This document shows, piece after piece, positions 1 to 32,000 of a stretch of DNA of 32,000 bases (positions are counted from its first letter, which is position 1; each line of letters starts with the position of its first letter). The notes under the pieces were generated by a model. That model saw only the letters and a program-made list of their open reading frames with translations, did no database searches and was not told where the DNA came from. The position numbers were made by a program, and so were the translations under genes. The DNA is from Prochlorococcus sp. MIT 0801 (GTDB lineage Bacteria; Cyanobacteriota; Cyanobacteriia; PCC-6307; Cyanobiaceae): assembly GCF_000757865.1 (NCBI RefSeq), contig NZ_CP007754.1, forward strand, positions 1,350,001-1,382,000, given 5' to 3'.

Positions 1-33
1 GACTGCAGCGATTCCAAAAATTTCTGATGCCAT
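1..33 (-). CDS. petM: 5' end (11 codons) of a small CDS that runs off the window; probably cytochrome b6f subunit PetM
   Basis: The reverse complement of 1-33 reads ATG GCA TCA GAA ATT TTT GGA ATC GCT GCA GTC, giving MASEIFGIAAV. This matches my memory of the PetM N-terminus in marine picocyanobacteria. Only 11 codons are visible. Confidence 0.4.
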   Translation of the reverse strand, partial: MASEIFGIAAV

Positions 34-175
34 TCAGATAACTTAACTCATTACTATTAAAACCTAAAGACCTTACATTCAGGCCACAATCGAAAGGCAT
101 GAGCAAATTTTTAAAATAAACTTAAAATGAAACTATAAATAATAAAAAACAAAGTTAAAGTAATTTTTGATCTAA

Positions 176-1147
176 ATGCAGCAAAATATTCTTAATAAAG
201 AGTCTTTAATGGGATCTCCAGATTGGGGTGAGTCTAAATATTGGAGCTACAAAGATCTTAGGGTTCACTTCAGAGAGACTGGAAAGGAATCTGATCCTCC
301 CATAGTTTTAGTTCATGGGTTTGGAGCTAGCTGTGATCACTGGAGAAATAATGCAGAAATATTTGCATCAGAAGGTTTTAGGGTCTTCGGAATAGATTTA
401 ATTGGTTTTGGGAAATCAGAGCAAAATCTTCCAAGAAAAATAAATCATTTAGATAATCAATTTTGGGCAAATCAATTAGCTTCTTTTCTTGATGAAATTG
501 TAGACATTCAAAAGAACGGAAAGGTTATATTGATTGGAAATTCATTGGGAGCTTTAACAGCAATAACAATTCTCTCTAACAGACCAGAGTTAATAAAAAC
601 AATAATTGCAGCACCACTACCAGAGCCAGTTTTTGTTAATCCAATTAAATTTTATTTTCCAAATTGGCTTTTAAAAGTTAAAAGTTTTTTGATAAAGATT
701 GTATTTCATTTATTTCCACTTAAAGCCTTAGTAAATTTAATATCAAAAACAAAATTAATTACTTTTGCTCTTCAAAGCGCCTATTTTCGCACAATTTCAA
801 ATGACACTGCACTAAAAAGGATAGTTACAGTCCCTGCCAGGAGAGTCAATGCCTCCAAAGCTCTTAGAGCTATGTGCATAGGAATGAGCAATAGACCAAA
901 TTCTGCAAAAGGTCCGTCTATTATTGACAAAATTCAAAACCTACCAAATCGTCCACCAATTTTATTAATTTGGGGCAAACAGGATAAATTGATACCTATA
1001 TTTTTAGCAAAAAAACTAATAAAGCTCCATCCTTGGATTAAATTAACGGTAATTAATGAATCAGGCCATTGTCCCCACGATGAATTACCGGAACATTTCA
1101 ATCAAATTGTTATGAGATGGCTTAAGAGCTTAAAAACTTCTAAGTAA
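176..1147 (+). CDS. alpha/beta-fold hydrolase
   Basis: 323-aa ORF with an ATG start. It has an HGFGAS oxyanion-hole motif, a GNSLG nucleophile elbow and a C-terminal GHCPHDE motif, typical of the alpha/beta hydrolase family. Confidence 0.85.
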
Positions 1148-1151
1148 AAAT

Positions 1152-1655
1152 ATGAAGCACACACTTTCAGTTTTAGTTGAGGATGAGTCTGGAGCATTAA
1201 GCAGGATTGCAGGCCTTTTTGCACGTAGAGGATTTAATATTGACAGCCTTGCTGTTGGTCCTGCAGAAGCCAAAGGGATATCTAGATTAACAATGGTCGT
1301 TCAAGGTGACGAATCGACGCTTCAACAAATGACCAAACAACTCAACAAATTAATAAATGTTTTAGAAGTTCTCGATTTAACAACTTTACCTGCTGTAGAA
1401 AGAGAGTTAATGCTCTTGAAAGTCTCGGCATCATCTCAAAACAGAGGAAAAATATTAGATCTTGTTCAAGTCTTTAGAGCAAAAGTTGTAGATGTTTCGG
1501 ATAGTGCTCTGACACTTGAAGTTGTTGGAGATCCAGGCAAACTTGTTGCTCTAGAAAATTTATTGAAGCCTTATGGAATTTTAGAAATCGCGAGAACAGG
1601 TAAAGTTGCTCTTAAGAGGGCCTCAGGTGTAAACACAGAAATGTTAAAAAGCTAA
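1152..1655 (+). CDS. ilvH: acetolactate synthase small (regulatory) subunit
   Basis: 167 aa. The N-terminal ACT domain reads [34 protein letters not shown], characteristic of IlvH/IlvN. It starts 4 nt after the preceding stop. Confidence 0.9.
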
Positions 1656-1671
1656 AAATTAATAGTTTCCC

Positions 1672-2382
1672 TCAAGGTTCAACTCTTTTAGCTTCAATTA
1701 TAAAATCTTCTTCTTGAATTATATCAACTACATTCATACCATTAATCACTTTTCCAAAGACAGCATACCTTCCATCAAGTTCAGGTAAAGACTTTAGTAA
1801 AATATAAAACTGCAAATTTGCTGAATTTACTGATTTAGACCTCGCCATAGATAAATATGATCTTTTATGCTTAAGTTCAATATTATTTATTTGACTAGGC
1901 GCATCAATTTCTTTTCCATATATTGGTAAATTTTTCGTCTTTAGTTTTATTTCCAAGGGAATATATCTTTTCCTTCCTGTTTTAGTATCTATAAACTTAT
2001 TTTGATTTCCTATTGAAGTATTGTCTCCGCCTCTTACGATAAAAGGGTAAGGTTGGTTAATAACCCTATTAAAAATTGTTTTATTATAGGCACCTTTTTC
2101 TACAAAATCTATAAAGTTTCCAACGGTTATTGGAGCAGATTTTCCATATAGTTCTAGCGTTATCTTTCCTTTATTAGTAATTAATAAAACATATTCATTT
2201 GAATCTATGCATGGGAGTTTTGTCTTAGAACATATATTTATATCTTCACTTTTATTTATACTTGAACATCCTGATATTAAAAATAAATTGACAACTAGAA
2301 AGATATAAACTGGTTGAAAAATCTTATAAGTTAAAATTGAATTATTTGAAAGTCTTATAATTTTGTTTTTAAATTCCTTCAA
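1672..2382 (-). CDS. cyclophilin-type peptidyl-prolyl cis-trans isomerase with an N-terminal membrane/lipoprotein-like signal
   Basis: 236 aa. Cyclophilin motifs are present (FNRVI..., SMAR..., [20 protein letters not shown]). The N-terminus is hydrophobic and ends in ISGCSS, which looks like a lipobox. Confidence 0.85.
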
Positions 2383-2944
2383 GATTAACCTCTAAAAACC
2401 TCGCAATTTCAGCACCCTCATTCTCTAAATCTAATAATGGTTTAGGAGATCCAACTCTGGATATTGGTAAATCCTTCCTACCTTTAATTCTCAAAGATAC
2501 TCTCCTAAGTGGATTAAAACCTTCTCTTACCTCTAATTTCACAGCTTTAATCTCATCAATGGGGATTTCTATTTCGATATTCCTTAATAAACCTCTCCGA
2601 GACAAAGATAAAACTCCTTTATTTTTATCAAATCTATTTATGCCAGAACCATAATCGATGCTTATAAGTCTCCAAAAATAAATAGCCAATAAGAAAGCCG
2701 CTACACCATAAAGACCCATAACCAATCCTTGAGGAACAAAAATCAGGGTAGAAGGATTTCCTAGTGGTAAAAAGTCTCTTCCAAAATAACTAGAGAATGA
2801 AGCCAACAAAAAACCAACCCCGCCGATAGTTAGCATCGAAGCAACAAGATAGTTCGAAACCTTACGCGAACCTTTAATTTTCTGTTCCAGAACCAAACCA
2901 GATAACTCTTTTTCTGATTGGCTTAGCTTTGATTCAGATGACAT
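2369..2944 (-). CDS. ycf4: photosystem I assembly protein Ycf4
   Basis: 191 aa with two N-terminal TM helices and full-length resemblance to Ycf4 (RKVSNY..., [12 protein letters not shown]). Its 3' end overlaps the start of the downstream PPIase gene by 14 nt. Confidence 0.9.
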
Positions 2945-3144
2945 AATCTAATGAAATTGGGAAGAACATCCCTTTCAAAACATTATAGAGACTAAGTTTT
3001 TGACTATTAATAAGTAGCAATAAAAAAAATTGATTTTATCTCATTTCAATACAAGGGATTTCATCAAGTTAAAGATTTACCCACAAACCCCGTCATCGTT
3101 GTTAAAGTCCTCGACGTATACAAAAGCTCAGCAACGCTCCTCCC

Positions 3145-4221
3145 ATGACGATCGCTGTTGGAAGCGCAACAGAACGAGGTTGGTTTGACGCCCTCGATGA
3201 CTGGTTAAAGCGCGACCGATTCGTATTTGTTGGTTGGTCTGGACTACTACTCTTCCCTACGGCTTTCCTAGCTATTGGTGGATGGTTTACAGGTACAACC
3301 TTCGTTTCTTCCTGGTACACCCATGGTGTAGCCAGTTCTTACCTTGAGGGATGCAATTTCCTCACAGCCGCTGTTAGTACTCCTGGCGATGCCATGGGTC
3401 ACAGTCTTCTATTCCTTTGGGGACCAGAAGCTCAGGGCGATTTAACACGTTGGTTCCAACTTGGTGGCCTTTGGAATTTCGTTGCTCTTCACGGCGCGTT
3501 TAGTCTTATCGGCTTCATGCTTCGTCAATTCGAAATTGCCAGACTAGTTGGTATCCGTCCATATAACGCACTTGCTTTCTCAGCAGTTATTGCAGTATTT
3601 ACTGCTTGCTTCCTTATCTATCCATTAGGACAGCACAGTTGGTTCTTCGCTCCTTCTTTTGGAGTTGCAGCAATATTCCGTTTCATCCTCTTCATTCAAG
3701 GATTCCACAACATTACGCTTAACCCATTCCACATGATGGGAGTAGCAGGAATTCTTGGTGGTGCTCTTCTTTGTGCTATTCACGGTGCAACAGTTCAGAA
3801 CACTCTTTATGAAGATTCAAGTCAGTACTCTGAAGGTAAAGCTCAGAGTTCAACATTTAGAGGTTTCGATCCAGTTCAAGAAGAAGAAACTTACTCATTT
3901 ATTACAGCAAACCGTTTCTGGAGTCAGATTTTCGGAATTGCTTTCTCAAATAAGCGTTTCCTTCACTTCTTGATGCTCTTCGTACCAGTAACAGGTATGT
4001 GGGCTGCATCAATTGGAATCGTTGGATTAGCTCTAAACCTTCGTGCTTACGACTTTGTTAGCCAAGAAATCAGAGCTGCTGAAGATCCTGAATTCGAAAC
4101 TTTCTACACAAAAAATATCCTTCTTAATGAAGGTATGCGTGCATGGATGTCTTCTGTAGACCAACCACACGAAAACTTTGTATTCCCTGAGGAGGTACTC
4201 CCACGTGGAAACGCCCTTTAA
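3145..4221 (+). CDS. psbD: photosystem II D2 protein
   Basis: 358 aa beginning [33 protein letters not shown] and ending [12 protein letters not shown], an unmistakable D2 sequence. GC is elevated compared with neighbouring genes. Confidence 0.97.
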
Positions 4222-5587
4222 TAGTTTACTCAACGCTCCTAATCAAAGTCTTGAAGAGACTGGTTACGCCTGGTATGTAGGAAATGCAAGGCTAATCAAT
4301 CTTTCAGGAAGACTTTTAGGCGCTCACATTGCTCACGCAGGACTAATTGTGTTCTGGGCAGGCGCGATGATGCTTTTCGAAGTAAGTCACTTCACCATGG
4401 ATAAACCCATGTGGGAACAAGGCTTAATTTGTATGCCTCACGTAGCCATGTTTGGATACGGCATTGGTCCAGGTGGAGAAGTCACAGATGTATGGCCTTT
4501 CTTCATTGCTGGTGTTATTCACCTAGTTGCATCTGGAATCCTTGGCTTTGGTGGTGTTTTTCACTCCCTCGCAGGTCCAGAGAAACTTGAAGAAGATTTC
4601 CCATTCTTCTCAACTGACTGGAGAGATAAAAACCAAATGACCAACATTCTTGGTTTTCATTTGGTTGTTCTAGGCGTTGGTGCTCTTCTATGGTCCATTA
4701 ACTGGATGTACATAGGTGGTGCATACGACACTTGGGCTCCTGGTGGAGGAGAAGTTAGGTTGATCAACCCAACACTCGATCCAAGAATTATTTTTGGATA
4801 TTTACTATCAACCCCTTGGGGTGGTGGTGGTTGGATGGTTGGTGTTAACTCAATGGAAGATATTGTCGGAGGACATGTTTACCTGGGAGTGATTGAAATA
4901 ATTGGTGGTCTTTTCCATATCTTCACTCAGCCTTATGGATGGGCAAGGAGAGCCTTTATCTGGAACGGTGAAGGACTTCTAAGTTATGCGTTAGGTGGAA
5001 TCTGTGTCGCAAGTTTTGTTGCCTCATGTTTCATCTGGTTTAACAACACTGCCTATCCATCTGAGTTCTACGGTCCAACAAACGCTGAAGCTTCTCAGGC
5101 CCAAAGTTTTACATTCCTAGTTCGCGACCAACGAATTGGAGCAAATGTAGGTTCAACAATGGGTCCGACTGGTTTAGGTAAATACCTAATGCGTTCTCCT
5201 ACTGGTGAAATCATCTTTGGTGGAGAGACTATGCGTTTTTGGGATTTCCGAGGACCTTGGCTTGAGCCTCTTAGAGGACCAAATGGTCTCAGCCTTGAGA
5301 AGATTCAAAATGATATTCAGCCTTGGCAGGTTCGCCGTGCTGCTGAATACATGACACATGCTCCAAACGCTTCTATCAACTCAGTTGGTGGAATCATTAC
5401 TGAGCCTAATGCTGTTAACTTTGTTAACTTGCGTCAATGGCTAGCAGGTGCTCAATTCTTCCTTGGTTGGTTTACTTTTGTAGGTCATCTTTGGCATGCT
5501 GGTCGTGCTAGAGCCGCTGCAGCTGGATTTGAAAAAGGTATCAGTCGTTCACAAGAGCCTGCTCTTTCAATGCCTGATCTAGATTAG
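4205..5587 (+). CDS. psbC: photosystem II CP43 chlorophyll apoprotein
   Basis: CP43 sequence (ETPFNS...[40 protein letters not shown]). I place the start at GTG 4205, which lies 9 nt downstream of GAGGAGG (4189-4195) inside psbD. The ORF track's TTG at 4178 is the alternative. The CDS overlaps psbD by 17 nt. Confidence 0.93.
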
Positions 5588-5602
5588 ATCTCTTAATAAA
5601 TA

Positions 5603-5634
5603 AAAAAAGCCCTCTAATAAGAGGGCTTTTTTTA
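5603..5634. terminator. bidirectional Rho-independent terminator between convergent psbC and maf
   Basis: AGCCCTCT (5608-5615), AATA loop, AGAGGGCT (5620-5627). An A-run lies upstream and a T-run downstream. Confidence 0.8.
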
Positions 5635-5663
5635 TTGTTAAAAATATTTGACCTTAAAATTAT

Positions 5664-6299
5664 TTATCTATCTAAAAGCAAGCGAGATAAACCAAATTTT
5701 TCTAAATTATTTTTTAACCAAGGTAAGCTAAGACCAATAACGTTGCTAAAACATCCATCTATTTTTTTAATAAAAAGTCCTCCATTTCCCTCAATGGCAA
5801 AGCCTCCTGCACAATTGTATGGTTCTGAAGTTGAGGCATATTTATTAATCTCAAAATTGGATAAATTCATAAATTCAATTTTTGTGCTCACAACTCCCTC
5901 GCAACTATTATTTTGTGAAATACTTTCCATATCAGATTTAGAATTATCCAACGAAATCAAATAGTGACCAGTATGTAAGAAACCAGATTGACCAGACATT
6001 CTTTGCCATCTAGATATCAATTGCTCTTTATTAATTGGCTTTTCGAAAATTTCCCCCTTAAACTCAAACAAAGAATCACAACCTAATAAAGCTTGATAAG
6101 TATTTAAGACATGATTTTCTTCTATCAACTTTTTTAATGCACTGTCAGCTTTACCCTTGGCTAATAATTTGACCTTCAAAATTGGATCTGGTTCCTGAAG
6201 CTGTGTCTCATCAAAATCACTTACAATAACTTTGTGCCTCAAAGCTATTTGATCAAGTAATTTTTGACGTGCTTTGGATGCAGAGGCAAGCACAAACAT
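5664..6299 (-). CDS. maf: Maf-like nucleoside-triphosphate pyrophosphatase (septum formation protein family)
   Basis: 211 aa beginning FVLASASKARQKLL, with SDFDE, GCDS and GGFAIEG motifs typical of Maf. Confidence 0.85.
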   Translation of the reverse strand: MFVLASASKARQKLLDQIALRHKVIVSDFDETQLQEPDPILKVKLLAKGKADSALKKLIEENHVLNTYQALLGCDSLFEFKGEIFEKPINKEQLISRWQRMSGQSGFLHTGHYLISLDNSKSDMESISQNNSCEGVVSTKIEFMNLSNFEINKYASTSEPYNCAGGFAIEGNGGLFIKKIDGCFSNVIGLSLPWLKNNLEKFGLSRLLLDR

Positions 6300-6370
6300 A
6301 GAAAACTAAATTTTTTAATACTTACGATCATTATTGATCTTCTATTTAAAAAATAAATCCTTTTAATTAA

Positions 6371-6745
6371 ATGTTGCTGATTGACCAAAAAATCTTTAGA
6401 AGAGCAAAAAAAGGGATTAGGAATTGTCCCTTTAACTTACTTCTTTTTCAAAGTCTTCAAAAAGAGAGTCTTAGTGCTCAAGATGTTTTTGAAAATAAAT
6501 CAAAATATTTGAGACAGGAATTTATGTTTATCAATAGTTCTTTATTCATCGAGAATGAATTTCTTAAATTAATTAAAATTGGTGTATTAAGAAGGGAAGT
6601 TGATGGCCAAGGGCTTACTTCAAAAGTTCGTATTACACCAACAGGAAGAAAAGTACTAGAAAGCCATGCAGATTTATTTACTAAAAGATTATCGCTTATA
6701 AAAAAATTAATTAAATGCCTAAAGTATCAATTATCACCGAGATGA
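6371..6745 (+). CDS. hypothetical protein, probably translationally coupled to cobQ
   Basis: 124-aa ORF with an ATG start. Its TGA stop (6743-6745) overlaps the ATG at 6742 of cobQ as ATGA. I recognise no domain. Confidence 0.45.
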   Translation: MLLIDQKIFRRAKKGIRNCPFNLLLFQSLQKESLSAQDVFENKSKYLRQEFMFINSSLFIENEFLKLIKIGVLRREVDGQGLTSKVRITPTGRKVLESHADLFTKRLSLIKKLIKCLKYQLSPR

Positions 6746-8256
6746 ACATAGATCTCAAAAGGACTCCACTCATGGTTTTAGGAACCTCAAGTGGCGCAGG
6801 TAAAACGCTCATAGCTACTGCTATTTGTCGATGCTTAAAAAGGAAAGGGGAACAGCCAATACCTTTTAAGGGCCAAAACATGAGCAATAACGCTTGGGTT
6901 GATACGAAGGGAAGAGAAATGGCATATTCTCAAGCCCTTCAATCCTGGTCTGCAGGCTTAGAGCCAAGTGCTGAAATGAATCCTGTGCTTCTAAAGCCAA
7001 AAGGGGATTGTACAAGTGAAGTAATTCATCTAGGCAAAAGTGTCGGCACTAGCAGAGCGATCAATTATTACGAAGACTGGTTCGATTCAGGATGGGAGGC
7101 TATTAAAAAAGGCCTAGCAATATTATTAAAGAGTAAAACCGACGGAAGACTGATTATTGAAGGGGCTGGAAGTCCCGTAGAAGTGAATTTGCAACATAAA
7201 GATCTTACAAATTTGAAATTAGCAAAATTTCTAAATGCAAATTGTATTTTAGTAGCAGATATTGAAAGAGGAGGCGTTTTTGCTCAGATCATTGGAACAA
7301 TTGCATTGATGAAACCTGATGAAAAAAAATTAATTAAAGGAATAATTATTAATAGATTCAGAGGTGACAAAGCCTTATTCGAATCAGGCGTCACATGGAT
7401 AGAAAAAGAAACAGGAATCCCAGTTTTAGGAATATTACCGTGGCTAAAAGAGATTTTTCCACCTGAAGATTCCCTTGACTTACTTGAAAGGAAACAAATA
7501 AATCAAAGTGCAGAAATAGAAATAGCAATAATAAAATTACCTAGGATTAGCAATTTTTCTGATTTAGATCCTTTCTTTAGCGATTCAAGTATTCAAATGC
7601 GATGGATAGAACCTGGACAAGACCTAGGTAATCCAGATGTATTAATAATTCCTGGAAGCAAACAAACAATTAAAGATTTAGAAAGTCTAAATAAAACTGG
7701 TTTGAGCAATCAAATAAAAAATTATGCCAAAAAAGGGGGAAATATTTTTGGCATATGTGGAGGGTTACAAATGCTAGGAAAAACATTGGAAGACCCACAC
7801 AAGCAGGAAAGTATTAATGAAATAAGTGCATCTTCAAATATGGGGATGAACCTTTTGCCAATCAAAACAACTTTTGGAGAAAGCAAGCACACCTCTCAAA
7901 GAGAAGAAAAAGTTTCATGGCCAGGTTCTCAGAATATAAAGGGGTTTGAAATGCATTACGGGGAAAGTAAGTTGATCAATAATAAAGATTCCGAAATTAT
8001 TTCACTATTTAAAAACAGTTCTTTAGGGTGGGTAATTGAAAAAAAAGATAAAAGTTTTATTGGAGGAACTTATTTACATGGCATTTTTGAAAATGATGAA
8101 TGGCGTAGGCAATGGATCAATAAAATAAGACAGAAAAAGGGATTAAATCATTTAAGAATTGATGAAGAGAATAATAATGATAAAAGAGAAAAATTATTAG
8201 ATTTATTAACTGATGCCTTCGAAAAAAATATAAATATAGATATTTTAATCAAATGA
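6742..8256 (+). CDS. cobQ: cobyric acid synthase
   Basis: P-loop-like GTSSGAGKT followed by a C-terminal glutamine amidotransferase domain (GICGGLQMLG, YLHGIFEN). I prefer the start at ATG 6742 because of the ATGA overlap; the in-frame ATG at 6715 is the alternative. Confidence 0.9.
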   Translation: MNIDLKRTPLMVLGTSSGAGKTLIATAICRCLKRKGEQPIPFKGQNMSNNAWVDTKGREMAYSQALQSWSAGLEPSAEMNPVLLKPKGDCTSEVIHLGKSVGTSRAINYYEDWFDSGWEAIKKGLAILLKSKTDGRLIIEGAGSPVEVNLQHKDLTNLKLAKFLNANCILVADIERGGVFAQIIGTIALMKPDEKKLIKGIIINRFRGDKALFESGVTWIEKETGIPVLGILPWLKEIFPPEDSLDLLERKQINQSAEIEIAIIKLPRISNFSDLDPFFSDSSIQMRWIEPGQDLGNPDVLIIPGSKQTIKDLESLNKTGLSNQIKNYAKKGGNIFGICGGLQMLGKTLEDPHKQESINEISASSNMGMNLLPIKTTFGESKHTSQREEKVSWPGSQNIKGFEMHYGESKLINNKDSEIISLFKNSSLGWVIEKKDKSFIGGTYLHGIFENDEWRRQWINKIRQKKGLNHLRIDEENNNDKREKLLDLLTDAFEKNINIDILIK

Positions 8257-8264
8257 TTTAAACA

Positions 8265-8498
8265 ATGAATACTGTAAAAATTAACTGGCCTAATAAGAAA
8301 TCAAGCAATTGTTCTCCTGGAGATGATTGGTTAAAAGCTGCCTATGAAGCTGATATCGAGATTCCTACTGGATGCCTAGGAGGAAGCTGCGGTGCTTGCG
8401 AAATAGAAGTCAACGGAGAAGTTGTACGTGCATGTATTGCTAATGTTCCAAACAAAAAAGAACTAAATGTTGAATTTTTTAGTGATCCTTATTGGTAA
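8265..8498 (+). CDS. small 2Fe-2S ferredoxin-like protein
   Basis: 77 aa containing the cysteine cluster CLGGSCGACEIEVNGEVVRAC, typical of plant-type 2Fe-2S domains. Confidence 0.7.
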   Translation: MNTVKINWPNKKSSNCSPGDDWLKAAYEADIEIPTGCLGGSCGACEIEVNGEVVRACIANVPNKKELNVEFFSDPYW

Positions 8499-8675
8499 AA
8501 AAAAAATCCAACTTTTTGATAATCAATATTATTTCTATGCTCTTCTAATAGCTCTAATAGAATCTTTATAATCTTCTATTTTATACTTTAATTCACTAAT
8601 AAGCTTTATTCATTTATCACCTCGTCTCTTCTTATTTCACTAATAACTTTTTTATAATCTGGGATTAAGATTAAA
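8451..8675. repeat. left copy of an approximately 225-bp direct repeat (ferredoxin 3' end plus a degraded 3' end of the TPR-like gene)
   Basis: Aligns by eye with 11978-12200. Shared strings include aacaaaaaagaa...agtgatccttattggtaaaaaaaa...tccaactttttgataatcaata...ctcttctaatagct.taatagaa.ctttataatct.ctattttatacttt...ctaataagct...tatcacctc...acttttttataatctg. I estimate roughly 85-90% identity. Confidence 0.85.
8523..8672 (-). pseudogene. degraded fragment of the 3' end of a paralogue of CDS 12050..12691
   Basis: The reverse complement reads ...AGA AGA GCA TAG AAA TAA TAT TGA, whereas the intact copy reads AGA AGA GCA GAG AAA TAT TAT TGA (RRAEKYY*). The frame is interrupted by stops and no long ORF remains. 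Confidence 0.6.
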
Positions 8676-8719
8676 AAAAATATATAAGGAAAGTACAAAA
8701 ATATTCTTTCCTAATAGTT

Positions 8720-10576
8720 TCAAGACAGTAACTCTTTTAATTTCTGTTCTAATTCTTTAGTATATAATTTAGAATTAAAAAGATTTGATGATTCTCTTTG
8801 ATTCCTTAGTTTATCTTTTAAAAGTTTAATTTTATCTGGATTCATTGCAAGATTTAGCGCTAATTGTTCATATTCATCTTCACTATGAGTAATAAGTTCT
8901 GGTAAGCCAATAGATGTAAGCAAGCTAGCAGATACTCTTGCAGCAAAGCTCTCGCCAATTTTAGTTAAGACTGGCAGCCCTGACCAAAGGGCATCGGATG
9001 TTGTTGTGTGTCCGTTATAGTTAAATGTATCTAAGCCAATATCTCCAAGTGAATGCCTGGCAAGATGCTTTTCTAAAGGCAACCTATCAGCGAATACTAA
9101 ACTTTGAGGATCTACATTCCTTTTTTTTGCCTCTAAATATAAATTTTCAACAGACCATTTATTAGATTTGTAGAGCCAAAGAACACTTCCCTTTACTTTT
9201 TTAAGAAGCCTCATCCAAATATCGAATTCTTTGAATGTAATTTTTTTTGTTGCATTAAAACAAGTAAATACTATTCCTTTTTCAGGAAGTTGAAAATCTG
9301 TACGTTTAAATTTATCTTTAGAAATTACTTTCTTATTATCATTGCATTGGTAACAATGTGGCATTCTTATTATCTTTTCTGAATAGAATTTTTCATATTT
9401 TTTGGGAATTATAATATTGTCAGCTATAATATAGTCAATAGAACTTGATCCTAGTGTACCTGGATAACCAAGATAATTAATTTGAATAGGAGCAATACGA
9501 TAAGAAAAAATAGACATCCTATTATTATTTGTATATCCCATGAGATCTACAGCTATATCAATTTGATCATCTCGAACTAATTTAACTACATCTAAATCAC
9601 TTATCCCATATAAATATTTTAATGAAAATACAAATTTTTTTAAACTTTTTGTGAATTTATTTTCTTCAGCATTAAATGAATATATATATATATCGAAACT
9701 AGAATTATCATGTAATTCAAAAATCCTATATATCAAATGCATCACAGGATGATCTTTAAAGTCTGCAGAAAAATAACCGATACGAATTTTTTTATGTTTT
9801 TTATTTTTAATAAGTTTTTCTTGTCGAGCAAATCTTTTTTTATAAAGATTTTGGGATCTTTGTAATTGCTTAGAAGCGTTATCTTCAGCATACATTGTAC
9901 TCATCGGTTCAATTGAACCACCCTTTATACCTAAATCTTTTAGCCAATAATTCTGATTATTTAAATCACTCCAATCACATATTTGTGCTTTACATTCAAT
10001 TAACACGGACTTTGCCTTTGCAAAATCAGGATTTAATTCTAAAGCTTTTTTATAATTGAATATTGCCTCAGGGTAATCACCTGAAGCCCTTAAAGTATTT
10101 GCCAAATTAAAGTATGCATCTGTAAAAAAAGGATCTAATTCAATAGCTTTTTTTAATACACTTTCAGATTCTTTTAATTTGCCAAGATCTTTATAAATCG
10201 TTCCTATATGAGAATATGCATGAGGGCTTTGGGGATATAAGTTAATTGATTTTAGATAGAGCTCGATTGCCTTATTTAATTGACCAGACGTCTGAAAAAT
10301 AATTCCATAATTTGCGAAAACACTAGGATCGGAATAACCTTGATCTAAAAATAATTGATAATATTTAGAAGCTTCTAAGTAATTTCCTTTTATCATTGAG
10401 CTATTTGCCTGCGTTATGATTTCTTCTTTATTAAATTTAATAGAACTATTTGTATAAAAAACAGAATTTTCAGCTATTTTATCAAGAGAAAAAGGGACAA
10501 AAAATAAATCCTTACAACTAAGATTCGCTTTTAATATGATTTTTTTGTTTCGTTGTACCAATCTCGATACTTGCAA
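8720..10576 (-). CDS. TPR-repeat protein fused to a GT41 (SPINDLY / O-GlcNAc transferase-like) glycosyltransferase domain
   Basis: 618 aa. N-terminal TPRs (YYQLFLDQGYSDP, AIELYLKSINLYPQSPHAY, ALELNPDFAKA) are followed by a C-terminal GT41-like region (IRIGYFSADF, NYLGYPGTLG, FTCFNATKKIT, GHTTTSDALWSGLPVLT). No ATG precedes the first TPR. The ORF track starts at TTG 10576, so the 5' end is uncertain. Confidence 0.8.
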   Translation of the reverse strand: MQVSRLVQRNKKIILKANLSCKDLFFVPFSLDKIAENSVFYTNSSIKFNKEEIITQANSSMIKGNYLEASKYYQLFLDQGYSDPSVFANYGIIFQTSGQLNKAIELYLKSINLYPQSPHAYSHIGTIYKDLGKLKESESVLKKAIELDPFFTDAYFNLANTLRASGDYPEAIFNYKKALELNPDFAKAKSVLIECKAQICDWSDLNNQNYWLKDLGIKGGSIEPMSTMYAEDNASKQLQRSQNLYKKRFARQEKLIKNKKHKKIRIGYFSADFKDHPVMHLIYRIFELHDNSSFDIYIYSFNAEENKFTKSLKKFVFSLKYLYGISDLDVVKLVRDDQIDIAVDLMGYTNNNRMSIFSYRIAPIQINYLGYPGTLGSSSIDYIIADNIIIPKKYEKFYSEKIIRMPHCYQCNDNKKVISKDKFKRTDFQLPEKGIVFTCFNATKKITFKEFDIWMRLLKKVKGSVLWLYKSNKWSVENLYLEAKKRNVDPQSLVFADRLPLEKHLARHSLGDIGLDTFNYNGHTTTSDALWSGLPVLTKIGESFAARVSASLLTSIGLPELITHSEDEYEQLALNLAMNPDKIKLLKDKLRNQRESSNLFNSKLYTKELEQKLKELLS

Positions 10577-10696
10577 TAGCTTGATATTCTAAATATAGAC
10601 CAATAGAAGTCTTCAAAAGTTTAAATCTCTAAAATCATCATATAAATAAAATAATAAACGCAAAGCTAAGAACATATTACTACATAAAATAAAAAT

Positions 10697-11638
10697 TTAA
10701 TTGAGAATTTCGTTAAAATAATCTCTTGTAATTTCTAATCCTTTTTTAAAAGGGATTTTTGGTTCCCAATTCAACTCAGTCTTAGCAAGGTCTATTAAAG
10801 GTTTTCTTCTTTTTGGATCATCTTCCAGTTGATCTAAAAACTTTAACCTAATATTTTTTTTCGATTTGTCTTTAATCATTTTTGCTATTTCAATAATAGA
10901 TAATTCTTCAGGATTACCTAAGTTCAAAGGTCCAGAATTGGATGAGTTCATAAATAGAATCAAAGCCTCTATCAAATCATCAACAAAGCAAAAACTTCTG
11001 GTTTGTGTTCCATCTCCATATATTGTTAAGTCCTCTCCAAGAATTGATTGAACAAGAAAATTACTAATTAATCTACCATCATCTAATAACATTCTTGGTC
11101 CATAAGTATTAAATATTCTAGCTATTCTTATCTCTGTATTATTCATTCTCATGTAGTCATAGCATAATGATTCAGCTAAACGTTTTCCTTCATCATAACA
11201 ACTACGAATCCCTATGGGGTTAACATTACCTCTATAGTATTCCGGTTGAGGATGTATATCAGGATCTCCATAAACTTCACTAGTACTTGCAAGCAATATT
11301 TTCGCCCCTACTCTTCTTGCTAATCCAAGCATGTTATAAGTTCCAAGAAAACAAGTTTTAGATGTTTTAACAGGGTTAAATTGATAATGAATCGGCGATG
11401 CAGGGCAGGCTAAGTGCCATATCTTATCAACCTCAAGCATTATTGGCTCAGTAACATCATGACGAATCAATTCAAAGGAGTGATGACCAATCCAATGAGC
11501 AATATTTGTTCTTCTACCAGTAAAAAAATTATCCAAGCATATAACTTCCTCTCCTGATTTCATTAAACGATCAACCAAATGAGATCCTAAGAAACCTGCT
11601 CCTCCAGTTACTAAATTTCGGCAAGGAGAAGATCGCAT
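10697..11638 (-). CDS. UDP-glucuronate decarboxylase-like NAD-dependent sugar-nucleotide epimerase/dehydratase (SDR family)
   Basis: 313 aa with the Rossmann motif VTGGAGFLGSHL and the catalytic YDEGKR (YxxxK) motif. Overall it resembles UXS/dTDP-glucose 4,6-dehydratase enzymes. Confidence 0.85.
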   Translation of the reverse strand: MRSSPCRNLVTGGAGFLGSHLVDRLMKSGEEVICLDNFFTGRRTNIAHWIGHHSFELIRHDVTEPIMLEVDKIWHLACPASPIHYQFNPVKTSKTCFLGTYNMLGLARRVGAKILLASTSEVYGDPDIHPQPEYYRGNVNPIGIRSCYDEGKRLAESLCYDYMRMNNTEIRIARIFNTYGPRMLLDDGRLISNFLVQSILGEDLTIYGDGTQTRSFCFVDDLIEALILFMNSSNSGPLNLGNPEELSIIEIAKMIKDKSKKNIRLKFLDQLEDDPKRRKPLIDLAKTELNWEPKIPFKKGLEITRDYFNEILN

Positions 11639-11697
11639 ATGATTTAAAGCTTAAAAAGATTGTCTTATACTATGAGAGATGATTATATCTTTATGAA

Positions 11698-11751
11698 TTA
11701 AAAATAGTTGAATCTTTATAATTTTTATTATAAAGATTCAACTATTTTTAA
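11698..11751. repeat. perfect 25-bp inverted repeat with a 4-nt loop
   Basis: Every position from 11698-11722 pairs with 11751-11727 (ttaaaaatagttgaatctttataat / attataaagattcaactatttttaa) around a TTTT loop. An A-run lies on one side and a T-run on the other. Confidence 0.9.
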
Positions 11752-11977
11752 AAAATCATTTTTTTTTATTGATTTAATTTATTCGCTATAAAGAATTTCT
11801 ATATTATCTTGGGATTAAATTTACCGCTCATCAATCTATTAATTGCTTACATAAACTACTAGATAAATGTTCAGAATTCAAAATGAAGATGTATCTAATA
11901 AAATAGATATTATCACTCTTATTTTTCTCTATAAGATTTGAGTTGCAATAAAATAAAAGAGTGAATCATTCAGACAA

Positions 11978-12200
11978 ACAAAAAAGAATTGAATGTTGAT
12001 TTTTTAGTGATCCTTATTGGTAAAAAAAATAAATCCAACTTTTTGATAATCAATAATATTTCTCTGCTCTTCTAATAGCTTTAATAGAACCTTTATAATC
12101 TCCTATTTTATACTTTGACTCGCTAATAAGCTCTAATTTTTCTATCACCTCCTCTTTTCTTTTCTGACTAATTACTTTTTTATAATCTGATATTAAATCA
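11978..12200. repeat. right copy of the approximately 225-bp direct repeat (a roughly 45-bp remnant of the ferredoxin 3' end plus the intact 3' end of CDS 12050..12691)
   Basis: See 8451-8675. It contains ...gaatgttgatttttagtgatccttattggtaa, a copy of the last codons (NVEFFSDPYW*) of the ferredoxin-like gene carrying a small indel. Confidence 0.85.
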
Positions 12201-12691
12201 TATTTACTTTTTCGTATATCTGAACCTTTAATCAGAGCATTATATTTAGGTTCTAGATCCGTTTTTTTAAATGTACCTAACAAAATATTTTTATAATCTA
12301 TTTTAGTGTTACCTAATTCATTGGATTTATCAATTTCCAATAATCTAATTTTTTTAGCTTTTCTTTTATCATCTATTGCTCCTTGATAATCTCCAGTTTT
12401 ATATCTAGAGTTACTTCTACCACTAAATGAAATATCTTTAGACCTTTCTTTAATAATATCTATTTTAGATTCAAAAAAAATTGACTTTGAGAAGTCATCA
12501 ATAGCAGATACATTTTCTCCTAACTTATCATTCAAGAAACCACAATTTAAATATGCTAAAGCAATATCATCTGGATTTTCAAGACTATCAATATTCTTTT
12601 TTATAGAGTTAATAGCCCCATCATAATCATCTAAATCAATCAAATTAATTGCTTCATAATAAAAAGATGAAGGCTCTTGTAATTTTTTCAA
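12050..12691 (-). CDS. hypothetical protein with degenerate TPR-like internal repeats
   Basis: 213 aa. An internal motif recurs three times (DLDDYDGAINSIKKN / YKTGDYQGAIDDKRKAKK / YKIGDYKGSIKAIRRAEK). ATG start. Confidence 0.6.
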   Translation of the reverse strand: MKKLQEPSSFYYEAINLIDLDDYDGAINSIKKNIDSLENPDDIALAYLNCGFLNDKLGENVSAIDDFSKSIFFESKIDIIKERSKDISFSGRSNSRYKTGDYQGAIDDKRKAKKIRLLEIDKSNELGNTKIDYKNILLGTFKKTDLEPKYNALIKGSDIRKSKYDLISDYKKVISQKRKEEVIEKLELISESKYKIGDYKGSIKAIRRAEKYY

Positions 12692-12787
12692 ATGATTTAC
12701 ACCTCTTCTTTATTTTAAGCACATTCAATACAGTCAGTTTAAAAGTCTTCAAGAAAATATGTAGGAAAAATTCACTTTCTGAGAACA

Positions 12788-12874
12788 CGGAGAGGGTGGG
12801 ATTCGAACCCACGGATAGTTTTAGCTATCAAACGATTTCGAGTCGTTCGCTTTCGACCACTCAGCCACCTCTCC
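12788..12874 (-). tRNA. tRNA-Ser (anticodon CGA), class II with a long variable arm; CCA is not encoded
   Basis: The reverse complement folds by hand into a cloverleaf. Acceptor stem GGAGAGG/CCTCTCC plus discriminator G. Anticodon stem AACGA/TCGTT with loop CTCGAAA. Variable arm GATAG..CTATC. T-arm GTGGG-TTCGAAT-CCCAC. Confidence 0.93.
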
Positions 12875-12948
12875 CTAGAAGTCAGTTTAAGGCAATCTTC
12901 TAGTTCCATTGAAGAATAAGCAGAATTAAAAATCTAATTCATAGATAT

Positions 12949-13974
12949 TTAATCCCAACCTTCATTTCTCATAAGCTGTATTGCTTTTTTATTATTTGCT
13001 CCTAATTGATCAATGGTCACACTGTCAGGAGTAAATCCTCCAAATTGAGCAACCTCATTGGTTTTATTAAAACCAACTAAAGGGTGTTCAAATGTTGGGC
13101 CAGCTAACCCACTACTCCCAGCAGGAGAAGCAAGATACTCCAGGAGTTGAATTGCTTCTTCTTTATTTTCAGCATATTTAGCAATTCCACCTGCACTGAC
13201 ATTTACATGAGCAGGACTAGGAGTAAGAACCTTTACTTTTTTAGCCAACCTTTGATCTTTTCGACCATTTACACCTGCAAGCATTCTTGAAACATAGTAG
13301 TGATTAACAATACCTACGCCACATTTACCCTGAGCAACAGCTCTTATAACACCAATATCACCAGGAAAAAAAGGCTGAGAGATATTTGAAATCATCCCTT
13401 TTAACCACTCTTTAGTTTGGGCTTCTCCTTTATTGACAATTTGATTAGCGACTAAAGATTGATTGTATGGACTGCTCCTTTTTCTCACACAGACAAGACC
13501 TTCTAAAGAAGGATTAGCAAGATCTGAATAATCTTTGATTGAATTTATATCAACTTTCTTCGGATTAGCAACCATTACTCTCACCCTTCTTGTTAAGGCA
13601 TACCATCTTGCTTGAGGATCTCGATATTCCACTGGAACATTTTTATCTAAGTTAGAAGACCTATAAGACTGAAGAAGACCACTTTTAGCAGCATTGCTAA
13701 TTCGAGCCGCATCAACAAGAAGAATCACATCGGCTTTAGAATTTGATCCTTCCCTTTTCAATCTTTCAACTAGAGAAATTCCTGTAGCCTCGATTAATCG
13801 GATTTTTATCCCAGTCTCCTCTGCAAATTGCTTATATATCTGCTTATCGGTGTTGTAATGTCTGCCAGAATAAATTCTTACTTCTCTCTCAGAGGCTTTT
13901 ACATGATTAAAACTTGAAGAGACTAAAAGAGTACCTGCTATTACTGAAGTAAAAAGACGCTTAATTAAATTCAT
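12949..13974 (-). CDS. futA: periplasmic Fe(3+) ABC-transporter substrate-binding protein (FutA/IdiA/AfuA family)
   Basis: 341 aa with a signal peptide, then REVRIYSGRHYNTDKQIYKQFAEETGIKI and full-length resemblance to IdiA/FutA. Confidence 0.88.
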   Translation of the reverse strand: MNLIKRLFTSVIAGTLLVSSSFNHVKASEREVRIYSGRHYNTDKQIYKQFAEETGIKIRLIEATGISLVERLKREGSNSKADVILLVDAARISNAAKSGLLQSYRSSNLDKNVPVEYRDPQARWYALTRRVRVMVANPKKVDINSIKDYSDLANPSLEGLVCVRKRSSPYNQSLVANQIVNKGEAQTKEWLKGMISNISQPFFPGDIGVIRAVAQGKCGVGIVNHYYVSRMLAGVNGRKDQRLAKKVKVLTPSPAHVNVSAGGIAKYAENKEEAIQLLEYLASPAGSSGLAGPTFEHPLVGFNKTNEVAQFGGFTPDSVTIDQLGANNKKAIQLMRNEGWD

Positions 13975-14122
13975 TAACCTATCTAGGGAAGGGATTAATA
14001 ACTTTGCATAGACTAGGCAAGAAGATACTGCTAAAAATAGATTCGCAACTTTGATACGTATTGAAGTATAAATTGATATCTTATTTATAGTTTATGATAG
14101 AAATTAAATCTAAATATCAAAG

Positions 14123-14788
14123 ATGGAATATTTAACTCATTCTCTAATAGATAAATCAGAAGCTCTTCAAATAGTCAATAAGCTAAAAGCAGAGAAATCA
14201 TCCTGGCAAGATGGTAAAAAGACTGCAGGAAGTCATGCTGCAGAAATAAAATCTAATTTTCAATTAGATAAAAATTCAAAATTATCAATAAATCTTAGAG
14301 ATATAATTGTTAATAAAATAATTTCGAATCCTCTTCTAAAAAGTTTTACATTACCTAGTCTTATTCATGGAGTCATGTTTACTCAATCCCTAGCTGGACA
14401 TCGCTATGGGTCACATATTGACAACCCTTACATGCCCTCGGGAAGAAGTGATCTATCTTTTACATTATTTTTAAACAACCCAGAGGATTATCAAGGTGGT
14501 GAATTATGTATACAGACGATCAATAAAACTGAAAAGGTCAAATTATCCGCTGGAGAAATGATAATTTATCCCAGCACTCAACTACATTCTGTTGCTGAAG
14601 TTAAAGATGGAGAACGTTTTGTTTGCGTAGGTTGGATTCAAAGCTATGTACAAAATAATGAAGATAGAAACTTCTTATTCGGACTAGATGCAGGAGCCAA
14701 AGGTTTACTAGCTAAACATGGAAGATCGGACGAATTAGATTTAATTTTCCAGTCATACAGCAATATCCTCAGGAGACTAGGAGATTAA
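14123..14788 (+). CDS. piuC: PKHD-type Fe(II)/2-oxoglutarate-dependent hydroxylase (PiuC family)
   Basis: 221 aa with the HxD...H facial triad context (GSHIDNPY ... QLHSV) and typical PiuC length and N-terminus. Transcribed divergently from futA. Confidence 0.8.
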   Translation: MEYLTHSLIDKSEALQIVNKLKAEKSSWQDGKKTAGSHAAEIKSNFQLDKNSKLSINLRDIIVNKIISNPLLKSFTLPSLIHGVMFTQSLAGHRYGSHIDNPYMPSGRSDLSFTLFLNNPEDYQGGELCIQTINKTEKVKLSAGEMIIYPSTQLHSVAEVKDGERFVCVGWIQSYVQNNEDRNFLFGLDAGAKGLLAKHGRSDELDLIFQSYSNILRRLGD

Positions 14789-14874
14789 ACTAATCACTTT
14801 ATACATGAAAAAGCAAAAAAAGAACTTTCATTAATAGACTTTAGGTATCAAAATACAAAAAAATTTAATTACAT

Positions 14875-15120
14875 ATGCCTAAAAAATCTCCTGTAGGAAT
14901 ATTCCTAGCTGCAGCTGCTGCTTTATCAACCAACGCAATTATTCCTGATCATTCAATCGCTGGAGATAATCATGGTGATATGGGCGGTTTAAAAGAATGG
15001 ACTACAGATCAAGAAGCAGACGAGGATGGAAAACTTGACGAGGCTGCTCAAAAAGCTGCTGATAAAGCTAAAAAAGCTGACGTTTGCATTCCTATTGGGG
15101 AAGGCGAAAACTGCTGGTAA
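14875..15120 (+). CDS. small secreted acidic protein with a C-terminal Cys-X9-Cys-Trp end
   Basis: 81 aa. Sec-type signal (GIFLAAAAALSTNAII), an acidic and His-containing middle, and the C-terminus CIPIGEGENCW. GC is elevated and a strong terminator follows. Confidence 0.6.
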   Translation: MPKKSPVGIFLAAAAALSTNAIIPDHSIAGDNHGDMGGLKEWTTDQEADEDGKLDEAAQKAADKAKKADVCIPIGEGENCW

Positions 15121-15140
15121 GATTTTTTTTCAAATTGAAC

Positions 15141-15171
15141 AAAAAAAAACGCCCCTAAAGGGGCGTTTTTT
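15141..15171. terminator. bidirectional Rho-independent terminator between the small secreted protein gene and the porin gene
   Basis: A9 run, CGCCCC (15150-15155), TAAA loop, GGGGCG (15160-15165), then T6. Confidence 0.85.
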
Positions 15172-15192
15172 AATGGTGTAATTCTTGAGAAT

Positions 15193-16530
15193 TTAGAATC
15201 TAAATTCTGTAAGAAGTACTGCACCATTTATGTCCTTGCCTTCTGCTTCAACATCTGTTGAGCCGAAAATAGCAGGAGTTACGCTTACGCCGTCGTTAAC
15301 TCTGAACTCGTAATAAGCTTCCCAAACTGTATTGTCCTCAGATGGATCAGATGTACCACCTTTAATACTAGATGCAGCCTGTCTTGAACCAATTGCAACA
15401 CCGGCTCTGTTGCCATCAACAAAGAGATCTTTCCAATTAAAACCTACCATCCAACCATCTGTATCTTCAGCTTGTCCAACAGCAGCGTTATCAATAGTAG
15501 CTGACTCATAACCAATTTGAACTTCAGGAATAGCTCCTGTTGTATCTGGCTTCCAGTAAGCTCTTAGACCATATGCTGTCACGTCAGCATTAACGTCTGC
15601 TGCTGCTGTGTGATAGTAACCATCATAAGTATCAGCTCCTTCTTTAAATGAAGTTGCAAGAGAAACTTGCCACTGAGGTGAGCCATACTCAATTTTGGTC
15701 AACCAGAAACTTCTGGTGTTTTCGCCAAACATACCTTTATCACCTGATGAAGTAGCTCCATCTTTTGCGGTGTAGTTAGCACTTACAGCCCATCTAGCTG
15801 CAGAAGGATCATCAACTTCCTGTGTCCATGCAACACCAAATCCTGGGCTTGTGCTTGAACCATAAGAAGAGCCATTAGGACCATTAGCAAATTGCTTAGT
15901 AATTGGCTTATAGATTGAAGCAGCACTAGCTAGCATGTAGTAGTTTTCAATTCTTGGTCCAACCCAAACTTGAAGAGAATCTCCAACAGGGAATTGGTAC
16001 CAAAGCTTATCTACCTTTAATGTGCCGCCATTTTTATTAGCAGCTGATAAATAAGTACCTTGTCTTGAATCACCAAAATGGTCACTTACGTTACCAGTTT
16101 TGATACGGGTATAAAGGTTATCTTCACCAGTGAAACTTGTATTCAGATTTAACTGATACATGTATTCCATTGTGATACTGTCTGTATCAGTCTCATTGTC
16201 ATCATCAACGTAACCGGTGATGAAAGCAGCCTTTCCGCTCATCTTTGTAGATGAAGAGAATTGACCAGCCATTACTTCGCCGAGTTGAGCTTCAACGCCA
16301 TCGACACGAGCTTGAATAACTTCTTGCTTAACACTGCCTTCTGGAGTCGCCTTATCCAAAGCGTCCTCAAGTTGGCTTAATCGAGATTTAAGTTCATCAA
16401 CTTGTAATTGGATGACTTCAATATTAGGGGCTGAGTCTTTTGAGATACCACTAACATCGGCATTAGCCGCTAATGGAGCCATAAGTCCTAAAGCAGCAGG
16501 AGCCACCAGCAAACGCTGAAAAAGCTTCAT
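15193..16530 (-). CDS. outer-membrane porin, cyanobacterial OprB/Som type
   Basis: Signal peptide MKLFQRLLVAPAALGLMAPLAANA, an N-terminal coiled-coil segment, a beta-strand-rich body and a terminal F (TEFRF). I place the start at ATG 16530 rather than the ORF-track TTG at 16545. Confidence 0.8.
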   Translation of the reverse strand: MKLFQRLLVAPAALGLMAPLAANADVSGISKDSAPNIEVIQLQVDELKSRLSQLEDALDKATPEGSVKQEVIQARVDGVEAQLGEVMAGQFSSSTKMSGKAAFITGYVDDDNETDTDSITMEYMYQLNLNTSFTGEDNLYTRIKTGNVSDHFGDSRQGTYLSAANKNGGTLKVDKLWYQFPVGDSLQVWVGPRIENYYMLASAASIYKPITKQFANGPNGSSYGSSTSPGFGVAWTQEVDDPSAARWAVSANYTAKDGATSSGDKGMFGENTRSFWLTKIEYGSPQWQVSLATSFKEGADTYDGYYHTAAADVNADVTAYGLRAYWKPDTTGAIPEVQIGYESATIDNAAVGQAEDTDGWMVGFNWKDLFVDGNRAGVAIGSRQAASSIKGGTSDPSEDNTVWEAYYEFRVNDGVSVTPAIFGSTDVEAEGKDINGAVLLTEFRF

Positions 16531-16681
16531 TGTGTCCTCACACAAATATTTCCAGCCAATAATAATGTATTCAATAAGACATTAAAGGGGCTAATCATTC
16601 TTAAGTATCTTTTGATACTTCGCTTTATATTATTCGAACTATTTGTTAGCGAATTAATCTAAAATTATTACTTAGAGTTAA

Positions 16682-17554
16682 TTAATTTTCGGCACAAAGA
16701 GGGAAGCCAAGGTGCTCTCTTTCCTCTAGCCAAGCTTCAGCAACCTTACGAGCTAAAGATCGAATTCTTGCAATAATTTTAGTTCTCTCAGTAACAGAAA
16801 TAACCCCTCTTGCTTCTAATAAGTTAAATGTATGACTGCATTTTAAAACGTAATCAAGACAAGGTGCAGGTAATTTTTTAGCGATTAATTGATGAGCCTC
16901 TTCCTCATAAATTTCAAAAAGTTTCCTTAAATTTTCCGAGTTAGATTCTTCAAAATTATACTTACATTGACCTTTCTCAAAAGGAAGCCAGATATCACCA
17001 TATTTAGTCTTTTTATTCCAGGAAAGGTCCCAAATACTTTCAACATTTTGTAGATACATTGCCAATCTCTCCAAACCATAAGTGATCTCAATTGAAACAG
17101 GCTTGCAATCAAGACCTCCACATTGTTGAAAATAAGTAAATTGGGTAACTTCCATCCCATCAAGCCAAACTTCCCAACCCACTCCCCATGCGCCTAAGGT
17201 TGGAGATTCCCAATTATCTTCAACGAATCTGATATCATGGTTTTCAGGTGAAATCCCCAAGCTTTTGAGAGAAGATAAATAAATTTCTTGTATACCGTCT
17301 AAAGAAGGCTTGATAAGAACTTGATATTGAAAATAATGCTGTGCTCTATTTGGATTGTCTCCATACCTACCATCAGTCGGTCGCCGACAAGGTTCTGGGT
17401 AAGCTACAGCCCAAGGTTCAGGACCTATCGCTCTTAAAAAAGAATGAGGGCTCATCGTCCCTGCGCCCTTCTCTAAATCATATGGCTGAAGCAGCAAACA
17501 ACCTTTCTCACTCCAGAAATTATTGAGGGTAGAAATTATGTCCTGAAAGTACAC
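16682..17554 (-). CDS. glyQ: glycine--tRNA ligase alpha subunit
   Basis: 290 aa beginning [47 protein letters not shown], highly characteristic of GlyQ. GTG start, with GGGAGGA 7 nt upstream. Confidence 0.95.
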
Positions 17555-17590
17555 TATTCAGTCCTCCCAATGTTTTCATAGCTCAGATTT

Positions 17591-17699
17591 AGGAGAACAA
17601 TAGGAGAACAGGGATTCAAAACGAACTCAGGAGAACAGATGAGTGATGTGTCAGAAGAACGAGGAGAGAACATAATCATCAATTTGGATTTGTTCTCCT
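17591..17699. repeat. array of AGGAGAACA motifs: three exact direct copies, one copy with a 2-nt insertion and one inverted copy
   Basis: Exact AGGAGAACA at 17591-17599, 17602-17610 and 17629-17637. AGGAGAGAACA at 17662-17672. The inverted copy TGTTCTCCT at 17691-17699. All lie in the 241-bp spacer between the glyQ start and the protease stop. Confidence 0.85.
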
Positions 17700-17795
17700 A
17701 TTTCTTTCACTCAACTAATCCTATCTATTTGTGTAATGAATGACACGCAAATATCAATGAACAATCAAACAGATCACGACACTTGCAAACTAGAA

Positions 17796-19184
17796 TCAAA
17801 GAAAACCTTGATTATTTCCACAGTCATTAGGAAAATTAATTTCTCCTGGTTTATCTACATCTAACTCATTGAGAATATCGACAATAGAAACTGCAAAGTT
17901 TAAGTTCTGAGCATTTCCACCTCCAGGAATATTAAAGGTATTCACTCCAATTACTTCACCTTTTAAATTCACAAGTGGACCTCCACTATTTCCTGGACTG
18001 ATGGAAGCATCAGTTTGGATTAGGGTCACATAATTAGGAGCGATGTCTTCAAGCAACTCTCCGCTTGGATAACGAATTGCACTCACTATCCCTCTTGTAA
18101 CTGTTCCAGCAAGACCTAGAGGTGAACCTAGTGCAACAACACTCTGACCATGGTTTGGATATTTGGCATAACAAATTGGTAGAGGTTTTGTATTACTTGA
18201 ATTTTGAGTTTTGACTAATGCAAAATCTAATTTCTTATCTACATATACGACTTTTCCTTGTACCTTTGTACCATCATTAGCAATCACCTGAAACTGTTTA
18301 TCGCCGCTAGAGACCACATGTCTATTCGTCAGAATAAGTCCTTGGTTATCAATAAAGAAACCACTTCCAGAGCCCTCATCACTTCTAAGTTTAACAACAG
18401 AAGGTAAAGTATTTTTAGCTATTATTTCGACATCTAAATTAACTTTAGATACTAATTGAGGATTTATATTTATATTTATATTTAATTTATCCCAAGTCTG
18501 TATAACTTTTCCGAATAGGCTTTTCAAAGATTGTAGTGTCTCTTCGCCAATAGGAACAGTTTCATAGCCAGCATTAGTTTTCATTCTTAGACTTAAAGTA
18601 GTTGAATCTCCTGCATTTTTAACCTTATTAATAAATCCCTGAGGTAAAACAAATTCTCCATTATTACCATAAATTCTATAACTCTTTGACCCTAAATATA
18701 GCTCTATAAAGTTTGGGAAGTCATAAACACTTAAGGGCTCATATGAACATACCCAAAACCCACAACCACCTGAAGTATAGAAATAACCTTTAAGGTAATC
18801 TGTAGTCCATTTAGTAAAAAAAGCTTTGGTATATCCTGTACTGAAATCTGATTTCTTATCTCTATCATATATTGCATATTCATAAGAGCCATCAAGCTGA
18901 GAAATATTCTTAACTATCCTAGACCAAGGAAGTTTAACTTTCTTGGCCTTCCAATCGATATCTTTCTCTAATTCAATTACTTTTAAGCCTGTTTTTTCAT
19001 CTATTTTTTCTCTACTTTTATATTCATTTTCGCCTTTACAATATTCTTTATCTCTATGGACTATAGAGGAACAATTAACTTTAAATTTCTTTGTTTCTTC
19101 AGACTTAATTTCTTGAAAATTAAATAATGAAAACAAAGATAAAAGTATTATTTGTAAAATTATTCTTACTTTAAAGCTTCCCAT
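17796..19184 (-). CDS. secreted trypsin-like (S1C/DegP-type) serine protease with a large uncharacterised N-terminal domain
   Basis: The C-terminal roughly 190 aa carry the catalytic His (LTNRHVV), Asp (DFALVK) and Ser (GNSGGPLVN). The N-terminal roughly 250 aa match no family I recognise. Start is ATG 19184 (MGSFKVRIIL..., a signal peptide) or the upstream ATG at 19205 (MLISLQIMGSF...). Confidence 0.8.
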   Translation of the reverse strand: MGSFKVRIILQIILLSLFSLFNFQEIKSEETKKFKVNCSSIVHRDKEYCKGENEYKSREKIDEKTGLKVIELEKDIDWKAKKVKLPWSRIVKNISQLDGSYEYAIYDRDKKSDFSTGYTKAFFTKWTTDYLKGYFYTSGGCGFWVCSYEPLSVYDFPNFIELYLGSKSYRIYGNNGEFVLPQGFINKVKNAGDSTTLSLRMKTNAGYETVPIGEETLQSLKSLFGKVIQTWDKLNINININPQLVSKVNLDVEIIAKNTLPSVVKLRSDEGSGSGFFIDNQGLILTNRHVVSSGDKQFQVIANDGTKVQGKVVYVDKKLDFALVKTQNSSNTKPLPICYAKYPNHGQSVVALGSPLGLAGTVTRGIVSAIRYPSGELLEDIAPNYVTLIQTDASISPGNSGGPLVNLKGEVIGVNTFNIPGGGNAQNLNFAVSIVDILNELDVDKPGEINFPNDCGNNQGFL

Positions 19185-19339
19185 GATTTGCAAAGAAATC
19201 AACATACTAGAGGGTAACTAGCTAAAATATAAAATCTAGAAAATGAAACAAATACTCCTTAATAAAATTAATTCCATTGGCCAGAAGATACATAAATGAA
19301 CATCGAGAAACTTTGTTTTTCAACAGAGTTCTTCTATCA

Positions 19340-19630
19340 ATGGAACGAATGAGGTTGCGACCTCACAGCGCTAGGGAACCTCTTAGACTCTAACGAACAA
19401 GAAAAGAACATGAGCCAAGAATAGTTGCTATGACTGCGTTATAAGCTTCTGCGCTGAAAGTACATTAGTGTTGATATAACTGGAGTTAGAGGTAATCAGC
19501 TTAACTTGGCAGGGCTTACAACAAAGAAGTAACTCCAGTACCCCTCGTCTTAAATTAGCTCAACCGAGAAAATCAGTTAGATTCTAAATCAACTATCTAG
19601 CATTTAAAGCTGAGTATTTAGACGAGGAAA
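19340..19630. ncRNA. candidate structured noncoding element of unknown class; strand undetermined
   Basis: About 300 nt with no ORF above roughly 20 codons and clearly higher GC than its surroundings. Hairpins: TGAGGT-TGCG-ACCTCA (19350-19365); a long-range pair CAGCGC (19366-71) / GCGCTG (19451-56); a 10-bp stem ACTGGAGTTA (19479-88) / TAACTCCAGT (19530-39); and an 8-bp stem CCTCGTCT (19543-50) / AGACGAGG (19620-27) that extends with bulges. Confidence 0.3.
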
Positions 19631-19998
19631 AACCCAAAAAAAATAAGTATATACACTCATTAGGCAAGGAAAGGAAAAATACACTTACTAAACTAGAGAC
19701 ACAGAAGAAGGAGCAATTAGAGTATTTATCGAAATTATGATTAAAACAATAGATAATATTTGAAGTATTAATATATATTAAGGGGGTAGACCATGATAAC
19801 TATTAGTTGAGAGACATAAAACCCTATTTTCTACAAAAAAATATTTTTATACCTTGCGTTCGCTATAATTTATACTAAGTCAAACGCCTTCGAGCATAAC
19901 AAGACATTATAGAGTCAAGAGCGAAAAAGATAGTACACCAGTATCCATTGTTCCGATTCGTCACAAGACGTATATTAAATCCGTATTTAGCTAAACCT

Positions 19999-20619
19999 AT
20001 GGAACTATCGCCTACGGAGGTGGTTGACTTAGCAAATATTCCGCTCAACAGCGAAGTCACAAAGGGACTTGTACCTGCACAGGTGGAGTACGTCAAAGAA
20101 TCTGTCGTCGAAATCAACGAAGAGCTGAGCTGCGTTGGGCAATCGCTAAGAGCCGTGGCGGCCAACCTCTCCGACATAAAGAGCAACATCAAGCCTGGCA
20201 ATTGGAGAGCCTTCTTGAAATCCGGAGCGATTAACTGCTCAGAAAGGTTTGCAATTGACCTTGTAAGTGCATACACGAACTGGCTAGGTGGTTCCGATAT
20301 AGACGACAACATGCTTGCATCGCTAACACCTAGATCGCTAGCGTTAATGGGAAGCAAAGGAGTGACCGATAAGGAGCGACAAAAGGTATTCGAAGCCGTA
20401 GGGAACGGCGAAAGAATGACAGAAGCGGCCGTAAGAAGCTTAGTAAAAGGAAGCAAGAAAAAAGCTAGTAAATCATCCCAGAAAAGTGAAAGCGAAAAGA
20501 TCAAATCACTAAAAGAAAAGATCGAGACTTACAAAAAAGTCATCAACAACCTTCAAGATGAAAACAAGAAATTAAGTAAATTACTATCAAATAGAGAGAA
20601 AATTGAGTCACTTGTCTAG
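19999..20619 (+). CDS. KfrA-/DUF3102-like protein: a GC-rich N-terminal globular (putative DNA-binding) domain plus an AT-rich C-terminal Lys/Glu coiled coil
   Basis: The segment GNWRAFLKSGAINCSERFAIDLVSAY resembles the conserved core of DUF3102 as I remember it (G.W..WL.....S.RTA.R.M..A). The C-terminus KSLKEKIETYKKVINNLQDENKKLSKLL is coiled-coil-like. I place the start at ATG 19999; the ORF track's in-frame TTG is at 19948. Confidence 0.6.
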   Translation: MELSPTEVVDLANIPLNSEVTKGLVPAQVEYVKESVVEINEELSCVGQSLRAVAANLSDIKSNIKPGNWRAFLKSGAINCSERFAIDLVSAYTNWLGGSDIDDNMLASLTPRSLALMGSKGVTDKERQKVFEAVGNGERMTEAAVRSLVKGSKKKASKSSQKSESEKIKSLKEKIETYKKVINNLQDENKKLSKLLSNREKIESLV

Positions 20620-20659
20620 TGATTGCCACCAAAAGCATTTCCTACTACTATTATTAAAA

Positions 20660-20833
20660 ATGAAAAGCATCAAATTCAGTACTAGAATCTATAAACAAAT
20701 AAAATCAAAAAATCAAGAAATCAACAACTTAGAGGAAGGAATAACGAAGGTACTTCAAGAAAAATACAAGCCTAAAGTTCTTTGCAACATAGAGACTTTG
20801 AGCGAAAAGAAAGTTCAAAGGGGGGTAGCTTAA
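20660..20833 (+). CDS. hypothetical small basic protein (57 aa)
   Basis: Internal ATG of ORF 20603..20833, lying 40 nt after the previous stop. Part of a tightly spaced same-strand gene string. Confidence 0.4.
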   Translation: MKSIKFSTRIYKQIKSKNQEINNLEEGITKVLQEKYKPKVLCNIETLSEKKVQRGVA

Positions 20834-20837
20834 GATT

Positions 20838-20999
20838 ATGAATAAGAATTTAAAATCAAGAAATGGATTCATCCATTTATACAACCCCCATGAAGAAGGA
20901 TTAGGATCTTACGATGTACACTATATAAACGCCTATAAAAAAAATGAAAGTTTAAAAAATAATCTAAACAAAAGAAATAAGGAGAGGTATGCAGCATGA
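20838..20999 (+). CDS. hypothetical small protein (53 aa), below the ORF-track length cut-off
   Basis: Hand translation gives MNKNLKSRNGFIHLYNPHEEGLGSYDVHYINAYKKNESLKNNLNKRNKERYAA. It starts 4 nt after the previous stop, and its TGA overlaps the next ATG as ATGA (20996-20999). Confidence 0.4.
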   Translation: MNKNLKSRNGFIHLYNPHEEGLGSYDVHYINAYKKNESLKNNLNKRNKERYAA

Positions 21000-21316
21000 T
21001 TCCATTTATCAGAAGCCTTTCGGAGCTAATGGCGATTACAGAGTCAAGAGACAGCCAAAAGCATCTCTCTCAATACGATGAAAGCTATACATCTACAATA
21101 GATAGTGGACAAAGAAAAAGATATATAAAGTCACTAAGCAAGCAAGAAGTCAGCCTGCCTGATTTACCTAAAACAATAAGGCATAAATGGATGCAAAATA
21201 AAGCATCTATATCAAGATTCATTGATGATTTAGATTACAACAATCAAATACAATCTTCCTTTGATCTGACCTTAATAGAAAGACAAAACAAGAGAACTCA
21301 ACAGGATGTCGCCTAA
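20996..21316 (+). CDS. hypothetical protein (106 aa)
   Basis: ATG preceded by GGAGAGG (20981-20987). ATGA overlap with the upstream sORF. No recognisable domain. Confidence 0.5.
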   Translation: MIPFIRSLSELMAITESRDSQKHLSQYDESYTSTIDSGQRKRYIKSLSKQEVSLPDLPKTIRHKWMQNKASISRFIDDLDYNNQIQSSFDLTLIERQNKRTQQDVA

Positions 21317-21318
21317 TT

Positions 21319-21660
21319 ATGAAAAAAACTAAAATAAATCAGGTGCTAGAGTATTTATCTCCGACATTGATTCTCTCATATTTTTTTGTACATAAAATTT
21401 TTCTAGTTCTAATTAGCATTACATTGTCAATATATTTAATAAATATTACTATGATTAATAATCTCAAAAGATCTCTAACTAAAAATTTGGATACAATAAA
21501 AGAACCTAAGGAGTTAAATAAAAGCGATAAGGAAATAAATTCCAATATTGTTAGTATCAAATCAAGTAAAGATGATACCAAACTTACATTAGTTGAAGAA
21601 ATAGAAGAATTCGGATTTATACCATCAATAGATAAGGAAAATAATACTAATGCAGCATAA
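21319..21660 (+). CDS. hypothetical membrane-anchored protein (113 aa)
   Basis: Starts 2 nt after the previous stop. The N-terminal hydrophobic stretch LILSYFFVHKIFLVLISITLSIYLI is followed by a polar, acidic tail. Confidence 0.5.
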   Translation: MKKTKINQVLEYLSPTLILSYFFVHKIFLVLISITLSIYLINITMINNLKRSLTKNLDTIKEPKELNKSDKEINSNIVSIKSSKDDTKLTLVEEIEEFGFIPSIDKENNTNAA

Positions 21661-21766
21661 TATATTTTTAATATATAAATATCTATACTAAATAATTGAT
21701 TGCAAACCCTTTTTCTATTTACAAACAAATTTGTTAAAGGTAAGCTGGGATACATGCAAAAAGTAA

Positions 21767-21961
21767 ATGCAAGAAGATCCAAATAGCATAGAAGATTTAT
21801 TAGTTAAAGGTTTATCTCATATTTTAAAAAGAACAGTAGAGGTAAGCCCAAGGGATCAATTAGCAATTGCCCAAGAGTATAAAGAATGGATAAATTGCAT
21901 ATCTGCTAGTGATTTCTCAAAGCAAGAGATTCTAGTAATAGATAAGTTTACATTTAGCTAG
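21767..21961 (+). CDS. hypothetical small protein (64 aa), paralogue of 25039..25239
   Basis: Shares PNSIEDL...L.R..E....D......QEYKEWI......SKQEIL with the 66-aa ORF at 25039. Conservation between the two copies supports coding. Confidence 0.55.
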   Translation: MQEDPNSIEDLLVKGLSHILKRTVEVSPRDQLAIAQEYKEWINCISASDFSKQEILVIDKFTFS

Positions 21962-22213
21962 AAATTTTAGTTTAGCTAAAAAATCTATAAAGAAATATAT
22001 TTTTGATTAATAAATCAAGTATAATAGATTAAAACTTAAAATATCTAAGAATTTAAAAAAAGTTTTCTCTATATTTATAAATTTAGCTGAAAAAATAGTA
22101 AAAATTTATATTTATTATTTATTTTTTGTTACTATTTTTTAAAGTTAAAATAATCTTTTTTTTATAATTGAATCAAATAGCCAAGTTCACATTAAGCAAT
22201 AAAGGAAAGAAAA

Positions 22214-22241
22214 TTGACATTATTCAGTACTAATGTACTAT
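22214..22241 (+). promoter_or_regulatory. sigma70-type promoter (-35 TTGACA, 16-nt spacer, -10 TACTAT) overlapped by a LexA/SOS box
   Basis: TTGACA at 22214-22219 and TACTAT at 22236-22241. AGTACTAATGTACT (22226-22239) is a perfect palindrome AGTAC-N4-GTACT and fits the cyanobacterial LexA consensus RGTACNNNDGTWCB at every position. Confidence 0.6.
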
Positions 22242-22318
22242 AAAGAAACGTTCCTATCGTATCGAAGAATCTCGATTTTCTTTCAGCCACTCTTACAAAA
22301 TCATTTAATTTACTAAGC

Positions 22319-22504
22319 ATGAGTAATGAAACAGCTAACAGAGGTAGGGAAATCTTCGCGTATTTAATCAACCAATCAACTGGAGTATCTAATGGAATCT
22401 TCAAGCACTTCAAGCTGGGTATCGACAAAGAGCCTAAAGCTTTCAAGCGGACTAGAAATTGGAAGAGAAGCGCTCATAACAAGCTCCACAAGAGAGTTAG
22501 TTGA
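22319..22504 (+). CDS. small basic protein (61 aa) downstream of the LexA-box promoter; may be the 5' part of a frameshifted longer gene extending to 22586
   Basis: The ATG lies about 75 nt downstream of the putative -10. A second frame (22392..22586) overlaps it and stays open to 22586. GC is moderately elevated. No family recognised. Confidence 0.4.
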   Translation: MSNETANRGREIFAYLINQSTGVSNGIFKHFKLGIDKEPKAFKRTRNWKRSAHNKLHKRVS

Positions 22505-22675
22505 ATTTTACTGGACAAATCGAAAGCGATTTTCTGGAGGTTACTTAGGCTTCCCTTCAAAAATAAATAGAGACCAGGAGAAATAAAAACTGAACTTAAA
22601 ATTTCCTTTTTTTGATCTAAGTAAATAATTTATTATTAAGGCTATTACAAAAAACAAATTAATAAATAACGATTG

Positions 22676-22891
22676 TCATTTATCATTATTTACTTGATAC
22701 GAATTCGGAGCAAGGATTAAAAATACTATCCACCAAACAAGAATAAAAAAACCTAAAACAGAAGTGATTATAATGTTATTTAAAAGTTTAAAACTGAAAA
22801 TTAGAACTAAAACTCCAAAGCTAATAATTGACCAAGGTTGACACCAATAAGGCTTTGAATCCCAAAAACTTTTTTTTGCATTTGTATCCAT
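22676..22891 (-). CDS. small conserved-looking membrane protein (71 aa, two TM helices)
   Basis: SKPYWCQPWSIISFGVLVL... followed by a second hydrophobic helix. Same strand as the repeat-protein gene and immediately downstream of it. Confidence 0.55.
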   Translation of the reverse strand: MDTNAKKSFWDSKPYWCQPWSIISFGVLVLIFSFKLLNNIIITSVLGFFILVWWIVFLILAPNSYQVNNDK

Positions 22892-22935
22892 TAAAGAAAT
22901 ATGAGAAATGATTAAAGCTATCCAATACTAACGGC

Positions 22936-23442
22936 TTACGAAGGCTTATCTTCCTCAATAGGCTTATCTTCCTCAATAGGCTTATCTTCCTCAATAGGCT
23001 TATCTTCCTCAGGCTTATCTTCCTCAACAGGCTTATCTTCCTCAACAGGCTTATCTTCCTCAACAGGCTTATCTTCCTCAACAGGCTTATCTTCCTCAAC
23101 AGGCTTATCTTCCTCAACAGGCTTATCTTCCTCAACAGGCTTATCTTCCTCAATAGGCTTATCTTCCTCAATAGGCTTATCTTCCTCAACAGGCTTATCT
23201 TCCTCTATCGGTTTAATTTCAACTATGTTGTCAATTGACGAAAACGAAGAAGACTCGCTGCTTGTAAAAATCTGAGAAACCTCCTTAACCGAATCAGACT
23301 CGGAGTCCTTAAGTAAAAATTTCAAAACATATCCAAGAGAGACAAACAAAGCTATTGGGAGGACAAGTCCTAAAAGCAATTTATAGAGGATTATTCCTAT
23401 ACCAAGGACACCAATAGAAATAAGAATGTTCTTCTTGTTCAT
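22936..23442 (-). CDS. membrane-anchored protein with a C-terminal (EEDKP[V/I]) tandem-repeat tail
   Basis: 168 aa. N-terminal TM region ILISIGVLGIGIILYKLLLGLVLPIALFVSLGYVL, a Ser-rich linker, then about 15 EEDKPV/I units that run to the stop codon. Confidence 0.65.
   Translation of the reverse strand: MNKKNILISIGVLGIGIILYKLLLGLVLPIALFVSLGYVLKFLLKDSESDSVKEVSQIFTSSESSSFSSIDNIVEIKPIEEDKPVEEDKPIEEDKPIEEDKPVEEDKPVEEDKPVEEDKPVEEDKPVEEDKPVEEDKPVEEDKPEEDKPIEEDKPIEEDKPIEEDKPS
22942..23208. repeat. 18-bp tandem repeat, about 15 units (one 15-bp unit), in frame inside CDS 22936..23442
   Basis: The unit is aggcttatcttcctcaa[c/t]. Seven consecutive identical caac-type units span 23011-23136. The short unit is at 22996-23010. 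Confidence 0.95.
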
Positions 23443-23533
23443 ATGAGCTAATTGAATAGATTCTAAATCTAAGCTATTTCTGAGTTATCTTCATCACACT
23501 CCTTTAACGCGATGTCTATTTAAATAATCTAAA

Positions 23534-23983
23534 TTGCAAGCATTGACATTATATCCAATGCTCATCAAAGAGAAAGAATTAAAAAAATTCTTCAATTTAT
23601 CTTATGGAGAGAAAGCACCATCTAGGGAAGAATGGGAATCCTTATACAATCAACAAGTTAAATTCATAGATCCAACCCAAGAAAAAAATGGAATTGATGC
23701 ATATATCAAAGCCCAAGATGGATTAATCAAAAGATGTGATGATATTTATCTAGAATCACACTCAATTGCCATCAATAAGAATATTGCTTTTGTTGAATGG
23801 ACAATGGGGTTAAAAATAAAAGGTCTCGAATTTTTATACGATGGGACAACAAGATTGATATTTGATGAAGAAGGTAAGGTTAAAGAACATAGGGATTATT
23901 TTGATTTTTGTTCTGGAACATTTGGAAATATTCCAGTCATAGGGACATTTTTTAGATGGTTATATTCAAGATTTGTGGATTAA
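23534..23983 (+). CDS. SnoaL/NTF2-like fold protein
   Basis: 149 aa. The pattern YNQQVKFIDPT...AFVEWTM...G.TRLIFDEEGKVKEHRDYFD is typical of SnoaL-like/NTF2 domains. The ORF-track start is a TTG; the first ATG is at 23558. Confidence 0.55.
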   Translation: MQALTLYPMLIKEKELKKFFNLSYGEKAPSREEWESLYNQQVKFIDPTQEKNGIDAYIKAQDGLIKRCDDIYLESHSIAINKNIAFVEWTMGLKIKGLEFLYDGTTRLIFDEEGKVKEHRDYFDFCSGTFGNIPVIGTFFRWLYSRFVD

Positions 23984-24008
23984 AATAATTTTTATTTTTA
24001 AAAATCAT

Positions 24009-24039
24009 AGAGAAATTTCCAATCATTTCTCTTTCTTTG
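24009..24039 (+). terminator. candidate terminator after the SnoaL-like gene
   Basis: AGAGAAAT (24009-24016), 8-nt loop, ATTTCTCT (24025-24032), followed by TTCTTTG. Confidence 0.4.
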
Positions 24040-24259
24040 ATTATCTTTCATAAGAGTTTGCTTTATTCCCTAACAAGAATCTAAGCATTTTCATTTTTTG
24101 CTTTCGTTTGAGAAACTATAAAAAAACTAGTAAATTTACCTAATCGCAATCAAAGCAAAAATAATATTTAGTCATTTTCTAAATTTTGTTTGGTTATTTA
24201 GTTGATTACGTAATTAATTTTTTTATTAGCTATAACACAAGTGTTGCTGGAAGAATCAA

Positions 24260-24616
24260 ATGGGAACATTAGTTGAGTTAATCAAGGAAACCTACGACCA
24301 TAAAGCATGCTTAGAAATTGCCAGTAGTGGCTGCTCTGAGGGGGCCTGCACAAGGCATAACTATCAAGCTGACACTCTCTTGCTCTATATGAGTTACTCA
24401 GATGAGATCATCAAATACACTTCAGAAAGACTCGGATACAATTTTCTATCTAATCTTGCAAGAGATTTTGGTTCACCACTAAATGATAATAAAGATCAAG
24501 ATAATTTCTCATGGCAAGAAGTAGTTTCGGCTTGTCCAAATAAGGACGACTATAAACATGCCCTTGTATGGAAATTTATAGAATTAGTTGCCAAAGAGAA
24601 AAGTTTAGATCACTAA
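24260..24616 (+). CDS. hypothetical protein (118 aa)
   Basis: ATG start, moderately elevated GC, balanced amino-acid composition. No recognisable domain. Confidence 0.5.
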   Translation: MGTLVELIKETYDHKACLEIASSGCSEGACTRHNYQADTLLLYMSYSDEIIKYTSERLGYNFLSNLARDFGSPLNDNKDQDNFSWQEVVSACPNKDDYKHALVWKFIELVAKEKSLDH

Positions 24617-24666
24617 TAATTCAGCATGGAGATTAATAGGTAATAAATTCTCTATTAGTTGAGGAT

Positions 24667-24855
24667 TTAACCTACAAGTAATTTAGTTTTCAAAAAAAGA
24701 TCAATTACAGTTCTCATCCAAAGAGGTTGAAAAATAAAATAAATTAGAACGAAGAAGAATATTGCACCTATTATTCCATAAAATTGAACCTCTATTTCTT
24801 CCCAAATCTCTTCAATCCAAATAAATAAAGATTTATTTCTACTGTCTCTTTCCAT
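24667..24855 (-). CDS. hypothetical small membrane protein (62 aa from the first ATG)
   Basis: One clear TM helix (FYGIIGAIFFFVLIYFIF). The ORF-track start at 24891 is a TTG. Confidence 0.3.
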   Translation of the reverse strand: MERDSRNKSLFIWIEEIWEEIEVQFYGIIGAIFFFVLIYFIFQPLWMRTVIDLFLKTKLLVG

Positions 24856-25038
24856 TGAAAAATAGATTAGAAACGTAGTATATCCGAACAATAAAAAGTT
24901 TCAAAATAATATTTATTAAATCCCTGTGATTTCTCCATATTTATATTCAATAGATAAATTGAATATAAAATTATTGACCAAAAGACTCGGCAGAATGGAT
25001 TTTTAATTAAATTAACTTATTAATATAAAAAAGAAAAA

Positions 25039-25239
25039 TTGAAGAATAGCCCTTCTATTGAAGAAATTGTTTCAGTAACTCTTAGCTGTACCCTAATTAG
25101 GATGACTGAAATAAATAAAATAGATAGATCAGTTCTTTATCAAGAATTCAAAGAATGGATTTTAAATTCTGGAGAGAATGAAGAGAGCCAGGAAATCCTA
25201 TGCCTGAGGTACTTAAAAAATGATAGAAAGAATAATTAG
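25039..25239 (+). CDS. hypothetical small protein (66 aa), paralogue of 21767..21961
   Basis: Similarity to the 64-aa ORF begins at residue 5 (SPSIEEI vs PNSIEDL). This supports initiation at or near the TTG at 25039 rather than at the internal ATG. Confidence 0.5.
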   Translation: MKNSPSIEEIVSVTLSCTLIRMTEINKIDRSVLYQEFKEWILNSGENEESQEILCLRYLKNDRKNN

Positions 25240-25336
25240 TTTAACTTATAATTATTATTTGGTTCTCTTGCAAAAAAAGAGTATTAAAATCCTCATTCAT
25301 GCTTTAATAGCGCTAAAATAAAAAAAATCTAAAGAA

Positions 25337-25612
25337 ATGTTTAGTTCAATATTTTCATTGTTTTTCTCCACTCTACTTTGGGTTCAAGTACCTCAATGGA
25401 GCGATAATTGGTCAAAATGCGCCGTAGACGTCCCCGACACGGCATGTCATTGGTACATTGTCTCACCAGACAATACTTTTGGGAAAGGCTTCGATTGGGC
25501 AACAGCTCCTTGGTTTGATGCAAACGGATTAAATGACGTTGCAAAAATTTCTTCTGAGACTGTAGTAGAAAAACTACAAGCAAAAGAAGTTAGTAGTAAA
25601 TTAATATCTTGA
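25337..25612 (+). CDS. hypothetical secreted Trp-rich protein (91 aa)
   Basis: N-terminal hydrophobic signal FSSIFSLFFSTLLWV. The competing antisense ORF is Arg-rich and looks spurious. Confidence 0.45.
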   Translation: MFSSIFSLFFSTLLWVQVPQWSDNWSKCAVDVPDTACHWYIVSPDNTFGKGFDWATAPWFDANGLNDVAKISSETVVEKLQAKEVSSKLIS

Positions 25613-25661
25613 TTATTTTTTAGATAATTACTAAGAAAAAAATAATCAACAGTTTTAAAAG

Positions 25662-26117
25662 TTAATTTCTTATCTCGCCTAATACTCTAAGTGCCTCATT
25701 AACATGAGCAGGACCATTTAAAAGATCATTGAAAATATGCCTAATAACACCTTTTGAATCAATAATGTAAGTTACTCGACCATCAAGTAAACCAAGAACT
25801 TTAGGAACGCCAAACGCTCTTCTCAAAGAATTTTCTGTGTCACACAATAATGGAAATGGTAGCTTATTTTTGTCTGCAAAAGATCTATGACTTGCTTCAT
25901 CATCACCACTTACCCCCCAAACTTCAGCCCCAAATAGTTTAAAAAGATCGTATTTATCTCTAAAACCACAATTTTCAGCTGTACAACCAGGCGTATCGTC
26001 TTTGGGATAAAAAAATAAAACTAGTGGCCTTCCTTTTGCTTGTTTATTCGTCCTAGAAACTCCTAGTTGATCAGAGAGTGAGAAATCAGGTATTTGATCA
26101 CCTAACTTTAAAGGCAT
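25662..26117 (-). CDS. peroxiredoxin, Bcp/PrxQ type
   Basis: Active-site motif FFYPKDDTPGCTAE. MPLKLGDQIPDF is a typical Bcp N-terminus, so I start at ATG 26117. Upstream in-frame ATGs are at 26123 and 26144. Confidence 0.88.
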   Translation of the reverse strand: MPLKLGDQIPDFSLSDQLGVSRTNKQAKGRPLVLFFYPKDDTPGCTAENCGFRDKYDLFKLFGAEVWGVSGDDEASHRSFADKNKLPFPLLCDTENSLRRAFGVPKVLGLLDGRVTYIIDSKGVIRHIFNDLLNGPAHVNEALRVLGEIRN

Positions 26118-26315
26118 TTGCATCCTAAAATATATAAAAAACATTATATAAAAAATTAGGGCTTATTGGAGGGAATAAGAATTAATAAAAGTGTATTAAC
26201 TCCATAATCTATAAATAAATTACTATTAACTACAGTTTGGAAACTATAGATTTATTAAGCTAAAATAATTAGTTTATTAACTTTTTGTATAATCATATTA
26301 ATTAAATAAAAATCA

Positions 26316-28655
26316 TTGAGTGGTTTCGGGGAAAAGAAAAAAGAGAATAAAGGCTCTTCTAAAAAACTCCAAAAGCTTTCAGAAAAGGATCTGAAAGCAA
26401 AATCAATCAATAATCATATTAAAGGGAATTTAGATGAAGCTGAGAAAGGGTATATAGCTTTTTTAAGAAATGGTTATTCTGATGCAGATATAATTTCAAA
26501 TTATGCTCTCATATGTGAAGAAAAAGGAGAAAATGAGAAAGCAATAAGATTATACGAAAAATGTGCTAAAAGTTTTCCAAATCATATTTACTCAAAATTA
26601 AATTTATCTTTTTTATATTATAAATTAAATCATTTAGAAATAGCAGAAATAATAATTGAAGAAGCAATTCAATTAAAGCCAAGCCTGCCCAATGGGCATT
26701 GTATTAGAGGATTGATTTTAAAAGGTTTAGATAAATATGATGAATCAAGATTATCACTTGAGAAAGCAATCGAACTAGATAAGAATTACTTTGATGCTTA
26801 TATCAATCTAGGATTATTGAACAAAGATTCTAATAAATATAATGAAGCCGAAGAATATTATTTGAAGGCATTAGAAATTAATAATAAATCTGCTATCGCT
26901 CATTTGAATCTAGGCGCATGCTACAAAGAGAAACAAGATCTAGATAAAGCAATTTTTCATACAAAGATGGCAATAGAGATAGATAATAAATTAGAAAACT
27001 GTTATTTAAATCTAGCTACAATATATAACCAAATTGGAGATTATAAAAAATCACTATCACTTACAAAAAAAGAACTTTTATTGCATAAGCATAGTGAGTT
27101 AAGTTATCAACTTATAAGTGAATTAATCAAAAAAGGAGAAGCATTAAACACATCGGAGAAAGATAATAGAGAATTACTAAAAAATTTATTAAATAGAAAA
27201 GATATATCTCATCGAGAACTATTTGGGAATATAAACAGCCTTATCTCCAAAGAAATATTAGAAGAATTATCTATTTTAGAATCGAAGATGTATGAAAACA
27301 ATAAATTTAATATTTTAATTAAGGATAAGGAATTAGTAAAAGCACTTTCTTTACTAATATTTTGCTCTCCATTATGGGAAAAGGTTTTAGGAAATATACG
27401 CAAGAATATTCTTTTAAACTATTCAGACAAAGATAAAATAAGTAATAGTGTTTTCAACTTTATAATAGGGCTTGGATCACAATGTTTCTTAAATGAGTAT
27501 GTCTATTACATATCTAAAGAAGAAAAGGATAAACTAAAAGAACTTAAAAAGATAATCAATAATAATAAAAATCAAGACTATGAATTAGCAATAATCTCTT
27601 GCTACCAATCTCTATCTTCAATAAATGATCAAATAATTAATTTAAATACTTATAAACCAAATAAAAAAGAATTAAATAATCTTCTTAATTTACAATTTAA
27701 AGAGTTAAATGCTGAAAAAAAGATTTCAAAAGGAATTAAAAAGATAGGAAATATAAAAGATTCAACATCTAAAGAAGTGAAAAACCAGTATGAATTAAAC
27801 CCATATCCTAGATGGAGATACAATTCATACGCTAAAGAAAACAAACAGAACTTTTTATCAGTTATTAATTCTGAAATTTTACCAAATACAATTAAACCTA
27901 ATTCATTTCAATTAACAAATAAAAAAATAAATATTCTTATAGCCGGTTGTGGAACGGGTATTCAAATAATTGAAGCATCTCGGTATAGTAATTGTGAAAT
28001 AACAGCAATCGATCTAAGCAATTCGAGTATCTCATATGCAAAGAGAAAGGTCGATGAATATGGATTAAAAAATATCAATTTTATAGAAATGGATTTACTT
28101 GAATTGAAATCGCTAAATAAAAAATTTGATTTAATAGAATGTTCAGGTGTTCTTCACCATATGAATGAGCCTAGTAAGGGATTATCAAATCTATTTGACG
28201 TATTAGAACCAGAAGGCTTTTTAAAGTTAGGTTTGTACAGCAAGTATGCAAGAGAAGAAATCCTAAAAGCAAGAAAACTAATCAAAGAAAAAGATATTAA
28301 ACCAAACATTGATGGAATAAGAAACTTCCGAAATGATCTTCTGAATGGAGAAATTAAAGAGGTAAATGAGATAAGTAATTGGTCAGATTTCTACTCAACT
28401 TCAATGTGTAGAGATCTTTGCTTTCATACCCACGAAAACTGTTACACGCTAATCGAAATTAAAAACATGTTAAAAGTATCTAATCTGGAATTCCTAGGTT
28501 TTACTCTTTCAAAAGAAATTAGAGATAAATATCAGATAGATAATAAAGATAAAGACTCTTTAAAAAATTTAGAATTATGGGATAAATTTGAAAAATTAAA
28601 TCCTAATTCTTTTAGAGAAATGTATCAATTCTGGTCTAGGAAATCAACTAAATAG
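26316..28655 (+). CDS. TPR-repeat protein fused to a class I SAM-dependent methyltransferase domain
   Basis: 779 aa. N-terminal TPRs (AIRLYEKCAKSFPNH, AIELDKNYFDAY, ALEINNKSAIAH). C-terminal methyltransferase motif I ILIAGCGTGIQ, then DLIECSGVLHHM. No ATG lies near the 5' end; the ORF track uses a TTG. Confidence 0.8.
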   Translation: MSGFGEKKKENKGSSKKLQKLSEKDLKAKSINNHIKGNLDEAEKGYIAFLRNGYSDADIISNYALICEEKGENEKAIRLYEKCAKSFPNHIYSKLNLSFLYYKLNHLEIAEIIIEEAIQLKPSLPNGHCIRGLILKGLDKYDESRLSLEKAIELDKNYFDAYINLGLLNKDSNKYNEAEEYYLKALEINNKSAIAHLNLGACYKEKQDLDKAIFHTKMAIEIDNKLENCYLNLATIYNQIGDYKKSLSLTKKELLLHKHSELSYQLISELIKKGEALNTSEKDNRELLKNLLNRKDISHRELFGNINSLISKEILEELSILESKMYENNKFNILIKDKELVKALSLLIFCSPLWEKVLGNIRKNILLNYSDKDKISNSVFNFIIGLGSQCFLNEYVYYISKEEKDKLKELKKIINNNKNQDYELAIISCYQSLSSINDQIINLNTYKPNKKELNNLLNLQFKELNAEKKISKGIKKIGNIKDSTSKEVKNQYELNPYPRWRYNSYAKENKQNFLSVINSEILPNTIKPNSFQLTNKKINILIAGCGTGIQIIEASRYSNCEITAIDLSNSSISYAKRKVDEYGLKNINFIEMDLLELKSLNKKFDLIECSGVLHHMNEPSKGLSNLFDVLEPEGFLKLGLYSKYAREEILKARKLIKEKDIKPNIDGIRNFRNDLLNGEIKEVNEISNWSDFYSTSMCRDLCFHTHENCYTLIEIKNMLKVSNLEFLGFTLSKEIRDKYQIDNKDKDSLKNLELWDKFEKLNPNSFREMYQFWSRKSTK

Positions 28656-28811
28656 TTGCTCTTCCAATCCTGGAATAAACATTTTACATAGGGTAAAAAT
28701 AAATAATATTGCTAGAACATTACCAAGCATTGCTATTGCAAAGCGAATTCTTAGATCCTTAGCAAAGGGTAGTAGGTTTTCCCAAAGTTGCAATAATGGT
28801 CCGCCAGCCAT
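28644..28811 (-). CDS. possible small membrane protein (55 aa), not in the ORF track
   Basis: Hand translation gives MAGGPLLQLWENLLPFAKDLRIRFAIAMLGNVLAILFIFTLCKMFIPGLEEQLFS. One TM helix. Its 3' end overlaps the convergent methyltransferase gene by 12 nt. Confidence 0.3.
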   Translation of the reverse strand: MAGGPLLQLWENLLPFAKDLRIRFAIAMLGNVLAILFIFTLCKMFIPGLEEQLFS

Positions 28812-28909
28812 TGGATATTAATGTTTAATTACTAATAGCTTACAGTGGGACTACCTTATTGGCTACATGAAAACACAGATTTAAAGCAAAAAGATTCTAT
28901 TAATATCTT

Positions 28910-29176
28910 CTATTTTAATTTGCTTCTCATAACAAATAGGAGTATCAAACCTATCAATATTAGGGCTAAAGGGTAAAGAAATAAAAATAATATATCTATT
29001 AGTGTTTCTGGTCTATTCACTATAAATAAACCTACTATAAAAATTATTATTGGCAAAACTATAAGTGATTTTATTAATAGGCCTTCATTCCATTTTTTAA
29101 TCTCATTATCTTCATCTAATAAAATTTCCAATTTATCCTTTAAAAGCTCATCATTAAATTCAGACTGATCACTCAT
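28910..29176 (-). CDS. hypothetical membrane protein (88 aa, acidic N-terminus, two TM helices)
   Basis: ATG start. Hydrophobic segments LIVLPIIIFIVGLFIV and ILFLFLYPLALILIGLILLFV. Confidence 0.5.
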   Translation of the reverse strand: MSDQSEFNDELLKDKLEILLDEDNEIKKWNEGLLIKSLIVLPIIIFIVGLFIVNRPETLIDILFLFLYPLALILIGLILLFVMRSKLK

Positions 29177-29262
29177 AAGATTTTGATATTATTAATGCAA
29201 GATAGAACTATATAATAATTTACTATATAGTTTTTATCAATAACTATTTTTATAAAAAAAGA

Positions 29263-29541
29263 ATGAGTCACTTTAATTATATAGATTTATTTGGTTTTTC
29301 AGCTGCTCTGCTAACTACTATCGCCTTCTTACCCCAGCTATATAAGACATGGGAAACAAAATCAGCTGATGATGTTTCATTAGTTATGTTGATTTTATTT
29401 ATAACAGGCCTTATTTGTTGGATTATTTACGGTTTAAAAATCCATTCAATTCCTATTCTAGTCGCTAATATTGTTACCTTTATTTTTAATTTTATGATCT
29501 TAATTTTAAAGCTTAGTTATAATAAAAAAAATAATAAGTAG
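29263..29541 (+). CDS. SemiSWEET / PQ-loop family transporter (three TM helices)
   Basis: 92 aa containing the PQ motif in TIAFLPQLYKTW, followed by two more hydrophobic helices. Size and topology fit bacterial SemiSWEETs. Confidence 0.7.
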   Translation: MSHFNYIDLFGFSAALLTTIAFLPQLYKTWETKSADDVSLVMLILFITGLICWIIYGLKIHSIPILVANIVTFIFNFMILILKLSYNKKNNK

Positions 29542-29617
29542 TTTCTTTTATATATATTAAATTATTTTTTTTCACCTTCCATACAGTGTATAGTTAATTA
29601 AGAATTAAACTAATTAA

Positions 29618-29779
29618 ATGTCAGGAGAGGAACTTCAACTTATTGGCAGATCTTTAGCTCTGCATCCACCCGTAATGATAATCACACTTGGTCTATTTAT
29701 GTACATTAGAGGAAAAGCTATTGCAAGTAGCAACCCCACTAAAAAAGTTACTCCATTTTTTCCTTTTAGAAACGTCTAA
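29618..29779 (+). CDS. possible small membrane protein (53 aa), not in the ORF track
   Basis: Hand translation gives MSGEELQLIGRSLALHPPVMIITLGLFMYIRGKAIASSNPTKKVTPFFPFRNV. It fills an otherwise empty spacer. No clear SD. Confidence 0.3.
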   Translation: MSGEELQLIGRSLALHPPVMIITLGLFMYIRGKAIASSNPTKKVTPFFPFRNV

Positions 29780-29835
29780 AAATATATCTAACTTTCAACA
29801 GCTATAAAACCTAAAGAATATTCTTGAATTAACTT

Positions 29836-30264
29836 TTAACCAAATGGATTGGTACCTTTTATTGGGCCAACGAAAAGGAACTCAATAACAGCTCCTGTTA
29901 TTGCAACAGGAAAAACCCAAATAGACATAAATCTAATTCCCATAAATTTCATTCCACCTTTACCGGCAAAAGCATCTTTAGTCATTGTATAAACAGTCTC
30001 AGTATCGCTAACCTTGTAAGAATCATTAATACCAGATTCATAAGGCTTCAAGAAATCCATTCTACTAAATAAATTTCTAAATTTATTTACCGCAATAATT
30101 GGCCAAACCCATAAGAAAAAGATTCGAGACCCTAATCTATTAGCATCAGATTGTGGATTTCCCAGGTCTTTATCACTATTTTTCTTTGGGAATGAATCTT
30201 CGATAATTGAAGCTATTTGCTCTTGGTCAGTTGGAAAATCAACTACAGTATTTTCAGAATCCAT
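29836..30264 (-). CDS. hypothetical membrane protein
   Basis: 142 aa from ATG 30264 (the ORF track starts one codon earlier at a TTG). Acidic N-terminus and two hydrophobic segments (IFFLWVWPIIAV, IWVFPVAITGAVIEFLFV). Confidence 0.5.
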   Translation of the reverse strand: MDSENTVVDFPTDQEQIASIIEDSFPKKNSDKDLGNPQSDANRLGSRIFFLWVWPIIAVNKFRNLFSRMDFLKPYESGINDSYKVSDTETVYTMTKDAFAGKGGMKFMGIRFMSIWVFPVAITGAVIEFLFVGPIKGTNPFG

Positions 30265-30353
30265 CAAAAACTTAAAATTTGGAATAATTATAAGATGAAT
30301 TGATTATTTTTGTATTAAAGCAATAATTTAATATTTATTGGTAACAATGACCA

Positions 30354-30389
30354 TTAAAAAAAGACCCAATATTAATTAGGTCTTTTTTA
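30354..30389 (-). terminator. Rho-independent terminator downstream of CDS 30430..30723
   Basis: AGACC (30362-66) / GGTCT (30379-83) stem, extendable through the flanking A/T runs. On the minus strand it is followed by a T-run. Confidence 0.5.
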
Positions 30390-30429
30390 CAGTTAATTTT
30401 TAAAAAGAAATTTTGATAACTATTATTTT

Positions 30430-30723
30430 TTATGCGTTTATCACTCCGCGGCGGATAAATTGCATTGCAAAAATTGCACCTAGGAAGAATACAGACGGTA
30501 TACCTAATGCATTCACTGCCAAAGTTCTAACGGTAAATACAGGATATCCATCTCCGGGTCTTCCTTTATCTGCAACAATTGCAGTATCTTCCCAAACTTG
30601 CTGGTTTTGAATAGTAGGACCGTTATCCCATACAAATACTCCCCATCTTCTCAACCAATAATCAGTAAAGGCAACTGAAAAAATGACTGGTGTTAATACC
30701 AAGAGTAATTTGAGGTTGATCAT
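30430..30723 (-). CDS. conserved-looking small membrane protein (97 aa, N- and C-terminal TM helices); family not recognised
   Basis: ATG start and a sensible composition ([50 protein letters not shown]). The antisense ORF 30413..30610 looks spurious. Confidence 0.6.
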
Positions 30724-30913
30724 CCATCTATATATTTATCCAATAAATCTTGGCATATCAGAGCCAAAAAGGCTGATTGATTGATTGACCTTATGAATTC
30801 TGTAACAAATTGGTCCGATTTTAGAAGCTTTGATAACTCTCTAAGTTGACTCGCTTTACTTCTGATATGGTGGAATCATTGCCCTAACAGGCGTAAATTA
30901 ATTGGTTTAATTT

Positions 30914-31360
30914 ATGGAATTCGGTTTTAAAGAAATTCTTTTTGGGTTAGCTGGTGTAAGCATGATTGCTTGGGCTGGAGTAATAGGCCTCTGGCATACT
31001 TATATGTTCCCAAGATTCTTCAGAGAAGATACAAGTCGAATCAATAGCGCTTCTTCAGCAACTTCAGTCATCTCAGAAGCTCAATCAGCCCCTGAGAACA
31101 ATAGTCCCAACAAGCCTTGGTTCCTTGATGACGAAGGTGGCACACTTACACCTAAGACAGCAATGGGAGCAATAGGTCTTAGCGATAGAGGAAAATACAG
31201 CAAGAAATCTTTTGTAGTTGCTGATTTCAATCCTGTTGAAGCTGGTTATGGAGTTAATAGGCTTTACACTTCAGTTTTAATTGGCTTGGCTATCAGTACC
31301 TTTGTAATAATTTCCTTTGGACTTCAAAGTGGATTCGGAATGATGGGACCAAACTTATAA
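30914..31360 (+). CDS. hypothetical membrane protein (148 aa, TM helices at both ends)
   Basis: ATG start. N-terminal ILFGLAGVSMIAWAGVIGLW and C-terminal LYTSVLIGLAISTFVIISFGL hydrophobic segments, with a Ser-rich linker between them. Confidence 0.55.
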   Translation: MEFGFKEILFGLAGVSMIAWAGVIGLWHTYMFPRFFREDTSRINSASSATSVISEAQSAPENNSPNKPWFLDDEGGTLTPKTAMGAIGLSDRGKYSKKSFVVADFNPVEAGYGVNRLYTSVLIGLAISTFVIISFGLQSGFGMMGPNL

Positions 31361-31776
31361 ACCATCTGAATAAAAAAAAGACAGCAATAGTCAGCAAAAT
31401 TTAATTTTTCTAAGTACATAAGAGCCTTAAATACAACCAATACAAATGTTTTCAGATAAAGATCTTTAATAACGCCCTTTTTGAATAATTTTCAAATCTT
31501 TTCTTTAAAGTTAATTAAAAATCGATAGGAATTTATCTTTTGTTCTAATACTTTTGAAGGTTTATCCTTTAAAAGCCTTTTGAGCACTAGATTTAAGAAT
31601 CGTAATAGAGATTAAGAACAATCTGAGAAATTAATTTTCTAGAGAGAAAAGCAATAAATATTGACTTATTTGTGTATCAAAAATCAATATTGAATAGACA
31701 AGAAAATTTAAAAAAAACCAAATTCACTCTAAATGTGCAAAGCTGCTTTAAAATATCCTTGATTTTAAATTGCTCC

Positions 31777-32000
31777 ATGACTGTAGGAATCTACTTCGCT
31801 ACAACAACAGGTAAAACCGAAGATATAGCTGAACGGCTGCACGGATTACTTGACTCTGCTGAAGGTCCAAAGGATATTTCAGACGTCGATGACCTTAGTG
31901 AATTAGCTGGACATGATGGGGTTATTTGTGGCATCCCCACATGGAACACAGGTGCTGACTCTGAGAGATCAGGAACTGCTTGGGACTCAATCCTTGAAGA
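31777..32000 (+). CDS. isiB: flavodoxin, 5' part (runs off the window)
   Basis: MTVGIYFATTTGKTEDIAERL... carries the flavodoxin FMN phosphate-binding loop T-T-G-K-T. GIPTWNTG is also typical. Confidence 0.85.
   Translation, partial: MTVGIYFATTTGKTEDIAERLHGLLDSAEGPKDISDVDDLSELAGHDGVICGIPTWNTGADSERSGTAWDSILE

Follow-up and report, generated by a model that had tools for sequence, protein, structure and literature searches.

The gene cluster at positions 19999-21660 of the window, the 32,000-nucleotide stretch of Prochlorococcus sp. MIT 0801 DNA that was analysed here, is best read, with a probability of roughly 0.5, as a vertically inherited, clade-wide block of LLI Prochlorococcus, most likely the fixed remnant of a Prochlorococcus-specific large tyrosine-recombinase integrative element with an autoregulating repressor at its head. 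The domestication of a mobile element is what we infer for this locus; the cluster does not represent a novel type of system.

ORF calling placed five genes in the cluster, all on the + strand and each with an ATG start: g1 (19999-20619, 206 aa), g2 (20660-20833, 57 aa), g3 (20838-20999, 53 aa), g4 (20996-21316, 106 aa) and g5 (21319-21660, 113 aa). The spacings are 40 nt between g1 and g2, 4 nt between g2 and g3, -4 nt between g3 and g4, where the start of g4 overlaps the stop of g3 (ATGA), and 2 nt between g4 and g5; this layout matches exactly, in lengths and spacings, the one given in an earlier note on this DNA. A sixth gene, g6 (21767-21961, + strand, 64 aa), lies outside the region covered by that note; it starts 106 nt after g5, and a search for a terminator-like site in the intervening gap found none. 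g6 is part of the conserved block and probably belongs to the gene unit, which would then be larger than the five genes first described.

The length and order of g1-g5 are kept in 23 other Prochlorococcus species-level genomes, including those of MIT0916 and MIT1012, both of which are LLI strains (PMC12675747). Identity of g1 across the 23 genomes is 80-97%, with g3, g4, g5, g6 and a DUF6737 gene following in constant order (g6 is syntenic in 22 genomes), and the position of the block is also constant, with glyQ on one side and the DUF6737 gene on the other. Group C, used to scan metagenomes, brought up mainly LLI-type loci, which served for synteny; among approximately 70 LLI-type contigs, most of those long enough show the same order with glyQ upstream. 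In the 23 genomes, orthologs of g1 measure 204-207 aa, those of g4 always 106 aa and those of g5 mostly 113 aa; g3 orthologs measure 51-55 aa in 24 of 24, and g2 is present as an ORF of 53-60 aa in all 24 loci, having been left uncalled by the gene caller used for locus L001. Pairwise dN/dS was 0.04 for g1, 0.45 for g2, 0.21 for g3, 0.26 for g4, 0.40 for g5 and 0.10 for g6, so that g1-g5 are all under purifying selection (dN/dS < 1); this, together with the near-constant ortholog lengths in 23 genomes, indicates that the five ORFs are more than chance. The gene set thus co-occurs across genomes and metagenome contigs, and the label "ORFan" that had been attached to it does not apply, the genes being conserved and syntenic across LLI Prochlorococcus. 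The five genes had also been placed in a chromosomal islet; the block itself is fixed, and the variable islet is instead the protease insertion just upstream, in a glyQ-g1 spacer that carries DUF1651 or other genes in other genomes.

When g1-g6 were searched against Pfam, PHROG, NCBIfam and PADLOC, nothing scored above threshold, the best PADLOC match (E 5e-4, 17 bits) being confined to partial regions and not significant; each of the small proteins has recognizable conserved features. The fast-evolving g2 has a conserved core, G(I/V)TxxLLEKYKP, and ends in Val-Ala; g3 is basic, conserves the motif HLYNPxxEGLGSYDVHYINAYKK and ends in Ala-Ala (AA or VA in 24 of 24 orthologs). g4 carries the motifs MIPFIRSLSEL, DSGQRKRYIKSL and DLDYNNQIQSSYDLTLLERQ and a C-terminal Val-Ala; its motif QRKRY(I/L)K(S/T)L recurs in the protein that follows the g1 relative in L028, L041 and L068. 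A single-sequence AlphaFold2 model of g4 (pLDDT 47) was unusable and no structure search was run with it; a similarity of its N-terminus to a 59-aa ORF in L025 was not significant. g5 has an N-terminal hydrophobic anchor (approximately residues 14-45) as well as a variable linker, the conserved segment LTLVEEIEE(F/L)GFIPS and a C-terminal Ala-Ala, and g6, more strongly conserved than any other of the small proteins, is acidic with the motif DQLAIAQEYKEWINCIS. A C-terminal alanine occurs in 15/18 orthologs of g2, 24/24 of g3, 24/24 of g4 and 16/22 of g5, compared with 1/30 of the other ORFs in the window; judged from the terminal residues, these ends may function as degrons.

The lead protein, g1, has 599 homologs, and its family forms 113 clusters at 50% identity. 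Its AlphaFold2 model (pLDDT 84) shows helices across residues 18-149 and a single long helix spanning residues 164-205, bearing out the globular N-terminal domain and coiled-coil tail described earlier; a short leucine zipper with a conserved LxxENxxL motif comes after the N-terminal domain, and the family tail matches bZIP, DivIC and ZapB models. Against Pfam, PHROG and NCBIfam g1 found no model above threshold, and on its own it gave no match to DUF3102 (PF11300; gathering cutoff 24.4 bits) at E <= 1. An artificial consensus of the family's N-terminal domain did score 26.1 bits against the same profile, covering positions 28-129 of 129; sub-threshold DUF3102 matches were present in 7 of 61 family members (best E 3.3e-4), and the two highest-ranking Foldseek matches for the g1 model among BFVD viral models were DUF3102 proteins, with weak E-values (2.4e-3 and 1.9e-2) at probability 1.0. 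From this artificial consensus and these weak structural matches, g1 appears to be a remote DUF3102 relative. KfrA_N (PF11740) gave zero matches with g1, the 61 family members or the consensus sequences, so that of the label "KfrA/DUF3102-like" given earlier to g1 the DUF3102 half stands, as remote homology, and the KfrA half does not.

Searches against the PDB did not extend this picture: Foldseek with the g1 model returned nothing below E = 1, and the full-family profile (A1) matched only coiled coils among PDB sequences. A marginal match of the N-domain profile (A2) to a SAM domain (E 0.0075) was not relied on. A second homolog search, using the N-domain profile, found nearly exclusively close LLI relatives, and a third, with P0131, found 6 proteins. 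Relatives were absent by tblastn from PLSDB (72,556 plasmids) and GenBank phages (50,697 records), and IMG/VR scans with g1, P0296, P0129 and P0131 yielded none; every family member seen here came from a Prochlorococcus genome or a marine metagenome contig, which lends no support to the earlier comparison with plasmid and phage proteins.

Upstream of g1 lies a promoter/operator-like block of 46 nt (19931-19976, + strand), which contains the motif TAGTACACCAGTATCC and is near-invariant in a 16-genome alignment with unalignable flanks; it stays invariant while the synonymous sites of g1 are saturated (pS 0.73), and each of 69 loci contains a single copy of an 18-mer taken from it. By consensus match only, it holds a -35-like TTGTTC (19948-19953, + strand) and, after a 17-nt spacer, a -10-like TATATT (19971-19976, + strand). 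A 17-bp dyad, TGTTCCGATTCGTCACA (19949-19965, + strand), overlaps the -35-like box and the spacer of this candidate g1 promoter; it is unique in the window, where 0.02 matches would be expected by chance. Other subfamilies have perfect palindromes of their own at the equivalent position, approximately 50-115 nt upstream of the g1 relative: L025 has TGACGAGCTCGTCA, L026 has CTAGCGAGCTCGCTAG, L028, L041 and L068 have TGACGnnnnCGTCA, and L034 has one of 23 bp. The LLI dyad departs in its left half from those of the closest subfamily. A leader-RNA reading of the invariant block was dropped, RNA folding having revealed no unusual structure (z-score 0.06), and Rfam searches of the whole window, with a permissive run on 19100-20100, detected no RNA family near the cluster.

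The proposal of mobile-element ancestry, which the earlier note had also made, draws its support from tyrosine recombinases in loci that carry g1 relatives. In L025, L026 (MIT1342, LLIV), L030, L034 and L036, which represent three g1 subfamilies other than the LLI type, the g1 relative lies directly downstream of homologous tyrosine recombinases of 487-522 aa. Among LLI-type contigs, L050 and L096 have a 444-aa homolog of these recombinases between g6 and the DUF6737 gene, convergent to g6, and a third, L057, has a decayed copy; matches to PF00589 gave E 8.3e-6 for the L026 recombinase and 4.4e-4 for that of L096. The L050 and L096 recombinases occupy the same position and are only 45% identical, a divergence approximately that of g4 and g5 in these contigs, which suggests, on sequence grounds, a long co-residence of recombinase and block; the recombinase there could also have inserted later and not be ancestral. 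In the window itself no recombinase trace could be detected, and no att-like direct repeats were found bounding the block. A search for inverted or direct repeats at the block ends gave only candidates of 14-16 nt, which were not accepted as element ends; on the right-hand side the candidate (22224-22241) shares positions with the -10 of a conserved promoter-like site (22214-22241).

We propose the following working model, in which g1, from its sequence and predicted structure, is a putative dimeric DNA-binding autoregulator. The recombinase of the ancestral element would have been lost in the lineage of the MIT 0801 genome, leaving g1 as the element's regulator; its DUF3102-related helical N-terminal domain would bind DNA, its C-terminal leucine zipper would mediate dimerisation, and the dimer would bind the dyad over the -35 box and the adjoining spacer in the g1 promoter, thereby repressing its own operon g1-g5 and probably g6 as well. 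The products of g2-g5 would be co-transcribed, translationally coupled small proteins, whose conserved terminal Ala-Ala or Val-Ala may serve as an ssrA-like degron that makes them short-lived, while g5 would put part of the system at the membrane. A bolder extension, which we consider doubtful, would make g1 the signature regulator of a set of undescribed, non-tRNA Prochlorococcus integrative elements, each pairing a large divergent tyrosine recombinase with a DUF3102-type zipper protein whose palindromic operator co-evolves within each subfamily; the domesticated LLI copy, with its repressor and short-lived Ala-tailed proteins, one of them membrane-anchored, would then form a proteolysis-gated switch that might immunise its host against related incoming elements.

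Three other explanations were weighed against this reading. The cluster could consist of ordinary clade-specific chromosomal genes with no mobile history, g1 being a host transcription factor and the recombinases independent insertions at a hot spot. Such an origin would be in keeping with the fixed position in all LLI genomes, with strong purifying selection, with the insertion-prone glyQ-g1 spacer and with the lack of att repeats or a recombinase remnant in the window; it is nonetheless unlikely, as chance insertion is hard to accept for five independent loci in which a g1 relative immediately follows a homologous recombinase, and as the co-located yet divergent recombinases of L050 and L096 suggest long co-residence. 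A small toxin-antitoxin, abortive-infection or exclusion module, in which g5 or a small basic protein would be the effector, labile Ala-tailed partners would serve as antidotes and g1 would be the regulator, would account for the tightly coupled small genes, the membrane-anchored product, the conserved degron-like C-termini, a mobile-element origin and the fast evolution of g2 and g5 (dN/dS 0.40-0.45). Variability is the rule for defence islands, whereas this block is clade-fixed, and the searches gave neither a significant PADLOC match nor a toxin or antitoxin domain from Pfam or PHROG; we regard such a module as quite improbable.

The earlier note had raised the possibility of a KfrA-type protein, of plasmid or phage kind, acting in partition or replication control, with the cluster as a par/rep remnant. 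The shared architecture of helical N-terminal domain and coiled-coil tail speaks for this, autoregulation in the manner of KfrA would be in line with the dyad over the g1 promoter, and DUF3102 is present in phages; in addition, the "replication factor" profiles of the tycheposon study, one of them a coiled coil, were assigned by context only (10.1101/2020.12.28.424599, supplementary table 4). Against it, KfrA_N remained unmatched, the plasmid, phage and IMG/VR collections held no relative, and the locus is chromosomal and fixed. The coiled coil of KfrA extends over several hundred residues, that of g1 over only about 40. No ParA/ParB, Rep, primase or helicase gene was found in the block or beside the recombinase-linked g1 relatives, and no primase or helicase domain in g1-g6 (Pfam, PHROG, NCBIfam); a partition or replication-control remnant is accordingly very unlikely.

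To our knowledge, Prochlorococcus is without most classical mobile elements, and tycheposons, with their unusual recombinases, have been linked to its gene flow. On our preferred reading, a domesticated integrative element, the g1 family travels with a second, non-tRNA set of large recombinases and is a possible marker gene for such elements; the cluster would be a tangible example of an element remnant that strong selection maintains throughout an entire ecotype, and g1, as a promoter-binding dimer, would be the first functional lead for DUF3102. Both the invariant operator-like site and the small proteins with their Ala tails lend themselves to direct testing.

Comparison with known systems places the cluster near several of them. 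DUF3102 is an uncharacterised helical domain found in proteins of phages and plasmids, with no function described in the literature that mentions it; the g1-family consensus clears its cutoff and the g1 model finds its closest structural matches among viral proteins with this domain, although g1 itself falls below threshold and the family was not found in phage or plasmid collections. KfrA of IncP plasmids likewise combines a helical, putative DNA-binding N-terminal domain and a coiled-coil tail with a dyad over its own promoter suggesting autoregulation, but g1 has no sequence match to it and a far shorter coiled coil, and is encoded on the chromosome between glyQ and the DUF6737 gene, with no partition genes near, rather than within the partition or central control region of a plasmid. 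Known anti-phage defence systems, as represented by PADLOC models, gave no significant match with g1-g6. Tycheposons carry a lineage-specific tyrosine recombinase at one end, integrate at one of seven tRNA genes with partial tRNA repeats, and contain a primase/helicase module (10.1101/2020.12.28.424599). The related loci resemble them in that their recombinases are divergent, lineage-specific and barely recognised by PF00589 and, in L050 and L096, lie at one block end, facing inward and adjoining a small module of uncharacterised genes; the MIT 0801 block differs in that it is bounded by glyQ and the DUF6737 gene and not beside a tRNA gene (the only one in the window, tRNA-Ser at 12788-12874, is about 7 kb away), has no primase, helicase or excisionase hallmark genes, has no recombinase in the window, and is fixed, not mobile. 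CI- and ImmR-type repressors of cryptic prophages and integrative elements differ from g1 in possessing a recognisable HTH_3 or Cro/C1 domain, DNA binding by g1 being only predicted; with them g1 shares an integrase-adjacent gene position, a palindromic candidate operator over its own promoter, and retention under selection after the decay of the element.

Five forward-strand genes, each opening with ATG, are found in the cluster, g1 (19999-20619, 206 aa), g2 (20660-20833, 57 aa), g3 (20838-20999, 53 aa), g4 (20996-21316, 106 aa) and g5 (21319-21660, 113 aa), and a sixth conserved gene, g6 (21767-21961, 64 aa), lies downstream. The ORF coordinates confirmed the five-gene arrangement described in the earlier note, with spacings of 40, 4, -4 (an ATGA overlap) and 2 nt. 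Pairwise dN/dS was 0.04 for g1, 0.45 for g2, 0.21 for g3, 0.26 for g4, 0.40 for g5 and 0.10 for g6; all six look like genuine protein-coding genes, g1 being among the most strongly constrained and g2 and g5 fast-evolving. ORF lengths were conserved among orthologs, g4 comprising 106 aa without exception; tblastn matches to g2 were weak or absent in some genomes, yet an ORF of 53-60 aa with a conserved core, G(I/V)TxxLLEKYKP, was present in 24 of 24 loci. Third-codon-position GC dropped steadily along the operon (0.48, 0.40, 0.31, 0.28 and 0.17 from g1 to g5), and that of g1 was 0.48 in all 24 orthologs despite saturated synonymous sites, with neighbours at 0.17-0.34.

The cluster had been described as an ORFan operon in a chromosomal islet, and neither description held. 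The window belongs to a low-GC Prochlorococcus whose nearest relatives are the chromosomes of strains MIT0916 and MIT1012, members of the low-light LLI clade (PMC12675747). A collection of 5.8 billion proteins contained 599 homologs of g1, the best 120 of the 599 being 88-96% identical. When one genome per species was scanned, 23 further loci carried close g1 relatives (80-97% identity), followed by g3, g4, g5, g6 and a DUF6737 gene in that order; a 24th locus, L025, with a relative of 52% identity, was set apart. The identical arrangement, with glyQ upstream, was seen on those of ~70 LLI-type marine metagenome contigs that were sufficiently long. In most other genomes glyQ (16682-17554, minus strand) is directly joined to the sequence starting at 19454; in the window, an insertion of ~1.9 kb (17557-19453) parts it from its native upstream region and carries the gene for a 469-aa trypsin-like protease (17796-19205, minus strand). 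This insertion, seen only in the window, the identical contig L001 and L097, is bordered by an 11-nt direct repeat, CTGAAAGTACA (17543-17553 and 19454-19464), which spans the glyQ start codon. Other genomes carry different insertions at the same spot; L040 and L102, for instance, have a DUF1651 gene there. Because the insertions at this spot differ among genomes, the variable part is a hot spot just upstream of g1, the g1-g6 block itself being fixed.

Tyrosine recombinases adjoin g1 relatives in several loci, and the mobile-element ancestry proposed earlier was judged likely. The g1 relative directly follows a 487-aa ORF in L025, a single-cell genome, and a 522-aa ORF in MIT1342; these two large proteins align over 480 residues at 28% identity (E 2e-52) and are homologous, and that of MIT1342 matched Phage_integrase (PF00589) with E 8.3e-6 and 26.1 bits, below the cutoff of 27.1. 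A third g1 subfamily also showed the order of recombinase then g1, on three metagenome contigs (L030, L034 and L036). In the LLI-type loci L050 and L096, the interval from g6 to the DUF6737 gene carries a 444-aa recombinase homolog on the minus strand (PF00589, E 4.4e-4; the two copies 45% identical), and a decayed copy occupies the same place in L057. Prochlorococcus-specific tyrosine recombinases of tRNA-associated and non-tRNA-associated kinds have been described, along with several accessory profiles assigned by context, a coiled-coil one among them (Hackl et al., 10.1101/2020.12.28.424599); g1 could not be mapped onto these profiles. The recombinase and g1-relative pair of MIT1342, an LLIV strain, is followed by a 365-aa protein (10987-12084 of locus L026) whose calcium-binding GGxGxD repeats are RTX-like and which may be cargo of that element.

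The spacer between g6 and the DUF6737 gene (22212-22590), replaced by the 444-aa tyrosine recombinase gene in L050 and L096, holds a conserved, strong promoter-like TTGACA-N16-TACTAT (22214-22241, plus strand) and then a conserved block in which two small ORFs (22319-22504 and 22392-22586) overlap. With a synonymous divergence of pS 0.34, which is unusually low, the block could encode either a small protein or a non-coding RNA. Elsewhere in the window, 22936-23442 (minus strand) encodes a predicted membrane-anchored protein of 168 aa with ~15 tandem EEDKP(V/I) repeats, within which a shadow ORF of KISLLR repeats runs on the same strand in another frame, and Rfam IsrR matched at 4619-4802 (minus strand, 151 bits), antisense within a pcb/isiA-like antenna gene (4178-5587).

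The g1 protein of the window gave only coiled-coil noise against Pfam, PHROG and NCBIfam, with no match reaching threshold. Exhaustive searching of 1.84 billion cluster representatives with HMMER yielded a family of 113 clusters at 50% identity, mostly of 190-300 aa, which includes the protein of MIT1342 and another labelled "predicted transcriptional regulator" in IMG. The family has an N-domain of ~140 residues, a variable linker and a C-terminal heptad region with a conserved LxxENxxL; across 61 aligned members W69 and R112 of the N-domain were invariant and G47, S75, D87-L88 and W95 nearly so, N68 and G76 being invariant only in a closer 29-member alignment. AlphaFold2, supplied with a 29-sequence alignment, modelled g1 (pLDDT 84) as an eight-helix bundle (residues 18-149) and a single long helix (164-205), and no solved structure resembling it was found with the family profile against PDB sequences or with Foldseek. 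The family consensus scored 26.1 bits (cutoff 24.4) against DUF3102 (PF11300) over profile positions 28-129, 7 of the 61 members matched below threshold (best E 3.3e-4), and in a Foldseek comparison with predicted structures of viral proteins the best two matches were DUF3102 proteins (E 2.4e-3 and 1.9e-2, probability 1.0). Since the real g1 protein misses the Pfam threshold, its N-domain is probably a remote homolog of DUF3102 and not a family member; the DUF3102-like lead gene of the earlier note stands at that level. The family tail matched bZIP, DivIC and ZapB models, and parallel dimeric zippers of the GCN4 type are classically recognised by a conserved Asn within a leucine heptad.

Among 16 genomes the 230 nt upstream of g1 could not be aligned, except for a nearly invariant, operator-like block (19931-19976), in contrast to the saturated synonymous sites of g1 (pS 0.73). 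Each of 69 loci had a single copy of an 18-mer from this block, in every case ~50 nt ahead of the g1 start. The block, which showed no unusual structure when folded as RNA, contains the motif TAGTACACCAGTATCC and a 17-bp dyad, TGTTCCGATTCGTCACA (19949-19965), of the form TGTnnCGAnTCGnnACA; the dyad is unique in the window (0.02 chance matches expected) and overlaps a promoter-like TTGTTC-N17-TATATT. Palindromes also precede more distant relatives: TGACGAGCTCGTCA lies 50 nt upstream in L025, and TGACGnnnnCGTCA 49 nt upstream in L028, L041 and L068, there preceded by the same TAGTACAC..GTATCC motif as in the LLI block; at the equivalent place L026 has CTAGCGAGCTCGCTAG and L034 a 23-bp palindrome. 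By rough estimate, a perfect palindrome of 14-16 bp would be expected in under 1 of every 100 regions of this kind (140 nt). Palindromes that vary with g1 subfamily form the pattern that a co-evolving pair of dimeric repressor and operator would give.

Conserved motifs were found in g3 (HLYNPxxEGLGSYDVHYINAYKK), in g4 (MIPFIRSLSEL, DSGQRKRYIKSL and DLDYNNQIQSSYDLTLLERQ) and in g5 (LTLVEEIEE(F/L)GFIPS, with a hydrophobic N-terminal anchor). The g4 motif QRKRY(I/L)K(S/T)L recurs near the C-terminus of a membrane protein after the g1 relative in L028, L041 and L068, which hints at a conserved partner; AlphaFold2 of g4 alone was uninformative (pLDDT 47). A C-terminal Ala was near-constant, ending 15 of 18 g2, 24 of 24 g3 (AA or VA), 24 of 24 g4 and 16 of 22 g5 orthologs, versus 1 of 30 other window ORFs, and AA or VA also ends several small ORFs adjoining g1 relatives in other loci. 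Recognition of the ssrA tag by ClpXP depends chiefly on its C-terminal Ala-Ala, and by analogy one idea is that these ends are putative degrons.

Several explanations were weighed. A KfrA-like role in partition or replication, as the earlier note had it, would suit a lead protein with a heptad tail, but KfrA_N (PF11740) was matched in no search of the g1 family, IMG/VR, GenBank phages and PLSDB plasmids yielded no member of that family, and neither the KfrA-type assignment nor the partition role was upheld. The cluster might instead consist of plain host genes, the nearby recombinase insertions being coincidental; no recombinase trace was detected in the window, but recombinases stand beside g1 relatives in separate loci. 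A small toxin-antitoxin or exclusion module would accommodate the short ORFs, but the g2-g6 products had no family match in Pfam, PHROG, NCBIfam or PADLOC.

The best-supported reading is that g1-g6 are what remains, fixed throughout the clade, of an integrative element of the recombinase type. On this reading, g1 would be a DNA-binding dimer, related to DUF3102, that acts at the dyad to repress its own operon; this genome would have lost the recombinase, and selection would have retained the remaining genes. The cluster would be of a familiar type, a decayed integrative element that keeps its regulator, to which it adds some fresh, testable details.

Follow-up and report, generated by a model that had tools for sequence, protein, structure and literature searches.

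A promoter with a built-in LexA-type binding site is, as judged from sequence comparisons, a real feature of the window, by which we mean the whole 32-kb stretch of DNA that was analyzed, and over 50 related Prochlorococcus sequences share it. We consider it probable that LexA occludes this strong promoter, that DNA damage derepresses it and that its product is a small, Prochlorococcus-specific effector, named ORF2 here. ORF2 would be a probable member of the known cyanobacterial SOS regulon, as a LexA-repressed small gene.

The sequence at 22214-22241 reads TTGACA-ttattc-AGTACTAATGTACT-AT and contains three elements:

22214 to 22219, plus strand: -35 hexamer TTGACA, read from the sequence; TTGAC is kept in 54 distinct homologous promoters.
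22226 to 22239, no strand assigned: LexA-type operator AGTACTAATGTACT, which fits RGTACNNNDGTWCB exactly on both strands.
22236 to 22241, plus strand: -10 hexamer TACTAT, read from the sequence; invariant or nearly so in the homologues.

All three are found where the sequence-only reading had placed them, and its assignment of the box to the cyanobacterial LexA consensus RGTACNNNDGTWCB is borne out by the exact match at 22226-22239. The spacer between TTGACA and TACTAT is 16 bp, and this promoter is the top sigma-70-like match in the interval 21900-22900, with 10 of 12 positions matching. The operator lies between the two hexamers and overlaps four bases of the -10 element, so its right arm is also the beginning of TACTAT. 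Given a predicted transcription start near 22248, the operator would span about -22 to -9. This is the repressor-occlusion geometry that had been proposed, with a canonical promoter housing the LexA-type operator, both half-sites of which are conserved at a fixed position. The site had also been called a perfect palindrome, and this description has to be dropped. The reverse complement of AGTACTAATGTACT is AGTACATTAGTACT, which differs from it; the only inverted repeats in the operator are the 5-bp arms AGTAC/GTACT, and the TAAT center between them is not self-complementary.

AGTACTAATGTACT at 22226-22239 is the sole exact RGTACNNNDGTWCB match in the 32-kb window. By chance, 0.20 strict-consensus matches would be expected per window, and six of 100 shuffles reach the observed count of two, which represents one site matching on both strands. 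Taken alone, this single strict-consensus site is only marginally significant. The relaxed pattern RRTACNNNNGTAYY is present at exactly two distinct sites in the window (19932 and 22226) against 0.15 expected, and one of 100 shuffles reaches two. Hence the earlier statement that no other GTAC in the window fits is correct for the strict consensus, but it missed a conserved box with one mismatch at 19932-19945, which is described below. We judge the operator to be convincing because it is conserved in homologous promoters and not because it is rare in the window.

The homologous loci were obtained by a protein search (L002-L006), an exact 25-mer scan of species-representative genomes (L007-L016) and a degenerate-peptide scan of metagenomes (L017-L061). 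The sources of all the related DNA retrieved are marine metagenomes, single-cell genomes of Prochlorococcus and isolates of it (MIT 1012; CP114777.1). In essentially every locus that has enough upstream sequence, the best match to a LexA-box position weight matrix (PWM) lies 261-267 nt upstream of the codons for ELVEFYW, and the box is flanked by TTGAC(A/T) and TACTAT. The conserved pattern in about 54 distinct homologous promoters is T-R-R-T-A-C-N3-T-G-T-A-C-T-A-T. The box is therefore kept at a fixed position in the homologous loci, a check that the sequence-only reading had called for. T(0) is kept in 47 of the 54 promoters, purines occupy R(1) and R(2) and 51-54 of the promoters keep T-A-C at positions 3-5, although the boxes were located by pattern or PWM, so that part of the measured conservation is ascertainment and the apparent invariance is inflated. 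T(9) through T(16), including the GTAC at 10-13, are near-invariant, and the right half of the box doubles as the -10 element. The variable positions are the 5-6 nt after the -35 hexamer (positions -6 to -1) and box positions 6-8.

Position 2 is A, and not the consensus G, in about half of the homologues. AATAC boxes are also present in the LexA module of Prochlorococcus MED4 (bioRxiv 10.64898/2026.04.15.718746). The more divergent homologues (48-68% protein identity) have boxes that come still closer to the recA type, such as GGTACGCATGTACT, AGTACATATGTACT and AGTACGTATGTACT. The left half-site and T(0) are outside the -10 element, and so, promoter function alone does not explain their conservation. 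A dimeric operator would be expected to show such conservation of the left half-site together with its mirror image in the right arm.

The LexA boxes of picocyanobacteria have been described in several studies. Li et al. 2010 (PMC3091678) reported the consensus AGTACWNWTGTACT, the recA boxes AGTACAGATGTACT, AGTACACATGTACT and AGTACGCATGTACT of high-light Prochlorococcus and the MED4 lexA box GGTACAAATGTATT. Kolowrat et al. 2010 (PMC2921402) gave the consensus TAGTACA-N2-TGTACTA for several Prochlorococcus genomes, including MED4, and found that the cleavage motifs are retained in MED4 LexA. For a MED4 expression module named 'LexA', a recent preprint (bioRxiv 10.64898/2026.04.15.718746) listed upstream FIMO matches to a LexA motif; the genes with such matches include recA, lexA, umuDC and small hypothetical genes, and among the boxes are those of PMM0030 (AATACATATGTACT), PMM1813 (AATACATCTGTACT) and PMM0684 (AGTACACCTGTATT).

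The recA, lexA and umuDC boxes of Prochlorococcus and marine Synechococcus belong to the same 14-bp class as the window site, which fits AGTACWNWTGTACT at every position. The boxes in the homologous loci are either one base from the recA-type boxes or of the same form. The AATAC-type variants are the same as the boxes of PMM0030 and PMM1813, and the GTATT-type variants are the same as the box of lexA itself. These matches between the family variants and published Prochlorococcus LexA boxes would count against the possibility that the genome's own boxes have diverged from this sequence. There are also differences. The recA, lexA and umuDC boxes are in front of repair genes, whereas the window-type box precedes a 64-aa gene that lacks annotation; at the ORF2 locus, T is the usual base at position 6, in contrast to A or G in the repair-gene boxes, and A is frequent at position 2. 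The PWM, which was built from 16 picocyanobacterial recA/lexA boxes (Li et al. 2010), gives the operator 15.8 bits, compared with 10.2 bits (5.6 bits less) for the runner-up 14-mer of the window and 17.3-21.9 bits for the 16 training boxes; the operator is beneath all of the training boxes mainly because of the T at position 6. The window 14-mer, the two common homologue variants and their reverse complements are absent from the supplementary site lists of Li et al. (PMC3091678).

Could the site be something other than a LexA operator? It might be a conserved operator for another dimeric regulator, or an element intrinsic to the promoter (a discriminator or spacer of a sigma factor), and the gene would then be outside the SOS response. 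The G to A change at position 2 in about half of the homologues agrees with this, as does the T at position 6, which is atypical for picocyanobacterial recA/lexA boxes. The record of predicted boxes in marine Synechococcus points the same way: mitomycin C induces recA, lexA and umuC, but only 15 of 27 and 10 of 46 of the genes with computationally predicted LexA boxes respond to it in two strains. We nevertheless regard another regulator as unlikely. The motif is an exact match to the cyanobacterial LexA consensus, and its variants coincide with the boxes of the MED4 LexA module, including those of lexA, recA and umuDC. An NtcA-type site (GTA-N8-TAC centered near -41.5) is absent from the promoter and is ruled out by half-site spacing, since the spacing here is GTA-N6-TAC, overlapping the -10 element, and N8 is needed. 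To our knowledge, no other picocyanobacterial regulator has a TAC-N4-GTA site. That an AT-rich intergenic region merely resembles a promoter and a LexA box by chance, with no function, is hardly credible. The expectation and shuffle counts for the strict site, given above, would leave some room for it, but the conservation is position for position in about 54 promoters that have otherwise diverged, and the second site is only 2.3 kb away, with two relaxed sites being so rare in the shuffles. The conservation data effectively refute the chance explanation.

A LexA operator thus being the favored reading of the site, the question is which reading frame it controls. Two overlapping frames and a putative ribosome-binding sequence are found downstream of the promoter:

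22319 to 22504, plus strand: ORF1, the 61-aa ATG open reading frame of the sequence-only reading; five homologues.
22382 to 22385, plus strand: Shine-Dalgarno-like GGAG, 6 nt before the ORF2 ATG.
22392 to 22586, plus strand: ORF2, 64 aa, MESSSTSSW...RELVEFYWTNRKRFSGGYLGFPSK; identified by pN/pS, periodicity and 203 homologues.

ORF2 overlaps ORF1 and is in the +1 frame relative to it. The GGAG is conserved, and CTGGAGTATCTAATGG is kept in most homologues. The Nei-Gojobori pN/pS values of the three frames are as follows:

22322 to 22366, ORF1 only: ORF1 frame 0.50, ORF2 frame 1.24, third frame 0.96.
22394 to 22501, overlap: ORF1 frame 0.80, ORF2 frame 0.40, third frame 0.88.
22505 to 22583, ORF2 only: ORF1 frame 1.43, ORF2 frame 0.26, third frame 1.52.

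Other observations agree with these values. In the alignment, strong conservation extends about 80 nt past the ORF1 stop, and the substitutions there are synonymous in the +1 frame only (TAC/TAT, CGA/CGG/AGG, TCT/TCA). Column entropy in 57 sequences shows that the most variable phase at 22383-22577 is ORF2 codon position 3, and periodicity in the ORF1 frame is weak and present at 22323-22367 only. Forty-six of the 49 distinct complete loci have an intact ORF2, whereas ORF1 is at least 55 aa long in 27 and is lost or shortened in 22; for example, indels in L008 and L009 (MIT 1012) break ORF1 and spare ORF2. The databases hold 203 homologues of ORF2 versus five of ORF1, and on L001, an identical contig, it is ORF2 that was called as the gene. 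In some homologues, the ORF2 frame is lengthened to 86 aa, or both frames are fused (L008 and the 88-aa protein P0028), which indicates that no single frame is maintained upstream of the ORF2 ATG. ORF2 is, on this comparative evidence, most likely the product of the promoter, and ORF1 is probably an upstream or alternate-frame ORF and not the main product. At most, ORF1 would be an upstream ORF, the first third of which may be translated. The original proposal of a basic 61-aa product is therefore not supported, as the conserved coding signal is in the overlapping +1-frame ORF2 at 22392-22586, and 203 homologues do not fit the term ORFan.

There is something to be said for the opposite assignment, namely that the functional product is ORF1 (61 aa, 22319-22504), with an incidental +1 frame. 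ORF1 begins with ATG, remains open for at least 55 aa in 27 of the 49 loci, was called five times by ENA gene callers and has the lowest pN/pS of the three frames over its first 45 nt, the same stretch as its weak third-position periodicity. We consider this assignment to be quite improbable, because in the overlap the ORF1 frame has a pN/pS of 0.80, which is like that of the non-coding frame, versus 0.40 for ORF2, the 80 nt past its stop behave as coding sequence in the +1 frame only (pN/pS 0.26) and the loci with truncations and indels lose ORF1 and keep ORF2. A third possibility is that a single protein is made by a programmed +1 frameshift, with its N-terminus from the ORF1 frame and its C-terminus from the ORF2 frame. 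This would account for the move of the coding signal from frame 0 (22322-22366) to +1 (from about 22383) and for the natural fusions of the two frames in L008 and P0028. However, ORF2 has its own invariant ATG after the GGAG, no slippery or RF2-like shift site is evident, and in many homologues indels scramble the frame upstream of the ATG (86-, 88- and 64-aa versions), which argues against a fixed shift site. Both programmed frameshifting and dual coding were judged unlikely, and to the former we would assign very little probability.

Exact look-ups of the 61-aa protein and of a 149-aa protein of the window returned no record, and the sole RefSeq record found for ORF2 is WP_269625270.1, labeled 'hypothetical protein'. 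Gene callers disagree at the locus and consequently, most annotations lack the gene, as do the regulon predictions that rely on them. The ORF2 gene is unannotated in the strains that have published UV or microarray data.

ORF2 has a pI of 9.6, a Ser+Thr content of 28% and a GRAVY of -0.66, its maximum 19-residue Kyte-Doolittle mean is 0.27, and it has no hydrophobic segment. ORF1 has a GRAVY of -0.98. No family was found for either protein in Pfam, PHROGs and NCBIfam (E up to 1) or PADLOC (E up to 0.1), and none of the 203 records of ORF2 homologues carries a family name. A profile search of 1.8 billion representative proteins with ORF2 returned 26 clusters only, and the strong ones are short proteins like the query. 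Phage genomes and viral contigs contained neither an ORF2 homologue nor a match to the locus, and a phage origin was rejected on these grounds. On the sequences retrieved, the ORF2 family is confined to Prochlorococcus. An AlphaFold2 model made with a 98-sequence alignment has a pLDDT of 59 and a single helix over RELVEFYWTNRKRF. ORF2 looks largely disordered in the model apart from this one conserved helix; the model is too poor for a fold search, and its low confidence makes any function of ORF2 a guess. A membrane-toxin interpretation does not agree with a hydrophilic protein that has no hydrophobic segment, and ORF2 is therefore not a membrane peptide of the TisB, SidA or YneA type. An SOS type I toxin or membrane division inhibitor (the TisB, DinQ, SidA and YneA class) was rejected as a candidate because of the GRAVY of -0.66 and the lack of a transmembrane segment.

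The distance from the box to the ORF2 ATG is 162-168 nt in most loci, which gives the following leader:

22248 to 22391, plus strand: inferred 5' leader of about 144 nt, derived from the box-to-ATG distance, with a predicted start.

Within this leader are the beginning of ORF1 and a conserved block (22287-22313). RNAalifold found no consensus structure in 53 leaders, and a 5' hairpin (ATCGA...TCGAT) is only partly conserved. A search of 22100-22750 with the Rfam 15 covariance models (E up to 10) returned only sub-threshold eukaryotic snoRNA/miRNA noise. The terminator scan found no clear intrinsic terminator, and the 22560-22640 region folds no better than shuffles.

The window is about 31% G+C and contains psbD/psbC, cobQ, a tRNA-Ser, a solute-binding protein, glyQ and an AhpC-type gene; its gene order parallels PMM1153-PMM1165 of Prochlorococcus MED4. 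SOS genes are absent from the window. Synteny was examined by tblastn of the neighboring window proteins in all of the loci that were long enough, including the complete genomes MIT 1012 (NZ_CP138919.1) and CP114777.1. The shared order is orf206, orf106, orf113, orf64, ORF2, DUF6737 (minus), a repeat protein (minus), a SnoaL-like gene and DUF7222. The locus had been described as an islet of accessory DNA, but the block from orf206 to the SnoaL-like gene is syntenic in all of the retrieved loci, including the two complete genomes, and so, it is not a strain-specific islet. A mobile element was rejected as well, since the flanking gene order is the same everywhere and there are no phage or viral homologues. 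The entries available from the MED4 gene table have different genes after glyQ, with no ORF2 homologue seen among them, which means that the block is widespread and not universal. DUF6737 and DUF7222 are not among the entries listed in the supplements of the MED4 preprint (bioRxiv 10.64898/2026.04.15.718746). What varies between glyQ and orf206 is a trypsin-like protease gene at 17796-19205, which some loci have and others lack.

The second box found by the relaxed scan is in the same cluster, 2.3 kb from the 22226 operator, and the genes next to it are arranged on one strand:

19932 to 19945, no strand assigned: LexA-like box AGTACACCAGTATC (minus strand GATACTGGTGTACT), from the relaxed scan; conserved in 11 loci.
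19999 to 21961, plus strand: orf206-orf53-orf106-orf113-orf64 cluster of same-strand neighbors; syntenic in all loci.

This box has one mismatch to the consensus and is located between glyQ/protease and orf206. An invariant block, CATTGTTCCGATTCGTCACAAGRCGTATATT, is 3' of it, followed by the orf206 ATG at 19999. On the minus strand, the box overlaps TACTAT (TACTAA in two of the 11 loci), and a conserved TTGTTC-N17-TATATT, with TATATT at 19971-19976, directly adjoins it on the plus strand. We suggest that 19932-19945 is a candidate operator and that the orf206-orf64 cluster may be a second unit under the same operator type. In E. coli, uvrA and ssb have one SOS box shared by divergent promoters. 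The 19932-19945 box is likewise in a divergent intergenic region, and it may control either direction or both. The orf206 protein is highly conserved, and its approximately 600 homologues (88-96% identity) are all labeled hypothetical. Its structure model (pLDDT 67) is all-alpha, and neither Foldseek against the PDB nor a profile search of PDB sequences returned a meaningful match.

We infer the following sequence of events, with LexA as the presumed binder. As long as the DNA is undamaged, LexA would occupy about -22 to -9 and keep RNA polymerase off the -10 element. DNA damage would lead to RecA-stimulated self-cleavage of LexA, and the promoter would be freed. The transcript would be about 340-370 nt long, with its predicted start giving the leader described above, in which the upstream ORF1 frame overlaps the main gene. 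The main product would be the hydrophilic, basic 64-aa ORF2, translated from its own GGAG-N6-ATG start, and it most plausibly binds a partner as a small damage-response effector. The 19932-19945 operator would probably put the adjacent orf206 operon under the same repressor.

The nearest known counterparts of ORF2 are the small genes of the MED4 LexA module, i.e., PMM0030, PMM0334 (DUF3104), PMM0684 and PMM0819 (DUF1651), PMM1813, PMM1966 and PMM1427. Like ORF2, they are short, Prochlorococcus-specific and have a LexA motif just upstream, and boxes such as AATACATATGTACT and AATACATCTGTACT recur in ORF2 homologues. They differ from ORF2 in that ORF2 matches neither DUF1651 nor DUF3104 nor any other Pfam family, and its leader is about 144 nt, whereas the motifs are 13-23 nt from the annotated starts in the MED4 genes. 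Small SOS or checkpoint effectors are known in other bacteria, including DinI, SulA and TisB in E. coli, YneA in B. subtilis and SidA/DidA in Caulobacter. By analogy, the ORF2 locus would resemble these systems in having a LexA-type operator over a strong promoter before a small protein that is produced in response to DNA damage only. However, ORF2 shows no sequence or domain similarity to any of them, and TisB, SidA, DidA and YneA have a transmembrane segment, while ORF2 has none.

The operator type and the existence of small uncharacterized members of the LexA regulon in Prochlorococcus are already known from the published boxes. No earlier report seems to exist of the ORF2 family, of its promoter or of the operator paired with it in the neighboring operon. 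Repair genes make up most of the predicted LexA regulon of Prochlorococcus, the remainder being a handful of small proteins that have no explanation. A 64-aa gene that is lineage-restricted and unannotated would be added to it by this locus, and the neighboring five-gene operon may belong to it as well. Whether and how Prochlorococcus uses an SOS response was still described as open by Osburne et al. 2010, and a UV-induced delay of replication in Prochlorococcus was reported by Kolowrat et al. 2010 (PMC2921402). A wider idea, which we consider possible though rather unlikely, is that the two operators mark an unrecognized Prochlorococcus-specific DNA-damage module that consists of the orf206-orf64 operon and the ORF2 cassette, with ORF2 as a damage-induced effector whose translation is adjusted by the conserved upstream ORF that overlaps it in the long leader. 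If so, ORF2 could be what connects UV exposure to delayed chromosome replication in Prochlorococcus, to give one example. The promoter-plus-operator layout is among the most canonical that one could design, and it is kept across high-light and other clades.

A second LexA-like box, AGTACACCAGTATC, is found upstream of orf206, the first gene of a plus-strand cluster, and it is one of several other features that were noted in the window.

Additional features of the window
4619-4802, minus strand, Rfam IsrR match (151 bits), antisense to the gene taken as psbC
8720-12691, low-G+C stretch (27-30%), adjoining a tRNA-Ser gene
12788-12874, minus strand, tRNA-Ser
17796-19205, minus strand, gene for a trypsin-like serine protease (469 aa), between glyQ and orf206
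19932-19976, second LexA-like box plus a 31-nt block, conserved across loci
22942-23205, 14.8 tandem copies of an 18-bp repeat unit (96% matches), within a minus-strand 168-aa ORF

The box is kept in 11 loci and is directly followed by the 31-nt block, CATTGTTCCGATTCGTCACAAGRCGTATATT, which is invariant; the ATG of orf206 (19999) lies just 3' of both. The box may act on the orf206 operon (plus strand), on a transcript from the minus strand, or on both.

The region just 5' of the ATG of ORF2 (the 64-aa ORF), positions 22319-22391, is scrambled by indels among the homologues. The conserved motif ATGATTAATGAA contains two ATGs, each in a different frame. Some homologues have an 86-aa version of ORF2 that starts at an ATG located 7 nt past the ATG of ORF1 (the overlapping 61-aa ORF) and in the ORF2 frame; in the window, a TAA at 22365-67 is in the frame of these longer versions. 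The ORF1 and ORF2 frames are fused in locus L008, and the homologous protein P0028 is an 88-aa fusion of the two frames.

The predicted leader has a possible 5' hairpin, ATCGAAGAATCTCGAT, at 22261-22276, adjoined by a conserved block, CCACTCTTACAAAATCATTTAATTTAC, at 22287-22313. Some homologues have compensatory-looking variants of the hairpin (ATTGA...TCAAT), and RNAalifold gave it no support across all 53 leaders. The upstream region of the metagenomic locus L004 (ERZ2438567 contig) was left out of the promoter comparison because the first ~70 nt of the contig are sequencing-adapter sequence and, therefore, not genomic; the protein called on this locus, P0001, begins MCIRDS.

What really varies by presence or absence in the ORF2 neighbourhood is the protease gene. 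It is missing between glyQ and orf206 in five homologous loci (L007, L009, L014, L015 and L016); in L012, there is a gap of 3 kb at this position. The low-G+C stretch has genes for a TPR/GT41 glycosyltransferase, an epimerase/dehydratase and a TPR protein. Compared with the ORF2 neighbourhood, this stretch bears a closer resemblance to a variable region flanked by a tRNA gene. The matching position in strain MED4 has PMM1162 and several tiny hypothetical genes.

The 18-bp repeat codes for (P[VI]EEDK)n in the 168-aa ORF; it also gives rise to an overlapping 122-aa ORF in another frame, (RKISLL)n, which is spurious. Finally, the gene opposite the IsrR match is psbC (CP43), judging from its position and length. 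IsrR is by definition antisense to isiA, a CP43 homologue, and so, the match may reflect mere sequence similarity between isiA and psbC. Alternatively, it could be a candidate antisense RNA to psbC.
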